NCBI GenBank assembly: GCA_963796285.1
Contig: CAWCKW010000012.1
Span: forward strand, 1,312,001-1,376,000
Reading direction: 5' to 3'
DNA length: 64,000 nucleotides
Source of the DNA: Nitrospirota bacterium
GTDB taxonomy: Bacteria; Nitrospirota; UBA9217
Numbering within the stretch: position 1 is the stretch's first letter; each line of letters starts with the position of its first letter. The translations under genes were made by a program, and so were the position numbers. A model generated the notes under the pieces. It had not been told where the DNA came from. It saw only the letters and a program-made list of their open reading frames with translations, and did no database searches. Positions 1 to 64,000 of the stretch are shown piece by piece.

Positions 1-190
1 GCGGCTTTTATCCCCAAATACCTGCTGATTTTTCCTTCATCCCGTACTACTCCCACGGCTCATTGGCGAAAAACAGAATTGCAAGCGACGGCCCGCCCGG
101 CGCCTTGCCATTTTTCCCCTTGATTTATTTCAATGCTTACATTAGATTATATTCCTGTTTACCGATCCCTTCACGGGCTCGCAAGGAGGC

Positions 191-1072
191 ATGTCAATGG
201 CAGAAGCGGACTTCTCGAAAAAAGAAAAAAATTATTATACGGACATCCCGCAAAAGAGCGAAGCTTTTTTCCTGAAAGGATCGAACGCCTATGACTGGGG
301 CATGAAGAACAGGCTGGCCCGCATCTTCAATCCCCGGTCCGGGAAGACCGTGATGCTGGCCTTCGACCATGGGTATTTCCAGGGCCCCACGACCGGTCTC
401 GAGCGCGTTGACGTAACGATCCGGCCACTCATACCCTACGCCGACGCCCTGATGCTGACGCGCGGCATCCTGCGCTCCGTCATCGAACCGTCGTCGACCA
501 ACGCGGTGGTCATGCGCGCAAGCGGCGGGCCGAGCATCCTGAAAGAGCTTTCCAACGAGCATATCGCCGTGGACATCGAGGACGCTTTGCGCATGAACGT
601 GAGCGCAGTGGCGGTGCAGGTCTTTATCGGCGGCCCTCACGAGACCCAGACGGTCAATAACATGACCCGGCTCGTCGATATGGGCATGCGCTACGGCATG
701 CCGGTGCTCGGGGTCACGGCGGTCGGTACGGAGCTTGTCCGCGATGCCCGGTATATCGGACTGGCAACGCGCATCCTGGCAGAACTCGGGGTCTCGATCG
801 TCAAAACCTATTTTGTCCCGGGGTTCGAGCAGGTCGCCGCCGCGTGTCCCGTGCCGATCGTGATCGCGGGCGGAAAAAAACTTCCCGAACGCGAGGCGCT
901 TCAGATGGCCAGGGATGCGATCAACCAGGGCGCCTCCGGTGTGGACATGGGCAGGAACATTTTTCAATCCGATTCGCCGGTTGCCATGATCAGTGCCGTG
1001 CGCATGGTCGTGCACGACAACGCCACGGTGAATGAGGCTTACGAATACTACCAGGATATGAAGAACAAATAA
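191..1072 (+). CDS. lsrF: 3-hydroxy-5-phosphonooxypentane-2,4-dione thiolase (LsrF, class I aldolase fold)
   Basis: [34 protein letters not shown] and [14 protein letters not shown] motifs; AGGAGG RBS at 184-189. Confidence 0.9.
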
Positions 1073-1088
1073 AGAGGATCAATGTCGT

Positions 1089-1165
1089 TGGCACTGATAT
1101 TCACTGATAAAGCCTATGAAGAATCATGTTTTTTCATAGCCGTTATCCGCCCTTAATCTGTGTCA
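1089..1165. repeat. Degenerate intergenic palindrome with ~10-bp tandem units (CACTGATATT/CACTGATAA ... TTATCCGC..AATCTGTG)
   Basis: Arms 1089-1110 and 1143-1165 are partly complementary; inner CTATGAA/TTCATAG stem. Confidence 0.5.
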
Positions 1166-1237
1166 AAGGTTATGCATCGTTGCAGTTTATTGTTTCCCGC
1201 TTCCAGCTTTTCCGTTTCGGGTGATAGGTAATTTGAC

Positions 1238-2266
1238 TTGAAAACAGGCGTCTACTATCGCAACAGCGACGTCCGGGTGGAAGAGCGTCCGGAGCCGAAG
1301 GCCGGCGACCGCGACATCGTGGTCAAGGTCATGGCCTGCGGTCTGTGCGGGTCCGATCTCATGGAATGGTACCGGATCAAGCGGGCGCCGCTGGTGCTGG
1401 GCCACGAGCCGGCCGGCATTGTTGTCGAAGCAGGAAAACTCGTCAGCACCGTCAAACCGGGAGACCGCGTCTTTGTCACCCACCATGTCCCCTGCAATTC
1501 CTGCTATCACTGCCGTAGCGGACACGAAACCGCCTGCACGACCTTCCAGAGCACAAATAATTTCGATCCCGGCGGTTTTTCACAACTCCTGCGCGTGACC
1601 GGAAAAAGCGTTGAGACCGGTACCTTCGTGCTTCCCGACTCCGTGAGTTTCGAACAGGCGACCTTTATCGAACCGCTGGGGACCGCGGTGAGGGCGCTCC
1701 GGACCGTGGGACTGAAACCAGCCCAGAGCGTGCTCGTCTGCGGCAGCGGCGTTGCCGGCCTGCTCATCATCAAACTGGCGCGTGCCATGGGAGCAGGCGT
1801 CATCATCGCGACCGATGTGAGCCCGTACCGTCTTGAGAAGGCCCGTGAATACGGGGCCACGCACACGATCGAAGCCCACGAAGACGTCCCCGCGTTCATC
1901 AGAACAGTCAATGAAGGCCGATTGGCGGACATCGCCATCCTGTGCGCCGGCGCGCTTCCTGCCGCGCGCACCACGCTTCAATCCGCCGAGCGCGGAGGCA
2001 CCATCCTGTTCTTCGCAGTGCCGAAACCGGGCGAGACCGTTGCTGTGGATTTCAATCCCTTCTGGCGTGACGATATCACGATCAAGACCTGCTACGGCGC
2101 CGCCCCCATCGACAACCTGCAGGCCCTCGATCTCATCCAGCACGGCACAGTGACGGTGACCGACATGGTGACGCACCGGTTCGGCATCGACAGGATCGGC
2201 GAGGGATTTCTGACCGGCGCCCGGCCCGACGGCTGCGTGAAGGTCATTATCGAGCCGAACCAGTAA
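1238..2266 (+). CDS. Zn-dependent alcohol/polyol dehydrogenase (MDR family, iditol-DH-like)
   Basis: ACGLCGSD, LGHE, structural Zn CNSCYHCRSG..C, Rossmann GSGVAG. Confidence 0.9.
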   Translation: MKTGVYYRNSDVRVEERPEPKAGDRDIVVKVMACGLCGSDLMEWYRIKRAPLVLGHEPAGIVVEAGKLVSTVKPGDRVFVTHHVPCNSCYHCRSGHETACTTFQSTNNFDPGGFSQLLRVTGKSVETGTFVLPDSVSFEQATFIEPLGTAVRALRTVGLKPAQSVLVCGSGVAGLLIIKLARAMGAGVIIATDVSPYRLEKAREYGATHTIEAHEDVPAFIRTVNEGRLADIAILCAGALPAARTTLQSAERGGTILFFAVPKPGETVAVDFNPFWRDDITIKTCYGAAPIDNLQALDLIQHGTVTVTDMVTHRFGIDRIGEGFLTGARPDGCVKVIIEPNQ

Positions 2267-2291
2267 TATTGTACGAGGCGTTGCCTCGGAA

Positions 2292-2378
2292 AATCCCCCT
2301 CACCCCCGCCCTCTCCCCGTTGGGGCGAGGGAGTTTTTTATTTCCTCTCCCATCAGGGGAGAGGATTAAGGTGAGGGG
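2292..2378. repeat. REP-like double-hairpin element (CCCCTCACCC..CCCTCTCCC..GGGGAGAGG..GGTGAGGGG)
   Basis: Nested inverted repeats; near-identical copy at 49073-49158. Confidence 0.8.
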
Positions 2379-2415
2379 TGGTTGTTCCGGCGTCCTATTT
2401 AGATCGGAGAACCGT

Positions 2416-3657
2416 GTGAAACAGCAAACCACAACTAATCTCCGCCATATTCTCAGCCTGCCGGTCATCGTAGCCTCACTCGGCTACTTCGTCGATATTT
2501 ACGACCTGGTGCTCTTCAGCATCGTCCGGGTGCCGAGCCTGAGATCGCTCGGACTTTCCGGGCAGGACCTGATCGACAACGGCGTGTTTCTTCTCAATAT
2601 GCAGATGGCGGGCATGCTCATCGGCGGCATTCTCTGGGGCGTCCTGGGTGACCGGAAGGGCCGGCTGAAGATCATGTTCGGCTCGATCTTCCTGTACTCC
2701 ATCGCGAACATCGCGAACGGGATGGCCACGTCCCTTCCCGCCTACGCGGCCCTGCGCTTCATCGCCGGCATCGGGCTGGCCGGCGAGCTCGGGGCGGGGA
2801 TCACCCTCGTGTCCGAGGTCCTGCATACCAGCATCCGGGGGTACGGCACGATGCTCGTGGCCTCCGTGGGCGTCTCGGGCGCCATCCTCGCGAACATCAT
2901 CGCCAATACCTATGACTGGCGGAACGCCTTCATCATCGGCGGCGTACTCGGCCTCGTGCTGCTCATCACCCGGATCAGCGTGGCCGAGTCCGGCATGTTC
3001 CGGGCCATGAACAGGAAGGCCGGGGTCAGCAGGGGGAACCTGCTTGCCCTCTTTTCCGAACGGAAGCGTTTCCTCCGCTATCTCAACTCGATCCTGATCG
3101 GCGTCCCGATCTGGTTCGTCGTCGCTGTCCTGATCACCTTCTCGCCGGAGTTCGCCAAATCATTCGGGACGACCGGACCGGTCTCCGCCGGAAACGCGGT
3201 CATGTTCTGCTACCTGGGGCTGGTCTTCGGCGATCTTTCGAGCGGCCTGCTGAGCCAGGTCCTGAAGAGCAGGAAAAAGGTGGTCTTGCTGTTCATGCTC
3301 CTGAGCCTTGTTGCCATCGGCATCTACTTCCTGCAGGGGAGCAGGAGCCCGGAATTCTTTTACGGGGTGTGCCTCGTACTCGGATTTGCCAGCGGCTACT
3401 GGGCCATCTTCGTGACCATTGCCGCCGAGCAGTTCGGCACGAACCTGCGCGCGACGGTCGCGACAACCGTGCCGAACTTCGTGCGCGGGATGGTGGTCCC
3501 CATCACGCTTCTATTCCAGTTCTTTCGCCAATACTTCGGCCTTGAGGGCGGCGCTCTTGCTGTCGGGGCCATCTGCGTGGTTGCAGGCTTCTTTGCGCTT
3601 GCCTCCCTGGAAGAGACGTTTCATAAGGACCTGGATTATTATGAGGAGTTTCCCTGA
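2416..3657 (+). CDS. MFS transporter
   Basis: About 12 hydrophobic segments; GVLGDRKGR motif A; GTG start after GGAG. The ORF extension to 2269 reads through the REP element. Confidence 0.85.
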   Translation: MKQQTTTNLRHILSLPVIVASLGYFVDIYDLVLFSIVRVPSLRSLGLSGQDLIDNGVFLLNMQMAGMLIGGILWGVLGDRKGRLKIMFGSIFLYSIANIANGMATSLPAYAALRFIAGIGLAGELGAGITLVSEVLHTSIRGYGTMLVASVGVSGAILANIIANTYDWRNAFIIGGVLGLVLLITRISVAESGMFRAMNRKAGVSRGNLLALFSERKRFLRYLNSILIGVPIWFVVAVLITFSPEFAKSFGTTGPVSAGNAVMFCYLGLVFGDLSSGLLSQVLKSRKKVVLLFMLLSLVAIGIYFLQGSRSPEFFYGVCLVLGFASGYWAIFVTIAAEQFGTNLRATVATTVPNFVRGMVVPITLLFQFFRQYFGLEGGALAVGAICVVAGFFALASLEETFHKDLDYYEEFP

Positions 3658-3680
3658 CACAGGACAAGAGCTTAAAATCG

Positions 3681-3804
3681 TTTCTCGCAAAGACGCAAAG
3701 GTCGCAAAGGAAAGCATTACTAAACAACTAAAGCAAAGCATTAGCCTTTGTCTTAAAGCAAAGGATTTAGCCCTTCTTTGCGTACTTTGCGTCTTTGCGA
3801 GAAA
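3681..3804. mobile_element. Gene-less (MITE-like) palindromic element with CGCAAAG tandem arms
   Basis: Left TTTCTCGCAAAGACGCAAAGGTCGCAAAGGAAAGC, right CTTTGCGTACTTTGCGTCTTTGCGAGAAA; same arms as those around the GxxExxY gene. Confidence 0.75.
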
Positions 3805-3837
3805 TAGCCTTAGATTCGACGCTTTCTTACAATTCTT

Positions 3838-3866
3838 TTGACTCTTCCCTCCATTCCCTTTATAAT
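3838..3866 (+). promoter_or_regulatory. sigma70 promoter for gpsA
   Basis: TTGACT-17 nt-TATAAT, about 10 nt upstream of the ATG at 3876. Confidence 0.7.
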
Positions 3867-3875
3867 TCACGAACT

Positions 3876-4878
3876 ATGACTGATAAGATCGGTGTGATCG
3901 GCGCAGGGGCATGGGGCACGGCCCTTGCTATGCTTCTTGCCGACAAAGGGTACGACGTGACCCTCTGGATGTATGAAAAGGACCTTGCCGAAGAGACGGC
4001 TCGCACGAGAGAGAACCGCGTCTATCTCCCCGGGTTTCCCTTGACCGGCTCCATCCAGGTGACCTCTGCTCTTGAAACCGCTGTCAGGAACAAGCCGGTC
4101 ATTCTGTCCGTCGTCCCCTCCCACACGGTCCGTACTGTAGCAAAACAGTTTGCCCCCTTTCTATCGGAGAACGCCATCATCATCAGCGCTTCCAAGGGCA
4201 TTGAGACCGACACTCTCATGCCGCTCTCAGAGGTGTTCAAGGACATCCTGCCCGAAAGGGTTTCATGACCGGCTCTGCTTTCTTTCCGGCCCGAGCTTTG
4301 CGAAAGAGGTCGCCCAGAAGATGCCCACCGCTGTTGCCCTCGCTTCGTACGACCCGGCAGTGGGCAAGAAGGCCCAGGAGGTCTTCAGCAACGCCTACTT
4401 CCGTGTCTATACGAATCCCGATGTCCTCGGCGTGGAGCTCGCGGGTGCGCTCAAGAACGTCGTGGCCATTGCTGCGGGCGTGCTCGAAGGCATGGGCTTC
4501 GGATATAACACCATGGCCGCCCTGCTCACCCGCGGGCTCGCGGAAATGGCTCGCCTCGGCGTGGCCATGGGAGGAGAACTCCAAACCTTCTCCGGCCTTG
4601 CAGGCATGGGAGATCTGGTCCTTACTTGTACAGGAGGCCTGTCGAGGAACCGAACCCTTGGATCGCGGCTCGGCAAAGGCGAGAAACTGGACGATATCAT
4701 GCGAGGGACAAAGACCGTGGCCGAAGGCGTCAAGACCGCCCGGGCCGCGCGTGACCTAGCACAAAAATACAATATCGCAATGCCGATCGTCGAGGAGGTC
4801 TATCAGCTCCTCTACGAAGGCAAGGACCCGAAGCTCGCCGTGAAGGACCTGATGAACCGTGAGCTCAGAGCAGAGTGA
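3876..4878 (+). CDS. gpsA: NAD(P)H-dependent glycerol-3-phosphate dehydrogenase (frameshift near 4260, probable sequencing error)
   Basis: GAGAWGTALA, SASKGIE, LSGPSFA, GALKNVVAIAAG, GDLVLTC, SRNR motifs across two frames. Confidence 0.9.
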
Positions 4879-4906
4879 TCGTTTAGCGGGAATACGATGA
4901 CGGACA

Positions 4907-5752
4907 ATGAATACATCAAAACTCACCAAGCTTCTCCAAAGCGTTAGGTCCGGCAAGATCGATGTCGAAACCGCTCTCAACCGGCTCAAGCACCTGCCCT
5001 TCGAGGACGTGACATACGCCAACATCGACCATCATCGCCACTTGCGCCACGGCATGCCCGAGGTCATCTACTGCGAAGGGAAGACCCTGGAGCAGGTCGT
5101 CGGCATCACGAGGCGCATGCTCAAGGCCGGGAGCGACATCCTCGCCACCCGCGCGTCGGAAGCGGTCTATAAAGCAGTTAAGAAACTCGATCGCCGCGCG
5201 GTATATCACAAAGCCTCACGCGCCATCGTGGTACAGGACAAGAAGAAGACACTGACCAGCGGTATTGTGCTCGTCCTGACCGCAGGCACATCGGATATCC
5301 CCGTTGCCGAGGAGGCCGCCGTGACCGCGGGGATGCTCGGCAGCACTGTACAGACCGTATACGACGTGGGCGTGGCAGGGATCCACCGCATCCTGAGCAA
5401 ACGGGAAACGCTCGACTCCGCCAGGGTGATCGTCGTGGTAGCGGGCATGGACGGCGCGCTCCCATCGGTCGTGGGCGGGCTCGTGGACAAACCAGTGATC
5501 GCCGTTCCCACGAGCGTCGGCTACGGCGCCGGGTTCAAGGGACTGGCCCCGCTCCTCACCATGCTCAACTCCTGCGCGTCAGGCATCGCGGTCATGAACA
5601 TCGACAACGGCTTCGGCGCCGGAGTGCTGGCGCACAGGATAAATCTATTGGGAGAAAATAATCAAGAAGCGCCCCCTCCTTCGAAATCGGGGAGAATCCC
5701 GGGAAATGAAAAAGGATGGATCAGCGTTAAGAGAATTTCAGGTAATCGCTGA
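4907..5752 (+). CDS. larB: Nickel-pincer cofactor biosynthesis protein LarB (PurE-like)
   Basis: IDHHRHLRHGMPEVIYCEGKT, TAGTSDIPVAEEA, DVGVAGIHR, AGMDGALPSVV, NIDNGFGA. Confidence 0.9.
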   Translation: MNTSKLTKLLQSVRSGKIDVETALNRLKHLPFEDVTYANIDHHRHLRHGMPEVIYCEGKTLEQVVGITRRMLKAGSDILATRASEAVYKAVKKLDRRAVYHKASRAIVVQDKKKTLTSGIVLVLTAGTSDIPVAEEAAVTAGMLGSTVQTVYDVGVAGIHRILSKRETLDSARVIVVVAGMDGALPSVVGGLVDKPVIAVPTSVGYGAGFKGLAPLLTMLNSCASGIAVMNIDNGFGAGVLAHRINLLGENNQEAPPPSKSGRIPGNEKGWISVKRISGNR

Positions 5753-5849
5753 CCAATTCAATCAGCATACGCTTTACTGGAACAGATTGCATGACTGAGC
5801 ACCGTTTGCACAGTGCAAACGCGTCCCACCATTAGGAGGCCATCCCTGC

Positions 5850-8047
5850 ATGGAAATCGAGTTACTTATTCCGATTCTGGCTCTCGGTACTCAGCTAGTG
5901 TCGGTTTATTTTGCGATTCGATTGTTGCGATATGCCAAAATGCGGGTTATTGCGGTCGTATTTATTCTCGCGGTCTCTCTCATGGCGTTGCGCCGGATGT
6001 TTTCACTGGTTCCGAATTATGTTCCGAGCGACATGACAGGAGGCGCGTTCTCGGATACCGTCGCGCTTTTCATTTCACTCCTGATCCTGTACGTGGTCCG
6101 CTCGCTTGGCCGTATTTTCATGTCGGAGGAGGCGAATATGAATGCCGCGCTGTCCGCTGAAAAGCGCTATCGAACATTGTTCAACCAATCTCCGGACGGC
6201 GTCCTGCTGATTAATGCTAAGGGCGACATTGTTGATTTCAACAATGAAGTCAACCGTCAACTTGGATACACGCGCGAAGAATTCAGCAAACTGCGGATAT
6301 CGGACATCGATCCCGTTGAAAATGAGGCTGACGTCGGGTCACGTCTGGCGAAAGTCCTGAAGGTCGGTAAGGATGACTTTGAGGTAAAGCACAAAACCAA
6401 GCAGGGTGAGATACGGGATGTTCTTGTTATTGTCCAGCCCCTCGATTTGTCCGGTCAAACATTCTTCCACACTATCTGGCGCGATGTCACAGAGAGCAAG
6501 AAAGCAGAGGAGGAGCTAAAAAGGAACGAAATATTCATCAGGAGCATTCTTGAAAGTATAGATGAGGGGTTTGTCGTCGTAGGCAGGGATTATCGGATCA
6601 TTTCGGCGAACAAGGCTTATTGCGATCATGCCGGGATTACAATGGAAAATGCAATTGGCCAATATTGCCATGTCGTGTCCCACCACAGCGACAAACCATG
6701 TTTTGAAGCCGGGGAGCAGTGCCCCGTGAAGTATACCTTTGATACGGGAGAACCTGCCCAATTTTTACACATACATTACGATAAACACGGGAACCCCTCG
6801 TTCGTTGATACAAAGGCGTATGCCATGCGGGATGCAGCGGGCACTGTGACCGCCGCAATCGAGATAGTAATGGACGTCACTGATAGAAAAAAATTGGAGG
6901 ACCAGTACCGCCAAGCCCAGAAAATGGAGGCGATCGGTCAGCTTGCCGGCGGTGTGGCTCACGATTTCAACAACATTCTGTCCGCGATCATCGGCTATGG
7001 CCACCTTTCCCTGATGAAACTGCGAGACGATGATCCGGTGAGGCACTTTATCGACCAGATTCTGCAATCTTCGGACCGCGCAGCCGTTTTGACGCAGAGC
7101 CTGCTCGCATTCAGCAGAAAGCAGCCCCTGAAAAAAGAGCTTAATGATTTGAACGCGGTGATCAAGAATTTCGAGAAATTCCTTCTCCGTCTGCTGCGCG
7201 AGGACATCGAAATGAAGATCCGGTACTCGGACGACCAGCCCGTGGTCATGGCGGATAGTGGGCAGGTCGAGCAAGTGATCATGAATCTCGCTTCGAACGC
7301 ACGCGATGCCATGCCGAACAATGGGAAGCTGACTATCGATACCAGTGTCACTAATATGGACGAGGCGTTCATCCGGTTGAACGGTTACGGGAAGCTGGGA
7401 GAATACGCCGTAATGTCGGTGTCGGATACTGGCGTCGGAATGAACAAAGAGACCCAAAAGAAAATTTTCGAGCCGTTCTTCACGACCAAGGAAGTGGGGA
7501 AAGGGACCGGTCTCGGACTGGCCACGGTGTATGGAATAGTGAAAGCGCACGATGGATTCATCAATGTGTATTCCGAGCCGGGGAAAGGGACAACCTTTCA
7601 TGTTTATTTCCCCCTTGCTCGAACAAAGAATGCAGTGCCTAGATGTTGCGGAGCGAACCCCGGTCCAAGCTCAAGGGCGGCAGCGAAACGATCCTGCTTG
7701 CCGAGGACGACGCGAGTCTCCGCGAAATGACGTCGGCCATTCTCCGAGACATGGGTTACACGGTGATTGATGCGGAGGACGGAAATAGGGCGGTTGTCCG
7801 GTTTAAAGAGAACCGCGCCGCGATCAAACTCGTAATATTGGACGCTGTCATGCCGAAGAAGAACGGTTTGGAAGCGTATCGGGAGATCAGTGCTCTCAGC
7901 CCGAAGGTCCGCTGCATTTTCATGAGCGGCTATACCGGAGAAGTATTCGCCGAGGACGGCCCGCCGGCCGGTACGGAGTTTTTACCTAAGCCTCTTCAAC
8001 CCCGGATGCTTTTGTCCAAGGTCAGGGAAATGCTTGACCGGGAGTAG
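5850..8047 (+). CDS. Membrane hybrid sensor histidine kinase (2 PAS, HisKA, HATPase, C-terminal receiver; frameshift near 7640)
   Basis: AGGVAHDFNN H-box, [24 protein letters not shown]; receiver ILLAEDD..LVILDAVMP in the next frame. Confidence 0.85.
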
Positions 8048-8242
8048 AAAGGGGCAACGGGCAAGGAATGAGTTCCTCGCTTTCAACTCATCGCGCGTGC
8101 AACCTTCATCCCGAATTTGCTGGTCGTTTCAAACAATGAGAACTGCACAATTGCAGGTATATGCGGTAAAGTTCATGCGCGCAGAAGGATGCATGTTTTC
8201 AGGTTGAAATATGACTATTGATGGCAACCAAATAATAAACCT

Positions 8243-9436
8243 ATGACCCTCGCTTACTTCGACTGCTTTTCCGGGATATCCGGCGACATGACCCTCGGCG
8301 CGCTTGTTGACGCGGGTGTCTCCATCGACGCCCTGCGCGCCGAGCTGGCCAGGCTCAATCTCCCCGGCTACGAGCTCAAGGCAGAAAAGGTCAAACGCTC
8401 CGGCATTGCCGCGACCAAGGTCCATGTCATCATCGACCAGAAGGACCAGAACGCGCGCCATCTTGCCGACATTTTGAGCATTATTGAAGCCTCCACCCTT
8501 TCTCCAACCGTGAAGGAGAAAAGCAGCCGGATATTTACACGCCTTGCTGATGCGGAGGCAAAGGTGCACGGCACAACACCCGACAAGGTCCACTTCCATG
8601 AGGTCGGCGCTGTGGACTCCATCGTGGACAATGTCGGGGCTGTTATCGGACTGGAGCTGCTGGGAATCAAGCGGGTCATGGCATCGGCGATCAATGTGGG
8701 TTCAGGCATGGTCAAAACCTCTCACGGCATGCTTCCGGTACCCGCACCCGCCACGGCGGAGCTGCTTACCAACATCCCCTTTTATCAATCGTCGTCACAA
8801 TTCGAGCTCACCACACCGACCGGCGCGGTCATCATCAGCACTCTCGCTTCCTCCTTCGGCCCCATGCCGGCGATGAAGGTCGAGCGGGTCGCCTATGGCG
8901 CGGGCGACAAGGATTTCCCGGGTCAGCCGAATGTCCTGAGGCTCATGATCGGACAGCCCATAGCGGGTTATGAAGAAGACACGTCCATCGTCATCGAGAC
9001 GAACATCGACGACATGAGCCCGCAGGTCTATGACTACCTCATCGAGAAGCTCATGCAGCAGGGCGCGCAGGACGTTTATCTCACACCCATTATCATGAAA
9101 AAAGGAAGACCCGCGATCCTGCTCTCGGTGCTTACTGATAAGACAAAGACAGATGCCGTGCTCGATACGATCTTCCGGGAAACGACCAGCATCGGCGTCC
9201 GTATCCATGAAGTTGGCAGAAAGAAGCTCACGCGGGACATCCGGGAAGTCGATACGGTTTATGGCAAGATCAGAATAAAGATAAGCAGGCGGGCTGATGA
9301 AGTAGTGACGATAACACCGGAGTATGAGGACTGCAGAAGGATCGCGGAAAAAATGCAGATACCTTTAAAGCAAATCATGGAAGAAGCGAAAGACATGTTT
9401 TCTCGCAAAGACGCAAAGGGCGCAAAGGAAAGCTAA
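8243..9436 (+). CDS. larC: Nickel insertion protein LarC
   Basis: YFDCFSGISGDMTLGAL, VHFHEVGAVDS, PVPAPAT, ELTTPTGA, ETNIDDMSPQ, MKKGRP, PEYEDC. Confidence 0.92.
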   Translation: MTLAYFDCFSGISGDMTLGALVDAGVSIDALRAELARLNLPGYELKAEKVKRSGIAATKVHVIIDQKDQNARHLADILSIIEASTLSPTVKEKSSRIFTRLADAEAKVHGTTPDKVHFHEVGAVDSIVDNVGAVIGLELLGIKRVMASAINVGSGMVKTSHGMLPVPAPATAELLTNIPFYQSSSQFELTTPTGAVIISTLASSFGPMPAMKVERVAYGAGDKDFPGQPNVLRLMIGQPIAGYEEDTSIVIETNIDDMSPQVYDYLIEKLMQQGAQDVYLTPIIMKKGRPAILLSVLTDKTKTDAVLDTIFRETTSIGVRIHEVGRKKLTRDIREVDTVYGKIRIKISRRADEVVTITPEYEDCRRIAEKMQIPLKQIMEEAKDMFSRKDAKGAKES

Positions 9437-9880
9437 AAGTATTGGGCTGTATGACTGAAAACGAAATAGCTAAAATCGTTGTTGATCTGTGTGTTAAAAT
9501 TCATAAGACTCTTGGTCCGGGGCTCTTGGAGTCTGTTTATGAAGCAGCTCTCGTGTACGAGCTTAAAAAACTCGGCATTCCTGTGGAGCAACAAATTGAC
9601 ATTCCCGTGGAATATGATCATTTATATTTGGACATTGGGTTCAGGGCAGATTTGATAATCGACAACAAAGTCATCGTGGAACTAAAATCAGTTGAGACAT
9701 TACTTGCTGTTCATAAAAAACAGCTTCTGACCTATTTAAAGCTTTCAAAATATAAGCTTGGCCTTCTGGCCAATTTTAATGTCGACCTAATGAAAGATGG
9801 CATTACCCGTTTCGCGAATGGCCTTTGATTTTAATCCGGAATCACGCCTTTCTTTGCGTCCTTTGCGTCTTTGCGAGAGA
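9399..9880. mobile_element. Putative autonomous element: GxxExxY gene between ~35-bp inverted CGCAAAG-tandem arms
   Basis: Left arm 9399-9433 and right arm 9846-9880 are near-perfect reverse complements; interior is AT-rich relative to neighbours. Confidence 0.7.
9451..9828 (+). CDS. GxxExxY protein (PD-(D/E)XK nuclease-like)
   Basis: LGPGLLESVYE signature, FRADLII..KVIVELKSV, HKKQLLTYLK..GLLANFN. Confidence 0.92.
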   Translation: MTENEIAKIVVDLCVKIHKTLGPGLLESVYEAALVYELKKLGIPVEQQIDIPVEYDHLYLDIGFRADLIIDNKVIVELKSVETLLAVHKKQLLTYLKLSKYKLGLLANFNVDLMKDGITRFANGL

Positions 9881-9921
9881 TGCTTTTCGTGTTGACTTTG
9901 TAATTGTTGAGCGACAAACTT

Positions 9922-11634
9922 ATGAGAACAATACGCATTTCCATGGCCCAGATCAACCCTATTGTCGGCGACCTCGCGGGCAACCGCGATAAGATCATCG
10001 ACGCTATCAAGAGCGCGAAAAAGCTCGGTGCCGACATTGTCGCGCTGCCTGAGCTTGCCGTGACCGGCTATCCGCCCGAGGACCTGATCCTGAAGCCCCG
10101 GTTCGTGAAGGACAATATCAAGACGCTCACAGATATTCAGCAGGCGACGAGGGGGATCGTCGCGATCGTCGGATTCGTTGACAGCAACCACGATTGCCTC
10201 TTCAATGCCGCCGCAGTGCTGGCCAACGGAGAGCATATCTACACCTATCGCAAGATATTCCTGCCGAACTATGGGGTGTTCGATGAACACCGGTACTTCA
10301 GCCCGGGAGGACGCTATCCCGTCTTTACCGTCAAAGGCGTCGGCGTGGGCGTGAACATCTGCGAGGATATCTGGTATGAAGAAGGGCCTGCGCGCGTCCA
10401 GGCATTGGCAGGCGCCGAAGTGATCGTCAATATCAACGCGTCTCCCTACCATAAAGGCAAGGGGAAAGAGCGCCTGAAAATGCTTTCCCAACGCGCGAAA
10501 GAGAATGACATCGTCATCTCCTACACCAATACCGTAGGCGGTCAGGACGAGCTCGTATTTGACGGCCAGAGCATGGTACTGGACCGGAAAGGAAACGTGG
10601 TCGCCCTGGGGAAACAGTTCGAGGAAGACATGCTGACCGAGGACATTGCTGTCCCCGGGGACAGGATCCCGTTTCCCGAGGACCGGGAGCAGTTCAGCGA
10701 CTTCATGGACTACGTCTCCCTCTCCGGACGACCGAAAGGGAAAAAGAAGCCGCTTCCCGCCGTACGCTCGGCCAAACCACTCGCGGTGTGCGAGGAGGTG
10801 TACCGCGCCCTTGTGCTCGGGACCGGGGATTATATGCGCAAGAACGGCTTCAAGTCCGCGGTCATCGGTCTGTCGGGCGGCATCGATTCATCCCTCGTTG
10901 CAGCTGTTGCGGTGGCAGCCATGGGGAAAGAGAACGTGACCGGCGTGTTCATGCCGTCGCAGTACAGCTCGAACGAGAGCTGCGAAGACGCGTATGATCT
11001 TGCCCATAACCTCGGCATCAGGATCCTGGAGATCCCCGTCAACCAGACCTTTGAATCGTATCTGACAACGCTCCGCGGCGTCTTCGCGAGGACAAAGATA
11101 GACGTGACCGAAGAGAACCTCCAGGCCAGGATACGGGGAAACATCCTCATGGCCCTCTCGAACAAGTTCGGCTGGCTCGTGCTCACGACGGGCAACAAGA
11201 GCGAGATGTCCGTGGGTTATGCAACGCTATACGGCGACATGGCCGGCGGTTTTGCCGTGATCAAGGACGTGCCCAAGACCCTGGTCTACGAAGTGTCACG
11301 ATGCGTGAACAAGCTTGCGGGGAAGACCGTGATCCCGAAGCGGGTCATGACCAAAGCCCCGACCGCGGAACTTCGGCCGAACCAGAAGGACAGCGATTCC
11401 CTGCCTCTTTATTCCGTTCTTGACCCGATCCTGAAGGCCTATGTGGAGGATGACAAGGATCGGAACGAGATCATCAAGATGGGGTTTGACCCCAGGACCG
11501 TGGAGCGCGTGGTCCGGCTCGTGGACTCCAGTGAGTACAAGCGCCGCCAGGCGCCGCCAGGCGTCAAGATAACTCAACGGGGATTGGGAAAAGACCGAAG
11601 GTTCCCGATAACGAATAGATATAAAAGTTCTTAA
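9922..11634 (+). CDS. nadE: Glutamine-dependent NAD+ synthetase
   Basis: N-terminal nitrilase domain (PELAVTGYPPEDL, ICEDIW), GLSGGIDS, ENLQARIRG, TTGNKSE, EYKRRQ. Confidence 0.95.
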   Translation: MRTIRISMAQINPIVGDLAGNRDKIIDAIKSAKKLGADIVALPELAVTGYPPEDLILKPRFVKDNIKTLTDIQQATRGIVAIVGFVDSNHDCLFNAAAVLANGEHIYTYRKIFLPNYGVFDEHRYFSPGGRYPVFTVKGVGVGVNICEDIWYEEGPARVQALAGAEVIVNINASPYHKGKGKERLKMLSQRAKENDIVISYTNTVGGQDELVFDGQSMVLDRKGNVVALGKQFEEDMLTEDIAVPGDRIPFPEDREQFSDFMDYVSLSGRPKGKKKPLPAVRSAKPLAVCEEVYRALVLGTGDYMRKNGFKSAVIGLSGGIDSSLVAAVAVAAMGKENVTGVFMPSQYSSNESCEDAYDLAHNLGIRILEIPVNQTFESYLTTLRGVFARTKIDVTEENLQARIRGNILMALSNKFGWLVLTTGNKSEMSVGYATLYGDMAGGFAVIKDVPKTLVYEVSRCVNKLAGKTVIPKRVMTKAPTAELRPNQKDSDSLPLYSVLDPILKAYVEDDKDRNEIIKMGFDPRTVERVVRLVDSSEYKRRQAPPGVKITQRGLGKDRRFPITNRYKSS

Positions 11635-11689
11635 ATCCGGTTTCGAGAGGCGCAGAAGTCAGAGAAAAGCATAAAGCTGACTTTTCGAT

Positions 11690-12225
11690 TAGAAGCATTC
11701 TGCATAGGCGTAATGGGGAGATATCTCACGAAATAGGCTGGCAGATGTAAACGAGAAAAGCACTGGTGAATCTATGCCGACTTCGCACAAGTGCTGATCA
11801 AAATCGCCAGGGAGTTGTAAGCAAAAGAAATTTTTAGCCTGGAGTTGAAGAATACCGTCTACGCTTTCGATTAAACAACCATCGATCTCTGTCTTTCGGT
11901 TTTTCCCTGAGCAAAGGTACGCAAAGCGAAAGCTGCGGTGAAGCTTCATACGCTATTGGATCTCCAGGGTAAGAGCCCTGTTATGATCAGCATTACCAGT
12001 GGAAAAATAGGCGATGTCAGCGCGCTCGACGATCTCATCTTCGAAGCCGGGGCGATCTATATTTTCGACCGGGGTTACATCGATTTCTCCCGGCTCTATC
12101 GGATTCATCAATCTCTTGCGTTCTTCGTAACTCGCGCGAAGAGCGATTTTGTTTTCAAACGTCTCTACTCTCAACCGGTGGACAAATCGACCGGTGTACG
12201 GTCAGACCAGATCATTAACAACTAA
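11690..12225 (+). mobile_element. IS4-family transposase remnant (internal stops and frameshifts, both ends truncated)
   Basis: Fragments ISRN.LA..NE, IYADFAQVLI, TTIDLCLSVFP, KAAVKLHTLLDL.G, GAIYIFDRGYIDF, FFVTRAK, STGVRSDQ. Confidence 0.8.
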
Positions 12226-12331
12226 GGCTTTTCTTAAAAATTCTTTTCTTAGCGTACTTTGCGTCTTTGCGAGAGACGGATTTTGATTTTTAATTTTTAC
12301 GACCTTTCAGCCTCTGCGAGAGATAGGTCTC

Positions 12332-13215
12332 ATGACATCTGGTGTTCTCTACATAGTCGCCACCCCCATCGGGAACCTCGAGGACATCACCCTCAGGGCG
12401 ATCCGCGTACTGAAGGAAGCCGACCTCGTCGCCGCCGAGGACACCGTCATACCAGGCACCTGCTCGACCGGTATCAGATAGAGACACAGCTCACCAGCTA
12501 CCACGACCACAACAAGGAAGAAAAGGCCCCGGTCCTCGTTGCGAGAATGCTCGAAGGAAAGAACGTGGCCCTCGTGTCCGACGCGGGGACTCCCGGCATC
12601 TCGGACCCCGGTTATTTCCTGATCAACCTCGCCATAGACCAAAAAATTGCCGTTGTCCCCATCCCCGGGGCAACCGCTGCGATTGCCGCGCTTTCGGTCT
12701 CGGGAATACCGACCGACCGATTTGTCTTTGAAGGTTTTCTACCGGCAAAACATCTGGCCCGTCTCAAGCGTTTGCAGGAACTTGCCAAGGAAGAACGCAC
12801 CATTGTCTTTTATGAAGCGCCACACAAGATAATCAGGGCAGTCGAAGACATGGTCGAGGTCTTCGGCGATCGCCGCATCGTGATAACCCGCGAGCTGACC
12901 AAGATCCATGAAGAGACAATACGGGGAACATTTTCGGAATGCCTCAAACGCCTTCACGAGGGGACCATCAAAGGCGAGTTCACCGTCATTGTCCACGGCG
13001 CAACGACTGGGATCCTGGCACAGGATATCGACACTGCCGAGTATCTTAAAAATCTCATCCTCCACCGCGGCCTGAGCAGAAAAGAAGCTGTTTCAGTTGC
13101 GGCGGAGGAACTCGGGTTACCAAAGAAGGAAGTATATAAGGAAAGTCTGAAGCTGGAGAACACGCCCGGTGCGAATGCAAAAGGCAATGAAGAGAGAGAA
13201 GGGAAGATATCGTGA
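12332..13215 (+). CDS. rsmI: 16S rRNA C1402 2'-O-methyltransferase (frameshift near 12445)
   Basis: [43 protein letters not shown]. Confidence 0.92.
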
Positions 13216-13380
13216 GAGATCGACCGTCTCAGAGCATACACCCCGATCCCGATTACGACATTTACGAGATAAAGGCAGAGAATGGCAATGCCGAGAACGA
13301 AATGGGGAGTACGATAGGGAGAGTCAGGGCCTTTGATGTCCGTGATATTCTAAGTCGCTATCAGCAGACAACGATGGTGA

Positions 13381-13680
13381 CCCGGTGAAGAGGATGGTTA
13401 GCCAAACCCTTCCCGTATCAAGAAGGACAAGGGTGAGCCCTCCAGAATCCGAGCCCACCCAGGATCACAAGACAGGCCCCATCCTCCGGTGACGCTTGAT
13501 AGCCGGAACGGCAGCGGAGCATGTGCCCTTCTATCACGCCGAATCCTGAAGCCCGAGCCATCCCTGATACAGGAAGAGCAGCATCACGATCGAATTATCA
13601 AACACCGTGCGCCGACCGGAGATCCGCAAGCAACTGCCTGTCGATCAAAGGATATTGCATTGTTGAACCAGTAGAGCGAT
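13381..13680 (+). ncRNA. Candidate structured RNA; possibly an orphan non-coding end (bridge/seek RNA) of an IS110-family element
   Basis: Pairings 13390-13397/13479-13486, 13431-13438/13453-13460, 13497-13502/13531-13536, long-range 13410-13422/13563-13575; no credible ORF. Confidence 0.4.
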
Positions 13681-13711
13681 GTCCATCCGCTTTCGGCTGC
13701 CTTTATCCTCC

Positions 13712-14212
13712 CTATTCCACCACCTCTATCATACCCTCCATGCCCCGGTCCCTATGGCTCTTGAAGAACAAGAGTTTCTTGTCGCAATACATAGGATACT
13801 TTCCGACCTTCGTTGGAGTAAATTTGACTATTTCCGGTTTTTTAGAGTCCAGATCTACTTTAAAGTCGATACCGGCTTCCGGCGATTTCACTAACATATT
13901 GTGGGGGATGTATCCTGATTCTTTCTTGACCGTCAGTTCGACCGGTTTATTCACCTTCACCACAATGTAGTTTGGATCGAAATAGTACTCACCACCGATA
14001 ACCTCTACGCGCTGCACGCCATCGGCGTCTACGGTAGCGACCACGCGATTTACCTTCCCCTTCGCATGATCATGCTGCACTGCCTCTGCTGTCGGCGTCA
14101 TTGCCGATTTTACATCTTCTTTCATCCGTGGCGTTGCTTCATCACCAAATGCAGTGAAACCGATCGGCAACAAAAGTACCAGCGCAATTACCAAATACTT
14201 GACGACCTTCAT
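13712..14212 (-). CDS. Secreted cupredoxin-domain protein
   Basis: Signal peptide; FDPNYIVV, IPHN, YCDKKLLFFKSHRDRGMEG (H/C/H/M type-1 Cu ligands). Confidence 0.8.
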   Translation of the reverse strand: MKVVKYLVIALVLLLPIGFTAFGDEATPRMKEDVKSAMTPTAEAVQHDHAKGKVNRVVATVDADGVQRVEVIGGEYYFDPNYIVVKVNKPVELTVKKESGYIPHNMLVKSPEAGIDFKVDLDSKKPEIVKFTPTKVGKYPMYCDKKLLFFKSHRDRGMEGMIEVVE

Positions 14213-14294
14213 ATTGTTCCTCCCTAGCAAATAAAATTAAGTGCTTGTTGACTCATAGTATAGCAGCAAGTTCATCCATTTGCATTTTTCCCCA

Positions 14295-15497
14295 TCAGCA
14301 TATGGGATATTTACCTTTGCTCAGCGCCGTACAGAACCGGGAGATCGCGGCAAACTCCCGCTCAAAGACCTCCTCGGCCGGCGCGACGATCTCGCTCACC
14401 TTTCTCCCCCGCTCGAGCAGGACCTGCGCCGTGGCCACCTGCGGCCTGTTGATCGGCGTACCGATGCGGCTCAGAAGCAGGACATACACCTCTCGGATCC
14501 CCTGGATATGTTCATACAGGTTTTTTGCGATCTTGTGCGCAAGCACATTGTAGATCTTGCCGACGTGGCTCACGGGATTTTTGCCTGCCGCGGCCTCGGT
14601 GCCCATGGGCCGGTTCAGGGAAATAAGCCCGTTCACCCGGTTCCCGCGCCCCACCTGGCCGGAGTCCGCGTCTTCCGCGGATGTCCCGAGGAGGCTCAGG
14701 TACACGCCTCCGAGTCCCCGACCCTTCTCGTCAAGTGTATTATAGTTTATTCGAATGTCCTTGAACCCTCCGGACCGCATAACATAGCTATGCATCTCCT
14801 GCATGAGCATTGCTTTGGTCTCAAAATAAGCGCCTTCGGAGCGGATCGATCTGCAGATCAGCGGCATGGCAACCGTGAGGTCCAGCACCTTTCCCGTCCT
14901 CAGGCCCATCACCTTGATGTCCTCGCCGGTCTCTGGATGCCTCTGTTTGAAGCGCGGTGAATTGAGATGCCGCTCCAGCCCGAGCACGACCTGTTCACAG
15001 GGGCTGAGCGGATAATAGCCCACGGCCGCGGATGTATCATTTGCGCCTCGCACCCGGCCCGAGCGGGCAAAAATGTCCGTCAGTTCTTCCGATCCCGGAG
15101 AGAGCACAACCCGGTACTTTACATGCTTCTTCGGATCAACAAAACGCATGTTCCGCTTCAACCATGCCTGTGCCGCGTCCACGGCAATGTCAGCGACAGG
15201 GACCTTTTTCCTGCCGACGGAGAAGGTGGCCCGGTCGCCGATGGTCAGTTCCATGGGTGCCACCACCCTGCCCCCTCCGAATCTTTTCTCGACCCGGCCC
15301 GCTGCAAGCAGCCCTTTGTCGATATTGTGATGCAGGATGGTCCCGAACTCCCGCATATACTCCTTCGAGAGCTCGATGGAAATCGCCTCCATGATGGAGT
15401 CACACAGATAATCGGGATGGCCCAGGCCCTTCCGCTCCACGATCTCCACCTGGTGCTCTGCAACCGGCGTCCCCCGGTATGGCTCGATGACGATCAT
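14295..15497 (-). CDS. mat: Archaeal-type S-adenosylmethionine synthetase (methionine adenosyltransferase)
   Basis: EIVERKGLGHPDYLCD, ILHHNIDKG, ANDTS, GEDIKVMG, GTSAEDADSGQVGRGNRVNGLI, AGKNPVSHVGKIYN. Confidence 0.9.
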   Translation of the reverse strand: MIVIEPYRGTPVAEHQVEIVERKGLGHPDYLCDSIMEAISIELSKEYMREFGTILHHNIDKGLLAAGRVEKRFGGGRVVAPMELTIGDRATFSVGRKKVPVADIAVDAAQAWLKRNMRFVDPKKHVKYRVVLSPGSEELTDIFARSGRVRGANDTSAAVGYYPLSPCEQVVLGLERHLNSPRFKQRHPETGEDIKVMGLRTGKVLDLTVAMPLICRSIRSEGAYFETKAMLMQEMHSYVMRSGGFKDIRINYNTLDEKGRGLGGVYLSLLGTSAEDADSGQVGRGNRVNGLISLNRPMGTEAAAGKNPVSHVGKIYNVLAHKIAKNLYEHIQGIREVYVLLLSRIGTPINRPQVATAQVLLERGRKVSEIVAPAEEVFEREFAAISRFCTALSKGKYPIC

Positions 15498-15567
15498 GAT
15501 ATTAGTGTAGCATACTGTCGGTACCTTTAAGATTATTAACCATGAATTCTGTATGACAATTTGCAGC

Positions 15568-15596
15568 TTGACTTTAAAAGGGTAATTCTTTACCTT
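15568..15596 (+). promoter_or_regulatory. Putative sigma70 promoter of the phoB-remnant/phoR unit
   Basis: TTGACT-17 nt-TACCTT, followed by an AGGAG RBS at 15604. Confidence 0.5.
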
Positions 15597-15614
15597 AACC
15601 ACCAGGAGTCCAAA

Positions 15615-15665
15615 TTGATTGTCGATGACGAACCCGATATCGTAACTCGTCCGGCGTACACATGA
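15615..15665 (+). pseudogene. Remnant of a response regulator (probably phoB), N-terminus only
   Basis: RBS then LIVDDEPDIV, the classic receiver beta1 motif, stopping after 16 codons directly before phoR. Confidence 0.6.
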
Positions 15666-15669
15666 TAAA

Positions 15670-17409
15670 ATGAAACAAGGCATCTTCAAACGCATATTCA
15701 TCCTCTACGGCGCCATCCTCTTCCTTTCAGTGCTCATCACGGAAGTATTCGTCACCGGAGCCGTCAGAACAAGCTACATCAACACGCTGCATGACAATCT
15801 ATCGACCCAGGCGGTGCTCATCTCGCATGACGTCGCGTTTCAGTCTACCGCTCCAATGGACAGCCTCTGCCGGCAGTTGAAAGAAATAACCCGCGCTCGC
15901 GTAACGATCCTCGCCATGAACGGCAGTGTCATCGGTGATTCAGACCACGATGCAGCCACGATGGCCAATCACCGCGACCGGGTCGAGCTCCAGCAGGCGA
16001 TGCTCACGGGTTCAGGCATGGCAATCCGTAAAAGCGATACGCTGAAGTACGATCTCCTCTACGTTGCCAGCAAGATCATGCAGGGCGACAAGGCGCAGGG
16101 GTTCATCAGGCTCAGTGTGCCCCTCAAAGACGTCGATGCCGCGGTCAATCTGCTCAGGATGCAGATCGTTCTCGTGGTGAGCCTCGTTCTGCTGGCAACG
16201 GGCGTGCTTTCATTCTGGCAGGTAGACCGGCTCAGGCGGCTGACGAACCGGATAAGGGATTTTTCTTCTTCCCTCGCCCGGGGGGAACTCGGCAGACGGT
16301 TGTTCATAAGCCATGCCGGCGAATTCGACGAGATCGCCGACAGCCTCAACACCATGTCCGAGGAGTTGAAGCTCCGCATCGTGGCGAGTGAAGAGGAAAA
16401 ACACCGCTTCGATGTGGTCCTGCGAAGTATCCCGGATGCCCTGTTCATTATGGATGCACATGGCATAATTCTGCTCTCGAATCCCGCAGCCAGAAAATCG
16501 TTCGGAGAGAACGCCCTGCAGGGAAAGCCGTTTATCGAGGTCGTCCGGAACGCCGAGGTCCAGTCACTCGTAGAAAAAGTGCGGAAGGATCAGGCGGCCG
16601 GAAGCATCGAATTAAAGATCGATTCTCCGCTGGAACAATACTACGTGGTCCAGGTATCCCCCCTCTTCTATACAGAACGCGAACTGTCGGGATTTGTCGC
16701 CGTGTTCCACGACATCACCCGGCTCCAGAGGCTTGAACAGACGAGAAAGGATTTCGTTGCCAATATCTCCCATGAGATCAAGACGCCGATCACCGCGATC
16801 AGCGGATTCGCCGAGATCCTGATGGACGGGACGCTCCATGATAAAACCAACGCCGTGAAATTCATTGAGACCATCAGATCGAACAGTGAACGGATCAACA
16901 GGCTTGTGGATGACCTCATGATGATCTCGAAGATAGAACTGGGGGCCGTCACGGTGAAGAAGGGTCCCGTTCATATCGAAGAGATCATGGAGCAGGTCAT
17001 TGACACGTTGGGCGATAAGGCATCGGAAAAGGGGCTCGCCCTTACCTGGTCGATCGTTCCACCCGTGAAAGAAATCAATGCGGACAAGGACAGACTGATC
17101 CAGATACTGACCAATCTGACGGACAATGCGATAAAGTTCACGGAGAAAGGCAAGGTTGTGATTGGTGTGGCTGACGAGGATGGGAAGACCGTTCTGTTCG
17201 TGGAAGACACCGGTATCGGCATCCCGCAGAAACACCTGACAAGGCTCGGTGAACGATTCTACCGGGTGGATCCCAGTCGTTCACGGCAGATGGGCGGCAC
17301 CGGTCTCGGCCTAGCCATCGTGAAGCATCTGGTCAAAGCGCACGAATGGGATATACGGATAGTGAGTACGCCGGGAAAAGGGACGACAATCAAGATTTAT
17401 GTTCAGTAG
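15670..17409 (+). CDS. phoR: PhoR-like sensor histidine kinase (periplasmic domain, HAMP, PAS, HisKA, HATPase)
   Basis: [52 protein letters not shown]; phoU remnant downstream. Confidence 0.8.
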   Translation: MKQGIFKRIFILYGAILFLSVLITEVFVTGAVRTSYINTLHDNLSTQAVLISHDVAFQSTAPMDSLCRQLKEITRARVTILAMNGSVIGDSDHDAATMANHRDRVELQQAMLTGSGMAIRKSDTLKYDLLYVASKIMQGDKAQGFIRLSVPLKDVDAAVNLLRMQIVLVVSLVLLATGVLSFWQVDRLRRLTNRIRDFSSSLARGELGRRLFISHAGEFDEIADSLNTMSEELKLRIVASEEEKHRFDVVLRSIPDALFIMDAHGIILLSNPAARKSFGENALQGKPFIEVVRNAEVQSLVEKVRKDQAAGSIELKIDSPLEQYYVVQVSPLFYTERELSGFVAVFHDITRLQRLEQTRKDFVANISHEIKTPITAISGFAEILMDGTLHDKTNAVKFIETIRSNSERINRLVDDLMMISKIELGAVTVKKGPVHIEEIMEQVIDTLGDKASEKGLALTWSIVPPVKEINADKDRLIQILTNLTDNAIKFTEKGKVVIGVADEDGKTVLFVEDTGIGIPQKHLTRLGERFYRVDPSRSRQMGGTGLGLAIVKHLVKAHEWDIRIVSTPGKGTTIKIYVQ

Positions 17410-17517
17410 TGCCCTCTGCGATCGAGACAGGCTTTTGGAAAAATAATGGCGACGGCAAACGCAACATGCAGACACGTAGGATGATCTTCAATTCGTGGAA
17501 TGCTCCGGTAATCCTTG

Positions 17518-19446
17518 TTAAACTGTTGCCCGAACGACCGGCAAATAGACCGTGAAGGTCGTTCCCCGTCCTGGACGACTATCAACAAGCAGGTAGCCGT
17601 CGTGCTGCTCCACGATCCCGAACACGATCGCCAGACCGAGCCCGGTGCCTTTCCCGACCGCCTTTGTCGTAAAGAACGGCTCGAACATTTTTTCCTGGAT
17701 GTCCCCATCAATACCTGTGCCCGTGTCAATCACGGACAGGGCGGCATACCGGCCGGATTTCCCAATGGGCCGTAATTTGAAAAATTCCGCGGTAAGTTCT
17801 ACCACCGATGTCTTGATCGTCAATACGCCTCCGTCAGGCATGGCGTCCCTGGCGTTTGTCGCCAGGTTCATAAGCACCTGCCCGATCTGACCGCTGTCAG
17901 CCATCACGATCACCTCAACATCGGTCAGGACCGTCTTGAATTCTATCTTTTCGCCGATAAGCGGGAGCAGCAGGCTCTCCGCGCTTTTAACGATCGCATT
18001 CAGACGGGTGGGCTTCGGATCGATCAACTGTTTTCTGCTGAAGGATAGCAGGCCCCGGGTCAGATCCACCGCTCGCGATGAGGAGGTAAGAATATTTTCA
18101 AGGAACTTCCTTGACTGCGGGTCATCCTTCAATCGTTTCAATGCCAGGTTCCCATATCCAATTATGGCAGTGAGAATATTATTGAAATCGTGAGCAATGC
18201 CGCCTGCGAGGACGCCGATGGCCTCCATTTTCTGGACATGGAAAAGCTGTTTCTGAAGTTTGCCTTTTTCCACTTCGGTACGCGTCCGATCGGCGATCTC
18301 CTGTTCGAGTTCTTCGTTCATTGCCCGGAGTTGTGCGGTCCTCTCCAGGACCGTCGCCTCCAGATCTCCCTGGGACGCCTGTAATTTCACCTGGGCCATA
18401 GAAAGCCTGCGGTTCAGCCTCATGACATGCCCTGCTGTCAGTGTGGCGAAGAGCAGCATCAGTGCGGAGAGAACGATCCAGGGCCAATACTCCCGCATCA
18501 CGCGATGCAACGTGATCTTTTCGTAATCCCGGTACGGTCCCACTCGCAGTTCCTTCATGAGATCATGGACAGGCTGATAGTCGAGCGGGATGGTCCAGCC
18601 GGCGCTCCTTGATGCCTCCGCAACAGGGCCATCGGATGGCATGCTCAACAATGCGATCACGACCTTCTGGGCAAGGTCATCGGGTGTCGTCTTGATCTTT
18701 GCGAATGGCCACTCCGGATACAGCCGAGTGCTTAACGCATACGGGAAGTCTTTTTCGAGCTTCTGATTCAGGATACGAAACACAGTAGGATCGATCAGGC
18801 CGGATTCTTTCATCCTCTCAAGCGTGTCGGTGCGGACCGTCCCGGCGTCCACTGTGCCGTCGCGGACAGCGTAGACCACGGCATCATGCGTGTTCGCGAA
18901 CTCAAGTTTGTCGAAATCCCGATAGGGATCGATCCCCGCTGCTTTGAATTCACGCCACGCCGCCTGCCACCCGCCCAAAGATGTCTCCTCGACAGCCATG
19001 AAGGTTTTGCCTTTGATGTCATGGAGGTCTCGTATATCCTGCCGGTCGTCCCGGCAGAAGATGACGCCGCCGAACACCGTTAACCTGTTCGAATCCCGTT
19101 TGTTCTTCAGCGTTGCGATCCTGCTTACGCCATACGTGGACTCAAGCTCAACATAGAAGGAGGTGTTCGTCACAACAAAGGCAATGTCGCCGTTGCCGAC
19201 AGCAGGTCCCATTTCATGGAAATCGAGGGGAACAATGGTGAAGGTATAGCCGGGGATGCGGCGGGTGAGGTATTGCGCGGTCGGAGACCACATTTTCATT
19301 GCCTGATCCTTGCCCCGGTAAGCAAGGACACCAATCCTGACCATGTCATTCTGCCCGTACACAACCGGCGACAGGAAGAGGCTCGCGATAAGGACCGCGG
19401 AGAATGCCAGAAGCGATATGCGGGATTTTTTTTTCTGAAGAATCAT
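17518..19446 (-). CDS. Sensor histidine kinase with a periplasmic PhnD/phosphonate-binding-type domain (TtrS-like)
   Basis: [45 protein letters not shown]; TM; AHDFNN H-box; no receiver. Confidence 0.8.
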
Positions 19447-19600
19447 ACGTTCAGGAATTACGGTCCAATCGGGGTAAAACAATGTTTTCGAGCCGGATGT
19501 TCGGTTAAATCTATACCATTCATCAGCACTTGTCAATCGCTGTTACAGTCACAGTCTATGAGCCATTGAATCGCGAAAGATCCAAAACCCGGCCAGATCC

Positions 19601-19993
19601 TTGTTGCCGCGTATCGTCGAGCGCGCCATGGAGCTGCTCGATGAACCGCCGCTCAAACCCTATATCGACATCCCGCGCATGGCTGAAGCAGCCCAGAAAA
19701 TGCTCAAGGAAAGCCTTGATGCCTTTGTGTCGCAGGACGCTGACCATGCCATGAACGTCTGCGAGGCGGATGATTTCGTGGACAACCTGAACGTGCAGAT
19801 ATTCAACGAACTGCTCGTATATATGCTCCAGGACCCGAAAAACATTTCCCGCGCCGTGCGCCTGACATACATTGCAAAGTACCTGGAGCGTATTGGGGAC
19901 CATGCCACCAACATTGCCGAGATGGTTGTGTATCTGGTCAAGGGAAAGGTCATCCGTCACATGGCTTGCGAGACCATACGCAAAATACGATGA
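19601..19993 (+). pseudogene. phoU: Phosphate signalling protein PhoU, C-terminal half only
   Basis: PPLKPYIDIPRMA, DDFVDNL, KYLERIGDHATNIAEMVVY; the first PhoU repeat is missing. Confidence 0.8.
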
Positions 19994-20104
19994 AACACTT
20001 AGGTGCGCTTCTCCACACATCCGACGCCGCTGTCCAAACCGTCCCGATCAGCGTTGTTACGCAGCCCGAGCGCCTGTAACTCCTTGAGTGAAAAGATAAA
20101 ATGT

Positions 20105-20133
20105 TTGACAAACCCCGCCGCACGATGTAGAAT
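20105..20133 (+). promoter_or_regulatory. sigma70 promoter of the arn operon
   Basis: TTGACA-17 nt-TAGAAT. Confidence 0.7.
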
Positions 20134-20306
20134 CAATTTCCGTAATTTCCGCTTATTGGGCCGGAACGGGGGTAACCAGAATGCTTTCCCCCGGACACCT
20201 TCACGCCGTTAGACAAGACAATGATGAACACCATTTTTACAATCAATACAAAACCTTGTTCTTTGGCGGAGTACACGTCCATTTCTATGAGAAGTGAACT
20301 GCATAC

Positions 20307-21995
20307 ATGACTTCAATCACCAGACAAACAGGACGGCTTGAGATGCGGGACCTCATGATCCTGACCGTCCTGATCTGCCTCTTCTTTACCTTCATGCTCG
20401 GGAACCGTCCCCTGTCCGTGCCGGACGAAGGCAGGTATGTCGAGATCCCCCGCGAGATGGTGGCCACGGGGAACTATCTTACCCCCCGTTTGAACGGCGT
20501 CAAATACTTTGAAAAACCCGTTTTCTTCTACTGGCTCGAGGCCTTTTCGATCAAACTCTTCGGGCTGAACGAATTTACCCTTCGGCTCTGGCCTGCGCTG
20601 TTCGCGCTCTTCGGCTGCCTTGCCCTTGCCGTTGCCGGCGCGCGCCTGTTCGGACGCCTGACCGGCCTGCTTGGTGCAGCGGTTCTTGCCACGAGCCTCC
20701 TGTATTACGGCCTGAGCCGTGCGATCATCCTCGACATGCCCGTTTCCATTATGCTTACCCTGGCGCTCCTCTCCTTTCTTATGGGCACTCGCGAGGCCCC
20801 GGGGCTGAAACGCAGGCTCTATTTGTGGGGTTTCTACGCCTTTGCCGCGCTGGCGGTACTGACCAAAGGACTGATCGGCATCTTCCTTCCCGGAATGGTG
20901 GTCGGCGCCTGGATCCTGCTCCTGGGTGAATGGCGAATGCTCAAGACTCTATATGTCCCGTCGGGCCTTGCCCTGTTCCTGCTCATCGCAGCGCCGTGGC
21001 ATATCATGGTGGGCAATGCCAACCCCGGGTTTTACCAGTTCTACTTCATCCACGAGCACTTTGAGCGCTTCTTGACCAAGGTACATGGCCGGTACAAACC
21101 GTTCTGGTATTTTATCCCCATCGTGCTGCTGGGGCTGTTTCCCTGGAGCGCCTTTCTTGTTCAAGCGATCAAACATAACCTCCCGTCGACCTGGCGGGAA
21201 CGCCATGAACACCGGGACACGCTGTTTCTGATGCTCTGGGCCGGGCTCGTTTTTCTCTTTTTCTCGGCATCAGACTCGAAACTTGTTCCCTATATCCTGC
21301 CGGTCTTCCCGCCCCTTGCGCTTTTGATCGGACGCTATCTTGCCGCAGCCTGGGACAGCCGGGATTTCCCCGGCCTCCGCACAGGATTCTCGGTCTTCCT
21401 GGTTGCCTCGCTGCTGCTTGCCGCGGCGTTCATTGGCATGCCCTACTACTGGCCCATACCCGCCCAGGCGCATATACTCGGCGTGTACGGATATTCCATT
21501 GCCTTCACACTTGCCATCGGCGGCGCTGTCGCGTGGGTCCTGGCGCGGAAGCTCGTTTTCGGACCGGCCATGATCGCCGTGGCCATCACCTCGGTGCTGT
21601 TTCTCGTACAGGTAAACGCCGCTGCGCCCCGTGTCGATACCAAGTCGGTCAAACAGCTTGCGCTCGAGCTCAAGACCCGCCTCAAACCCGGGGACGAAGT
21701 GGCCAGCTACCAGGAATACTATCAGGACCTTCCGGTGTACCTTGAGCAGCGCATCACGGTGGTGGACTGGGGAGGCGAACTCAATTTCGGTATCAGCTTG
21801 GAAGATACCACGAAGGCGTGGATGACCGATGGCGACACGTTCTGGAAACGCTGGCAGGGACCAGCAACAATGTATGTGCTGACTAGAATGGAGAATTACG
21901 AAGCGCTGAAACAATCGATGCCGCGTCTTCCGTTGTTCCCGATCGCCCAGAACCGAAGGAATATCGTGCTGTCCAATAGAGAGGTCAAACCGTGA
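20307..21995 (+). CDS. arnT: Undecaprenyl-phosphate L-Ara4N transferase (GT83/PMT family)
   Basis: PDEGRYVEIPREM, YFEKP, LTKGLIG, many TM helices; operon context. Confidence 0.85.
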   Translation: MTSITRQTGRLEMRDLMILTVLICLFFTFMLGNRPLSVPDEGRYVEIPREMVATGNYLTPRLNGVKYFEKPVFFYWLEAFSIKLFGLNEFTLRLWPALFALFGCLALAVAGARLFGRLTGLLGAAVLATSLLYYGLSRAIILDMPVSIMLTLALLSFLMGTREAPGLKRRLYLWGFYAFAALAVLTKGLIGIFLPGMVVGAWILLLGEWRMLKTLYVPSGLALFLLIAAPWHIMVGNANPGFYQFYFIHEHFERFLTKVHGRYKPFWYFIPIVLLGLFPWSAFLVQAIKHNLPSTWRERHEHRDTLFLMLWAGLVFLFFSASDSKLVPYILPVFPPLALLIGRYLAAAWDSRDFPGLRTGFSVFLVASLLLAAAFIGMPYYWPIPAQAHILGVYGYSIAFTLAIGGAVAWVLARKLVFGPAMIAVAITSVLFLVQVNAAAPRVDTKSVKQLALELKTRLKPGDEVASYQEYYQDLPVYLEQRITVVDWGGELNFGISLEDTTKAWMTDGDTFWKRWQGPATMYVLTRMENYEALKQSMPRLPLFPIAQNRRNIVLSNREVKP

Positions 21996-22357
21996 GCTAT
22001 CTTCCCCTGATCATGCTCGGCGTGCTGCTGAACGCCGCTGCGCAGTTATTCCTCAAAGAGGGAATGCGCAGGATAGGACACTTCGAATTTATCTGGGCCA
22101 ATGCCGTTCCGATCGCCATGCAGGTTGCGGGAAATGTCTTCGTCCTGGGCGGCCTGCTCTGCTATGTCATCAGCGTCGCGGTCTGGCTCCTGGTCCTGTC
22201 GCGGGTCGAAGTGAGCTTCGCCTATCCCCTCTTAAGCGTGGGATATATCGTGAACGCCGTGGCGGGGTACTACCTGTTCCAGGAGAACCTTTCGATCATG
22301 CGCATTACGGGGATCTTGATCATCTGCGTGGGCGTGTATTTTGTGACGAAGAGTTAA
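21992..22357 (+). CDS. SMR/EamA-type undecaprenyl-P-Ara4N flippase (ArnE/F/G-like)
   Basis: 4 TM helices, AQLFLK.G, SFAYPLLS.GY; operon context. Confidence 0.8.
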   Translation: MSYLPLIMLGVLLNAAAQLFLKEGMRRIGHFEFIWANAVPIAMQVAGNVFVLGGLLCYVISVAVWLLVLSRVEVSFAYPLLSVGYIVNAVAGYYLFQENLSIMRITGILIICVGVYFVTKS

Positions 22358-22375
22358 CGAAGAGTTAACAGATAG

Positions 22376-22482
22376 TCTCACGTCTCAAAGTTTAAAGTCT
22401 CAAGTTAGTTACGAACCTACGACCTAAGACTTGAAACTAAACTTGAAACCTGAGACTTGAAACTTGAACTTGTAACTTTGTA
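22376..22482. repeat. Palindromic element with heptamer tandem arms (GTCTCAA / TTGAAAC)
   Basis: GTCTCAC GTCTCAA AGTTTAA AGTCTCAA ... AGACTTG AAACTA AACTTG AAACCTG AGACTTG AAACTTG. Confidence 0.7.
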
Positions 22483-22500
22483 ATTCGTAAAGGATAACCA

Positions 22501-23664
22501 ATGTCGAACGAAGAATTTTTGCCCTTCTCACGGCCATCCATCAGCCAGGCTGCCATCGATGAAGTGGTGACGTGCCTGAAATCGGGTTGGATCACCACCG
22601 GGCCACGGGTCAAGCAGTTCGAGGCGGATCTGAAATCTTACCTCGGCGCTCCGCACGTGCTTGCGCTCACGTCGGCCACGGCGGGCCTGCACCTCGTGCT
22701 TGTTGCACTGAACCTGACACCGGGGGACGAAGTGATCACCACTCCCATGACCTTTGCCGCGACTTTGAACACTATCGTGCTCGCCGGCGGTAAACCGGTC
22801 CTCGTGGACGTGGAGCCCGGCACCTACAACATGGATGTGACAAAGATAGAGAAAGCGATCACGAAGCGCACGCGCGCCATCATGCCGGTGCACTTTGCGG
22901 GACTGCCCGTTGACCTCGATCCGCTCTACGCGATCGCGAAAAAGCACAACCTGCGCGTGATCGAGGACGCGGCGCACGCCATCGGCACGGAGTATAAGGG
23001 CAGGCGCATCGGCAGCTTCGGCGATGTCCAGGTCTTCAGCTTCCACCCCAACAAGAACATGACCACCGGCGAGGGCGGGTGCGTAGCAACGCGGGACGAG
23101 AAACTTGCCTCCGATGTAGCGCTTCTGCGCTTCCACGGCATGGACCGTGAGGCATGGAACCGCTTCGGCAAAAAAGGCACCCAGCACTACGAGATCATTA
23201 CGCCGGGGTACAAGTATAACATGATGGACATCCAGGCCGCGCTCGGCCTGCACCAGCTCAAGCAGCTCGAAGGCTTTATCAAGCGACGTACCACGATCGC
23301 CCTGCGCTATCAAGAGGCCCTTGCGGACTGGCCGCAGTGGACCCTGACCAGGGCGCCTGCGTATCCGCATCTTCATGCGTGGCACCTGTATACGCCGCTC
23401 ATTAATCCCGATGTCGCGAAGATGGACCGCGACGCCTTCATGGAGGGCATGAAAGAGCGCAATATCGGCACGGGCCTGCACTATCAGGCCGTGCACCTCT
23501 ATCCTTACTACCGTGAGCACTTCGGCTTCAAGCGCGGCGATTTTCCGAATGCCGAAACAATTTCAGACCGCATCGTTAGCCTGCCGCTCTTCCCGGCCAT
23601 GACCGATGCGGACCAGGACCGCGTGATCAAGGCCATGGCAGATCTGTTCGGGAGGAAAGATTAA
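22501..23664 (+). CDS. arnB: UDP-4-amino-4-deoxy-L-arabinose aminotransferase (DegT family)
   Basis: SGWITTGP, IEDAAHAIG, FSFHPNKNMTTGEGG, PGYKYNM. Confidence 0.88.
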   Translation: MSNEEFLPFSRPSISQAAIDEVVTCLKSGWITTGPRVKQFEADLKSYLGAPHVLALTSATAGLHLVLVALNLTPGDEVITTPMTFAATLNTIVLAGGKPVLVDVEPGTYNMDVTKIEKAITKRTRAIMPVHFAGLPVDLDPLYAIAKKHNLRVIEDAAHAIGTEYKGRRIGSFGDVQVFSFHPNKNMTTGEGGCVATRDEKLASDVALLRFHGMDREAWNRFGKKGTQHYEIITPGYKYNMMDIQAALGLHQLKQLEGFIKRRTTIALRYQEALADWPQWTLTRAPAYPHLHAWHLYTPLINPDVAKMDRDAFMEGMKERNIGTGLHYQAVHLYPYYREHFGFKRGDFPNAETISDRIVSLPLFPAMTDADQDRVIKAMADLFGRKD

Positions 23665-23670
23665 GTCGTC

Positions 23671-23754
23671 ATCACGAATAACACGAATGGTCGAATTGCA
23701 CGAAGCAAAACTTAGACCTTTTCGTGAAATTCGTATCTTCGTGCAATTCGTGTT
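23671..23754. repeat. Palindromic element with CACGAAT tandem arms (copy 1)
   Basis: CACGAATAACACGAATGGTCGAATTGCACGAA ... TTCGTGAAATTCGTATCTTCGTGCAATTCGTG. Confidence 0.8.
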
Positions 23755-23795
23755 AACGCTTTGCTTTGGCTTATTCAGTTGAGGAGAAGCAGTCC

Positions 23796-24738
23796 ATGGT
23801 AAAACCATATGTCAGCATCGTGATCCCGGTTTACAATGAGCAGGAGAACCTCGAAGCGCTTTACTCGCGCCTGATCGCCGTCATGGACAAGATCGGGAAA
23901 CCCTTTGAGATCCTGTTCACAAACGACGGCAGTCGCGACCACTCCGGTGCGATGCTGAAGGAATTTCACCACCGCCGTCCGAAAGAGGTGCGCGTCATCG
24001 ACTTTAACGGGAACTTCGGCCAGCACATGGCCATCATGGCCGCCTTCGAGCGGGTGCGCGGCGATGTCGTCGTGACGCTCGATGCAGACCTCCAGAACCC
24101 GCCCGAAGAGATCCCCAAGCTGCTCGCCGCGATCGAGGCGGGCCACGATGTGGTAGGCGGCTATCGTAAAGATCGGAAGGACACCTTCTTTCGGAAATAT
24201 GCTTCAAAGATGATCAACGGCATCCGCGCCAGGATAACGAACATCCGCATGAAGGACCAGGGGTGCATGCTTCGCGCGTACCGGAAGAACATCGTGGAAA
24301 GCATCATTGCAAGCGGCGAGACCTCGACCTTCATTCCTGCCCTCGCGTACAGCTTTGCAGCCAACCCTGCCGAGGTGGAGGTCGAGCACGCGGCGCGCAC
24401 AGCGGGAGAATCAAAGTACCGGCTCTATGACCTGATCCGGTCTGAACTTCGATCTCATGACCGGGTTCTCCGTCGTACCGCTCCAGATGTTCACGCTCTT
24501 CGGCATGGTCGTGTCATGCCTGAGCATTCTGTTCGTGATCTACCTGTTCATCCGTCGTCTGATGATCGGTCCCGAGGCCGAGGGTCTGTTCACCCTCTTT
24601 GCGATCCTCTACTTCCTCGTGGGCGTCGGCATCATGGGCCTCGGCATTATCGGCGAATACATCGGCCGAATCTATAAGGAAGTGAGGCGCAGACCGCGGT
24701 TCGTGATCCGCGAAGTCTACGAAAAGCTCAATGACTAA
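23796..24738 (+). CDS. arnC: Undecaprenyl-phosphate Ara4FN transferase (GT2; frameshift near 24440)
   Basis: SIVIPVYNE, NFGQHMAIMA, LDADLQNPPEEIP, GEYIGRIY.EVR.RPRF. Confidence 0.88.
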
Positions 24739-25632
24739 ACCCGCACTACTCGTTTTCGCGTACCACGATGTCGGCTATGAATGCCTGGATGCCCTGATCC
24801 AGAACGACGAGTACATTCTCGCCGTCATCACCCACAAGGACAATCCGGAGGAGGAGATCTGGTTTCGGTCCGTGGCGAAGCTGGCCAAGAAGTACGATAT
24901 CCCCGTGCATACGCCCGAGTCGATGAACACGCCCGACTGGATCGAGCGGATACGTTCATGGGCGCCGGACCTCATTCTTCTCGTTCTACTACCGCAACAT
25001 GATACATGAGGAGATCCTGAAGATCCCGCGCCTCGGCGCCTTCAACATGCACGGTTCACTCCTCCCGAAGTACCGCGGCCGCGTACCGATCAACTGGGCC
25101 ATACTGCACGGAGAAAAAACAACCGGCGTGACGCTTCATCACATGGTCAAGCGCGCCGACGCCGGAGACATCGTTGATCAGGAGGCGGTACCCATCGGTC
25201 CTGATGACACGGCACAGGAGGTGTTCAGCAAGTGCGTAACGGCGGCGCGCCTCGTACTCCTGCGCCAGATCGAAGCGCTGACCACGGGGACAGCCCCGCG
25301 GCGCGCACAGGACGAATCGCAGGCGACCTATTTCGGCGGCAGGAAACCCGAGGACGGACAGATCGACTGGACTCAGAGCGCGGAAAATATATATAACCTC
25401 ATTCGCGCCGTGACCCAACCTTATCCCGGGGCCTTCACGCAGGTGGATGGGAGCAAGCTGTTCATCTGGTGGGCAAAGCCGCTCAAGGAATCCGAGCGGC
25501 GCGCCGGGACAGGTCATCTCAACCGATCCTCTGATCATCGCGACTGGTGCCGGAAGCCTTGAGATCGTGAACTATGAGTGGGAGGATGAAGAAGAGCGCG
25601 AATTGAAAGCGGGCCAGGTACTGGGTACCTAG
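24731..25632 (+). CDS. arnA: UDP-L-Ara4N formyltransferase (stand-alone ArnA N-domain; frameshifts near 24980 and 25500)
   Basis: VFAYHDVGY.CL, FNMHGSLLPKYRGRVPINWA, YFGGRKPEDG.IDW. Confidence 0.85.
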
Positions 25633-25696
25633 TTCCGCTACCGGCAGCCAATACTTATCCACACCTGACCCGGACAAGTTGGAACCCTAATCTTTT

Positions 25697-25783
25697 AACA
25701 CGAATTTCACGAATGATCCGAAGGCCACGAAGAGAAAATTCTTGCTTTATTCGTGTAATTCGTCCATTCGTGCCATTCGTGAT
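25697..25783. repeat. Palindromic element with CACGAAT tandem arms (copy 2)
   Basis: AACACGAATTTCACGAAT..CCACGAA ... TTCGTGTAATTCGTCCATTCGTGCCATTCGTG. Confidence 0.8.
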
Positions 25784-25893
25784 AACGTTTGCGTGATGTT
25801 CTTATCACTTTAGAATAATTTGATTCATAACCACCTGACTTCCCATCACTGGGGAGGCAAGCACTACATGAACAGAAAAGAATGGAGCAAATC

Positions 25894-26934
25894 ATGAGCC
25901 TCAAGATATTGATCCTCGGCGTAAACGGTTTTATTGGAAGCAGCTTGACCGAACACATCCTGAACAACAGGGACTGGGAAGTCTACGGCATGGACATGGC
26001 CGCGGACAAGATTGATCAGTGCCTGGGGCATGATCGATTTCATTTTGTCGAAGGCGATATCACGATCAACAAAGAATGGATCGAGTATCATGTAAAGAAA
26101 TGTGACGTCGTATTGCCCCTCGTGGCCATTGCGACGCCGGCGACCTACGTGATCGATCCGTTGCGCGTGTTCGAGCTGGATTTTGAGGCCAACCTGGACA
26201 TCGTGCGCAAATGCGTGCGCTATAAAAAGCGGGTCCTCTTCCCGTCCACGTCGGAAGTGTATGGCATGAGCACGGACAGGGAATTCGATGAAGAGACCTC
26301 GAACTTCGTACTCGGTCCCATCAACAAGCAGCGCTGGATCTATGCCTGTTCCAAACAGCTCATGGACCGGGTCATCCACGCCTACGGCATGAAGCAAGGG
26401 CTCACGTATACGCTCTTCCGGCCCTTCAACTGGGTCGGTCCCAAGCTCGACAACATCCTTGAACCCAAGGAGGGCAGCTCGCGCGTGCTCACCCAATTCA
26501 TCGGCAACATCCTGCGCAGCAGGGACATCCAGCTTGTGGACGGCGGCCTGCAGCGCCGCAGCTTCACCTATATCGACGACGGGATCGACGCCCTGATCCG
26601 CATCATCGAGAACAAGGACCATGCGGCCGACAGCCGCATCTTCAACATCGGGAATCCGAAAAACGACATATCCATCAGGGAGCTTGCTGAAACACTGATC
26701 GAGCTCATCAAGACCTACCCGAAATACGCAACACTCGCCGAAAAAGTAAAGCTCGTCACGATCAAATCAGGTGCATATTACGGTGATGGCTATCAGGACA
26801 TCCAGACCCGTGTGCCATCCATCAAGAACGCGGAGACATATCTGGGCTGGAAACCGACCACGGACCTGAAGACGGCGCTCCGGAAAACCCTGGACTATCA
26901 CCTCGGCAGGCCATCGAGCGAGCTGAGCGAATAG
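25894..26934 (+). CDS. arnA: UDP-glucuronate oxidase/decarboxylase (stand-alone ArnA C-domain)
   Basis: [55 protein letters not shown]. Confidence 0.9.
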
Positions 26935-26976
26935 TCGTTCCCCTCACCTGACCGTAGAATCAGGCAAATACCTTTG

Positions 26977-27058
26977 CACCGCGAAGGCGAGAACGAGTGC
27001 GAAGGGTTAACGTCAAATTAATTGAGGCTTTTCTTCGCAACCGTTGCGACTTTTCGGT
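26977..27058. repeat. Degenerate palindromic element (CGCGAAG-type arms)
   Basis: CACCGCGAAGGCG..GCGAAG ... CTTCGCAACCGTTGCGACTTTTCGGT. Confidence 0.5.
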
Positions 27059-27095
27059 AAATTTTGTTCGTTTTTTAGAGATATCCGAACGCGAT

Positions 27096-27999
27096 ATGAC
27101 CACTCCCCTTCTCGCCATCAAGATCGACGTCGACACCGACCGGGGCACGCGCATCGGCGTGCCGAATCTCCTTGACCTCTTTGACGAGTTCAACATCAAG
27201 GCCACGTTCCTCTTCTCCCTCGGCCCCGACAACACCGGCCGCGCGATCAAGCGCATCTTTCGTCCCGGGTTCCTGAGCAAGGTCAGCCGCACCAGCGTGG
27301 TTTCCACCTACGGCACTCCGCACGCTTCTGAACGGCGTGCTTCTGCCTGGTCCGCACGTCGGCCGCCGGAACGAAGGCGTCATGCGCCTTGCGCGCGACA
27401 GGGGTCATGAGGTCGGCATCCATTGCTACGACCATATCCGCTGGCAGGACGGCCTCGCGAAAATGACCCGCGATGAGGTGTACGAGGAGTTCGGCAAGGC
27501 CCGGAAGGAATTCGAACGGATCTTCGGGGAGCCGGCAAAGACCGCGGGCGCCGCAGGGTGGCAGGCAAACAGCTTCAGTCTTGCAGCCTACGACGACGCA
27601 CAGCTTCTTTACGCAAGCGACGCGCGTGGTACGCATCCATTCATCCCCCGCTGTGGCGGAACGGTATACAAGACACTCCAGATACCGACCACGCTTCCGA
27701 CGCTGGATGAACTGCTCGGCAGGCCTGAATATCCCGAGGAACGCATCGCAGAGTATTACCTTTCGCTACTGGTGCCGAACAAATTGAACGTCCTCACCAT
27801 CCACGCCGAGCTCGAAGGCATGAGGCAGATCACCCTGTTCAGGTCTTTGCTCGAACAGGTCCGGGAACGCCAGATACAAGTCAAAAAACTCGATGACCTT
27901 GCCGTCAACCTTCTTAAAAACCCATCTTCCATACCCATGTGCGACCTTATCTCCGGCACGGTTGACGGAAGAAGCGGCACGCTGGCTGTGCAGGCATAG
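27096..27999 (+). CDS. arnD: Ara4FN deformylase (polysaccharide deacetylase fold; frameshift near 27315)
   Basis: KIDVDT.RGT..GVP, FSLGPDNTGR, HEVGIH..DH..WQ, PTTLPTLDE, TIHAELEG. Confidence 0.85.
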
Positions 28000-28282
28000 T
28001 GATGCCCGTTCACCTGATCAGCTGTCAAGCCGCATGCAGTTTCTAAGCAGAGCATCAAGCCATAGCGAACTGAATATTATTATTTGTAACATTGAGTTTG
28101 TGATATAGTTCGTCTTGCAATGACTTCTTCCTGAAGTTGATAATTGCCATTATTCGTAACACATCAAGTATCATCCAATAACTGTTAACATCTGCCCGTA
28201 ATACACCTGCTTGATCTCGTTGACATATCACAACAGAAAGCATATATTCGTGGCATAATGTAACAATAATAACAATCGGCAA

Positions 28283-28351
28283 ATCTGACTACCTGACTAT
28301 GCACTCATTTTGCGTTGCTCAGTAGGGGGTCTACTCAATAATTGGTTAGAC
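28283..28351 (+). other. Possible degenerate integron attC site (upstream)
   Basis: ATCTGAC ... GTTAGAC, imperfect inverse-core/core pair about 69 bp apart, at the edge of an AT-rich gene. Confidence 0.3.
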
Positions 28352-28437
28352 AATTTGTTTTACCGCTAACATCTGCTTCAGTATTCCTGAGAAGTGTTAC
28401 CGCATATCTTAAATTGGAATTACTGTGAGGTGAGTAA

Positions 28438-29140
28438 ATGGGAGAGAGCCCTTCAGAAAGTGCCTGGGAAGTGACAGCTGCGCGTTACGTTGCGTATTTT
28501 GACATTATGGGTTTTAAAGACATGGTATTACGCATATCCCATAATGAAATATACGAAATGATGAAAAAAATCGGCATAAGAATAAAAGCTCCACAAAAGT
28601 ATACAATGGCAAGGCTTACCCAAAGAACTTATAAAAACTACTAGCTATTCTGACAGCATCATTATTTATTCAAAAGATAATAGTGATGATTCAAAATACG
28701 CATTATTCGCTACAGTTGCCGGATTAACTAATGATTTGCTTAGCGAAGCCATTCCTCATAAGGGAGCCGTTGCTTTCGGGATGATGACATTAGATTCGGA
28801 TATTTCAATTTTTTTTGGCCAGCCGTTAATTGATGCTTATCTTTTACAAGAAGAATTAAACTTTTATGGAGTTGTTGTTCACGCTACCGCTGAGCAAGAA
28901 GTTGAGAAGAGCAAGGGTGGATTGGTACCATTTTATGCAAGCTACGATTGTCAATTTAAAAAAGGGCATTCAACTCATATGGTAATCGCTCCGGGCTTTG
29001 TGGTTGCAAGTACACCAGAATACCAGCCGTATTGTGATAAACTTTTCGCATCATTTAAACAATTGCGATTCAAAACCTCAGGACACCTTAGAACGTACAT
29101 AGATAATACCGAATTGTATACTCACTACTATAAAGAATAA
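28438..29140 (+). CDS. AT-rich class III nucleotidyl-cyclase-like protein (frameshift near 28580-28640)
   Basis: YVAYFDIMGFK, then YSDSIIIYS, P(H)KGAVAFG and FFGQPLIDAYLL.E in the second frame. Confidence 0.55.
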
Positions 29141-29196
29141 ATTTAAAATCACGTAAAGATCTTGCAGCAATACCAAGGAATACTTTCCGAAAAATA

Positions 29197-29251
29197 TATA
29201 AACAATCGTTCCAGGACGAGCGCTACGCGGTATGTGAACTCGTCGTTATGT
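29197..29251 (+). other. Integron attC-like recombination site
   Basis: TAAAC-AATCG-TTCCAG..CGCTACGCG..TGAA-CTCGTC-GTTATGT: R''/L''/L'/R' layout with 5- and 6-nt spacers. Confidence 0.55.
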
Positions 29252-29586
29252 GCAAGTTATTACCAGTATTTGACAATTGTTTTCGTTGACTGAAATTACA
29301 CTGTAGTAGGTGTTCATAACAGGGCTTTGATCTGATAGAGTCGAAGAATATCGTTTGAAACATGCAGTGCGTGATTCTTCCTGTACTAAACAACAGTTGC
29401 ATCTTTTGGAAAGTGCAGTTTTTTCATCTAGAAGTTGTTAGCGCATGCCTCATAACTTTCCTTTTTATTTTGTTGTTTTCCTTCTTGGCAACTGATGAAT
29501 AATCAACCAGAACTCATTAGTGTATACCATTAAAATACCCAATCGGCTTGACAAATCCTCATGTCTGTGCTTGTATCTAAGTAGTT

Positions 29587-29667
29587 CTCGATAAAGCCAA
29601 ACCCTTCGCGAGAGGGGGACGGAAAACAACGGGTCTTAGAAATCCAAGACGGCCGAGCTACCGAAGG
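29587..29667 (+). promoter_or_regulatory. Cyclic di-GMP-I (GEMM) riboswitch aptamer
   Basis: AAGCCAAACC-CTTC-GCGA-GAGG-GGGACGGAAA..GGGTCTT..AAGACGGCCGAGCTACCG; GNRA loop and GEMM consensus. Confidence 0.85.
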
Positions 29668-29697
29668 ATGTTATATGAGGTAGGTTCGGCTTTTTTA
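29652..29697 (+). terminator. Riboswitch expression-platform intrinsic terminator
   Basis: GCCGAGCTACC (29652-29662) pairs with GGTAGGTTCGGC (29679-29690), followed by TTTTTT. Confidence 0.75.
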
Positions 29698-29735
29698 TTT
29701 GGATCCTGGCGGTCTAAATAAAAAAGGAGGAAGAT

Positions 29736-31616
29736 ATGAAGATTACATCGCTTGGTTTGACGACGGTGGCCATGCTGTGTGTATTTATTTTGTCGGATTG
29801 CGGAGGCGGCGGAGGCGGATCATCAGGAGGCAATACATCAACCGGCAAGGACTCCGTCGCAGCGGCAGTACAGAATACAGCGCCCGCAGACGTTTGTCCA
29901 AATGGCGGCATTACCGTACAGACGGGAATTGATACAAGCGGCAACGGCATCCTCGATCCGTCGGAAGTTCAGAACACGCAGTATGTCTGTAACGGGACAG
30001 GCGGCACGAACGGCCAAACGGCCCTGGTGTCCGTCACGAGCGAACCGAGCGGTACCAACTGCTCCGCCGGAGGCAAAAAGGTGAACGTGGGACTGGATAC
30101 GAATGGGAACGGTATTCTCGACGCATCAGAGGTAACATCCACGAATTACATCTGCAACGGTACGAATGGAGCGAACGGTCTCAATTCCCTGACAAGCATA
30201 GTGACCGAGCCTTCGGGGTCCAATTGCTCTTACGGCGGGTTGAAGATCACCTCGGGGCTTGATACCGACGGGAATGGGGCACTAGATCCCGGAGAGGTTA
30301 CCTCTACGAGCTATTCATGCAGCAGCGACTTCGCGCCGGTCATCGAAAGCATCACTATCTATCCCCAGCCGGTCCTGACCTCTGCGAACCTCCTGGCGAA
30401 CGTCTTTGACCAGAACGGAGACAGCCTTACCTACTCCTGGACCATTGGAGGGACCGGTATTGCAACAGGAGCGAGCGCGATCTGGAATTCACCGGGCATC
30501 CCGGGCTATTATCTTGTGGGTCTCGCGGTGAGCGACGGAACTTACACAATAAACGGAACGAGCGGTATCAGTGTTGGCAGCGCCAGCCCCTGGCCTAAAT
30601 TTCACCGGGATGTTCAATCAACCGGCATAAGCCCCGTAGATACAAGTGCTACTGCAGGCACGCTCAAGTGGAGCTATATGACTGGAAACGCTGTGTACTC
30701 CTCCCCTGCCATCGCCGCGGATGGAACCGTGTACGTGGGGTCGTATGATAATAGGCTCTATGCCATAAATCCCAACGGCACGCTCAAGTGGAGCTATACG
30801 ACAGGATTCTGTTTATTTTCCTCCCCTGCCATCGGCGCGGACGGGACCGTGTACGTGGGGTCGTTGGATAATAAGCTTTATGCCATAAACCCCAACGGCA
30901 CGCTCAAGTGGAGCTATGCAACAGGAAACTGTATTGTGTACTCCTCCCCTGCCATCGGCGCGGATGGAACCGTGTACATGGGGTCGGATAAGCTTTATGC
31001 CATAAACCCCAACGGCACGCTCAAGTGGAGCTATATAACAGGAGACAGTGTGTACTTATCCTCCCCTGCCATCGGCGCGGATGGAACCGTGTACGTGGGG
31101 TCGTTGGATAATAAGCTTTATGCCATAAACCCCAACGGCACGCTCAAGTGGAGCTATACGACAGGAAATGTTATTGTGTCATCTTCCCCTGCCATCGGCG
31201 CGGACGGGACCGTGTATGTGGGGTCGGATGATAATAAACTATATGCCATAAACCCCAATGGCACGCTCAACTGGAGCTATACGACAGGATTCGATGTGGA
31301 ATCCTCCCCTGCCATCGGCGCGGATGGAACTGTGTACGTGGGGTCGAATGATAGTAAGCTCTATGCCATAAATCCCAACGGCACGCTCAAGTGGAGCTAT
31401 ACGACAAGAAATATTGTGTCGTCCTCCCCTGCCATCGGCGCGGATGGAACCGTGTACGTGGGGTCGGATGATAATAAGCTCTATGCCATAAATCCCAACG
31501 GCACGCTCAAGTGGAGCTATACGACAGGATTCGCCGTGTCATCCTCCCCTGCCATCGGCGCGGATGGAACCGTGTACGTGGGGTCGAATGATAGTAAGCT
31601 CTATGCCATAAAATGA
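29736..31616 (+). CDS. Surface lipoprotein: 3 Cys/DxNGNG repeats, Ig/PKD-like domain, 8-blade PQQ-type beta-propeller
   Basis: Signal peptide ending ..LSDC plus a Gly linker; C..GG....G.D..GNG.LD..EV x3; WPKFHRD; GTLKWSY..SSPAIGADGTVYVGS.D.KLYAI x8. Confidence 0.85.
   Translation: MKITSLGLTTVAMLCVFILSDCGGGGGGSSGGNTSTGKDSVAAAVQNTAPADVCPNGGITVQTGIDTSGNGILDPSEVQNTQYVCNGTGGTNGQTALVSVTSEPSGTNCSAGGKKVNVGLDTNGNGILDASEVTSTNYICNGTNGANGLNSLTSIVTEPSGSNCSYGGLKITSGLDTDGNGALDPGEVTSTSYSCSSDFAPVIESITIYPQPVLTSANLLANVFDQNGDSLTYSWTIGGTGIATGASAIWNSPGIPGYYLVGLAVSDGTYTINGTSGISVGSASPWPKFHRDVQSTGISPVDTSATAGTLKWSYMTGNAVYSSPAIAADGTVYVGSYDNRLYAINPNGTLKWSYTTGFCLFSSPAIGADGTVYVGSLDNKLYAINPNGTLKWSYATGNCIVYSSPAIGADGTVYMGSDKLYAINPNGTLKWSYITGDSVYLSSPAIGADGTVYVGSLDNKLYAINPNGTLKWSYTTGNVIVSSSPAIGADGTVYVGSDDNKLYAINPNGTLNWSYTTGFDVESSPAIGADGTVYVGSNDSKLYAINPNGTLKWSYTTRNIVSSSPAIGADGTVYVGSDDNKLYAINPNGTLKWSYTTGFAVSSSPAIGADGTVYVGSNDSKLYAIK
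30657..31613 (+). repeat. Eight ~120-bp near-identical coding tandem repeats
   Basis: Units start at 30657, 30777, 30897, 31014, 31137, 31260, 31380 and 31500. Confidence 0.95.
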
Positions 31617-31633
31617 ACAAAGACGTTCTGGAT

Positions 31634-31656
31634 GAGGCGGGGGATGGCCCCGCCTC
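31634..31656 (+). terminator. GC-rich hairpin after the propeller gene
   Basis: GAGGCGGGG/CCCCGCCTC stem; weak U tract. Confidence 0.5.
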
Positions 31657-32254
31657 TTCGTATAGACATGGTGCTCAAAGAGTCACTTTTCGATGCTTGA
31701 CAAATATCAGTCTTAAATTGGAGCCTTGGACTGATAATCGCCCTCGGAATCTTTCGGGTACTATTACAATGCTGATAATGAGCAGCATTCTGAGTATTTC
31801 TCTACCGAAAATGAATTGATTAGTATTATTGATCGGTGGAATGTTTATAAGTACAAATTGCTTATGGGCTATGAAAACGACAAGGAATGAACATTGCCCG
31901 GACGTACCGCACGAAGTGAACTTACGATCCCGACGATTATAGGAGAACCTCGATAGCATGTTTCAACCGATATTTGATAATTATTTCGCTTTACCAAAGT
32001 AAACAGTAGTAGGTGAACATGATAAATACTGCCCTTCTATTCAATACAACACTTCCAGTTGATAGTTACAAAATACTCCTTCCCAAACGATTCGACACCC
32101 ATCCCAAGAACATCTGCAGATGTCTCCGGATATCGAACAGAAACACAACCATCGTATCGGGCAGTTCTTCTTAAGCTTGGCAAATAAGCCGCTTCAGAGT
32201 CCCATCCAGAGGCAGTCCAAGGCAAATATATTCCATTTAAAACCACATATTCTT

Positions 32255-32283
32255 TTGACAATCCAAAGGTATTGCATTATATT
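32255..32283 (+). promoter_or_regulatory. sigma70 promoter for mtnA
   Basis: TTGACA-17 nt-TATATT; AAGGAG RBS downstream. Confidence 0.6.
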
Positions 32284-32338
32284 TAATATCATATCACTCA
32301 CTCGCCGCAATACAATTAAACAATAAGGAGCTTCACCA

Positions 32339-33400
32339 ATGATCCCGACCGTTGAATGGAAGAACGGCATCGTCCGGATGCTGGACCAGACAAAACTGCC
32401 CCTTGAGACCGTGTACAACGACTGCAAGGACTACCAGACCGTGGCGCGCGGGATCAAGGAGCTCTGGGTGCGCGGCGCGCCGGCGATCGGGGTCTCGGCT
32501 GCCATGGGACTGGCTCTCGGTGCGCGTCAGATCACGGCGGGTTCATTCGAAGAATTCTGGCCGAAGTTTGAAGAGATCTGCTCATACATGGCGGCCACGC
32601 GCCCGACGGCAGTGAACCTTTTCTGGGCCATCGAGCGGGTAAAAAAATTCGTGCAGGCCAATAGAGATAAGGACCTTGACGCCCTTCGAGCGATGGTGGT
32701 AGAGGAATCACAGCGCATGCACGATGAGGACATCGCAACCAACATGCGGATGGGCGCCTACGGTTCCGTGTTCGTGTCCGACGACGACAATATCATCACG
32801 CACTGCAATGCCGGTTCGATCGCCACGGCGGGCTACGGGACAGCCGAAGGCGTTATGCGTTCGGCCGTGGCTCAAGGGAAAAAGATCCATGTCTACGTGG
32901 ACGAGACCCGACCGGTGCTCCAGGGCGCGCGCCTGACCGCGTGGGAGCTCATGCAGGAGAACATCCCCTGCACGTTGATCACGGACAATATGGCCGGTTA
33001 CTTCATGTACCGCGATATGATCGATCTGGCGATCGTGGGTGCGGACCGCATAGCCCGGAACGGCGACGTGGCGAACAAGATCGGCACCTACGGTCTCGCG
33101 GTCCTGTGCAAGGAGCATGGCATTCCCTTCTATGTGGCCGCGCCGCTCTCGACCATCGACTTTACCATGGAATCAGGCGTCCTGATCCCCATTGAAGAAC
33201 GCGACCCCCGCGAGGTCACCCATGTGTTCGGCAAGGTCCAGATTGCGCCCAATGGCGTCAAGGTGGCGAACCCGGCATTCGATGTAACGCCGGCCCGCTA
33301 CATCACGGCCATCATCACCGAAGTCGGCGCCTTCCATCCAAAGGACATCCACAAACTTGCCGATGGTAAGACCGATCCAGAAAAGCTAAGATTGACATAG
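32339..33400 (+). CDS. mtnA: S-methyl-5-thioribose-1-phosphate isomerase
   Basis: LDQTKLP, VRGAPAIG, TRPTAVNL, THCNAG, DETRP.LQGARLTAWEL, NPAFDVTP. Confidence 0.95.
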   Translation: MIPTVEWKNGIVRMLDQTKLPLETVYNDCKDYQTVARGIKELWVRGAPAIGVSAAMGLALGARQITAGSFEEFWPKFEEICSYMAATRPTAVNLFWAIERVKKFVQANRDKDLDALRAMVVEESQRMHDEDIATNMRMGAYGSVFVSDDDNIITHCNAGSIATAGYGTAEGVMRSAVAQGKKIHVYVDETRPVLQGARLTAWELMQENIPCTLITDNMAGYFMYRDMIDLAIVGADRIARNGDVANKIGTYGLAVLCKEHGIPFYVAAPLSTIDFTMESGVLIPIEERDPREVTHVFGKVQIAPNGVKVANPAFDVTPARYITAIITEVGAFHPKDIHKLADGKTDPEKLRLT

Positions 33401-33511
33401 CCTTTTACCTGTCGAACGATTGAAGCGTTAAGGATCATATCAGATTCTGAACCTTGAACAATGATGTTTGAACATTGTTCTTTAAACTCGCTGCACTCCA
33501 CGGAGGGCCGA

Positions 33512-34594
33512 ATGAAACAGACCGTTCTCCATCCGAAACATCTTCAGGCAAACGCCAAGATGATCGACTTCCAGGGCTGGCAGGTCCCGCTCCAGTTTTC
33601 CGATGTGCCGGCCGAATATCATGCCGTTCGCACAGCTGCCGGGTTGTTCGATATCGGCTACCTGGGCAGGATCGAGATCACCGGCATGGGCGCCTCGACG
33701 CTTCTTCAGAAAGTGCTCACCAGGAACATTGCGAAGATAACGATCGGTTCTGCTCACTATGGCCTTATCTGCAATGAATCAGGGTTCATTCTTGACGATA
33801 TTCTCATTCTGCACCTTGCCGTTAACCGCTTTCTACTCACCACGAACGCGGGCAGTACCGACAAGATACTCCTGTGGCTCAAAGAACATGCGGCCGATGA
33901 TGTACAGGTCACCGATAAAACACCGGCCATCGCGCAATTTGCACTACAGGGACCCCAGTCGTTCCATATCCTCGAAAAACTCACAACCCCGCACATGAAA
34001 AAAATGAACCCGAGAGCTGTGCGGGAAGTTGTCATGCAAGACGCCGTTGTCACGATATCGCGCACAGGCTACACCGGAGAACAGGGCTATGAGCTCTTCG
34101 TGCCCGCCGATCGAGCCGGGGTCCTCTGGGACACGATCATGACCGCAGGAAGCGATAGAGGTCTTCTTCCCTGTGGTTTTGCTTGCCGGGATATTCTGCG
34201 AATGGAAACGGGACATCTTCTGTATGGGAACGATCTTGATGAAACGCGCACCCCGCTCGAATCCGGGCTGGGATCGTTCGTTGATTTCAAAAAAGAGTTT
34301 ATTGGCAAAGAAGCCTTGCTCAAGCTCCAGGCCGAAGGTACGAAGCAGAAATTGGTCGGTTTTATACTCGTCGATAACGGTATTCCCAAGAGCGGCGGCA
34401 GCATCTTCTCGGAAAGCAGTGAGATCGGTGTCGTGACCAGCGGTGTTCAGTCGCCCTATCGCCGCACGGGCATCGGACTTGGCTATGTCGTGAGCCGCTA
34501 TGCCCAGGCGGGCCAGGAGATCGAGATCGAGGTCCGCGACAAGGAGATCGCGGCAAAGATCGTAGACCTGCCGTTTTACCGAAAGAAGTCATGA
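33512..34594 (+). CDS. gcvT: Glycine cleavage aminomethyltransferase T (GcvT family)
   Basis: F.GW..P, AVRTAAGLFDI, ALQGP, SRTGYTGE.GYE, RD.LR.E.G..LYG, LPFY. Confidence 0.85.
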   Translation: MKQTVLHPKHLQANAKMIDFQGWQVPLQFSDVPAEYHAVRTAAGLFDIGYLGRIEITGMGASTLLQKVLTRNIAKITIGSAHYGLICNESGFILDDILILHLAVNRFLLTTNAGSTDKILLWLKEHAADDVQVTDKTPAIAQFALQGPQSFHILEKLTTPHMKKMNPRAVREVVMQDAVVTISRTGYTGEQGYELFVPADRAGVLWDTIMTAGSDRGLLPCGFACRDILRMETGHLLYGNDLDETRTPLESGLGSFVDFKKEFIGKEALLKLQAEGTKQKLVGFILVDNGIPKSGGSIFSESSEIGVVTSGVQSPYRRTGIGLGYVVSRYAQAGQEIEIEVRDKEIAAKIVDLPFYRKKS

Positions 34595-34833
34595 TCGATT
34601 AAATCAGTGGGTAACAACAGCGTGATAAGCGACGACACTAGAGTGAACAGTTGTCGAGTTGAATAACGCGATCCATCCTCCACCCTGCCCGTTCCATCGT
34701 GATGTTTTATTGGATATTTTTTCTTCCGCCCAAATAGTTGACTGAAAGCTGCGCCTATGGTATTTTATATCAATGTTCATACCTCAACCAGTAAGGCATA
34801 CTGCTTATATTAATAGAGGAAGCGGGTCCGACC

Positions 34834-35505
34834 ATGAAAAAGGTGTTGTTAGCGAATGACCTGAAAAGCCTCATTATCGAGAAAAACAGCTTTCTTGATC
34901 GTGCGGACATTAAGGTATTGACAACTACTACGAACGCCGAGCTGCTGAAGATCCACAGACAGGAAGAGGTCGATCTCATTGTTACGCAACTGGACACACC
35001 GGGTATTAAGAGTGAGCTCATCTTCGATACTATCAGAAAAAGCGAAGAACTTCGGCAGGTATCCACCATCCTGATATGCAAGGACACGCTCACCCACCGT
35101 GAGCGTTGCAAACAGTGCCATCCCAATGCGGTTTTCACCATGCCTGTTGATACCGCATTACTGTACAGCAAAATGCAGCAACTCCTCAATGTTGCGCCGA
35201 GAAAATTCTACCGAAGCGCACTCGCTGTTGCCATACAAGGCAAATTCAAGGATAGGCCGCTGCCGTTTTTTACAGAAAATATCAGTTCAAGCGGAATGCT
35301 TATCCGTTCAGATGAGCCCCTTTCACAAGGTGACGGGGTCTTTTTCTCCTTCTTTCTTCCCAATGGCACACATGTTACAGGCTATGGCGAAATTACCAGG
35401 GTCGTTCCTCCGGCGACGTTGCATGATGTCCTTCTTTACGGGATCAAGTTCACGAACATCGATCCGGATGTTCAGTCGGCAATCGATGCAGTTATCAATA
35501 AATAA
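34834..35505 (+). CDS. Pseudo-receiver plus PilZ domain protein
   Basis: Receiver-like N-terminus lacking the phospho-Asp; PilZ RxxxR (RKFYR) and NxSxxG (NISSSG). Confidence 0.8.
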   Translation: MKKVLLANDLKSLIIEKNSFLDRADIKVLTTTTNAELLKIHRQEEVDLIVTQLDTPGIKSELIFDTIRKSEELRQVSTILICKDTLTHRERCKQCHPNAVFTMPVDTALLYSKMQQLLNVAPRKFYRSALAVAIQGKFKDRPLPFFTENISSSGMLIRSDEPLSQGDGVFFSFFLPNGTHVTGYGEITRVVPPATLHDVLLYGIKFTNIDPDVQSAIDAVINK

Positions 35506-35672
35506 CTCCAGGAAAGAGCCTCTCCTGCATCGCTCCACGGTGTCTTAATAATCATTGACAGAGTCAATATGGTAAGATATCCTTTTATTCGAGGATGCGA
35601 AAATATTTTCTCCATTTACAGGGGCTTCAATACGCAGGAGCGACGTTCCGATAACCCACAAAGGAGGAGTTT

Positions 35673-35942
35673 ATGAAACGAACATTCATCGCAGCAGCAA
35701 TGCTATCACTCGCATTCGCAGTGCCCGTATTCGCAGCCGATGGCGGTCAACCGCAACAATGGCAAACACCAAATTTCGAACAGAAACAGGCTGAGATCTT
35801 GAAAATGATCGATGCGCGGACCGCCAGCCTTCAAAATGATAGGGCCTGTGTGCAGGCTGCTAAGAAACTCGATGACCTCAAGGTCTGCAAGGATAACAGG
35901 GATAAAGCATTGGCGGAAATGGATAAAATGCGCTCGAAATGA
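35673..35942 (+). CDS. Small secreted helical protein with two Cys
   Basis: AAGGAGGAG RBS, signal peptide ..AVPVFA, CVQAA....L..C. Confidence 0.7.
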   Translation: MKRTFIAAAMLSLAFAVPVFAADGGQPQQWQTPNFEQKQAEILKMIDARTASLQNDRACVQAAKKLDDLKVCKDNRDKALAEMDKMRSK

Positions 35943-36279
35943 AGGGCGCGGTGCTGGTGTAGGCAAACTCCTCAATAGGGTTCGTTAGTCGATATCGTTT
36001 CTTGATTAGCGGGATGATCTGAGGATTGTCCCGCTATCTTATTGAAAAAGGTCCTCCGCGTATTTTTTTGTTCTGTTGGCTCCTGTGTTACCGGGATATA
36101 TTCAATAGAACAGATCTCGTTGCCTTATAAAGTAATGATGCCGGCCGGTTAAAGAGCTGTTGCGCGTCAGACCAAATTGTCTGAACCAACAACGTTCTGT
36201 TCGTGAAAAAATACGTATTTATTTCCTGCAACCTTTCTTCCTTCTTTGTCCCAGCCTGACTTTGTGGTAATATCATCTT

Positions 36280-38724
36280 ATGGAAACCAATAAAGCTGTT
36301 ATACCGGTCAAAGGCATGACCTGCGTGAACTGCGCTGCAGCGATCCAGAAGGACATTTCAAAGCTCGCAGGGGTACAAAGCGCGAATGTCAATTATGCCA
36401 ATGAAAAGGCGGTCATTGAATTCGATCCTGCTGTTGTCGGGCTTGAAAAGTTCATTTCCAGCATCCATGAATCAGGCTATCAGGCAATCACGGAAACGGT
36501 CTTCATCCCGATCATTGACCTGGATGTGTCGCGTTCGCAGGAACTGGAGCGCATCGCGGGAGCGATCGACGGCGTACTCAAGGCGATCGTGAATCCCGCC
36601 GCAGGGACCGCGGAAGTGGAATATATTCCCGGCCAGATCGGACTCCGCGATATCCGGAGGGCCATCGAAAAAGCAGGCTTCCGCGTGCCCAGTCAGATCG
36701 AAGGTCGGTCAGCGCTCGATATCGAAAAAGAAGCACGGGAACGGGAACTCTCTGAGATCCGGAACAAGCTCATCGTGAGCGCGGTCCTCTCCGGCCTCGT
36801 GATGATCGGCAGCTTTCAGGACATGCTCCCCTTCATCACCATCTTTCCGCGCCAGACCATGTGGTACATCCTCTTCCTGCTTGCCACTCCGGTCCAGTTC
36901 TGGGCTGGCCGTCACTTTTACCAGAACGCCTGGGCTTCGATCAAGCACGGCAGCACGAACATGAACACCCTCGTGGTCGTAGGGACCTCGGCAGCTTATG
37001 GCTACAGCGTGGTACTCACTTTTTTCCCTGCCGTCTTTGGCCCTCACGGTGCTCATGGCGGAGCGTACTATGACACGGCCACGATGATCATCACGCTGAT
37101 CCTGTTCGGGAAATATCTCGAGGCAAGGGCGAAATCCCGGGCGGGTGAGGCGATCAAAAAGCTCATGGGGCTCCAGCCGCGCACGGCCCGCGTGGTCCGC
37201 GGAGGCAAGGAGCTGGATATTCCGATCGAAGATGTCGAAGCCGGCGATCTCGTCACGGTACGGCCGGGAGAAAAGATCCCCGTAGACGGGGTGGTCCGGA
37301 ACGGGTATTCATCGATCGATGAAGCCATGCTGACCGGAGAGAGCCTGCCGGTGGAGAAGAAAACCGGGGACACGGTCATCGGCGCAACGATCAATAAGAC
37401 CGGAACCTTCACCTTCGAGGCGACCAAGGTCGGCAAGGACACCATGCTTTCCCAGATCATTCGCATGGTGCAGGAAGCCCAGGGCTCCAAGGCCCCGATC
37501 CAGCGCCTCGCGGACTACCATTTCAAGCATCTTCGTGCCCGCCGTCATCTCGATCGGCCTCGTGACCTTCTGCATCTGGTATTTCTTCGGGCCGGCGGAA
37601 ACGAGGTTCACCTTCGCTCTGGTGAACTTCATCGCCGTGCTGATCATCGCCTGTCCCTGCGCCATGGGGCTTGCGACGCCCACGGCCATCATGGTCGGCA
37701 CCGGCAAAGGTGCTGAACAAGGCATCCTGTTCAAGAACGCCGAGAGTCTTGAACGTGCGCAGAAGATCGATACCATCGTCCTCGATAAGACCGGCACGCT
37801 CACCCGCGGAGAGCCAACGGTCACCGACGTCATGCGGGACAGCATGAGCGAACAGGAAATACTCTTCCTTGCCGGATCAGCGGAAAAGGGCTCTGAACAC
37901 CCGCTCGGAGAGGCCATCGTGCGCAAGGCGCATTGAAAAAGGCATTGCCCTGGAACAGGCAGAGACATTTGAGGCGCTTCCCGGACATGGCATCCGGGCA
38001 GTGGTGAAAGGAAAAGAGATCATCCTCGGCAACGAACGGCTCATGGCCGATCGCAAGATCGATTTCAAGAGACCTGCTCGGGGAAGCGGAAAAGCTCTCA
38101 GCCCACGGCAAAACACCCATGTTCGTGGCTGTTGACGGCAAAGCAGCAGGGATCATTGCGGTCGCGGACACGGTCAAAGAACATTCAAAAGAAGCCGTGG
38201 CCGGGCTTAAAGCGCTGGGACTCGAGGTCGTAATGCTGACCGGCGACAACCGCCGCACGGCCCAGGCCATCGCCGACGAGCTCGGGATAACCCGGGTGCT
38301 GGCCGAGGTGCTGCCGCAGGACAAGATGGACACGGTGAAAAATCTCCAGGCCGAGGGCCGCGTGGTCGCCATGGTCGGCGACGGGATCAATGATGCCCCT
38401 GCCCTCACCCAGGCGGATATCGGCATCGCCATCGGCACGGGCACGGACGTGGCCATCGAGGCGTCGGACGTCACGCTGATCAAGGACGATCTCCGCGTGG
38501 TGGCCATTGCGATGAGGCTCTCGCGCAGGACCATGCAGACGATCAAAATGAACCTGTTCTGGGCGTTCTTCTACAACATCATCGGCATTCCGGTCGCTGC
38601 CGGCGTCCTGTACCCGTTCCTTGGCACCGCGGGACTGCTGAATCCCATGTATGCCTCGGCAGCCATGGCGTTCAGCTCCGTGAGCGTGGTGTCGAATTCG
38701 CTGAGATTGAGAAGGTTTTCATAA
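36280..38724 (+). CDS. copA: Cu+-translocating P1B-type ATPase (frameshifts near 37520, 37935, 38070)
   Basis: [41 protein letters not shown] and MAFSS. Confidence 0.9.
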
Positions 38725-38730
38725 AAGGCA

Positions 38731-38848
38731 GGCACAGAGACACAGAGGAAATCAACTTCAAATGTGCAATCACAAGCATCATATTTCTGATACGCTTCAA
38801 ACCCCGGATACAGAAGTTATGTTCTCCGTACCTCTGTGTCTCCGCGGC
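38731..38848. repeat. Palindromic element with CACAGAG tandem arms
   Basis: GGCACAGAGACACAGAGG ... CTCCGTACCTCTGTGTCTCCGCGG. Confidence 0.65.
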
Positions 38849-38859
38849 AAACTCAAACC

Positions 38860-39309
38860 ATGAAATTTATCGCCGATGTAATGCTGGGCAGGCTTGCGAA
38901 GCGGATGCGGCTCCTGGGGATCGATGTTCTGTACGACCGGACGCTGGATGACAACGAGATCATCCGCCTGTCACTCGAACAGGACCGCGTGATCCTGACG
39001 CGGGACAAGGCCCTCAATGATCGGCCCCTGGCTGCAAACCATCTGTTCATTAAAAGCGACCTCGTACAGCAACAGGTCGAACAGGTCCTCTCCAACTTCT
39101 CCCTTGAATCTCTCCTGAATCCCCTCTCCCGCTGTTCCGGGTGTAATGAGCCCCTCGATCGTATCACACGAGAGGATGCACGGGACCTTGTTCCGCAATA
39201 TGTTTACGAGAATAACTATCTATTCTTGCGCTGTCCCCAATGCAAAAGAACCTACTGGTACGGAACTCATGTGAGGAGAATGGTGTTACCGGAACGACGG
39301 ATCAAATAA
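38860..39309 (+). CDS. Mut7-C RNase (PIN-like, DUF82) protein
   Basis: KFIADVMLGRLAK.MRLLG.D, R.ILTRD, RC..CN, C..C..YW.GTH. Confidence 0.88.
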   Translation: MKFIADVMLGRLAKRMRLLGIDVLYDRTLDDNEIIRLSLEQDRVILTRDKALNDRPLAANHLFIKSDLVQQQVEQVLSNFSLESLLNPLSRCSGCNEPLDRITREDARDLVPQYVYENNYLFLRCPQCKRTYWYGTHVRRMVLPERRIK

Positions 39310-39516
39310 AATAATCGTTCAAAATTTACCAGATCGGAGATGCAGAAAGTTAAAGGGGGTTTAATGAAAAAGCGTGACGCTGGAACAGGCAGACGATCAA
39401 CAGGATAACGAATGGACAGCTTTATTACAACTTACCCGCGGCATATTCCGCAAGTCATGTTATCAACACAAACTATAAGTCAAATTAGTAATATTCCGAT
39501 GCGGGTGACAGTTGGT

Positions 39517-40401
39517 TCACGGCGCCGGCGGGCCAAACAGCGGTGCTTTTTGCGACTTTGTGGTTGTTGCAGTCTGCTGCGGTCCGTGCAATTCCTGAGG
39601 CTGCATCTGCTGCGGTTGATCGGCGGGTGGGACCTTTTTCCGTGGCAATTTTTTCTCCGGCTGGATATTTCTGTTCACAATACCCGATGAGACAATGGTC
39701 AAGTCCCTGACCACCGCGTTGCCGGGTTCATTCACCGTCAGTTCCTGACCGTTGAGCATCAGCTTGAGTGCCTTGGCGCTGCCATAGCTCAGCAGGAACC
39801 GCGTCGTCAGCGCTCCAAATGAGACTTTCGTCTTTTTTCAGCAAAGCTTTCTTCTGCGGGCTATCATCGGTCCTCACCAGGAGCCAGGTATCCTCCAGGG
39901 CTACTACCTCAAGGTAAAGCTTGTCCGTTTGCGGACGCGGGAGGGAGCCGTACTTGTTTGACCCGTGGAAAGCGGAGACACAGCCTTTCCTTTTCCCTCT
40001 TGATGCCGCTCGGGCAGGGCCGTGAACACAAAGAGAATGAGTGCGATCACGATCCCCGCTCCCCAAAGGAACGGCTCGATACCGGTTAACTTCGATGTTT
40101 TCTTCTCACTGACTCGCAGCCGCCGGCTCCTCTTCCACCATCGTGTCGGTGGGCAGCTGTAGACTTCTGGTTCCTCGATTCGCCATATCTCTTCATGACC
40201 TCAAATTCTTCAAGATGGAGAAACTTCCCATAGTTCTTGAGAAAGCCCTTTACGAAAACCTCACCGGGCAGTCTGAGAAAAATCCTCTTCTTCGAGTGCC
40301 TTGAGGTAATTAAAACTTATACGGGTCTGCTGCGCAGCGTCACGCAGATCGATGCCGCGTGCCTCCCGTGCACTGCGCAAGTACTGTCCTAACGTCCCCA
40401 T
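39517..40401 (-). CDS. rodZ: RodZ-like HTH/DUF4115 membrane protein (several frameshifts)
   Basis: TLGQYLR.ARE..G, TRI...YLKALEE, FVKGFLKNY, TM helix, ALEDTWL; follows pilF/tgl. Confidence 0.7.
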
Positions 40402-40406
40402 CAATG

Positions 40407-41147
40407 TCACCTCAGGGTCATGATATACTCGTTCGCCTTCCGGGCCAGGTCGCTCTTCGGGGCAAGTTCGGCCGCTTTCCTGAACTCCATGAGCGCAGAC
40501 TTTTTGTTCCCTGCCTTGAGGTAGGCGATGGCCAAGGCTGTACCGCATATTGGCATTCTGGGGGGCAAGCCCGATGCCCTCCTGGTACTCGCGATCGCCT
40601 CTTTAATCTTTCCCTCTTCAAATAGGGCCGTACCGAGCTTGATAATGGTCCACTCGGTATTGACAAAACGCTTGGATTCGCGGTAAGCTTCGGCGGCTTT
40701 ATCGTACTCCTTCAGTTCCATGTAAAGATCGCCAAGGTTCAGATACGGAATGTGGGGAGTTGTATAGAGTTTATTGTCAAGGGCCCTGTTAAAAGCCCTG
40801 ATCGCCTCTTTCCATTTCTTCTGCTTCAAATAAATAACACCAAGCGCGTTGTAGGCCTCTGAAAAATCAGGGTCCTTATCGATGGCCGTTTGATAGTATT
40901 TCGCCGCTTCATCAAACTTTCCCTGATAATCGCTGATAATGCCCAGACCGTAATAGGACCGTTTGAAGTTGCTGTCGCGTTGGATAGACCGGTTGAATTC
41001 AGCGGACGCCATCTCGTAGTTCTTTTCCTGAAGGTACGACAGTCCCCTCGTGTAATACCCTTCCGCCATCTTGGACTTATCCACCGTATGCCCGGTCGTA
41101 ACGCATCCTGTCAATGCCAGGAGAATTATCAATGCGAAAGTTCTCAT
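40407..41147 (-). CDS. TPR lipoprotein, PilF/PilW/Tgl-like pilotin
   Basis: Lipobox LTGC, TPR repeats, AYNALG, LY.TP..PYLNLG. Confidence 0.75.
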   Translation of the reverse strand: MRTFALIILLALTGCVTTGHTVDKSKMAEGYYTRGLSYLQEKNYEMASAEFNRSIQRDSNFKRSYYGLGIISDYQGKFDEAAKYYQTAIDKDPDFSEAYNALGVIYLKQKKWKEAIRAFNRALDNKLYTTPHIPYLNLGDLYMELKEYDKAAEAYRESKRFVNTEWTIIKLGTALFEEGKIKEAIASTRRASGLPPRMPICGTALAIAYLKAGNKKSALMEFRKAAELAPKSDLARKANEYIMTLR

Positions 41148-41162
41148 TCCTTCATACCCCTT

Positions 41163-41949
41163 TCAAAACGATGTGAGAAGACGTGCTAGCGCCTCCCGGT
41201 CCCGGCTCACAACGCCGGTCGCGGAGAAAACCTTCTTTTTTACTGTTTGCTTTGGAGCCTTTTCGAGGTCGGTCGTTGCCGCGTTCTGCTGCATCTCCTG
41301 GCGGCGCTTGGCTGCTGCAAGCGGTGAGGCCTATGGCCTGCCTGACCTGCTCATCCACGGGAGCCTCCCGTGGTGATTTCTGTTCCTGTGCCTCGGGTTG
41401 GTGGGCCTGAGTCACAGGTTGTACTGACGCTGCCGGAGGTTCAGGGGCACGTATCTCCTCAGGTGCAGGTGTAAGGCGCTCTGGCGCTGCCGGGGGCTGT
41501 ACAGAGGAAACAGCCGCTGCTGGAGCGAGCTGATGAGGCTGTTCCACTGGTGCGGCCTCCGGCTGTTTTTTCTGGCTGAAGATGCTCTGACCCTCGATCC
41601 AGCTGTCCTGTTCTGGCTCGGACAGGCCCGCAAAATCGACCTCGTCCAGCATCGCACCCAGGTCCTCGGCAAAGTATCGCGCCTCTTCCTCGACATCCTG
41701 AAGCACTTCTTCTAAAAATGGGTTCGCGGAATGCGCGTAGAAAAGTTTTCTGTCAGTATGGAGTAAATGAAGGCCGATATATGCCGATAGTCTGTTTCTC
41801 CCCTCGCGGGCAAAAAATACGTAGCTGCGCGCTTCCTCGAGACTCGTCTCCGGAGTGGCAACCTGGTGGATGTTCATGGAAAGGAACACCTTGAATAAAA
41901 TCTTTTTCTTCAGGTCTTTCTCTGTTATTTTTGGGTCGATCGTAAACAT
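41163..41949 (-). CDS. Conserved hypothetical protein with a Pro/Ala-rich linker (frameshifted; true C-terminus REALARLLTSF)
   Basis: SMN..QVA, A..FAE.LG.MLD; alternative-frame C-terminal motif ending at 41163. Confidence 0.6.
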
Positions 41950-42110
41950 GACTTACATTCAACCTCCAATTTGAAATCCAACATATTACATCCAAATTAC
42001 ATATACTGCCCAGCATCAAATTCCAGCTTCAACTTGTTTGGAGCCTGGAATCAGGATATGCGGACGCATTTGTCATTGCATGCCTGCTTATTGGAACTTA
42101 TCAAGACCCA

Positions 42111-43021
42111 TCATATATCTTCGAAATGGGTCAGCTTCTTGAACTCGCGGTACCTGCCTTCGATCTCCTTGTATTCCAGGCTCCGGAGCCGGTCAAGACT
42201 GAAGGACTCCACGTTCAGCGAGGCCATGACACTGCCGAAGATCACCGCTTTTCTCATGCTCTCTTCAGAAAAGTTCATGGTGCTCGCCAGATATCCCATA
42301 AAACCGCCTGCAAACGTAGTCTCCGGCCCCCGTGGGGTCGAACACGGCTTCGAGCGGATAGGCGGGAGCGCTGAATACGCTGTGGCCGCTGAACATAAGG
42401 GCGCCATAGCTTCCCTGCTTGACCACGATCGTCTTCGGGCCCATGGCCTGCACGCTCTTCGCCGCCTTGACCAGGCTTGCCTCGCCGGCAAGCTGCCGGA
42501 TCTCCGATTCATTGATGGTCAGCAGGTCCACTTCCTTCAGTGTTCGTTTGAGCGCATCAGGCTTGCTCGATATCCAGTAGTTCATGGTATCACAGGCCAC
42601 GAGCTTCGGTTTCTTGACCTGCCGCAGAACATCAAGCTGGATCTCCGGGTCCACGTTCGCCAGGAACACGACATCAGAGTTCTTATAGTCCTCGACGATG
42701 TTCGGCTTGAAGGTCGCCAGAACATTCAGGTGCGTGGCGAGGGTGTGCGCCTCGTTCAGATCATAGCCGTACTCGCCCTTCCAGCGAAAGGTCTCGCCCT
42801 TCTGGACCTCAAGACCCCGCGTGTCGATGTTTTTACTCTTGAGAAACAGCGATATGTTCCTTGGGAAAGTCCTCGCCGATCACGGCCACGAGCCGGACAT
42901 CGGTAAAATAACTGGCTGAGGTCGAGAAATAGGTGGCTGAGCCGCCGAGGGCATTATCAACGTTTCCAAAAGGGGTCTTGACCGAATCGAGTGCAACCGT
43001 GCCGACAACAAGCAAACTCAC
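42111..43021 (-). CDS. PfkB-family sugar/nucleoside kinase (frameshifts near 42840 and 42320)
   Basis: VVGTVALDSV.TPFG, GGSATYF, DTMNYWI, VKQG.YGA, DPTGAGD-TFAGG. Confidence 0.88.
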
Positions 43022-43123
43022 GGATGAACACCTCCACGAATTCAAATTTCAAACTGACAGAGACGCAAAAGCATGAACGCTATTCGTCATTTTGCACTTT
43101 GTATCTTGTCCTTTGTGTGATGC

Positions 43124-44015
43124 TTATTTTTTCTTCAGGTATTTCCCGATGATCAGCGCCAGGTCTTTCCTCGTTTTCGCCGGCATCAGTTTCTCCGGCG
43201 TCATGATCGTGTTCCGGAGCGCTTCGCCGCATCCGCAGGTGCGTGATCCGGACAGCATGCGCACCGCTTCGCGGATCATGGCCTTGGACGTCTCGACGTT
43301 GTGTTTCATTACCGCGAGCACGGCCTCAACGGTCACGGCCTCCTCGCTGTGGTGCCAGCAATCGTAGTCCGTGGCCAAGGGCAATGGTGCTGTAGCAGAT
43401 CTCCGCCTCGCGCGCCAGCTTGGCCTCGGTTGCGTTCGTCATGCCGATGACATCCACGTTCCATGTCCGATAGATGAGCGACTCGGCCCGGGTCGAGAAT
43501 TGCGGGCCCTCCATGCAGAGATACGTGCCGCCACGGTGTACCGTGGCCCCGACCTTCACCCCTGCCTCGCTCAGGATCCTGCCGAGGTCGGTGCAGACCG
43601 GGTCCGCCATGCCCACATGCGCCACAACGCCGTTGCCGAAAAAGGTGCTCCTGCGGTGCTTCGTATGATCATAGAACTGGTCCGGGATCACGATATCGCC
43701 GGGTTTGATCTCTTCCTTCATGCTGCCTACGGCGCTCACCGAGATGATCCGTTCAACACCGAGTTTCTTCATACCGTAGATGTTCGCCCGGTAGTTGATG
43801 TCCGAGGGAAGGATGCGGTGGCCGCGGCCGTGCCTCGGGAGGAAGGCAACCCGTTTGCCATGCAGCGTACCGACAAGGTAATCGTCCGAAGGCTTGCCGA
43901 AGGGCGTTATCAACTTCACGGCCTTGATCTGCGTCAGCCCTTCCATTTCATACAAGCCGCTGCCGCCGATCACGCCGATGCTGATTTTTTCTGTCTTTGT
44001 ACGACCCCTTGCCAT
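43124..44015 (-). CDS. mtnP: S-methyl-5'-thioadenosine phosphorylase (frameshift near 43380)
   Basis: [47 protein letters not shown]. Confidence 0.92.
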
Positions 44016-44119
44016 AATATATGTTTGTTACCCCTGATTATTGAGAATGTTCATGAAAGGATTACTCTGTTGAATTGCAATGCAAATCAGCACTCCGCAC
44101 TCTAAAATCCTCAACCGGC

Positions 44120-44386
44120 TTATCCTTGCGCCGCACTCTGCTCCGCTTCTCTTTTCATCTCCATGTTTTCAGCAAGTTCAACAGGCTTATCGGGGATGAT
44201 GGTGGAGATCGCGTGTTTGTAAACAAGTTGCTGGTTCTCCTGCTTCATCAGGATGACGAAATTGTCAAACCCCTTGATCGTTCCGGTGAGCCGGGCGCCG
44301 TTTACAAGGTACATGGTCACCGGGATCTTTTCCTTGCGCATCTGATTCAAGAAGATGTCCTGAAGATTTACTTGCGACTTACCCAT
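44120..44386 (-). CDS. hfq: RNA chaperone Hfq
   Basis: [28 protein letters not shown]; downstream of miaA. Confidence 0.95.
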
Positions 44387-44456
44387 CCATCCCTCCGTGC
44401 AAACGGCAAAAAGTGAATCGATTAGACATGTGCTGTTGCCCAATAATTTTTCAATC

Positions 44457-45404
44457 TTATACCAACTTATTTGAAATTTCAATGTTTTTCTTTATCCGCG
44501 CAACTATTTCACCGGTCTGATCAAGCCCGGAAATGTCCACCCATAGTGCATCGGGCTCCCTCCGGAACCAGGTGAACTGACGCTTGGCGAAACGCCTCGT
44601 ATCGCGCTTAAGAAGCGCCACAGCCTCGTCCCGCGACGTCTTGCCGAGGAAACAATCCAGAAAATGCTTGTACCCCAGTCCCTGCATGGAGGAAAGGTCA
44701 GGACGGTACCCCCGCTCAATCAGCGTCCTCACCTCCGCCTCAAGCCCCGCTGCGATCATCTGGTCCACGCGCTGTTCGATGCGGGGATACAGTTCGCTCC
44801 GGCTCCTGACGAGAAACAGCAGACGGAACCGGTACGGCCTGTCCTGGAACGAGTGCTCCTGCTGGAAAGCCGAGAGTTTTTTGTCTCGCAAATAATACAC
44901 CTCCAGCGCCCTTATCGTGCGCCGAAGATCATTCGGGTGGATTTTGACCGCTGCCTCGGGATCGACCTTTACCAGGTCGGAATAAAGCGAGCCGGCCTCT
45001 CCCTCGGCCTCACGCAGCAGCAGCCGCTCGCGCAGTTCAAGGTCCGCAGGCGGCCCATGGAACAGACCTCTTGTGAGAGCGCGGATATACAGCCCTGTGC
45101 CGCCAACCACGATGGGCGTCCCGCCCGAAGCAATTATCCCGTCGATGACTGCGCGCGCATCGCGGAGGTAATCACCCACGCTGTAAGGTTGATCTGGTTC
45201 CGCGATATCGATCATGTGGTGGTAAACGAGCTTGCGCTGTTCCTGGCTGGGTTTGGCCGTACCAATGTCCATGCCGCGGTAGATCTGCATGGAATCGGCG
45301 CTTACAATCTCTGCGCCCTGCTCCTGGGCCAGAAGGAGTGAGGCATCGGTCTTTCCGACGGCTGTAGGCCCGGCGATGATAAGGATGGGTTTTTCGTTCG
45401 ACAT
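44457..45404 (-). CDS. miaA: tRNA dimethylallyltransferase
   Basis: [41 protein letters not shown]. Confidence 0.95.
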
Positions 45405-45407
45405 GTA

Positions 45408-45815
45408 TTAATGGGTAATGATCTCGATCGGGAACTCGTTCTTTCTCCAAGCCTTCATAGAGCCTTCCAGGGAATATACCTTCTCATAGCCGGATAGATA
45501 CAAAGAGAAGCCGGCGATACCCGACCGAGGCCCATGCTCGCAGTAGAGCACAACCGGGTCCTGTTTTGCCAGGCCGATAACTCTCAGACCGGAGCCGATC
45601 GAGTAAAATGGGATGTGTACCGCACCCGGCACATGGTCCCGGTCATATTCACCCTGGGATCGTACGTCGACGACCAGCGGCGGCTTATCCCCCTGCATCT
45701 CCTTGAGAAGATCATCACGCGTGATACCCGTAGCGCATCCGACAACAGGAACAACGATGAGGAGTGCAAGGCTAATGAGTATGATGGTATATCGATAATT
45801 AAGAAAATTCGACAT
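45408..45815 (-). CDS. Rhodanese-domain lipoprotein
   Basis: Lipobox VVGC, VDVRS..EY...HVPGA, YCEHGPRS, LEG.M.AW. Confidence 0.85.
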   Translation of the reverse strand: MSNFLNYRYTIILISLALLIVVPVVGCATGITRDDLLKEMQGDKPPLVVDVRSQGEYDRDHVPGAVHIPFYSIGSGLRVIGLAKQDPVVLYCEHGPRSGIAGFSLYLSGYEKVYSLEGSMKAWRKNEFPIEIITH

Positions 45816-45860
45816 CTGTAATGTACCTCAATGATCCCTGGACATCTTCTCCACCGGAGT

Positions 45861-47639
45861 CTACATCCTCTTGAACATCCGCATTATTTCGACTATGGAA
45901 AATCGAACAACCGTCGGCCTGCCGTGCGGACAGGTATGCGGCATGCGGCATTTGAATAGATCGGCAAGCAGCTGTTCCATCTCCTGCCGTTCAAGATGGC
46001 GATGCACCTTGATCGCGGGATGGCAGGCCATCACGCTCAGCATCTCATCCCGGACTTTCTCCATTTTCCCGCTTTTACCGTGGACATTCACTTCGTCGAG
46101 GATATCAAGCAGCAATTGCCTGTAGTCAGCACCCATCAGCAGTACCGGTACGGCTTTGATCACGAACGTATTGTTCCCGAAATCTTCAATCAGGAATCCG
46201 AGTTTGGAAAGCTCCGGCAGATATGCAGCAAGCACCACACTCTGCGCAGGCCCGAGTTCAACCTGGTCCGGCACCAGGAGGTCCTGAACAGGAACTCGCC
46301 CGGTCCCGAACTGGTCCTGCAGCTTTTCGAACAGAACCCGCTCGTGAGCCGCATGCTGGTCGACGATCGCCATCCCGTCCTGCGACTGCGCGATGATGAA
46401 GGAGTCGTGGATCTGAGCAAGGGGGTGAAGCATTTCGGAATGCGGAATGCGGATTGCGGATTGATAGAGTGAGCCGTTTTGAGAACCAATCTCTGCACCA
46501 TTGCTCTCCTCCGCCCATTCCTGCAAAGAGAGAGGATTCCTCATCCCCCCTTTCCATTGCGGGGAGATGGGATATTCCGCATTCCGCATTCCGAAATCCG
46601 CAATTGCTTCTCTCACCCCATCAGCACGCGTCGCCGCCGAAGAAACATTCATCCCCCGCAATCCTTCCCTAATCACGTCCCGGACCAGGTCATGCAACTG
46701 AGACTGGTTGCGGAAGCGGACCTCGGCCTTGGCAGGATGAACATTTACGTCCACGAGCGCTGGATCGATCTCAATAAATATGAACGCAACAGGATGCCGA
46801 TCGCGCATAAGCATATCGCCATAAGCGCTGTAAAGCGCGTGAGTGAGTGACGGGTTCTTGACCGCGCGACGGTTCACGAAGAAGTCCTGGTATGTTTTGT
46901 CCGCGCGTGTAGAACCAGGGCGGCCGATGAGACCATGGACATGGACGCTGTCCCTGCCGCCGGAGAACTCGATCAGGTTTTCCGCTATTGCTCCTCCGGA
47001 AAGCTGGAACACCCGCTCCTTGATGCTCAATGAGGGAGGAAGATCGAGGACACTCTTTTTGTTATGGGTCAGTCGGAAATGAATGGCAGGATGCGCCATG
47101 ACCTGGCGCGATACCGCTGTCAGGATATGCGAAAACTCGGTCGCCGGGCTCTTCAGGAATTTGCGACGGGCCGGGGTATTGTAAAAAAGATGTCCGATCT
47201 CCAGGGTGGTACCCTGCGGGGCTGCGGCGTCGGATATGGACTTGACAATTCCGCCCTCAATCTCTATAAGTGCGCCTGACGTCGCGCCCTTCATCGCGCT
47301 CAATAGCCGTACGTGGGACACGGAAGCGATGCTGGAGAGTGCCTCTCCCCGGAAGCCCATGGTACGAATGGATTCCAGGTCCGCGTCGTCTGCAATCTTG
47401 CTCGTGGCGTGGCGCATGAACGCTGTCCGGGCGTCCTCTTTCGACATGCCGCTGCCGTTGTCTGTAATACGAATGAGCCGCCTGCCGGCCTCCTCGATAT
47501 CGATGAATATTTCGGTCGCACCAGCGTCGATCGAGTTCTCGATCAGTTCCTTGACCACGGAGGCGGGCCGCTCCACCACCTCTCCCGCGGCGATCTTGTT
47601 GATGACGTGGTCGGGTAGGATTTTTATAATAGAGGACAT
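45861..47639 (-). CDS. mutL: DNA mismatch repair endonuclease MutL
   Basis: NKIAAGEVVERPASVVKEL.EN, GFRGEAL.SI, DVNVHP.K, DQHAAHER, CPHGRP. Confidence 0.97.
   Translation of the reverse strand: MSSIIKILPDHVINKIAAGEVVERPASVVKELIENSIDAGATEIFIDIEEAGRRLIRITDNGSGMSKEDARTAFMRHATSKIADDADLESIRTMGFRGEALSSIASVSHVRLLSAMKGATSGALIEIEGGIVKSISDAAAPQGTTLEIGHLFYNTPARRKFLKSPATEFSHILTAVSRQVMAHPAIHFRLTHNKKSVLDLPPSLSIKERVFQLSGGAIAENLIEFSGGRDSVHVHGLIGRPGSTRADKTYQDFFVNRRAVKNPSLTHALYSAYGDMLMRDRHPVAFIFIEIDPALVDVNVHPAKAEVRFRNQSQLHDLVRDVIREGLRGMNVSSAATRADGVREAIADFGMRNAEYPISPQWKGGMRNPLSLQEWAEESNGAEIGSQNGSLYQSAIRIPHSEMLHPLAQIHDSFIIAQSQDGMAIVDQHAAHERVLFEKLQDQFGTGRVPVQDLLVPDQVELGPAQSVVLAAYLPELSKLGFLIEDFGNNTFVIKAVPVLLMGADYRQLLLDILDEVNVHGKSGKMEKVRDEMLSVMACHPAIKVHRHLERQEMEQLLADLFKCRMPHTCPHGRPTVVRFSIVEIMRMFKRM
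46433..46604. repeat. Heptamer palindromic element (TGCGGAA/TTCCGCA) read in frame within the mutL linker
   Basis: TTTCGGAATGCGGAATGCGGATTGCGGATT (46433-46462) and ATTCCGCATTCCGCATTCCGAAATCCGCAAT (46574-46604). Confidence 0.8.
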
Positions 47640-47640
47640 A

Positions 47641-47722
47641 GGAATTCAGTAGTCAGGAGTCAGGAGCCAGGAGAAATCAGCTCTTTGCTGACTTCAGTAT
47701 TCTGACTTCTGTCTACCGCTTC
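47641..47722. repeat. Heptamer palindromic element (AGTCAGG/CTGACT)
   Basis: AGTAGTCAGGAGTCAGGAGCCAGGAG ... CTGACTTCAGTATTCTGACTTCTG; related copies at 51007-51070 and 57106-57184. Confidence 0.7.
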
Positions 47723-49054
47723 TCAATACTTCAGCTTTGCCTTTTCCTGGTTCGCGACCACCACGATCGCCATCTTGTCCGGATGAAGATATTTCCGTGC
47801 CACCCGCTGGATGTCCTCGCGGGTGACGGCATTGATCAGCCGGGGATACGTTTGCGGATAATCAAGTCCAAGGCCATAGATCTCGACAGAAGCGAGCATG
47901 CCCGCGATCTTGGCATAGGTGTCCATCTTGAGGGGAAAACTTCCGGTAAGATATGCCTTGGCATCGGCGAGTTCGCTCTGGGAAACAAGCTCCTTCTGCA
48001 TCCTGCCGATCTCCTTGAGCGTTTCTTCGATCACTTCGTTCGCCGACTCGTTCTTTGTCTGGATGGACACGGAGAATGCCCCCGGTTCCTTGCGGGCTGA
48101 AAAACCGCTGTGGACATCGTAGGCAAGTCCCTTGTTGTCCCGGATGGTATCCATAAGACGCGAGGAGAAACCTCCACCGCCAAGGATATAGTTCATGATC
48201 AGGACGGCATAGTAATCAGGGTTTTCCCTGCTGATGCCGATGTGTCCCATCTCAATATTCGCCTGCGTAATGTTCTTTTCAATCTTCTGTACGATCGTCT
48301 TTTCCCTGACCGGCGGCTGCGCAGGCGACCGTACCGGTTGCTCCTTGTTCTTCCAGGACTTGAAATACTCGCTCAACAGCAGTTTGATCTCCTGCTCGCC
48401 CACGTCCCCGACCACGGCGATGATCGTATTGTTCGGACTGTACCGTGCTGCATGGAAATCGATGACCTCCCGGCGGACCAGTTTCGGAAGATAGGCTGCT
48501 ACCTCATCGTTGGTTTTGCCGTAGGGATGATCGCCGAAGACCAATTTTGCAAAGGCCTCTCCCGCGATACTGTCCGGTTCTTCCTTCTGTCGCTTGATCT
48601 CGGCCAGGGTCTCCTTGACCTTGCGGTCGATCTCCTTCTGATCGAAGACCGGGTTCAGAAGAACATCGGAGAGCAGATCAAGACCCGTGCGCAGGTCCTT
48701 TTTAAGCACCCGGAGGCCTGCTGTCGCGAAGTCATCTCCGCCCGAGACCGAAAGAGAGCCTCCCACGAAATCGATCTCACGGCTAATCTGGTTCGCCGTA
48801 CGCTTTGCCGTCCCCTGCATAAGGAGCGACGCAGTGATCGATGCCAGTCCCGGCTTGTCAGCCGGCTCGACCATGCTCCCCGCCTTGATCGCCATGTTCA
48901 TCGTGACCATGGGAATGTCATGCTTTTCGGACAAGAGGAGGATCATTCCATTGTCAAGCACGATACGCTTGCCGATCGGCTCGGCGGCTGAAACAACATG
49001 AATCTGGAAAAACAGTATGAATACCGCTATGACAGTACGTACTATGGATTTCAT
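47723..49054 (-). CDS. M16 family peptidase, non-catalytic subunit (no HxxEH)
   Basis: LDNG..L, GLAS.TA.LL..GT, LGGGGFSSRL...R..KGLAY. Confidence 0.85.
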   Translation of the reverse strand: MKSIVRTVIAVFILFFQIHVVSAAEPIGKRIVLDNGMILLLSEKHDIPMVTMNMAIKAGSMVEPADKPGLASITASLLMQGTAKRTANQISREIDFVGGSLSVSGGDDFATAGLRVLKKDLRTGLDLLSDVLLNPVFDQKEIDRKVKETLAEIKRQKEEPDSIAGEAFAKLVFGDHPYGKTNDEVAAYLPKLVRREVIDFHAARYSPNNTIIAVVGDVGEQEIKLLLSEYFKSWKNKEQPVRSPAQPPVREKTIVQKIEKNITQANIEMGHIGISRENPDYYAVLIMNYILGGGGFSSRLMDTIRDNKGLAYDVHSGFSARKEPGAFSVSIQTKNESANEVIEETLKEIGRMQKELVSQSELADAKAYLTGSFPLKMDTYAKIAGMLASVEIYGLGLDYPQTYPRLINAVTREDIQRVARKYLHPDKMAIVVVANQEKAKLKY

Positions 49055-49072
49055 TTTAATCGCCTCTCGATT

Positions 49073-49158
49073 TCCCCTCACCCCGGCCCTCTCCCCAAAG
49101 GGCGAGGGGGTTTTCTTTCTTCCTCTCCCCATGGGGGAGAGGATTGAGGTGAGGGGGA
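49073..49158. repeat. REP-like double-hairpin element (second copy)
   Basis: CCCCTCACCCCGGCCCTCTCCCCAAAGGGCGAGGG..TCCTCTCCCCATGGGGGAGAGGATTGAGGTGAGGGG. Confidence 0.8.
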
Positions 49159-49168
49159 TTTCCAATTT

Positions 49169-50500
49169 TCAATTCTTCACCGGCACCAAAATCCCCACCG
49201 TCCTGTTGTCCTCGTTGAAATACTCTTTTGCCACCCGCATCACATCTTCCCTTGTCACAGCGCGGATGCTGGGCACGTACTTCTCGAGCAATTTCCAGTC
49301 TGCCACGGTCTCGAACTGGCCGAGCAGCATGGCCTGGTAGAAAATGGAGTCCTGCCCCATGATGAAGCTCGCTTCGATCTGGTTCTTGGCCCTCTGAAGC
49401 TCTTCATCCGAGACCGGTTCGCTTTTAAGTTTATCGATCTCGACGTAAAGGGCCCGCTCAACTTCATCGGCTGTCTTACCGGGCATCACTCCGGCATAGA
49501 TATAGAAAAGGTTCGGGTCCGTCGAAATGTTGTCGTAATCACCCCCGGCATAGAGCGCCAGCTGCTTTTCATACACCAGGGATTTGTACAGCCGGGAGCT
49601 TTTACCCGATGAGAGTATCCCCTGCAGGACCTCGAGTGCATACGAGTCAGGATGCTTCAGGGTCGGCACATTATACCCGGCAAAGACCGCGGGCAGCTCG
49701 GCCTGTTTCTTAACGATAACTCTCCGTTCGCCGAGATGCTTCGGCTCAACGGCTGTTACCGTGGGTACTGGCGGCCCCTTGGGTATGGCGCCGAAGTATT
49801 TCTCGATCCTTGGAAGCAACATCTTTGTATCAAAATCGCCGACCACGACGATCGTTGCGTTGTTCGGAGCATAGTAGGTGCGGTAGTGGTCATACAGTTC
49901 ATCACGCGTTATGCTGTTGATGTCCGCCATCCAGCCGATCACCGGCCACTGGTACGGGTGGGCGCTGAACGCCACCGACGTCATCTGTTCCACCATCGTG
50001 TTGACCGGGTCGTCCTCATACCGCATGCGGCGCTCTTCCTTTACCACCTCGCGCTCTGACAGGAACTCCTTGGGTTCTAGCAGCAGGTTCTGCATACGGT
50101 CTGATTCGAGGTCGAGGGAGATCCCTATGCGGTCCGCGGCAAAAGTCTCAAAATAGGCGGTATAATCCTTGGACGTAAAAGCGTTGTCGTTCCCGCCATT
50201 CCGCTGCACGGTTTGTGAAAAGGTCTTCGGTCCGTGCTTCTTCGTTCCTTTGAACATCATATGCTCAAGCAGATGCGACATCCCGGTAGTGCCGAGCCGT
50301 TCATTCCGGGATCCGACCCGGTACCAGACCTGGAACGTGACCACCGGCGCCTTGTGTTCTTCTTTCAGAAGCACCCTGAGCCCGTTCGGCAGGACCTTCT
50401 CGGTGACATTCATGGTCTGGCCAAAGGCGGGAGATATCAACAATAAGCCCATCAGAATTGCCAGCACGGATACCCTGTTCTTCTGCAGATGATATTTCAT
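49169..50500 (-). CDS. M16 family zinc peptidase, catalytic subunit (exported)
   Basis: Signal peptide; SHLLEHMMFKGT, NAFTS.D.T.Y, YYAPNNA. Confidence 0.9.
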   Translation of the reverse strand: MKYHLQKNRVSVLAILMGLLLISPAFGQTMNVTEKVLPNGLRVLLKEEHKAPVVTFQVWYRVGSRNERLGTTGMSHLLEHMMFKGTKKHGPKTFSQTVQRNGGNDNAFTSKDYTAYFETFAADRIGISLDLESDRMQNLLLEPKEFLSEREVVKEERRMRYEDDPVNTMVEQMTSVAFSAHPYQWPVIGWMADINSITRDELYDHYRTYYAPNNATIVVVGDFDTKMLLPRIEKYFGAIPKGPPVPTVTAVEPKHLGERRVIVKKQAELPAVFAGYNVPTLKHPDSYALEVLQGILSSGKSSRLYKSLVYEKQLALYAGGDYDNISTDPNLFYIYAGVMPGKTADEVERALYVEIDKLKSEPVSDEELQRAKNQIEASFIMGQDSIFYQAMLLGQFETVADWKLLEKYVPSIRAVTREDVMRVAKEYFNEDNRTVGILVPVKN

Positions 50501-50537
50501 TTAAACACACCTCTCAATCGAATGTTGAACTTGTCTA

Positions 50538-50990
50538 TCATGTTCCCGTGTGCCCGAACCCGCCGGCACCGCGCTCGGTCCCGGCGAGGGTGTCCACCGT
50601 GACGAACTTTGCTTTCTCGATCCTGGCAAAAACCAGCTGCGCTATCCGGTCGCCGCGCTTGATCGTAAACGGTTTTTCGCTGAAATTGAACAGGATGATC
50701 CCGATCTCGCCGCGATAGTCGGCATCGATCGTTCCCGGCGCATTCAGCATGCCAATGCCGTGTTTGAGTGCGAGCCCGCTCCGTGGCCGCACCTGCCCCT
50801 CATGTCCCTCGGGGATGGCGACGGCGATCCCCGTGGGGATGAGCTTCCACTTCCCGGCATCGAGAACAACCTCGCCGTCCACTGCGGCATAGAGATCGAC
50901 GCCCGCGGAGTGTTCGGTCTGATAATGAGGGACGGGAAGACCTTCGGAGTTTTTGAGCTGCGTAAGGTGAATAATAAGATGATCGGGCAT
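50538..50990 (-). CDS. dut: dUTP diphosphatase
   Basis: AGVDL, RPRSGLA, GTIDADYRGE, RIAQL, RG.GGFGHTG. Confidence 0.95.
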   Translation of the reverse strand: MPDHLIIHLTQLKNSEGLPVPHYQTEHSAGVDLYAAVDGEVVLDAGKWKLIPTGIAVAIPEGHEGQVRPRSGLALKHGIGMLNAPGTIDADYRGEIGIILFNFSEKPFTIKRGDRIAQLVFARIEKAKFVTVDTLAGTERGAGGFGHTGT

Positions 50991-51006
50991 ATTCTCTATA
51001 ATTATA

Positions 51007-51070
51007 CAGGAGCCGGAATTCAGGAGCCGGAAGAAATCGCAACAACGATGCAGTTCTCCTGACTCCTGTG
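51007..51070. repeat. Short heptamer palindrome (CAGGAG/CTCCTG)
   Basis: CAGGAGCCGGAATTCAGGAGCC ... CTCCTGACTCCTG. Confidence 0.55.
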
Positions 51071-51071
51071 G

Positions 51072-52328
51072 TTACATCTCCAGCACCCCATCCGGCACGT
51101 CGGTTTTGTTCAGCGGACCGAGGATGGTGAGTGAAATGTTCTCCCGGGTAAAGAGCTGTTGGGCCAGATGCTGCACCTGCTCTGCGGTCACCTTCTCCAC
51201 TCCCTTGATGATGTCATCCATGGACAGGTACTTGCCGAAATAGATCTCCTGGCGCGCGAGCCGGCTCATGTGGCTGTTGCTGCTTTCGAGCGAAAGGACG
51301 AGGCTCCCCTTGATCTGGTTTCTCACCCTTGTTTCTTCGGCGTGCGTGATCCCCTCTTCTGCGATCTTCTTGAACTCTCGGGTCACGAGACGGACCACTT
51401 CGAGCGCGTTCGAGGGGTCCGCACCGGCGTAGACGGTAAGAAGTCCGGTATCGCGGTACGAGGTCACGTAGGAATAGATGGAGTACGCCAGGGCATTCTG
51501 TTCGCGGACCTCCTGAAACAGGCGCGAACTCATGCTGTTTCCGAGCACCGTATTGAGCGCCGAGAGGACAAACCGGTCTTCGTGCATATAGTGCATGCCC
51601 TTGCATCCGACACAGATCTGCACCTGTTCGAGCTGTTTTTTCTTTACGGCAACGGCCCGCGTAAAAGCGGGGGTGACCTCTTTTTTGGAGACGCCGCCCC
51701 GGGAGAGCTTCCCGAAGCTCGCGTTCAAAAGCTCGACCAGCCGGGCATGCTCGAAATTGCCTGCAACGGAAATGACGATCTCCTTCGGGCTGTAATAATC
51801 TTCGATATAAGAAACGATATCATTGTGCTTAAGCGCCTTGATGGTGTCCCTGGTCCCGAGGATAGGACGGCCCAGCGAGTTGCCGGCCCAGACCGTATTG
51901 GTAAAAAGCTCGTGGATGTAATCGTCGGGCGTGTCCTCCACGCCCTTGATCTCTTCGAGGATGACCTTACGCTCTTTTTCCATCTCAACGGGATCGAACT
52001 TGGAGCCGAGAAGGATATCCGACAGGATGTCGATTGCCACGGGCAGGTGCTCATCCACAACCTTGGCGTAATAGGTGGTTGTTTCCTGCGACGTGAAGGC
52101 GTTCATCTCTCCGCCGATGGAATCCATCTCGATCGCGATGTCCTTGGCGGTCCTCTTTTCCGTACCTTTAAAGAAGAGGTGTTCGATGAAATGCGAAACG
52201 CCGCCGATTTCCTCCGGCTCGTGGCGGGACCCCACCTTCACCCAAACGCCGATCGATACTGAGCGTGACTTGGGAAGGGTCTCGGACACGACCCGGATAC
52301 CGTTGGAAAGGGTGTCTTTTCTGTACAT
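51072..52328 (-). CDS. Cytoplasmic M16 family zinc peptidase
   Basis: SHFIEHLFFKGT, NAFTSQE.T.YY, MSSRLFQEVRE. Confidence 0.9.
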   Translation of the reverse strand: MYRKDTLSNGIRVVSETLPKSRSVSIGVWVKVGSRHEPEEIGGVSHFIEHLFFKGTEKRTAKDIAIEMDSIGGEMNAFTSQETTTYYAKVVDEHLPVAIDILSDILLGSKFDPVEMEKERKVILEEIKGVEDTPDDYIHELFTNTVWAGNSLGRPILGTRDTIKALKHNDIVSYIEDYYSPKEIVISVAGNFEHARLVELLNASFGKLSRGGVSKKEVTPAFTRAVAVKKKQLEQVQICVGCKGMHYMHEDRFVLSALNTVLGNSMSSRLFQEVREQNALAYSIYSYVTSYRDTGLLTVYAGADPSNALEVVRLVTREFKKIAEEGITHAEETRVRNQIKGSLVLSLESSNSHMSRLARQEIYFGKYLSMDDIIKGVEKVTAEQVQHLAQQLFTRENISLTILGPLNKTDVPDGVLEM

Positions 52329-52426
52329 GAACTCCTCTTTCCATTGCCACAAAGGCGCCGGGACATAAAACGTCTTTTCACGCCCGTGGTCTTCGTGCCT
52401 TCGCGGAGAATTACATACTCGCTGAA

Positions 52427-54551
52427 TTATTTTTCTTTCTGGTTCTGATGCCCGTGTCCGTGCTGCGCTGCCCGTTCCTGCGTGATCTTCTGCGCCAGGT
52501 GGCTCGGGACGTCCTCGTAGCCGTAGAATTCCATGGTGTACATGCCCCTGCCGCTCGTAAGGGAGTTAAGCATGGGAACATAGGAGAGCATCTCGGACAT
52601 GGGCACGAGCGCCTTGATCGACTGGCCGCCGGACTGGGGAACGACGCCCTGCACCTTGCCGCGCCGCGAGTTCAGGTCGCCGATAACAGCGCCGAGCGAA
52701 TCGTCCGGCGCGACCACTTCCACGCTCATGATCGGTTCGAGCAGCACCGGCTTGGCAGCTTCCAGTGCTTTCTTGAACCCCATGGACGCCGCGACCTTGA
52801 ATGCCATTTCCGAAGAGTCAACCGTGTGATAGGACCCGTCGAACAACGTCACCCGGACATCCACCATGGGATAGCCGGCCAGACTTCCCTCGTGCATGGC
52901 TTCGATCACGCCTTTTTCCACAGCCGGGATGTACTGCCGCGGGACCACGCCGCCGACGATCTTGTCAACGAACTCGAATCCGGTGCCGCGCCGGAGTGGT
53001 TCGATCTCGATCCAGGCGTCCCCATACTGACCATGGCCGCCCGACTGCTTTTTATACTTGCCCTGCGCCTTGGCTTTTGCACGGATGGTCTCCTTGTAAG
53101 GGACCTTCGGCGTCTTCATCGTTACCTCTGCGCCGAACTTCCGCTTGAGCTTCTCGAGCGTCACTTCAAGGTGGACCTGCCCCATGCCGGAAAGCACCAT
53201 CTCCTTGGTCTGCTCGTCAAACGTGAACTTGAGCGTGGGGTCTTCCTCGAGCAGTTTGTGGATGCCCGTGCCCACCTTGTCCTCGTCCCCGCGGGTCTTC
53301 GGTACAATGGCATAGGACATGACCGGATCGGCAAACTTCGCAAAATTCATCACGATGGGATGGTTTTCGGAACACAATGTGTCGCCCGTGAGCGTCTCTT
53401 TCATCTTTGCGATGGCGCCGATCTGTCCGGCCGTAAGCGCATGCGTGGTTATCTGCTTTTTCCCCTGGAGATGGAACAGGGTCCCCACTTTTTCCTTAAT
53501 TTGTTTCGAGGCATTGTACACGCTCGAGTCCGCTTTAAGCGTACCCGAGAAGACCCGGACCAGGGAAAGCTTGCCGGCAAATGGATCATTGATGGTTTTG
53601 AACACCATGGCGGCAAGATGCTCGTCCGCGAACAGGTTTGCGGACCGTTTCATTGCCCGTCTTGGGATCGATCCCTTTGATCTGCACGACGCGGGCATGC
53701 TCCGCCGGCGACGGGAGGCACATGAGGACCATGTCAAGGAGCGGCTGGATCCCCATGTTCTTGACCGGAGAACCACAGAGCACCGGCAGCAGTCCGCCAC
53801 CTATCGTCCCATGTTTGAGCCCGGCGATGATGTCTTCCTGGGAAAGCTCGCCCTTGTCGAGATACTTCTCAAGAAGGCTGTCCTCGGTCTCGGCGATCTG
53901 TTCCACCAGTTTTTTCCGGTAGGCCACCGCCTCATCCTTCATGTTCGCGGGAACGTCTTTTTCCTCGAACTTGCCGCTTCCGTCCTGGGCGAACATCAGC
54001 GCCTTCATTTTGATCAGGTCGACGACTCCGGCGAAATTCGCCTCAAGACCGATCGGGAGCTGGAGCACGAGGGAGTTCTTGCAGAAATACTTTTCCATAT
54101 CGCCCACTGCGCGGAAGAAGTCCGCCCGCTCCTTGTCGAGCTTGCTGACGAACGCCACCCGCGGGATCTCGTATTCGCAGGCGAACTTGTAGATCTTTTC
54201 GGTTTCGGCCTTTACGCCGGAGATGGCGGATATAATGAGGACGGCGCCGTCGACGGCGCGAAGGGTCCCCCGCGCTTCTTCGAGAAAATTGATGTAGCCG
54301 GGGGTGTCGATGATATTGATGCGGACGCCCTTCCAGTCGGCGAACCCGAGAGCGGAGGTGATGGTTATCTTCCGGGCGATTTCCTCAGGCTCATGCATGA
54401 ACACGGAGTTTCCCGCGTCCACACTTCCCATGAGGTCAACCGCGCCGGCCGTGAACACCATGGCATCGGCAAGCGAGGTTTTGCCTGCGGCGCCGTGGGA
54501 CAGGATCGCGATATTGCGGACTTCCTTGACATCAGCATTCGGCATGGACAA
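52427..54551 (-). CDS. fusA: Elongation factor G paralogue (EF-G2/FusA-like; frameshift near 53635)
   Basis: SHGAAGKTS, RKITI, DTPG, SKLD, EEDPT, GMGQVHL, KKQSGGHGQY, DGSYH.VDSSEMAFK. Confidence 0.88.
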
Positions 54552-54618
54552 GTCCCTCCGTGAAGATGAATTTGGTATAAAGGGGATACAATGCTCTGTC
54601 GTATTTATTGCAGCAGAA

Positions 54619-54885
54619 CTACCAGATATCGGACTTTATTTTCCCTGCCTGTTTGATCAGAACATCAACGACGGCCTCGTTGAACATGTTGGAGTCCTTG
54701 CGGATCTCTTCGTCCACCATGGTTTCGTAATATTTCTTCCCTTCCGCGAGTTCATCTGTCAGTATTTCAAAGAGGCTGTCCTTCTCAATTCCCTCTTTGA
54801 CCTTGGCCTGGTTATAGAGAAGGATGTCCGAGAGGATGGTCCGCGCAAGTCGTTTCGCTTCATCAGGTTTCTTGATCAATCTCAT
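54619..54885 (-). CDS. Conserved small hypothetical protein
   Basis: AKRLARTI.SDI.LYN..KV..GI; coding-like composition and operon position. Confidence 0.7.
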   Translation of the reverse strand: MRLIKKPDEAKRLARTILSDILLYNQAKVKEGIEKDSLFEILTDELAEGKKYYETMVDEEIRKDSNMFNEAVVDVLIKQAGKIKSDIW

Positions 54886-54986
54886 ACTGAACGCCTCATC
54901 ATACAATACTATTCAGACGACCAGATCCTCACAACTTACAATATCTGGCCGATCGGTCGTTATCCGGATCTGGTATTTTGGTTCTT

Positions 54987-55415
54987 TCAGCCCAGTATTT
55001 CGACGATCATCGGTTTATACTGCGGCGTTTTTTCAACTTTCTTATTATACATCCTGATAACGAGAAAAGATACCACCATGCTCACCATTCCGGCGATGAA
55101 CGCCCAGAGATCTGAATCGGCCTCAGTCCCGTACCGCAGGCCGAGGTTTTTCCCGAGAATGGCCGAGGCAACAAAGACCGTCATGGGGATGCCGTAGAGT
55201 ATGATGGACGCCTTAAGATATACTTGCGGGGCAAGCACCACTTTCACCTTCTGGCCCTTTTTTGCTCCGAGCGGGTTCGAAGCCTCCATGTACTCCTGCT
55301 CCCCGGGATGGCAGACCCCGGAAGCGGAACATTTCTCGCAGGCGCTCTTGGCCAGGATCGATACCTTGGCGATATCGCCTGTCACTTCAACTACGATGCC
55401 TTCTTCTTCGATCAT
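54987..55415 (-). CDS. RseC/MucC family membrane protein
   Basis: IEE.G.V, SACEKC...G.C, NPLGA..G..V, LYG.P, two TM helices. Confidence 0.85.
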   Translation of the reverse strand: MIEEEGIVVEVTGDIAKVSILAKSACEKCSASGVCHPGEQEYMEASNPLGAKKGQKVKVVLAPQVYLKASIILYGIPMTVFVASAILGKNLGLRYGTEADSDLWAFIAGMVSMVVSFLVIRMYNKKVEKTPQYKPMIVEILG

Positions 55416-55493
55416 GTTTCACCCGAAAACCGCAGAGAGCATGGCGCTGAGTGCATAGTGTCTCGCGCTTCTCTCTCTGCCCTCTTCCGTATC

Positions 55494-57086
55494 TCAGCTT
55501 TTTCTCTTCGCCCTTAAAAGCTTATACTCGATGCTGTCCACCAGCGCCTGCCAGCTCGCTTCGATCACGTTCTCTGACACACCCACGGTGCCCCACTTGT
55601 TTTTGCCGTCGCCGGACTCGATCAGCACCCGCACGCGCGCAGCCGTGCCCTCCGCCGCGGTCAAAACTCGCACTTTATAGTCGAGAAGCCGGACATTCTC
55701 CAGGCCCTTGCCCGGGAAGTACTTGGGCAGGACCGTGCGCAGTGCCTTGTCGAGGGCATTCACCGGGCCATTCCCCCATGCGGCAGTGTGTTCCACTTTT
55801 CCGCCGACCTCGACAGTGATCGTGGCCTCGCTCACTGGATCGGGATCGACCTTCCGTTTTTCCGTAAAGATGCGATAGTCGATACGGTCGAACATGGTGA
55901 AAACCGACTCATAGCTATGGCCCGCGCGCAGCATGAGGAGTTCAAGCGACCCTTCCGCGCCTTCGAATTCGTATCCCTCGTTCTCGAGCTCTTTGACCTT
56001 CCTGAGTATCTCTCCGAGTTCCGGGCTTTTCTTGGTGAGCGGGATCCCGAGTTCTGCAGCTTTCTGGAGGATATTGCTCTTCCCCGCCATGTCGGACACC
56101 AATACGCGTCTCCTGTTCCCTACCAGTTCAGGCACGACATGCTCATAGGTGAGAGAGCTCTTCGCGACAGCATCGACATGCACGCCCCCCTTATGGGCAA
56201 ATGCGCTTTCACCTATATAGGGCTGTCGCTTTTGGTGCTGCAGATTGGCGATCTCGTCCACATAGCGGGACACGTCACGCAGCTTCGCCAGATTAGCGTC
56301 TGAGATGCAATCGATGCCCAATTTGAGCTTCAGGGTCGCGATAAGGGAGCACAGGTTTGCATTTCCGCAGCGCTCGCCATAGCCGTTGATGGTGCCGTGG
56401 ACCTGGACCGCTCCCATCCTGATCGCTGTCAGCGAGTTCGCCACCGCGAGTTCCGCATCGTTGTGCGCATGGATCCCGAACGGGCTGGCGATCGACTTTT
56501 TCACCTGCGCAATGATCTCTTCGACCTCATGAGGCAGGGTACCGCCGTTCGTGTCACACAGAACAAGACAGTCCGCGCCTGCGCCCTCCGCGGCGAGGAG
56601 CGTCTGAACAGCGTAGTCAGGGTTTGCTTTATACCCGTCAAAGAAATGTTCGGCATCATATACCACTTCATCCATGCGTTTCCTGAGGAATGATACCGAT
56701 TCTTCGATCATGTCGAGGTTTTCGCCGAGCGTGGTCTTGAGTGCCTTGATCACGTGCAAGTCCCAGGTTTTGCCGAAGATGGTCACCACCGGCGCGCCGG
56801 ACGCAACCAGAGCCTTCATGTTCGGATCATCGGAGACTTTGAGCTTCACACGCCGTGTTGATCCGAAGGCGGCCAGTTTCGCCTTCCTGAGCTTTACGCG
56901 CCGCATCTCCTTGAAGAACTCGATATCGCGCGGGTTCGAACCCGGCCAGCCGCCCTCGATGTAATGGACGCCGAACTGATCCAGCTTCCGCGCAACACGG
57001 ATCTTGTCCTCGACCGAGAAGTTCACGTCCTCAGCCTGCGCCCCGTCACGGAGCGTGGTATCGTATAGGTAAACGGTCTGTTTCAT
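55494..57086 (-). CDS. cimA: Citramalate synthase
   Basis: YDTTLRDGAQ, EGGWPGSNP, DAEHFFDG, NGYGERCGNA, AFAHKGGVH, DYKVR, WGTVGVSENVIEASW. Confidence 0.92.
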   Translation of the reverse strand: MKQTVYLYDTTLRDGAQAEDVNFSVEDKIRVARKLDQFGVHYIEGGWPGSNPRDIEFFKEMRRVKLRKAKLAAFGSTRRVKLKVSDDPNMKALVASGAPVVTIFGKTWDLHVIKALKTTLGENLDMIEESVSFLRKRMDEVVYDAEHFFDGYKANPDYAVQTLLAAEGAGADCLVLCDTNGGTLPHEVEEIIAQVKKSIASPFGIHAHNDAELAVANSLTAIRMGAVQVHGTINGYGERCGNANLCSLIATLKLKLGIDCISDANLAKLRDVSRYVDEIANLQHQKRQPYIGESAFAHKGGVHVDAVAKSSLTYEHVVPELVGNRRRVLVSDMAGKSNILQKAAELGIPLTKKSPELGEILRKVKELENEGYEFEGAEGSLELLMLRAGHSYESVFTMFDRIDYRIFTEKRKVDPDPVSEATITVEVGGKVEHTAAWGNGPVNALDKALRTVLPKYFPGKGLENVRLLDYKVRVLTAAEGTAARVRVLIESGDGKNKWGTVGVSENVIEASWQALVDSIEYKLLRAKRKS

Positions 57087-57105
57087 AATATTAGAATGCA
57101 GATGC

Positions 57106-57184
57106 ACAGGAGTCAGGAGCCAGAATCCAGAAGCCAATCCTTTTGTTCTCCTCCTGATTGCTGACTCCTGTCTCCTGACTACTG
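57106..57184. repeat. Heptamer palindromic element (AGTCAGG/CTGACT)
   Basis: CAGGAGTCAGGAGCCAGAATCCAGAAG ... CTCCTGATTGCTGACTCCTGTCTCCTGACT. Confidence 0.7.
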
Positions 57185-57188
57185 TTTC

Positions 57189-58416
57189 TCACGCCGCCTT
57201 GTCCATCTCGAATGTCTCGTGCAGCACCCGGACGGCGAGCTCGGTATATTTCGCGTCGATCACGATGGAGATCTTGATCTCCGACGTGCTGATCATCATG
57301 ATATTGATCCCCTCTCTGGCCATGGCGGAGAACATCCGTGCTGCAACGCCCGAGTGGGAGCGCATGCCCACGCCGACGATGGAGATCTTGGCGATGTCCT
57401 CCTTCACGGTGACGCCTTTGGCGCCGATCTCGGCAATGACCTTCTTCATGAGCTCTGATATCTTCCTCGAGTCGGTCTTCGGCACCGTGAAGGACATGTC
57501 CGTGAGCCCGCCCTCGCCGATGTTCTGGATGATCATGTCAACGATGATGTTGTTCGTCGATATCTCATTGAAGATCTGTCGCTGCCACGCCAGGCTTGTC
57601 CGGCACACCGGATACGGTCACTTTTACCTGGTTCTTGTCGTATGCCACGCCGGACACCACCACTTTTTCCATGTCAGAATCCTCCTTGGTCACGAGGGTC
57701 CCCGGGTTGTCGTTGAAACTCGAGAGCACCCTCACCGGAACATTATATTTTTTTGCGAACTCGACCGAGCGGGTCTGAAGCACCTTGGCCCCGAGGCTCG
57801 CCAGTTCGAGCATCTCGTCATACGAGATCTTGTCAAGCTTCCGGGCCTGCGGCACCATGTTCGGGTCCGTGGTATACACGCCGTCCACGTCAGTATAGAT
57901 GTCGCAAAGGTCCGCCTTGAGCGCGGCGGCGACCGCCACGGCTGAAAGGTCCGACCCGCCCCGTCCCAGCGTCGTCACGTCGTCGGATGTTTCAGTGATG
58001 CCCTGGAAACCTGCTACCACGGCGATCTTGCCTTCCTTGATCGCCTGTTTGACCCGCTCACCGGAGATCTTCTCGATCCTCGCTTTGGTATGGACGCGGT
58101 CGGAGATGATCCCCGCTTGCCTGCCGGTGAAGGACTGCGCCTTGTACCCCAGCGACTGAATCGCCATGGCCAAGAGCGCGATGGTCACGCGCTCTCCCGT
58201 GGACACCAGCATGTCCATCTCCCGGGGGTCCGGATTCTCACTCACCTGATTGGCAAGGTTGATGAGCTTATCGGTCTCGCCGCTCATGGCTGAGAGGACC
58301 ACCACCACATCATGTCCTTCTTCTTTGGTCCGGACAACACGCTTTGCCACGTTCCTGATCCGTTCGGGATTCCCCACGGACGTGCCGCCGTATTTCTGGA
58401 CGATGAGCACTAACAA
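57189..58416 (-). CDS. lysC: Aspartate kinase (frameshift near 57585)
   Basis: [29 protein letters not shown], two ACT domains, ISTSEIKIS. Confidence 0.93.
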
Positions 58417-58445
58417 CCTCCCGTAATTAAAACCAAAATATCTGC

Positions 58446-58538
58446 AACACGAATTTCACGAATTATTCGAATGGCACGAATAAAATCCTTGTCCGATCTC
58501 GCCCTTCGTGTCATTAGTCCATTCGTGCCATTCGTGTT
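58446..58538. repeat. Palindromic element with CACGAAT tandem arms (copy 3)
   Basis: AACACGAATTTCACGAATTATTCGAATGGCACGAAT ... TTCGTGTCATTAGTCCATTCGTGCCATTCGTGTT. Confidence 0.8.
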
Positions 58539-58544
58539 CCTTCC

Positions 58545-59774
58545 CTACTTCTTTAAAAAATAATCCATCAAGGTATAGCCGTCTTTGAACACCAGCGCAT
58601 CTTTGCGCTCCCCTATTTTTTCATCGTACGTAACGGGGCCGCCTTTGCGCTCCTTTGTGTTATCGTAAATGACGAACGGGACCGGGTCCGAAGAATGGGT
58701 TCTGAGTTCAATCGGTGTGGGATGGTCCGGAAGCGCGAGGATCCGGTATTCATCGAACTGCTTCATCCCGTGGATGATGTTCCCCACGATGAACTCGTCA
58801 AAATCCTCTATGGCCTTGATCTTGTTCTTGAGGTCGCCCGTATGACCGGCTTCGTCGGGCGCCTCCACGTGGATATACACAATATCCTTGGTCTTGAGCG
58901 CCCAGAGCGCGTGCTCGGCCTTGCCCACATAGTTCGTGTCGATCCAGCCCGTGGCGCCAGGCACATTGATCACCTCGAATCCCGCATAGATGCCAAGGCC
59001 CTTCGTGAGGTCAACCGCCGAGATCATGGCCCCTTCAAGGCCATACTTCTCCCTAAAGGTCGGCATAGAGGGCCGTTTGCCCTGGCCCCAGAGCCAGATG
59101 CTGTTCGCCTGTCGTTTCCCGTTCGCTTGGCGGGTCTTATTCACCGGATGAGCGAGGAGCAGGTCAAGAGAAGCCTCCATCAGGGCGTTGATGATATCAT
59201 CCCCTTCACCGCGCGGAAGATAGTCTTGAATGTCCTTGTCCTGAATATCGTGAGGCGGCGTACATTCGATCTTGTCCTTGCCGCCCTTCCATACCATGAG
59301 GTGGCGATAGCTCACGCCGGGATAAAAGCGGATCCGGTCGCTCCCGAGCTTGCTGTCGATCTCTTCGATGAGCAAGCGCGCCTCCTGTGTCGAAATGTGA
59401 CCGGCGCTGAAATCTTCCATGATCGCCCGCCGTCCCTTGTCCGTTGCGGATGGCTTGCCGCCGGTAATACGCAGGGTCACGAGGTTGCAGCGAAACGCGA
59501 TATCATTGGGCGCAAGTTCCACGCCGATGCTTGCCGCTTCGAGCGGCGACCGGCCGGTATAGTACTTCCGCGGGTCATATCCCATGACCGAGAGGTTGGC
59601 CACGTCGCTGCCCGGCGGGAACCCGTCCGGCACGGTGTATGCCATCCCCACTTGGCCGAGCGTCGCGAGTTGGTCAAGGTTCGGCGTCTTCGCCGCCTGC
59701 AGGCATGTCTTGCCGCCAAGCTCCGCATTCGGCCTGTCGGCCATCCCATCACCAAGGAGAATGATATATTTCAT
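58545..59774 (-). CDS. apgM: Cofactor-independent phosphoglycerate mutase, ApgM type (also proposed as a homoserine kinase)
   Basis: GDGMAD, PGSDVAN, GRSPLEA, HVEAPDEAGH.G, DHPTP...RTH. Confidence 0.88.
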   Translation of the reverse strand: MKYIILLGDGMADRPNAELGGKTCLQAAKTPNLDQLATLGQVGMAYTVPDGFPPGSDVANLSVMGYDPRKYYTGRSPLEAASIGVELAPNDIAFRCNLVTLRITGGKPSATDKGRRAIMEDFSAGHISTQEARLLIEEIDSKLGSDRIRFYPGVSYRHLMVWKGGKDKIECTPPHDIQDKDIQDYLPRGEGDDIINALMEASLDLLLAHPVNKTRQANGKRQANSIWLWGQGKRPSMPTFREKYGLEGAMISAVDLTKGLGIYAGFEVINVPGATGWIDTNYVGKAEHALWALKTKDIVYIHVEAPDEAGHTGDLKNKIKAIEDFDEFIVGNIIHGMKQFDEYRILALPDHPTPIELRTHSSDPVPFVIYDNTKERKGGPVTYDEKIGERKDALVFKDGYTLMDYFLKK

Positions 59775-59875
59775 AGATTCGTCTCTGGTCCTTCGCCGCC
59801 GGTCAAGCGTCAACACCTGCCTGATAATCGACGAACGACGCCTCTGGTCTGCGGCCGGATTCCAACCGCGTTTGA

Positions 59876-60115
59876 CTACCCGGCGAAATCGCCCTCCACA
59901 GCCTCAACCTTGACACCGCGTTCCTGAAGATAGGCGATCCCCTCTTCGAGCTTCTTCTCTGCTCCTTCGAGCTCCAGCACCACCTCTCCCGTCGATTCGG
60001 TGACCTTGGCGTGCCGGATATTCGGCATCACATCGAACTTCTTTGCCATGGTGAAGATCACGGGCTCTCTGATCAGGTCCTTCGGAAAGGTCAGCTTAAC
60101 CCTCTTCGTAGCCAT
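59876..60115 (-). CDS. Stand-alone NIL domain protein
   Basis: LTFP..LI.EPVI......FDV.PNI..A.V....G...LELEG. Confidence 0.85.
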   Translation of the reverse strand: MATKRVKLTFPKDLIREPVIFTMAKKFDVMPNIRHAKVTESTGEVVLELEGAEKKLEEGIAYLQERGVKVEAVEGDFAG

Positions 60116-60207
60116 AAGCCCCTCCTGAGATACTGTCGACATTGAGAACGCGGGAAGATCGTAGGTCGTGCAACAAAAAAATCGGCTGATGCCGGCCTTT
60201 CAACGTC

Positions 60208-60510
60208 TCACCTTCGCACCTTCTCGTTTTCCTTCCCCCATCCACCCGCGATGGCCGGGACGATCGAAATGATATCACCATCCTTCAGCGTAGTGTCTTC
60301 CTTGTTCAGAAAGCGGATGTCCTCGTCATTCACGTAGATATTGATGAACCGCCGGATCTTGCCGCTTTCCGACAGACGCTCCTGCATCCCCGGGTAGTTC
60401 CTCTCAAGCGCGTCAATAAGCTCCGTAACGTTCTTTACACTGCACTCCACCTCGGCATTCCCGTTCGTCAGCTTCTGCAGCGGAGTTGGAATTCTTACCT
60501 TGATAGCCAT
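60208..60510 (-). CDS. Ubiquitin-like sulfur carrier (MoaD/ThiS/CysO family), with a C-terminal extension after GG as sequenced
   Basis: [30 protein letters not shown] followed by [10 protein letters not shown]. Confidence 0.88.
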
Positions 60511-60661
60511 GTATCGCTCCTCCTGATCTCACTCTTCTTGGATAACTGAGAATAGAAAATAAATGATTGAGAGACTGCCTGTATCCCTATATCACTCTCG
60601 GTGAATGTGTCTGGTTCAGCAGGTTCTCACAGGACGAGGTGGCCGGCGTCGGCTTCCGGTC

Positions 60662-61051
60662 TTATATCACGTTCACCTTGACTTCGGTTACCTTTCCTTC
60701 TTCAATCGAAAAACCCCGGGCGACCGGCTTCGCGCGGTCCATCAGGGTAACGATGACATACACGGCATCGGGATAGTTGGGCAGCTGTGTCCCGGGCCAG
60801 TACGCCTGATTCACGTCCACGCTCGACGGATAGGCCTGGCTGTGCGGATGGGAATGGAACAGACCGATCAGTTCAAGTCCTGAATCCCTGATGTCCTTCA
60901 TCACGCGAAACTGCTCTTCCGGGTCCATTTCATAATAATCAGTGCCCGGCTTCGCATTCGTCATGCAGAAGGTCTTTTCAACCCTGCCGTCCTTGCCGCC
61001 CAGCATCCCGCAGGCTTCGTTCGGTGCTGCCGCAAGACAGTGGTCGAACAT
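60662..61051 (-). CDS. JAMM/MPN+ metalloprotease (Mec-like; true start may be slightly upstream)
   Basis: PNEACG.L.G, FHSHP.S.AYPS..D JAMM motif. Confidence 0.9.
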   Translation of the reverse strand: MFDHCLAAAPNEACGMLGGKDGRVEKTFCMTNAKPGTDYYEMDPEEQFRVMKDIRDSGLELIGLFHSHPHSQAYPSSVDVNQAYWPGTQLPNYPDAVYVIVTLMDRAKPVARGFSIEEGKVTEVKVNVI

Positions 61052-61194
61052 GCTTTGGAGGTCAGACTCTGTTATGTTCAGTATATTGATAAACCCTCCG
61101 AACTCAACGACGGACAGTCACAGGGTTCTGTCCATCAATTTCGCTCACTGAAACAGGTCCCGGCTATCCGTAAACCGGGATCCCAACACTTGAA

Positions 61195-61998
61195 TCAATG
61201 GCTCATCGAGCAGAACTGCTCATAGTCGATCAGTTCCTTGATCGTCGGATGCTCACCGCACACGGGGCACTCTTTATTCCATGGAACTTTCACCGTGCGG
61301 AAATTCATATCAAGCGCATTCCACAAGAGGAGTCTCCCCTTCAACGGCTGCCCGATCCCGAGGATCGCCTTGATCACCTCGGTGGCCTGAAGCGTCCCCA
61401 CCACACCGGTGACCACGCCGAGGATGCCTGCCTCCTGGCACGACGGCACCATGCCCGGAGGTGGCGGGACCTCGAACAAACAGCGGTAGCATGGCCCTTC
61501 GCCCGGGTAAATGCTCATCACCTGGCCTTCGAACCGGAAGACAGCCGCGCTGATAAGCGTTTTCTTCAGCATCACACAGGCATCGTTCACCAGGTAACGG
61601 GTCGGGAAATTGTCGCTTCCGTCCACGACGATATCATAGTCCTTGATGATGTCCATGATGTTCTTGGACGACAGCCTCTCTTTGTGGGTCACGACCTTCA
61701 CATCATGGTTCAGCGTCTCGTAGGTCTCTTTTGCAGAATCGGCCTTCAGCATGCCGATACGGCTGGTGTTATGCGCGATCTGGCGCTGCAGGTTCGAGAT
61801 CTCCACGCGGTCGTTGTCGATCACGCCGATGGTGCCGACGCCTGCCGCGGCGAGATAGTACCCCACCGGCGAACCAAGACCGCCGGCGCCCACAAGCACT
61901 ACTTTCGCGTTCAGTATCTTTTCCTGGCCGTCTCCCCCGACCTCGGGAAGCAAAATGTGCCTGCTGTAGCGCAATATCTGGTCTTCAGTAAAATCCAT
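61195..61998 (-). CDS. moeB: MoeB/ThiF-family sulfur-carrier adenylyltransferase
   Basis: RYSRHI.L, GAGGLG, SNLQRQ, DGSDNF.TRY, PCYRC, C..AG, CPVCG. Confidence 0.9.
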   Translation of the reverse strand: MDFTEDQILRYSRHILLPEVGGDGQEKILNAKVVLVGAGGLGSPVGYYLAAAGVGTIGVIDNDRVEISNLQRQIAHNTSRIGMLKADSAKETYETLNHDVKVVTHKERLSSKNIMDIIKDYDIVVDGSDNFPTRYLVNDACVMLKKTLISAAVFRFEGQVMSIYPGEGPCYRCLFEVPPPPGMVPSCQEAGILGVVTGVVGTLQATEVIKAILGIGQPLKGRLLLWNALDMNFRTVKVPWNKECPVCGEHPTIKELIDYEQFCSMSH

Positions 61999-62006
61999 GG
62001 TCCCCA

Positions 62007-62090
62007 ATTTCGAATCGCGGTTTTCAAATTTCGGATTTCGGAATATCGTGCATTTTTACATCCACATTCCGCACTCCGCGCTCCGCAATT
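62007..62090. repeat. Heptamer palindromic element (TTCGGAT/TCCGCA)
   Basis: TTTCGGATTTCGGAAT ... ATTCCGCACTCCGCGCTCCGCAAT. Confidence 0.65.
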
Positions 62091-62349
62091 ATTTTTTCGC
62101 TTTTTCCTTGTCCTTGCGGACAAACACATGCCACTCTTTCTCGCCGGTCTGCTCGATCTTCAGGACCTTCTGCCCCTCGTTCTCCATGCTCCTGGGCACG
62201 TTCTCGGTCGCCGGTTTGTGGTCAAAGATGATCTCGAGCACCTCGCCGAGGGTCATCTTCTCGAGCGCCAGCTTGGAACGGACAAAGGTGTACGGACAAA
62301 CCTGGCCTTTGAGATCGATCGTTTTATCTATTTTGATATCATCCGCCAT
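62089..62349 (-). CDS. tusA: TusA/SirA-family sulfurtransferase
   Basis: IDLKGQVCPYTFV...LAL..M..GEVL....D. Confidence 0.85.
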   Translation of the reverse strand: MADDIKIDKTIDLKGQVCPYTFVRSKLALEKMTLGEVLEIIFDHKPATENVPRSMENEGQKVLKIEQTGEKEWHVFVRKDKEKAKK

Positions 62350-62358
62350 AAGTACCTC

Positions 62359-62448
62359 ATTTCGGATTGGCGATTGCGGATTGCGGAATAAAATCGTTTT
62401 TGGATCTCTGCCCTTTAATCCGCATTCCACAATCCGAAATCCGCAATT
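62359..62448. repeat. Heptamer palindromic element (TGCGGAT/ATCCGCA)
   Basis: ATTTCGGATTGGCGATTGCGGATTGCGGAAT ... AATCCGCATTCCACAATCCGAAATCCGCAATT. Confidence 0.8.
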
Positions 62449-63758
62449 ACTGTTTCCCCTCTTCCACCCTGATCACCATCGTCGGCCCTGCCACGCAGTC
62501 CATCGTGTTGATCTCCTCGAGCGCCTTGCGCACATCGCGTTCAACGGCCTCGTGGCTCATCATCACCAGAGGAACGGCCTCGGCAGTGCCTCGGCCTTTC
62601 TGGATGACCGACGCAATACTGATATTGTTCTTCCCAAGCACACCCGAGATCCGTGACAGAACTCCGGGCCTGTCCAGTGCCGAAAAGCGCAAATAATAAC
62701 ACGACGTAATATCGTCCATCTTGCGTATCTTCAAGAGTGACCGATCCTTGAAGGCCGTCATGGGCGACCGGTTTATGCTGCCCGACAGGATGTCCCTGCC
62801 GATATCGATGATATCGCCCACCACCGCACTGCCCGTAGGCATGTCGCCCGCACCGCGTCCATAGAACATCGTAGACCCGACAGCGTCGCCCACGACCGAA
62901 AGCGCGTTGAACACACCGTCCACCTCGGCGATGGGGTACTCCTCAGGAAGCATGGTCGGATGCACCCGCGCCTCGACCTCGCCATTCACCATCTTGGTGA
63001 TCGCCAGGAGCTTGATCTTGTAACCGAGCTCTTTTGCAAAATCAATATCCAGCGGCGTTATCTTCGAGATCCCCTCGGTGTAGATATCGTCGAACTTCAC
63101 CGGAGTGCCGTAGGCAAGCATGGTGAGCACCGCGAGCTTATGCGCCGAATCAATGCCTTCGATATCGAACGTGGGATCGGCCTCGGCATACCCCTTGGCC
63201 TGGGCCTCTTTCAAGCACCTCATCGAACTTCCGGCCCTCGTTCGTCATGAGCGTCAGGATATAATTGCAGGTGCCGTTCACGATGCCGTAGATGGACTTG
63301 ATATTGTTCGCTGCGAGCCCGCTCCTGATGGCCGCAAGGATCGGGATTCCCCCGGCGACCGATGCCTCGAACCCGACCGTGACGCCGGCCTTCTCTGCCG
63401 CAGCGTAGATCTCCTCGCCATGCACGGCCAGGAGCGCTTTGTTCGCCGTCACCACATGTTTCTTGTTCTTGATCGCATCGAGGATGAACTCCTTGGCGGG
63501 CTTGTACCCGCCAATCAGTTCGACCACGATATCGATTTCAGGATCGTTGATCAGATCCTTTGCATCGCTCGTAAGCTTCACATCGCCCAATTTGATGCCC
63601 CGGTCGCGCTTGATGTCAAGATCGGATATCTTTTTCAGGAGAACGGGGACGCCGAGACGACGCTTGATGATCTCTGCATTGTCGATCAGGATGCGGGCCG
63701 TGCCAGTGCCCACGGTGCCGAAACCGATGATACCTACGTTGATTGATTTCTTCGCCAA
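62447..63758 (-). CDS. hom: Homoserine dehydrogenase with ACT domain (frameshift near 63210)
   Basis: [53 protein letters not shown]. Confidence 0.93.
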
Positions 63759-64000
63759 ATTTCAGCCCACCTTTTATCCAAGAGTCAAGGCATGAGTCAG
63801 GGGTAATGGTTGAATCTGTACGAGCCTCCGTGACCCCTGCCTCTTTATTACCGAGATCGACGAGGTACTGACCGCGGCGGGGCGCCTCGATCTTCCCTCA
63901 TATTCACGATCACAAAAAAATGAGGATGCCAGTTGTATGATACCGCCGAACTGCCCGGACCGCGCTAACCCGTTATTTTTCAAAGAAATTATTCCGGCCG

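Follow-up and report, generated by a model that had tools for sequence, protein, structure and literature searches.

The window, which is the whole 64,000-nucleotide stretch of Nitrospirota DNA that was analysed, opens with a gene for an LsrF-like CoA thiolase of the class I aldolase fold (positions 197 to 1,072, forward strand; an alternative start of the reading frame lies at 191). Its 291-residue product matched the NCBIfam equivalog model NF006081 with 486.2 bits against a cut-off of 297 (3-292 of 293 aa covered), shared 63.3% identity with LsrF of E. coli K-12 over 286 aa, and matched PDB 3GKF with 396 bits. All nine residues named in PMC2728841 are kept, namely the Schiff-base Lys203, Asp57, Asp251, Met252 and the phosphate-site residues His58, Gly226, Gly227, Gly253 and Arg254. 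Across 100 LsrF orthologs, D57, H58, K203, G226, G227, G253 and R254 were present in every protein, and D251 and M252 in 95. The products of E. coli LsrF are given in PMC7828210 as DHAP and acetyl-CoA, in agreement with the RefSeq product name for LsrF, and the window protein is expected from its sequence to catalyse the CoA-dependent cleavage of a diketone phosphate to these two products.

After a spacer of 165 bp (1,073 to 1,237; in relatives the two genes range from a 4-bp overlap to about 180 bp apart) follows a gene on the same strand (1,238 to 2,266) for a 342-residue, NAD-type, Zn-dependent MDR dehydrogenase (ADH) of the polyol/threonine-dehydrogenase subfamily (Pfam ADH_N and ADH_zinc_N). 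It reached the cut-off of no NCBIfam equivalog, the best being Tdh. For L-threonine 3-dehydrogenase (NF003808/TIGR00692) it stayed below both equivalog cut-offs, at 177.2 bits (cut-off 380) and 169.8 bits (cut-off 458). In a PDB comparison the nearest solved relatives were sorbitol dehydrogenase, ketose reductase and L-threonine 3-dehydrogenase; the nearest relatives of known structure (sorbitol, threonine 3- and butanediol dehydrogenases) oxidise a penultimate secondary alcohol. In 40 of 40 orthologs the catalytic Zn ligands (C37, H56, E57, E145), the structural Zn cysteines (C86, C89, C92, C100), the GxGxxG motif and D193 were invariant. In MDR/Rossmann-fold enzymes an Asp at the position of D193, after GxGxxG, marks a preference for NAD over NADP.

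Further downstream lie a multi-copy repeat element (2,295 to 2,383; 10 more matches, 74-96% identical, at other places in the assembly), an MFS transporter gene (forward strand, about 2,420 to 3,657, start approximate; Pfam MFS_1) and gpsA, encoding an NAD(P)H glycerol-3-phosphate dehydrogenase (forward strand, 3,879 to 4,878), which a frameshift near 4,260 splits into halves scoring 127 and 304 bits against NF000942. The gene order lsrF, MDR dehydrogenase, MFS transporter, gpsA given in the preliminary description was thus found, but of these neighbours only the dehydrogenase is a recurrent partner. The MFS gene stood beside the LsrF-ADH pair in 4 of 100 loci, all from close relatives, and also occurs in a genome without the pair (G063); the pair had gpsA as a neighbour in 10 of the 100 loci, exclusively from the window's own Nitrospirota family (f1). 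Both genes are lineage-specific synteny and, like the repeat, lie outside the conserved module.

The window protein resembles LsrF of E. coli and Salmonella over its full length (63% identity), in its Schiff-base lysine, acid/base aspartates and phosphate cradle, and in the reaction expected of it, diketone phosphate plus CoA to DHAP and acetyl-CoA, but the lsr system of those organisms is missing here. In the 3.58-Mb assembly of the window's genome (G000, 96% complete), tblastn searches with E. coli LsrK, LsrR, LsrC, LsrD, LsrB and LsrG gave no match at E<=1e-3, LsrA matched generic ABC ATPases only, and LuxS (PF02664) had no match. Upstream of position 1, where the preliminary description had allowed for a full lsr operon, the adjoining 18 kb instead encode pilus/T2SS components, ElyC and a CBS protein, together with a split P-type ATPase and fragments of integron integrase; the description's claim of an lsrF without an lsr operon stands. 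Degradation of phosphorylated autoinducer-2 (AI-2), as quorum quenching or as use of exogenous AI-2, with the dehydrogenase incidental or a stand-in for LsrG, would agree with the equivalog-level LsrF match and with one locus of the 100 (L139, Solirubrobacterales), in which an LsrK homolog adjoins LsrF. However, LsrK neighbours LsrF in that locus only, no homolog of LsrK, G, B, C, D or R and no LuxS was found in the 96%-complete genome, the redox-neutral isomerisation by LsrG is not replaceable by a redox enzyme, and the mutual exclusivity described below would have no meaning. We therefore regard AI-2 degradation as highly unlikely.

Partners and replacements of LsrF

An ortholog of the dehydrogenase was present in 44 of the 49 LsrF-containing genomes among 201 Nitrospirota, and in 1 of the 152 that lack LsrF; in 40 of those 44 the two genes lay side by side on the same contig. 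The dehydrogenase adjoined LsrF in 26 of 30 Nitrospirota loci, lay directly downstream of it in all five LsrF-containing genomes of a Geobacteraceae-containing order, and was its same-strand neighbour in 41 of 100 loci drawn from many phyla. The MAGs in which LsrF and the dehydrogenase were found carry the labels of about a dozen phyla. The recurrence exceeds chance, in counts that overstate independence because the genomes are related. These results bear out the link between this dehydrogenase clade and LsrF outside lsr operons that the preliminary description had put forward.

In 33 other loci of the 100, the partner was a fusion of a class II aldolase with an SDR, scoring 804 bits for NF006194 (cut-off 686). 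Among named families this fusion comes closest to the rhamnulose-1-P aldolase/dehydrogenase TIGR02632, though its 463 bits do not reach the cut-off of 568. ADH and the fusion never occurred together beside LsrF in the 100 loci. A dehydrogenase is thus the usual LsrF partner, in one of two forms. An RPE-like epimerase was present in 11 of the 100 loci; its role and that of the aldolase half of the fusion are not explained by the model proposed below.

Genomes with LsrF were largely devoid of class II aldolases. Aldolase_II was found in 3 of 49 LsrF-containing Nitrospirota genomes, all three of the fusion type beside LsrF, versus 108 of 152 genomes without LsrF. Within family f1, 15 genomes carried LsrF, 27 the aldolase, none both and 3 neither, and the switch falls within genera (g1, g6, g10 and g11); a search for class II aldolase (PF00596, E<=1e-10) gave no match in G000 or in the other 14 LsrF-containing genomes of this family. 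Family f11 showed 5 genomes with LsrF versus 8 with the aldolase, with no overlap. In the Geobacteraceae-containing order, LsrF was present in 5 of 121 genomes and the aldolase in 112, with none having both and 4 having neither. The anti-correlation with class II aldolase-family genes that had been anticipated was therefore seen in two separate lineages.

The aldolase concerned is about 400 aa long and reaches no NCBIfam cut-off, its best match being NF006413 (164 bits; cut-off 203). In 13 of 20 loci, a gene for an aldehyde:ferredoxin oxidoreductase (AOR) lay directly upstream of it on the same strand. This AOR was found in 37 of the 201 Nitrospirota genomes, 36 of which also had the aldolase; it was found in none of the 49 with LsrF, and a search of G000 gave no match. 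In G063, this AOR occupies the site at which G000 has lsrF-ADH, and the flanks are shared (the upstream segment on one side and MFS-gpsA-larB on the other). These data point to LsrF-ADH and the ~400-aa aldolase with AOR as interchangeable two-gene modules; one or the other occurs in 117 of 121 genomes of the Geobacteraceae-containing order and in a large part of the anaerobic Nitrospirota.

The exchange bears on the direction of the pathway. The reaction is formally reversible and DXP would be among the reduced products, so a biosynthetic use is conceivable, in which LsrF would join acetyl-CoA and DHAP and the dehydrogenase would reduce the resulting diketone, forming 1-deoxyxylulose-5-P or another deoxypentulose phosphate. 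However, the module swaps with a plainly catabolic aldolase and aldehyde oxidoreductase, the invariant D193, presumably a mark of NAD use, fits a catabolic dehydrogenase, and G000 carries dxs, whose two frameshift-separated parts score 511 and 365 bits; we give this reverse reading very little credence.

Possible supply of the substrate

The window also contains mtnA, for (5-methylthio/5-deoxy)ribose-1-phosphate isomerase (32,339 to 33,400, forward strand; TIGR00512, 438.5 bits against 279), and mtnP, for MTA/5'-deoxyadenosine phosphorylase (43,124 to 44,015, reverse strand; TIGR01694, 286.5 bits against 274.85). The TIGR01694 match spans the N-terminal 213 aa of mtnP; past a frameshift at about 43,330-43,440, the C-terminal part continues in a different frame (43,124 to 43,438). 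Because gpsA, dxs and a P-type ATPase gene are also split in this genome, the frameshift may reflect assembly indels rather than decay. In G000, MtnK and an MtnB/Ald2-type aldolase had no match, and MtnN scored below its cut-off (46 against 73.8 bits). The preliminary description had drawn on the presence of mtnA and mtnP in the same window as lsrF. Their presence was confirmed, but they are separated from lsrF by 31 kb and 42 kb, respectively, and form no cluster with it.

The chemistry claimed in the preliminary description is correct on paper: oxidation of 5-deoxyribulose-1-P at C4 gives 3-hydroxy-5-phosphonooxypentane-2,4-dione, the LsrF substrate. Such an oxidation fits the kinship of the ADH with polyol and threonine dehydrogenases.

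Comparison across genomes seldom showed the suggested co-location of lsrF with these genes. mtnA was linked to lsrF in 2 of 100 loci, both from one clade and both of the SDR-fusion variant, with no ADH; one (L124) has the contiguous row mtnA-(aldolase/SDR)-lsrF, and the other (L108) has mtnA-aldolase-SDR 5.5 kb upstream of lsrF. mtnP adjoined lsrF in none of the 100, neither gene was found within 10 kb in any of 41 ADH-type loci, and there was no SAM-type riboswitch near lsrF in 7 loci. Co-occurrence did hold, with MtnA in 48 of the 49 LsrF-containing Nitrospirota genomes, but it does not discriminate, since MtnA is nearly universal with or without LsrF (190 of 201 Nitrospirota genomes and 121 of 121 in the Geobacteraceae-containing order). 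An MtnA match was missing in three aldolase-containing genomes, G063 (97% complete), G164 (86%) and G200 (100%). The 12 genomes of family f3 and most of family f17 have MtnA with neither module, which indicates that other fates exist.

A further gene, for RLP, is relevant to what the substrate may be. In two loci (L049 and L050), confined to one lineage, family f18, a gene for an RLP-cupin fusion stands immediately beside lsrF, and an RLP of the same clade is encoded in G000, 132 kb away, clustered with a split transketolase. Like the mtnA-linked loci, the fusion speaks for a tie between LsrF and the salvage of SAM by-products, though in few lineages. The RLP-cupin pair would reportedly yield 1-deoxyxylulose-5-P from MTRu-1-P, judging from work on R. 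rubrum. Oxidation of this sugar phosphate at C4 would also give the LsrF substrate, and the same logic could apply to a 6-deoxyhexulose-1-phosphate (L-fuculose-1-P or L-rhamnulose-1-P, giving lactyl-CoA) or to ribulose-1-P or xylulose-1-P (giving glycolyl-CoA). Consistent with such other substrates are the f18 fusion, the nearest named family of the aldolase/SDR fusion, the RPE-like epimerase in 11 loci, and the FucA-type class II aldolases present in related genomes. On the other hand, neither the 100 LsrF loci nor the 20 aldolase loci show a conserved neighbouring sugar isomerase, kinase or transporter, the LsrF active site is the same as in the acetyl-releasing enzyme, and the nearly either/or distribution of the modules (117 of 121) is more in keeping with a housekeeping substrate than with a dietary sugar. 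The route through RLP is further disfavoured because RLP occurs in both LsrF- and aldolase-containing genomes and was not found in the LsrF-containing families f4, f8, f11 and f13. We consider a substrate of this other kind improbable, though clearly less so than AI-2 degradation or the biosynthetic reverse.

A proposed two-step module and its relation to known pathways

The observations are gene linkage, co-occurrence, mutual exclusivity with the aldolase and AOR, exchange at a syntenic site and conserved residues; from them we infer the substrate and every catalytic step. We think it probable, though far from certain, that lsrF and the ADH gene form a self-contained two-step catabolic module for 5-deoxyribulose-1-phosphate made by MtnP and MtnA, replacing the aldolase and AOR. 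5'-Deoxyadenosine, a by-product of SAM, would be converted by MtnP and MtnA to 5-deoxyribulose-1-phosphate. The ADH would then oxidise the penultimate hydroxyl of this 1-phospho-2-ketose with its terminal deoxy carbon to a 3-hydroxy-2,4-diketone phosphate. As the 63% identity and fully conserved active site suggest, K203 of LsrF would form a Schiff base at the phosphate-proximal carbonyl, and the distal acyl group would pass to CoA with release of DHAP and acyl-CoA. The net products from 5-deoxyribulose-1-P would be DHAP, acetyl-CoA and NADH. MTA-derived 5-methylthioribulose-1-phosphate may be handled likewise, giving methylthioacetyl-CoA. In the alternative module, the ~400-aa aldolase, predicted to act on 5-deoxyribulose-1-P, would cleave first, to DHAP and an aldehyde, and AOR would then oxidise the aldehyde to the acid. 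The earlier interpretation as a whole is thus partly supported.

The proposed module differs from the lsr system in the origin of its substrate, which would come from oxidation of a deoxy-ketose phosphate and not from phosphorylation and isomerisation of DPD, and in its dehydrogenase partner; its role would be salvage or catabolism rather than signal termination. The uncharacterised aldolase and AOR pair of the Geobacterales order and Nitrospirota fills the same phyletic slot and is predicted to perform the same net conversion up to the acid/thioester level, but by cleaving before oxidising, with ferredoxin instead of NAD+, and to a free acid instead of an acyl-CoA. A parallel in logic is Tdh-Kbl (L-threonine 3-dehydrogenase and 2-amino-3-ketobutyrate CoA ligase), in which an MDR dehydrogenase oxidises a CH3-CHOH- group and a second enzyme cleaves the resulting beta-dicarbonyl with CoA to give acetyl-CoA. 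The order of oxidation and CoA-dependent cleavage is the same and the ADH has Tdh among its nearest relatives, but the substrate class is different, LsrF has a Schiff-base class I aldolase fold whereas Kbl is a PLP enzyme, and the ADH, at 177 bits, misses the Tdh cut-off of 380.

The MTA-isoprenoid shunt of R. rubrum is said to consist of RLP and a cupin methylsulfurylase. The RLP-cupin fusion beside LsrF in f18 and the same-clade RLP in G000 recall this shunt, which was described for Rhodospirillum rubrum in PMC4958253, but RLP is not tied to the LsrF/ADH switch. The DHAP shunt, or 5-deoxyribose salvage, is described in PMC6079011, PMC10986504 and PMC12632272 as consisting of MtnP or MtnK/DrdK, MtnA/DrdI and the class II aldolase Ald2/DrdA. 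The proposed module would share its entry enzymes, MtnP and MtnA, and its product DHAP; in contrast, a class II aldolase was not found in the window's genome, and the ketose phosphate would undergo oxidation and then thiolysis, with acetyl-CoA and NADH formed in place of free acetaldehyde.

We found no published account that reads LsrF and the dehydrogenase as a salvage pathway. A wider proposal, to which we give slightly less than even credence, is that the two constitute a widespread means of disposing of 5'-deoxyadenosine, and possibly MTA, through the 'AI-2' diketone phosphate to DHAP and acetyl-CoA. This route and a second undescribed module, in which the ~400-aa class II aldolase and a tungsten-type AOR would make up the DHAP shunt of anaerobes, would freely stand in for each other. 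Salvage would then be the ancestral job of LsrF, borrowed by the enterobacterial AI-2 pathway, and other sugars derived from SAM would reach the diketone by way of the NF006194 fusion, the RPE-like epimerase and the RLP-cupin fusion.

The known disposal clusters are called 'far from ubiquitous' in PMC6079011, and LsrF-ADH most likely represents an undescribed recycling of sugar waste from S-adenosylmethionine enzymes. If this is true, annotations of 'autoinducer-2 aldolase/thiolase' in genomes without an AI-2 system would be re-assigned; LsrF in ammonia-oxidising archaea, as treated in PMC11442133, is an example of the label being taken as evidence of quorum sensing. The module would also add a means of recovering acetyl-CoA and NADH without the release of a free aldehyde.

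An LsrF homolog and its dehydrogenase outside an lsr system

The open reading frame at 191/197-1072 on the plus strand encodes a homolog of E. coli LsrF, the 3-hydroxy-5-phosphonooxypentane-2,4-dione thiolase, and scores 486 bits against the NCBIfam equivalog NF006081, whose cut-off is 297. The protein is 63% identical to LsrF of E. coli K-12 over 286 residues and matches the LsrF crystal structures at 396 bits. The structural report (PMC2728841) names the Schiff-base lysine K203, the residues D57, D251 and M252, and the phosphate-site residues H58, G226, G227, G253 and R254, all of which are kept in the window protein. Assignments as an AroA'-type ADH synthase (188 bits) or an archaeal-type FBP aldolase (111 bits) were rejected, both scores lying far under the cut-off.

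A Zn-dependent MDR dehydrogenase of 342 aa (1238-2266; hereafter ADH) begins 165 bp after lsrF. It reached none of the curated equivalogs, the best being Tdh at 177 bits against 380, and among solved structures it is closest to sorbitol dehydrogenase, ketose reductase, L-threonine 3-dehydrogenase, and the butanediol and xylitol dehydrogenases. These relatives oxidise a penultimate secondary alcohol. Residue D193, which follows the GxGxxG motif at a position that we take to be a marker of NAD preference, is invariant across the ADH orthologs, as are R46, H82, H83, R277 and K335. A search for riboswitches and other RNA control elements returned tRNAs alone in 135 kb of 7 loci, and a scan for promoters and terminators ahead of lsrF gave a number of sites not above that in shuffled sequence.

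Downstream, a repeat element of about 89 bp (2295-2383), matched at 10 further places in the assembly with 74-96% identity, lies between ADH and an MFS transporter gene and artificially lengthens the MFS reading frame upstream. The transporter is followed by gpsA (3879-4878), which is split by a frameshift, then larB (4907-5752; NF033503, 296 bits); a larC-like frame (nickel-pincer cofactor insertion) at 8243-9436 was recognized by eye only. Membership of the transporter and of gpsA in a unit with LsrF and ADH was rejected, as they adjoin the pair in 4 and 10 of 100 loci, respectively, all close kin; furthermore, MFS-gpsA-larB is kept in a genome without LsrF-ADH (G063). Single frameshifts also split otherwise intact genes for mtnP, a P-type ATPase (L009:12511-15052), an integrase (L009:16516-17459) and dxs (G000:C12:1511781-1513629), which suggests that these splits, like that of gpsA, are assembly indel errors and not pseudogenes.

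The preliminary description had reported lsrF and a dehydrogenase without an lsr operon, and this was confirmed on the source assembly (G000; 13 contigs, 3.58 Mb, 96% complete), in which the window is G000:C12:1312001-1376000; close homologs come from MAGs labelled Nitrospirota. The 18 kb upstream contain pilus/T2SS genes, ElyC, the split P-type ATPase, a CBS protein and integron-integrase fragments. The fragments (L009:16516-17459; TIGR02249, 227 bits against a cut-off of 265) lie on the minus strand about 0.7-1.7 kb upstream of lsrF, divergent from lsrF-ADH. Queries with E. coli LsrK, LsrR, LsrC, LsrD, LsrB and LsrG found no match in the whole assembly, nor did LuxS and MtnK, and MtnN remained under its cut-off. 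Because these genes are unmatched and the upstream region is unrelated, the AI-2 annotation is not borne out by context: the window protein agrees with E. coli LsrF in sequence and active site, whereas its genome does not share the operon context of the lsr system. Of 100 loci, only one, from a Solirubrobacterales MAG (L139:8430-9973), has an LsrK homolog next to LsrF; it lies directly upstream, is 42-45% identical and is frameshifted. About 9 loci, the majority without an adjacent dehydrogenase, have a small glyoxalase/VOC-fold protein (about 130-145 aa) beside lsrF (cluster 37 in L110, L121, L126, L129 and L134; cluster 47 in L123 and 3 others); these proteins may be an isomerase replacing LsrG.

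Partners of LsrF across genomes

LsrF orthologs were found in 49 of 201 Nitrospirota genomes, a 50th match (G015) being only 29% identical and left uncounted. ADH adjoins LsrF in 26 of the 30 Nitrospirota loci returned; the remaining four are a contig end and three genomes from family f18. Phylum-wide, an ADH ortholog of at least 43% identity occurs in 44 of 49 LsrF-positive genomes versus 1 of the 152 others (G043, 85% complete), a paralog of 35-41% identity that is present in genomes with and without LsrF having been left out of this count. The two genes are side by side on one contig in 40 of the 44, and in the other four both lie at contig ends. These numbers bear out the proposed tie between this ADH clade and lsrF outside lsr operons.

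We then clustered, by all-ORF BLAST, 100 loci made up of 20 extended Nitrospirota loci and 80 further loci, 66-92% identical, whose MAGs carry the labels Desulfuromonadaceae, Geobacteraceae, Fibrobacterota, Gemmatimonadota, Acidobacteriota, Thermoleophilia, SAR324, Spirochaetota, Planctomycetota, Latescibacterota, Myxococcota and others. In 40 loci (41 by tblastn), ADH lies before or after LsrF on the same strand, and in 33 LsrF is adjoined in the same orientation by a class-II-aldolase/SDR fusion of about 700 aa, with an RPE-like epimerase between LsrF and the fusion in 11. No locus holds both ADH and the fusion, and no other conserved neighbour of LsrF was found in the 100 loci. The fusion scores 804 bits against NF006194 (cut-off 686) and does not belong to the RhaEW equivalog. 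LsrF, epimerase and fusion form a conserved cluster (L076-L140, 33 loci; for example L084:2758-4860 and L137:10891-11640), hosted by Gemmatimonadota, Fibrobacterota, Acidobacteriota, Planctomycetota, Myxococcota, beta-proteobacteria and SAR324. In long loci without a partner, LsrF has unrelated neighbours (a beta-lactamase, peptidases, a polyprenyl synthase, a restriction-modification system) and a second glyoxalase-fold family. The restriction-modification system belongs to G142 (L054:10261-11872), where an MjaI-type restriction endonuclease and a DNA methylase take the place of ADH beside lsrF, close to the end of the contig.

LsrF and the class II aldolase-AOR module

The Pfam domain Aldolase_II is present in 108 of the 152 Nitrospirota genomes without LsrF versus 3 of the 49 with it; these three belong to f18, and their domain is that of the fusion beside LsrF. 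In the window's own family (f1), LsrF occurs in 15 genomes, the aldolase in 27, both in none and neither in 3 (85-89% complete), and the switch takes place inside four genera. Family f11 divides 5 versus 8 with no overlap, and f20, f23 and f24 show the same either/or behaviour. The aldolase of these relatives is a protein of about 400 aa whose C-terminal Aldolase_II domain is under every NCBIfam cut-off and whose N-terminal half has no Pfam match; an atlas look-up with its N-terminal 212 aa led to nothing but clusters of this uncharacterised class II aldolase (scoring 0.90 at best), and a metagenome scan returned 4 short contigs. Other Aldolase_II matches in Nitrospirota include a true MtnB in an mtnW-mtnX-mtnB operon (f10) and a FucA-like protein (f16).

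The comparison was replicated in the order that holds the Geobacteraceae MAG of locus L098 (121 genomes). Here LsrF occurs in 5 genomes, with ADH directly downstream in all five, and Aldolase_II in 112, mostly in the 400-aa architecture; the two never occur together, and both are missing from 4 genomes. The chance of finding all five LsrF-positive genomes among the nine without aldolase is about 6e-7 by our own arithmetic, a value that is optimistic owing to kinship. The anticipated anti-correlation between LsrF and a class II aldolase thus held in both f1 and the second order, where no genome carries both.

In a quick tree, in which E. coli LsrF sits on a long branch and its place is unreliable, the window LsrF belongs to a supported clade of 20 rows, made up of ADH-linked proteins of f1, Fibrobacterota, Geobacteraceae, Desulfuromonadaceae and Thermoleophilia. 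A distinct clade of 18 rows unites the ADH-linked LsrFs from the other Nitrospirota families. This two-clade pattern, together with the presence and absence within genera and the integrase fragments upstream, suggests that LsrF-ADH may move as a cassette.

In 13 of 20 loci, the 400-aa aldolase is directly preceded on its own strand by a gene for an aldehyde:ferredoxin oxidoreductase (AOR), the median gap being 107 bp (11 of 11 loci from the second order and 2 from Nitrospirota; L143, L146, L155-L165). In G063 (f1, genus g6), which has the aldolase and lacks LsrF but keeps the upstream segments and MFS-gpsA-larB of the window, the site of lsrF-ADH holds an AOR of 564 aa (L174:1755-3449) that is 54% identical to the aldolase-linked AORs. 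The source genome has no match to the aldolase-linked AOR; across the phylum, AOR occurs in 37 of 201 genomes, 36 of which also have the aldolase, and in 0 of the 49 with LsrF. The linkage, the replacement in G063 and the absence of AOR from LsrF-positive genomes therefore indicate two alternative two-gene modules. Both would convert a 1-phospho-2-ketose to DHAP and a two-carbon unit at the acid oxidation level, aldolase and AOR by cleavage followed by oxidation, and ADH and LsrF by oxidation followed by CoA-dependent cleavage. Functional equivalence of LsrF-ADH to aldolase plus AOR is well supported by these genome comparisons. The aldolase-AOR pair itself looks like an uncharacterised housekeeping module and is possibly an anaerobic DHAP shunt.

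Candidate substrate of the LsrF-ADH pair

The best-supported candidate, as the preliminary description proposed, is the product of MtnP and MtnA, 5-deoxyribulose-1-P (perhaps also MTRu-1-P), which would be oxidised by ADH and then cleaved by LsrF. Among the 201 Nitrospirota genomes, 190 carry MtnA (145 of 147 of high quality), as do 48 of the 49 with LsrF and all 121 of the second order; the source genome has no match to an MtnB-type enzyme acting after MtnA, and neither the LsrF nor the aldolase module has a conserved sugar kinase, isomerase or transporter nearby, which together favour the MtnA product. It is also favoured because oxidation at C4 would yield precisely the compound that LsrF cleaves and the active site of LsrF is unchanged, and because the ADH subfamily oxidises CH3/CH2OH-CHOH- groups and D193 is invariant. 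Further support comes from two lineages, one for each link. In locus L124, mtnA, aldolase/SDR and lsrF are contiguous, and in the related L108, mtnA-aldolase-SDR lies 5.5 kb upstream of lsrF. In f18, a RuBisCO-like protein (RLP) with a C-terminal cupin (528 aa) abuts lsrF (L049:10346-11932, minus strand; L050:4380-5960, plus strand), with the aldolase/SDR fusion nearby.

The preliminary description had linked the pair to mtnA and mtnP in the same window. Both genes are real, but they lie 31 kb (mtnA, 32339-33400) and 42 kb (mtnP, 43124-44015, minus strand, frameshifted) from lsrF, and the expected co-location was not found: MtnA adjoins LsrF in 2 of 100 loci, MtnP in none, and neither is linked to the pair in the 41 ADH-type loci. 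The observation behind the proposed route stands; sharing one window is no linkage. The mtnA and RLP-cupin links to lsrF each occur in one lineage only. MtnA is too widespread to discriminate between genomes with and without LsrF. Three genomes (G063, G164, G200) have the aldolase and no MtnA match, and f3 and most of f17 have MtnA without either module. The MtnA-product reading does not explain the RPE-like epimerase or the aldolase half of the fusion.

An RLP gene of the source genome (G000:C12:1444810-1445964; L150:6807-7964; minus strand) lies 132 kb from lsrF in a split-transketolase cluster that also holds a 519-aa SDR-like protein and a GalT-like protein; in a Spirochaetales MAG (L114:3699-6790), RLP and split transketolase are arranged likewise, some 5 kb from LsrF-ADH. 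RLP as an obligatory member was rejected: this type is common to LsrF-positive and aldolase-positive f1 genomes and was not found in LsrF-positive f4, f8, f11 and f13. Being present in both kinds of genome alike, RLP lies outside the switch and is phyletically independent of LsrF. An alternative DXP synthesis replacing Dxs was also rejected, as dxs is present in the source genome.

Compared with the DHAP shunt, the source genome has the first two steps but no match to the defining aldolase. Beaudoin et al. (PMC6079011) state that other disposal strategies must exist, and our literature search, supplementary files excepted, found no paper tying LsrF to 5'-deoxyadenosine, methylthioadenosine, 5-deoxyribulose or the DHAP shunt. 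The best-supported reading of the gene content is that LsrF-ADH would be a variant of SAM by-product salvage, the DHAP shunt, built from a re-purposed "AI-2" enzyme. If true, SAM by-products would be salvaged with an enzyme annotated for AI-2 breakdown, here unlinked to the lsr system.

Follow-up and report, generated by a model that had tools for sequence, protein, structure and literature searches.

We describe here a 0.48-kb cassette in which a gene of the GxxExxY family stands between inverted arms made of a repeated 7-nt word. The cassette lies between the host genes larC and nadE in the window, the whole 64-kb stretch of DNA that was analysed. Our preferred reading, to which we give about an even chance, is that it belongs to a widespread system in which a nuclease and a repeat form a selfish partnership, with a logic similar to that of REPIN/RAYT systems. 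The observations that carry this reading are the architecture of the cassette, its generality, the co-variation of arm words with the protein, a population of gene-less copies, purifying selection on the gene, turnover and nesting of the repeats and concerted switches of the word. A search of the literature on GxxExxY, PDDEXK_3, PF13366 and TIGR04256, with subscription journals outside its coverage, found no description of the arms, and a search on IVS-protein repeats and heptamer repeats found nothing relevant. The gene-plus-arms design appears to have no earlier published description.

The positions of the cassette, its parts and the related features of the window are given in Table 1.

Table 1. 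The cassette, the host gene that it overlaps and the gene-less palindromes of the window
Feature	Position	Strand	Description
Whole cassette (left arm, GxxExxY gene, right arm)	9399..9880	+	0.48 kb, 40.7% GC
Left arm	9401..9433	.	CGCAAAG three times (9404-9410, 9412-9418, 9421-9427), spacers of 1-2 nt
GxxExxY gene	9451..9828	+	125 aa; minimal PD-(D/E)XK nuclease, predicted from family and core residues
Right arm	9846..9878	.	CTTTGCG three times (9852-9858, 9861-9867, 9869-9875)
larC (nickel-insertion protein)	8243..9436	+	Host gene; 3' end and stop codon inside left arm
Gene-less palindrome of the cassette's subfamily	3681..3804	.	Arms TCTCGCAAAG-A-CGCAAAG-GT-CGCAAAG, 66-nt loop
Disrupted palindrome in the nadE-rsmI spacer	11910..12276	.	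Degenerate left arm 11910-11935, right arm 12248-12276

The two arms, 33 nt each and separated by 412 nt, are 91% complementary, as expected from the original prediction of an AT-rich GxxExxY gene within three-word CGCAAAG inverted arms. The doublet pattern CGCAAAGNNGCAAAG occurs five times in the 64-kb window against 0.14 expected, a count reached in none of 100 shuffles. A profile search identified the upstream open reading frame as LarC (PF01969, 5.7e-154). Its C-terminal end reads ...FSRKDAKGAKES*, with the final 11 codons supplied by the left arm, which was also predicted; LarC orthologues agree with it through ...MEEAK and diverge beyond. The GC content of the cassette contrasts with 55.8% in larC and 57.5% in nadE, and its GC3 of 0.40 with 0.70 and 0.76, respectively. 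GxxExxY genes were AT-richer than their own flanks in 73 of 80 and in 27 of 27 loci.

The arms have consequences for annotation. They create spurious extensions of open reading frames, such as the larC tail and N- and C-terminal extensions of GxxExxY frames, and they break contigs. Six of 28 genes seemed armless in a scan based on open reading frames, an artefact of frames that run into the arms. Among metagenome contigs of public runs, the best run contained 0.40 of the sampled words and the sole RNA run 0.05; contigs of the RNA run covered no more than the arms and portions of the flanks. When contigs were placed on the cassette, depth was 190-430 over the arms, about 30 over the flanks and 5.7 over the gene, and the arm "joints" are gene-less copies from elsewhere.

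The cassette protein belongs to the PDDEXK_3 (PF13366; 3.5e-40, 137.4 bits, cut-off 22) and GxxExxY (TIGR04256; 2.3e-41, 140.8 bits, cut-off 35) families, and the Pfam/NCBIfam search returned these two models alone, with no transposase family. Residues G24, E27, Y30, D67, E77, K79 and Q91 are invariant across 21 aligned sequences and are all present in the cassette protein. The fold neighbours of its AF2 model (pLDDT 94.4) are Cas4, lambda exonuclease, Hjc and nuclease domains of restriction enzymes, with 4ic1 (E 6.8e-4) and 4r5q as top matches (Z 7.3); since every Z score is below 8, the matches indicate a common fold only. Both the family models and the fold support the predicted place of GxxExxY proteins in the PD-(D/E)XK nuclease superfamily. 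In the part of a superfamily survey cited here, the function of the family is given as unknown (PMC3424549). A weak match to a Cas-associated PHROG family (1.2e-5) was detected. A sequence search of solved structures gave nothing below E 0.079, and PADLOC models of defence systems gave 0 families at E up to 0.01. A homodimer prediction with two copies of the protein (alignment A1) scored 0.00 and is evidence neither way.

The dN/dS of the GxxExxY gene was 0.10 and 0.02. These values and the invariant residues indicate an intact nuclease core that is kept by purifying selection. Many GxxExxY matches in relatives are fragments. Taking the dN/dS and the invariant core together with the broken copies, we consider the protein to be functional yet dispensable. 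The family is large and crosses phyla: one peptide pattern retrieved 588 relatives among species-representative genomes. The proteins are 48-66% identical between phyla, which suggests horizontal flow.

Word-array arms are a general property of GxxExxY genes; a lack of arms at most of these genes, which would have spoken against the original prediction, was not seen. They flank 62 of 67 intact genes in 23 related genomes of the same bacterial family. In a wider set that spans at least 12 phyla, 68 of 78 genes have them. In the first set, where windows were set by the domain, arms were present at 27 of 27 loci and cassettes measured 428-580 bp. In displaced-window controls, two of 146 pairs were at or above the same score; in another set of 101 displaced pairs, the maximum score was 29. 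The family consensus of the word is C-R-C-R-R-A-G, here CGCAAAG, with one or two unconstrained spacer bases between words; the resulting period is 8-10 nt and never 7. Related genomes carry 2-10 GxxExxY genes each, with several word types. When words were placed on the protein tree, 12 label changes were counted (minimum 9), compared to a mean of 18.6 after shuffling, and none of 200 shuffles was as low; related genomes were here treated as independent although they are kin, which makes the statistics of tree and counts look stronger than they are. With this reservation, the co-variation of arm word and protein phylogeny proposed in the original prediction is present. When columns of the protein alignment were compared with positions of the word, mutual information, uncorrected for phylogeny, was highest for residues 1-9, 20 and 58-63.

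The pattern of mismatches between the arms bears on the form in which they are recognized. Left and right arms differ in 50 of 951 word columns and in 57 of 152 spacer columns (37.5%). The coding strand has 40 wobble-type mismatches and the opposite strand 41. In 31 gene-less palindromes, 40 word columns deviate; 34 of them do so in one arm only and two are compensated. Since the mismatches show neither an RNA-wobble nor a compensatory signature, the words look like putative protein-binding sites, and recognition of a folded RNA stem, one of the forms originally proposed, receives no support from them. A folded stem of single-stranded DNA, cruciform or hairpin, may be the recognized form.

These data have to be weighed against an RNA-based explanation that we consider unlikely. 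It holds that the cassette is an element similar to the intervening sequences (IVS) of 23S rRNA, with arms kept as a double-stranded RNA stem for host RNase III and a nuclease whose job is unrelated to the arms. RNase III would then excise the cassette from the larC-nadE transcript (from rRNA elsewhere) and control expression of the enclosed gene. As RNA the whole cassette does fold (MFE -156 kcal/mol, z -7.0), with the arms pairing into a closing stem of about 35 bp. No promoter-like site was found upstream of the gene, and the outer portion of the right arm together with TTTT makes a terminator-like hairpin at 9865-9883. Given the stem and the lack of a promoter-like site, the arms may also have a role at the level of RNA. 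Gene-less palindromes are frequent between co-directional genes (34 of 40 intergenic palindromes compared to a background of 66%, with crude calls of open reading frames). A precedent is available in the 23S rRNA of Coxiella burnetii, where, according to the portion of the report used here, a 428-nt IVS carries an S23p open reading frame, a 28-bp terminal stem cut by RNase III and three tandem GACAGAT heptamers in its arm (PMC4990558). Genes for four-helix (S23p) proteins in this genome and its relatives, located outside rRNA, have arms at 23 of 29 loci; the period is 7 at 16 of these, and one array includes GACAGAT. Against the explanation stand the absence of a coding-strand excess among G-U-compatible mismatches, the high mismatch of spacers and the scarcity of compensated changes. 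A plain stem, moreover, would need neither periodic words nor words that track the protein clade. None of the 241 loci examined adjoins a 23S rRNA gene or has 23S similarity, and no Rfam family matched the window between 3000 and 13000 at E up to 1.

Arms of the cassette type also occur without a gene. The empty copy predicted at 3681-3804 proved to be a real gene-less palindrome, which as single-stranded DNA folds with -38 and -40 kcal/mol (z = -8.5 for either strand). It belongs to a genome-wide population of about 45 gene-less palindromes. The population consists of two subfamilies that correspond to the two GxxExxY gene copies of the genome. Linkage within them is tight: exact copies number 26 and 19, recombinants 2 and 2. 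One subfamily matches the arms of the larC-nadE cassette exactly, while the other is 1-2 mismatches away from the arms of the second gene copy. The arm at 12248-12276, originally described as solo, is present but has a degenerate partner at 11910-11935; the stretch that separates them contains a fragment of a DDE transposase (11938-12222; PF01609, 6.8e-9). The loops of gene-less copies were free of gene remnants (best E at least 0.05) and are therefore not derived from the gene by deletion. Arm pairs with longer gaps in the genome (189-360 bp) contain no GxxExxY remnant either (best E 0.053) and hold nested repeats instead.

The abundance of two words follows the presence of a gene with the corresponding arms. 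Across 25 genomes of the family, the median number of CGCAAAG doublets was 68 with a CGCAAAG-armed gene and 14.5 without; for CACGAAG the medians were 21.5 and 5. For CGCAGAG, abundance was not associated with an intact CGCAGAG-armed gene (medians 22.5 and 20, p = 0.32). Genomes whose sole CGCAAAG-armed gene is broken still contain 51-66 doublets. Three family genomes without any GxxExxY match contain 1, 2 and 14 doublets of CGCAAAG plus CACGAAG. Outside the family, 15 of 16 sampled genomes from other families of the phylum have no GxxExxY gene; in these and in the three gene-less family genomes, doublets of the three words counted are few or absent.

The original prediction had set fixed synteny against a mobile element, and such synteny was found in part: the cassette occupies the larC-nadE junction in six genomes of two genera, with two of the six same-site copies frameshifted. 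The GxxExxY protein is 76% identical to the copy from the other genus (LarC 72%, NadE 66%) and 63-65% identical to copies from the same genus (LarC 79-87%, NadE 83-85%). The arm words at this junction track the gene and not the flanks. Gene and arms thus do not follow the phylogeny of the flanking genes. Synonymous divergence from the other-genus copy is saturated (pS 0.83). As far as can be judged from sequence, the larC-nadE cassette is an old resident and not a recent insertion. It is probably transcribed from larC, and the arms would then close the stem of about 35 bp in that RNA. Taken as a whole, the original prediction is supported in part: the gene-plus-arms design holds, whereas a recent insertion does not.

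The palindromes themselves turn over. At the site orthologous to 3681-3804, all six words are CGCAAAG in this genome and CGCAGAG or CGCGGAG in five of five same-genus relatives, and the loop and flanks align despite the change of word. Another palindrome (C13:348740) has three CGCAAAG words here and three CGCGAAG words in the sister genome, with identical spacers. Orthologous palindromes have thus switched the word in all units at once, in a concerted manner. One intergenic slot holds different repeat families in different species. Nesting was also observed, both of a palindrome inside the loop of another palindrome and of a transposase fragment inside a loop.

A second alternative is that the pair has been domesticated to the benefit of the host, with palindromes that terminate transcription, stabilise mRNA or insulate co-directional genes from each other and a vertically inherited GxxExxY protein that maintains or regulates them. 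A view of this kind has been put forward for RAYTs. The residence of the cassette at one site in two genera, the strong purifying selection on its gene and the enrichment of palindromes between co-directional genes are all in line with this view. In addition, palindromes occupy entire intergenic spacers, and some palindrome is kept per slot in every species. REPIN-RAYT systems are described, in the portion of the preprint cited, as mostly vertical and long-lived (bioRxiv 10.1101/2022.05.22.493013). We nevertheless consider domestication quite improbable. Broken genes are frequent both at larC-nadE and elsewhere, the gene is absent from the family and other-family genomes that have few or no word doublets, and the repeat family in a given slot is not conserved. 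The genes also remain AT-rich relative to their hosts, and the identity of proteins between phyla suggests horizontal flow.

Even less probable, in our opinion, is the strong form of the original prediction, an actively jumping transposon or homing element in which the 480-bp unit moves often and gene-less copies are its deletion derivatives. Terminal inverted arms shared with gene-less copies, multiple gene copies in related genomes, the conflict between the phylogenies of cassette and flanks and the AT-richness of the unit would all be expected of such an element. However, no target-site duplication was found, and the flanks of 45 gene-less copies contained no direct repeat. The proposed search for relatives with an empty larC-nadE junction revealed no clean empty site, either there or at a further eight orthologous sites. 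Where a spacer has no periodic palindrome (in G003 and G005 at site A, in G003 at site H), it differs by replacement and not by precise insertion. The synteny of the copy across genera, its saturated synonymous divergence and the loops free of gene remnants also speak against frequent movement. Finally, that hairpin loops and short intergenic spacers attract insertions and the gene landed in a palindrome by coincidence, with no functional tie between protein and arms, is hardly credible: other DNA is indeed found in such loops (the DDE-transposase fragment, nested palindromes and another small repeat), but the rates of arms at genes far exceed those of controls, words cluster on the protein tree and gene arms match the dispersed subfamilies.

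For the nuclease-plus-repeat partnership we infer the following steps of binding, cleavage and copying. Each protomer of the protein would recognise a single word on DNA, in the arms around its gene as well as in gene-less copies. Cutting by the protein at word arrays, followed by repair from other copies as template, would copy the arms and homogenise them genome-wide. Arms would also spread when copies now and then insert into hairpin loops or intergenic slots. The same process could let whole cassettes replace each other at fixed sites.

A bolder version, which we put forward as rather doubtful, is that the words are an address code for the enclosed protein, with each GxxExxY clade having its own word, and that word-array cassettes form a selfish super-class. 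Under such a code, the palindrome population of a lineage would switch its word together with the resident nuclease, in this genome apparently from CGCAGAG to CGCAAAG. The super-class would comprise GxxExxY cassettes and, with their heptamer arrays, four-helix (S23p) cassettes, among them the classical 23S rRNA intervening sequences.

Such a super-class, if real, would represent prokaryotic selfish DNA without any known transposase or recombinase family. The near-obligate link to arms and dispersed repeats provides the GxxExxY family with a concrete candidate partner. Reading of words one per protomer would amount to a natural modular scheme of DNA addresses and to a new route to the concerted evolution of bacterial repeats.

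Among known systems, PD-(D/E)XK homing endonucleases of group I introns are small nucleases encoded inside the selfish DNA that they propagate. The cassette similarly has a small PD-(D/E)XK nuclease inside putatively selfish DNA that it would propagate; it differs in that intron and intein are absent, word arrays delimit the gene and no pair of filled and empty alleles was found. The Cas4/RecB/lambda-exonuclease branch provides the best fold matches and shares the E-D-ExK-Q...Y core with the cassette protein. Cas4 has a four-cysteine cluster, whereas the cassette protein, of about 125 aa, has a single cysteine and therefore no such cluster; no cas context was found in the region of the window examined. 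As with MITEs and their parent insertion sequences, short gene-less hairpin copies have the same ends as a unit with a gene and are nested in one another. Unlike MITEs and transposons, the cassette has neither a target-site duplication nor a known transposase family, and its gene-less loops are not deletion remnants.

The likeness to 23S rRNA intervening sequences is closer. The Coxiella IVS and GxxExxY cassettes are of nearly equal size, and both have a single open reading frame of about 120 aa inside arms of about 30 nt that pair into a closing stem, with tandem 7-nt words in the arm. The differences are that the cassette frame encodes a PF13366 protein unrelated to PF05635 (S23p), that its word period is never 7 and that it lies between larC and nadE and not in rRNA; PF05635 genes are separate loci in this genome. 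Since four-helix "IVS protein" genes with no nuclease fold carry analogous 7-nt arrays, arrays need no nuclease as such, and the cassette design is tied to 23S rRNA intervening sequences. By this analogy, the GxxExxY cassette would be, in build, a sister of the four-helix cassettes known as intervening sequences, which may in turn be a special case of a wider cassette design. The origin of these sequences is said, in the part of the Coxiella report used here, to have been unclear since the 1990s (PMC4990558).

REPIN-RAYT systems, as presented in the portions of two papers cited here, combine doublets of the REP repeat with a REP-associated tyrosine transposase (PMC3116915, PMC3337134). The cassette protein is a PD-(D/E)XK nuclease and not an HUH/Y1 (IS200/IS605-like) transposase. 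A REP consists of one short, imperfect palindrome whose 5' tetranucleotide is conserved, whereas in the arms described here a non-palindromic 7-nt word is repeated in tandem, with free spacers. Related genomes here also differ from REPIN-RAYT systems in the multiple gene copies and several word types that they carry. The overall organization is nonetheless shared: a short repeat brackets an enzyme gene in inverted orientation, gene-less doublets of the repeat that form hairpins are scattered through intergenic DNA, discrete repeat subfamilies are linked to particular gene copies, and residence is long-term with largely vertical inheritance.

Detection of inverted repeats in the window recovered two arms that bracket the GxxExxY gene, as had been predicted from the sequence. 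The arms are 91% complementary and are separated by 412 nt. Each consists of three copies of a 7-nt word, CGCAAAG, with 1 or 2 bases between copies. Doublets of the word (two words with a spacer) were seen five times in the window compared to 0.14 expected, and five was reached in 0 of 100 shuffles. Matches of the ORF to PF13366 and TIGR04256 span the full length of both models. The gene is indeed more AT-rich than its neighbours: the GC content and GC3 of the cassette are 40.7% and 0.40, those of larC 55.8% and 0.70, and those of nadE 57.5% and 0.76. The left arm lies within the LarC ORF (PF01969), whose product ends with FSRKDAKGAKES*, and supplies the end of larC. The gene-less copy is confirmed and forms a hairpin on both strands (z −8.5). 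The arm originally described as solo is present but not solitary, since it has a degenerate partner, with a DDE-transposase fragment in between. Positions 9250-10000 contain a single promoter-like site (chance expectation 1.5), which falls inside the GxxExxY ORF; the outer part of the right arm makes a terminator-like hairpin.

Features of the window and of contigs (C) of its genome, G000
Feature	Coordinates	Description
Gene-less palindrome	window 3681-3804	
Left arm	window 9401-9433	33 nt; inverted-repeat finder
GxxExxY gene	window 9451-9828	125 aa; PF13366 3.5e-40; TIGR04256 'GxxExxY protein' 2.3e-41
Right arm	window 9846-9878	33 nt; inverted-repeat finder
Degenerate partner arm	window 11910-11935	
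DDE-transposase fragment	window 11938-12222, + strand	PF01609 6.8e-9; inside CGCAAAG palindrome, nadE-rsmI spacer
'Solo' arm	window 12248-12276	
Inverted 7-nt arrays	window 46432-46463 / 46574-46602	GGAATGC/GGATTGC type, 110-bp loop; TRF survey
Third GxxExxY locus	C1:83660-84130	
Four-helix locus L147	C12:142703-143165	PF05635 gene
Second cassette	C12:332565-333037	gene at C12:332629-332970
Site A hybrid palindrome	C12:1438131-1438204	
Small repeat	C12:1825011-1825286	non-periodic inverted ends with GTAACTATTCAGC
Word-switch palindrome	C13:348740	

The GxxExxY family is present in 23 of 41 related genomes and, within the same bacterial family, in 21 of 24, with 2-10 matches each, many of them fragments or stop-containing. 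Windows placed outside the ORF revealed arms in 22 of 28 genes, the six misses being genes whose ORF extends into the arms; when windows were set by the conserved domain, an arm score of at least 25 was obtained for 27 of 27 genes. The set was enlarged to 72 entries, of which one was dropped because of a short flank and four because no intact domain passed the filter. Among the 67 intact genes left, 62 scored at least 25, while displaced window pairs at the same loci (n = 101) averaged 15.3, with 19 as the 95th percentile and 29 as the highest score. A one-genome-per-species scan with a single peptide pattern yielded 588 relatives. The best 80 of these span at least 12 phyla and share 48-66% identity with the window protein; where enough flank was available, 68 of 78 loci scored at least 25, compared to 2 of 146 displaced controls. 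The gene-plus-arms design first noticed in the window is real and general, and is a rule for the GxxExxY protein family. Some loci (L195, L207 and L222) carry a whole hairpin on each flank instead of a single arm. The gene is AT-richer than its flanks at 73 of the 80 best cross-phylum loci (L161-L240) and at 27 of 27 family loci (from L001-L030), with a GC gap averaging 9-14 points; its GC content nonetheless follows that of the host (r = 0.77).

Alignment of 21 sequences revealed 13 invariant residues, including G24, E27 and Y30 of the name motif and D67, E77, K79 and Q91. The AlphaFold model of the window protein is confident (pLDDT 94.4). Foldseek ranked Cas4 first (4ic1 with E 6.8e-4, 4r5q next), ahead of lambda-type exonucleases and Hjc resolvases. 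A wide structural search returned the BpuSI nuclease domain (Z 7.9), CinB (Z 7.9) and Cas4 (Z 7.3); since every Z is below 8, these matches indicate a common fold only. The window protein matched no solved structure by sequence search and no PADLOC defence model, and its match to a Cas-associated PHROG family was weak.

Three GxxExxY loci are found in G000. At the second, CGCAAAG/CGCGAAG arms enclose the gene. Compared to relatives, the first ~10 codons and the remainder are in different frames; an internal TTG or GTG may be the start of the domain frame, which is open. A heptamer array of CAGGAGC/CAGAAGT type lies immediately upstream of this cassette. At the third locus the gene is broken by TGA and split over two frames, and the inverted arrays around it are built from a different unit, the 8-nt GACAGGAT/AACAGGAT; an intact GxxExxY gene in a related genome (L074 in G017) has this unit in its flanks too.

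G000 contains 114 near-matches to the word doublet and 58 pairs of plus and minus arms no more than 1.5 kb apart, 45 of which were listed as palindromes with loops of 23-109 bp. The loops sort into sub-families, hence the repeated unit is the whole hairpin; one loop is common to two different orthologous slots, site A (in G000 and its congener G004) and site B (in G004). Two haplotypes dominate, CTCGCAAAG-A-CGCAAAG with 26 exact copies and CGCGCAAAG-C-CGCAAAG with 19, and two recombinant forms have 2 copies each. Both arms of the window cassette have the first haplotype, and the second gene copy differs from the second haplotype by 1-2 mismatches; the two repeat subfamilies match the two gene copies. 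Among 25 family genomes, those with an intact gene of the same arm type had more CGCAAAG doublets (median 68 vs 14.5, one-sided p = 0.0002) and CACGAAG doublets (21.5 vs 5, p = 0.0012), p-values that overstate the case because the genomes are kin. CGCAGAG doublets had no association with a resident gene in this set (22.5 vs 20, p = 0.32). The three family genomes without a GxxExxY match contain 1, 2 and 14 CGCAAAG and CACGAAG doublets combined, and other families of the phylum 0 to 7 per genome. The data fit a view in which protein and arms belong together and gene-less copies depend on the protein, as originally proposed. By crude ORF calls (at least 150 aa), co-directional genes flank 34 of 40 intergenic palindromes, compared to 66% of all spacers; five further palindromes are inside an ORF call. 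The loop of one CGCAAAG palindrome holds another small repeat, and a 25-nt perfect inverted repeat around a GxxExxY gene in G016 (L058) resembles it.

At some fixed slots the words of a palindrome have changed in concert. The CGCAAAG gene-less palindrome of the window is co-located in five same-genus genomes with alignable loop and flanks (the flanking DNA is 92% identical between G000 and G004), yet the words are CGCAGAG or CGCGGAG in the five relatives and CGCAAAG in all six G000 words. On C13, three CGCAAAG words in G000 correspond to three CGCGAAG words in G004, with the same spacers (G, GT). At site F the switch is partial, and at sites A, B and C the words of G000 and G004 are the same; the site A palindrome is a hybrid in both, with a CGCAGAG left arm and a CTTTGCG (= CGCAAAG) right arm. 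In the G006 orthologue of site A (L117, on contig C41), the loop of a CGCAGAG-type palindrome contains a second palindrome, of CACGAAG type. Almost every species has its own repeat family at sites B, H and I and in the nadE-rsmI spacer, 7-nt families included; in other species this spacer is 100-230 bp long with palindromes of other families. Spacers without any periodic palindrome occur at site A in G003 and G005 (92 bp) and at site H in G003. They differ by replacement rather than by clean insertion, which left no boundary or target duplication to define at the orthologous sites compared.

The larC-nadE junction carries a GxxExxY cassette in six genomes. The gene is intact in G000 and in G013, of another genus, both with CGCAAAG arms; the same-genus genomes have CGCAGAG arms, with the gene intact in G005 and G006, N-terminally frameshifted in G001 and disrupted by several frameshifts in G004. 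The site is occupied by gene-less palindromes in G003 (CACGGAG) and G007 (GAAGTTNN), by an unrelated ORF in G008 and by a contig break in G002. Presence in six genomes of two genera indicates that the cassette is old and syntenic. This copy, for which no clean insertion was found, lends no support to the strong form of the original proposal, an actively jumping 480-bp transposon. Its relationships conflict with those of its flanks: G000 and G013 share 76% identity in GxxExxY, 72% in LarC and 66% in NadE, while G000 compared to G005 and G006 gives 63-65%, 79-87% and 83-85%, respectively. In the protein tree G000 pairs with G013, and the arm word goes with the gene. Synonymous sites between these two are saturated (pS 0.83), so a recent transfer is excluded. 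Intact genes are under purifying selection (dN/dS 0.10 for G005 vs G006, 0.02 for a second pair).

Every word type is at or near C-R-C-R-R-A-G (CGCAAAG, CGCAGAG, CGCGAAG, CGCGGAG, CACAAAG, CACAGAG, CACGAAG and CACGGAG among others); in a deep protein clade the last position is T or A (CACGGAT, CACTGAT, CGCAGAT, CACGGAA). Word labels mapped onto a maximum-likelihood tree of 27 proteins required 12 changes (minimum 9), compared to a shuffled mean of 18.6, with 0 of 200 shuffles as low. The expected agreement between arm sequence and protein phylogeny thus holds as clustering, which does not demonstrate co-evolution, since relatives share labels. The original prediction left room for recognition of a folded RNA stem, and an RNA-level role, as in the 23S rRNA intervening sequence (IVS), is a live rival: in the RNA fold of the 491-nt unit the arms are the closing stem (−156 kcal/mol, z −7.0). 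Mismatch statistics do not favour it. In 62 gene-bearing units the arms disagree at 50 of 951 word positions (5.3%) and 57 of 152 spacer positions (37.5%), and transition-type mismatches comprise 40 that still pair as G-U in sense RNA and 41 of the opposite kind. In the 31 of 45 gene-less G000 palindromes clearly of CGCAAAG type, 40 word columns deviate: 34 in one arm only, 4 differently in both arms and 2 with compensation. The even split and rare compensation indicate constraint on word sequence rather than base pairing, and we read the words as probable protein-binding sites on DNA.

No published description of the gene-plus-arms design was found in the literature searched, subscription journals being outside its scope. 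Its closest known counterpart is the REPIN/RAYT system. New here are the concerted word switches at orthologous sites, arms without an RNA-type signature, two repeat subfamilies matching two gene copies, and 7-nt arrays tied to four-helix genes. The latter belong to PF05635, the four-helix-bundle (S23p) 'IVS protein' family. Its six matches in G000 also have periodic inverted arms in their flanks, and 23 of 29 PF05635 genes of relatives score at least 25. Where the arm period is clear, 16 of these have 7 nt and 3 have 8 nt; for GxxExxY, by a crude measure that left 32 loci unclear, the period is 8, 9, 10 and 11 nt in 14, 10, 5 and 1 loci and never 7. In G000, a de novo TRF survey detected 46 pairs of tandem arrays in inverted orientation, with 7-nt families such as GGATTGC, AATTGGA, GGGTCAA and CAGGAGT. 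At L147 the inverted 7-nt arrays around a PF05635 gene contain GACAGAT. According to PMC4990558, the Coxiella burnetii IVS measures 428 nt and has an S23p ORF, three tandem heptamers, also GACAGAT, and a terminal stem of 28 bp that RNase III cuts; the paper also mentions an older proposal that the ORF helps mobility. The heptamer common to both and the 7-nt arrays at four-helix genes make the classical IVS look like a general cassette design in one particular location, and the GxxExxY cassette like its nuclease-bearing sister.
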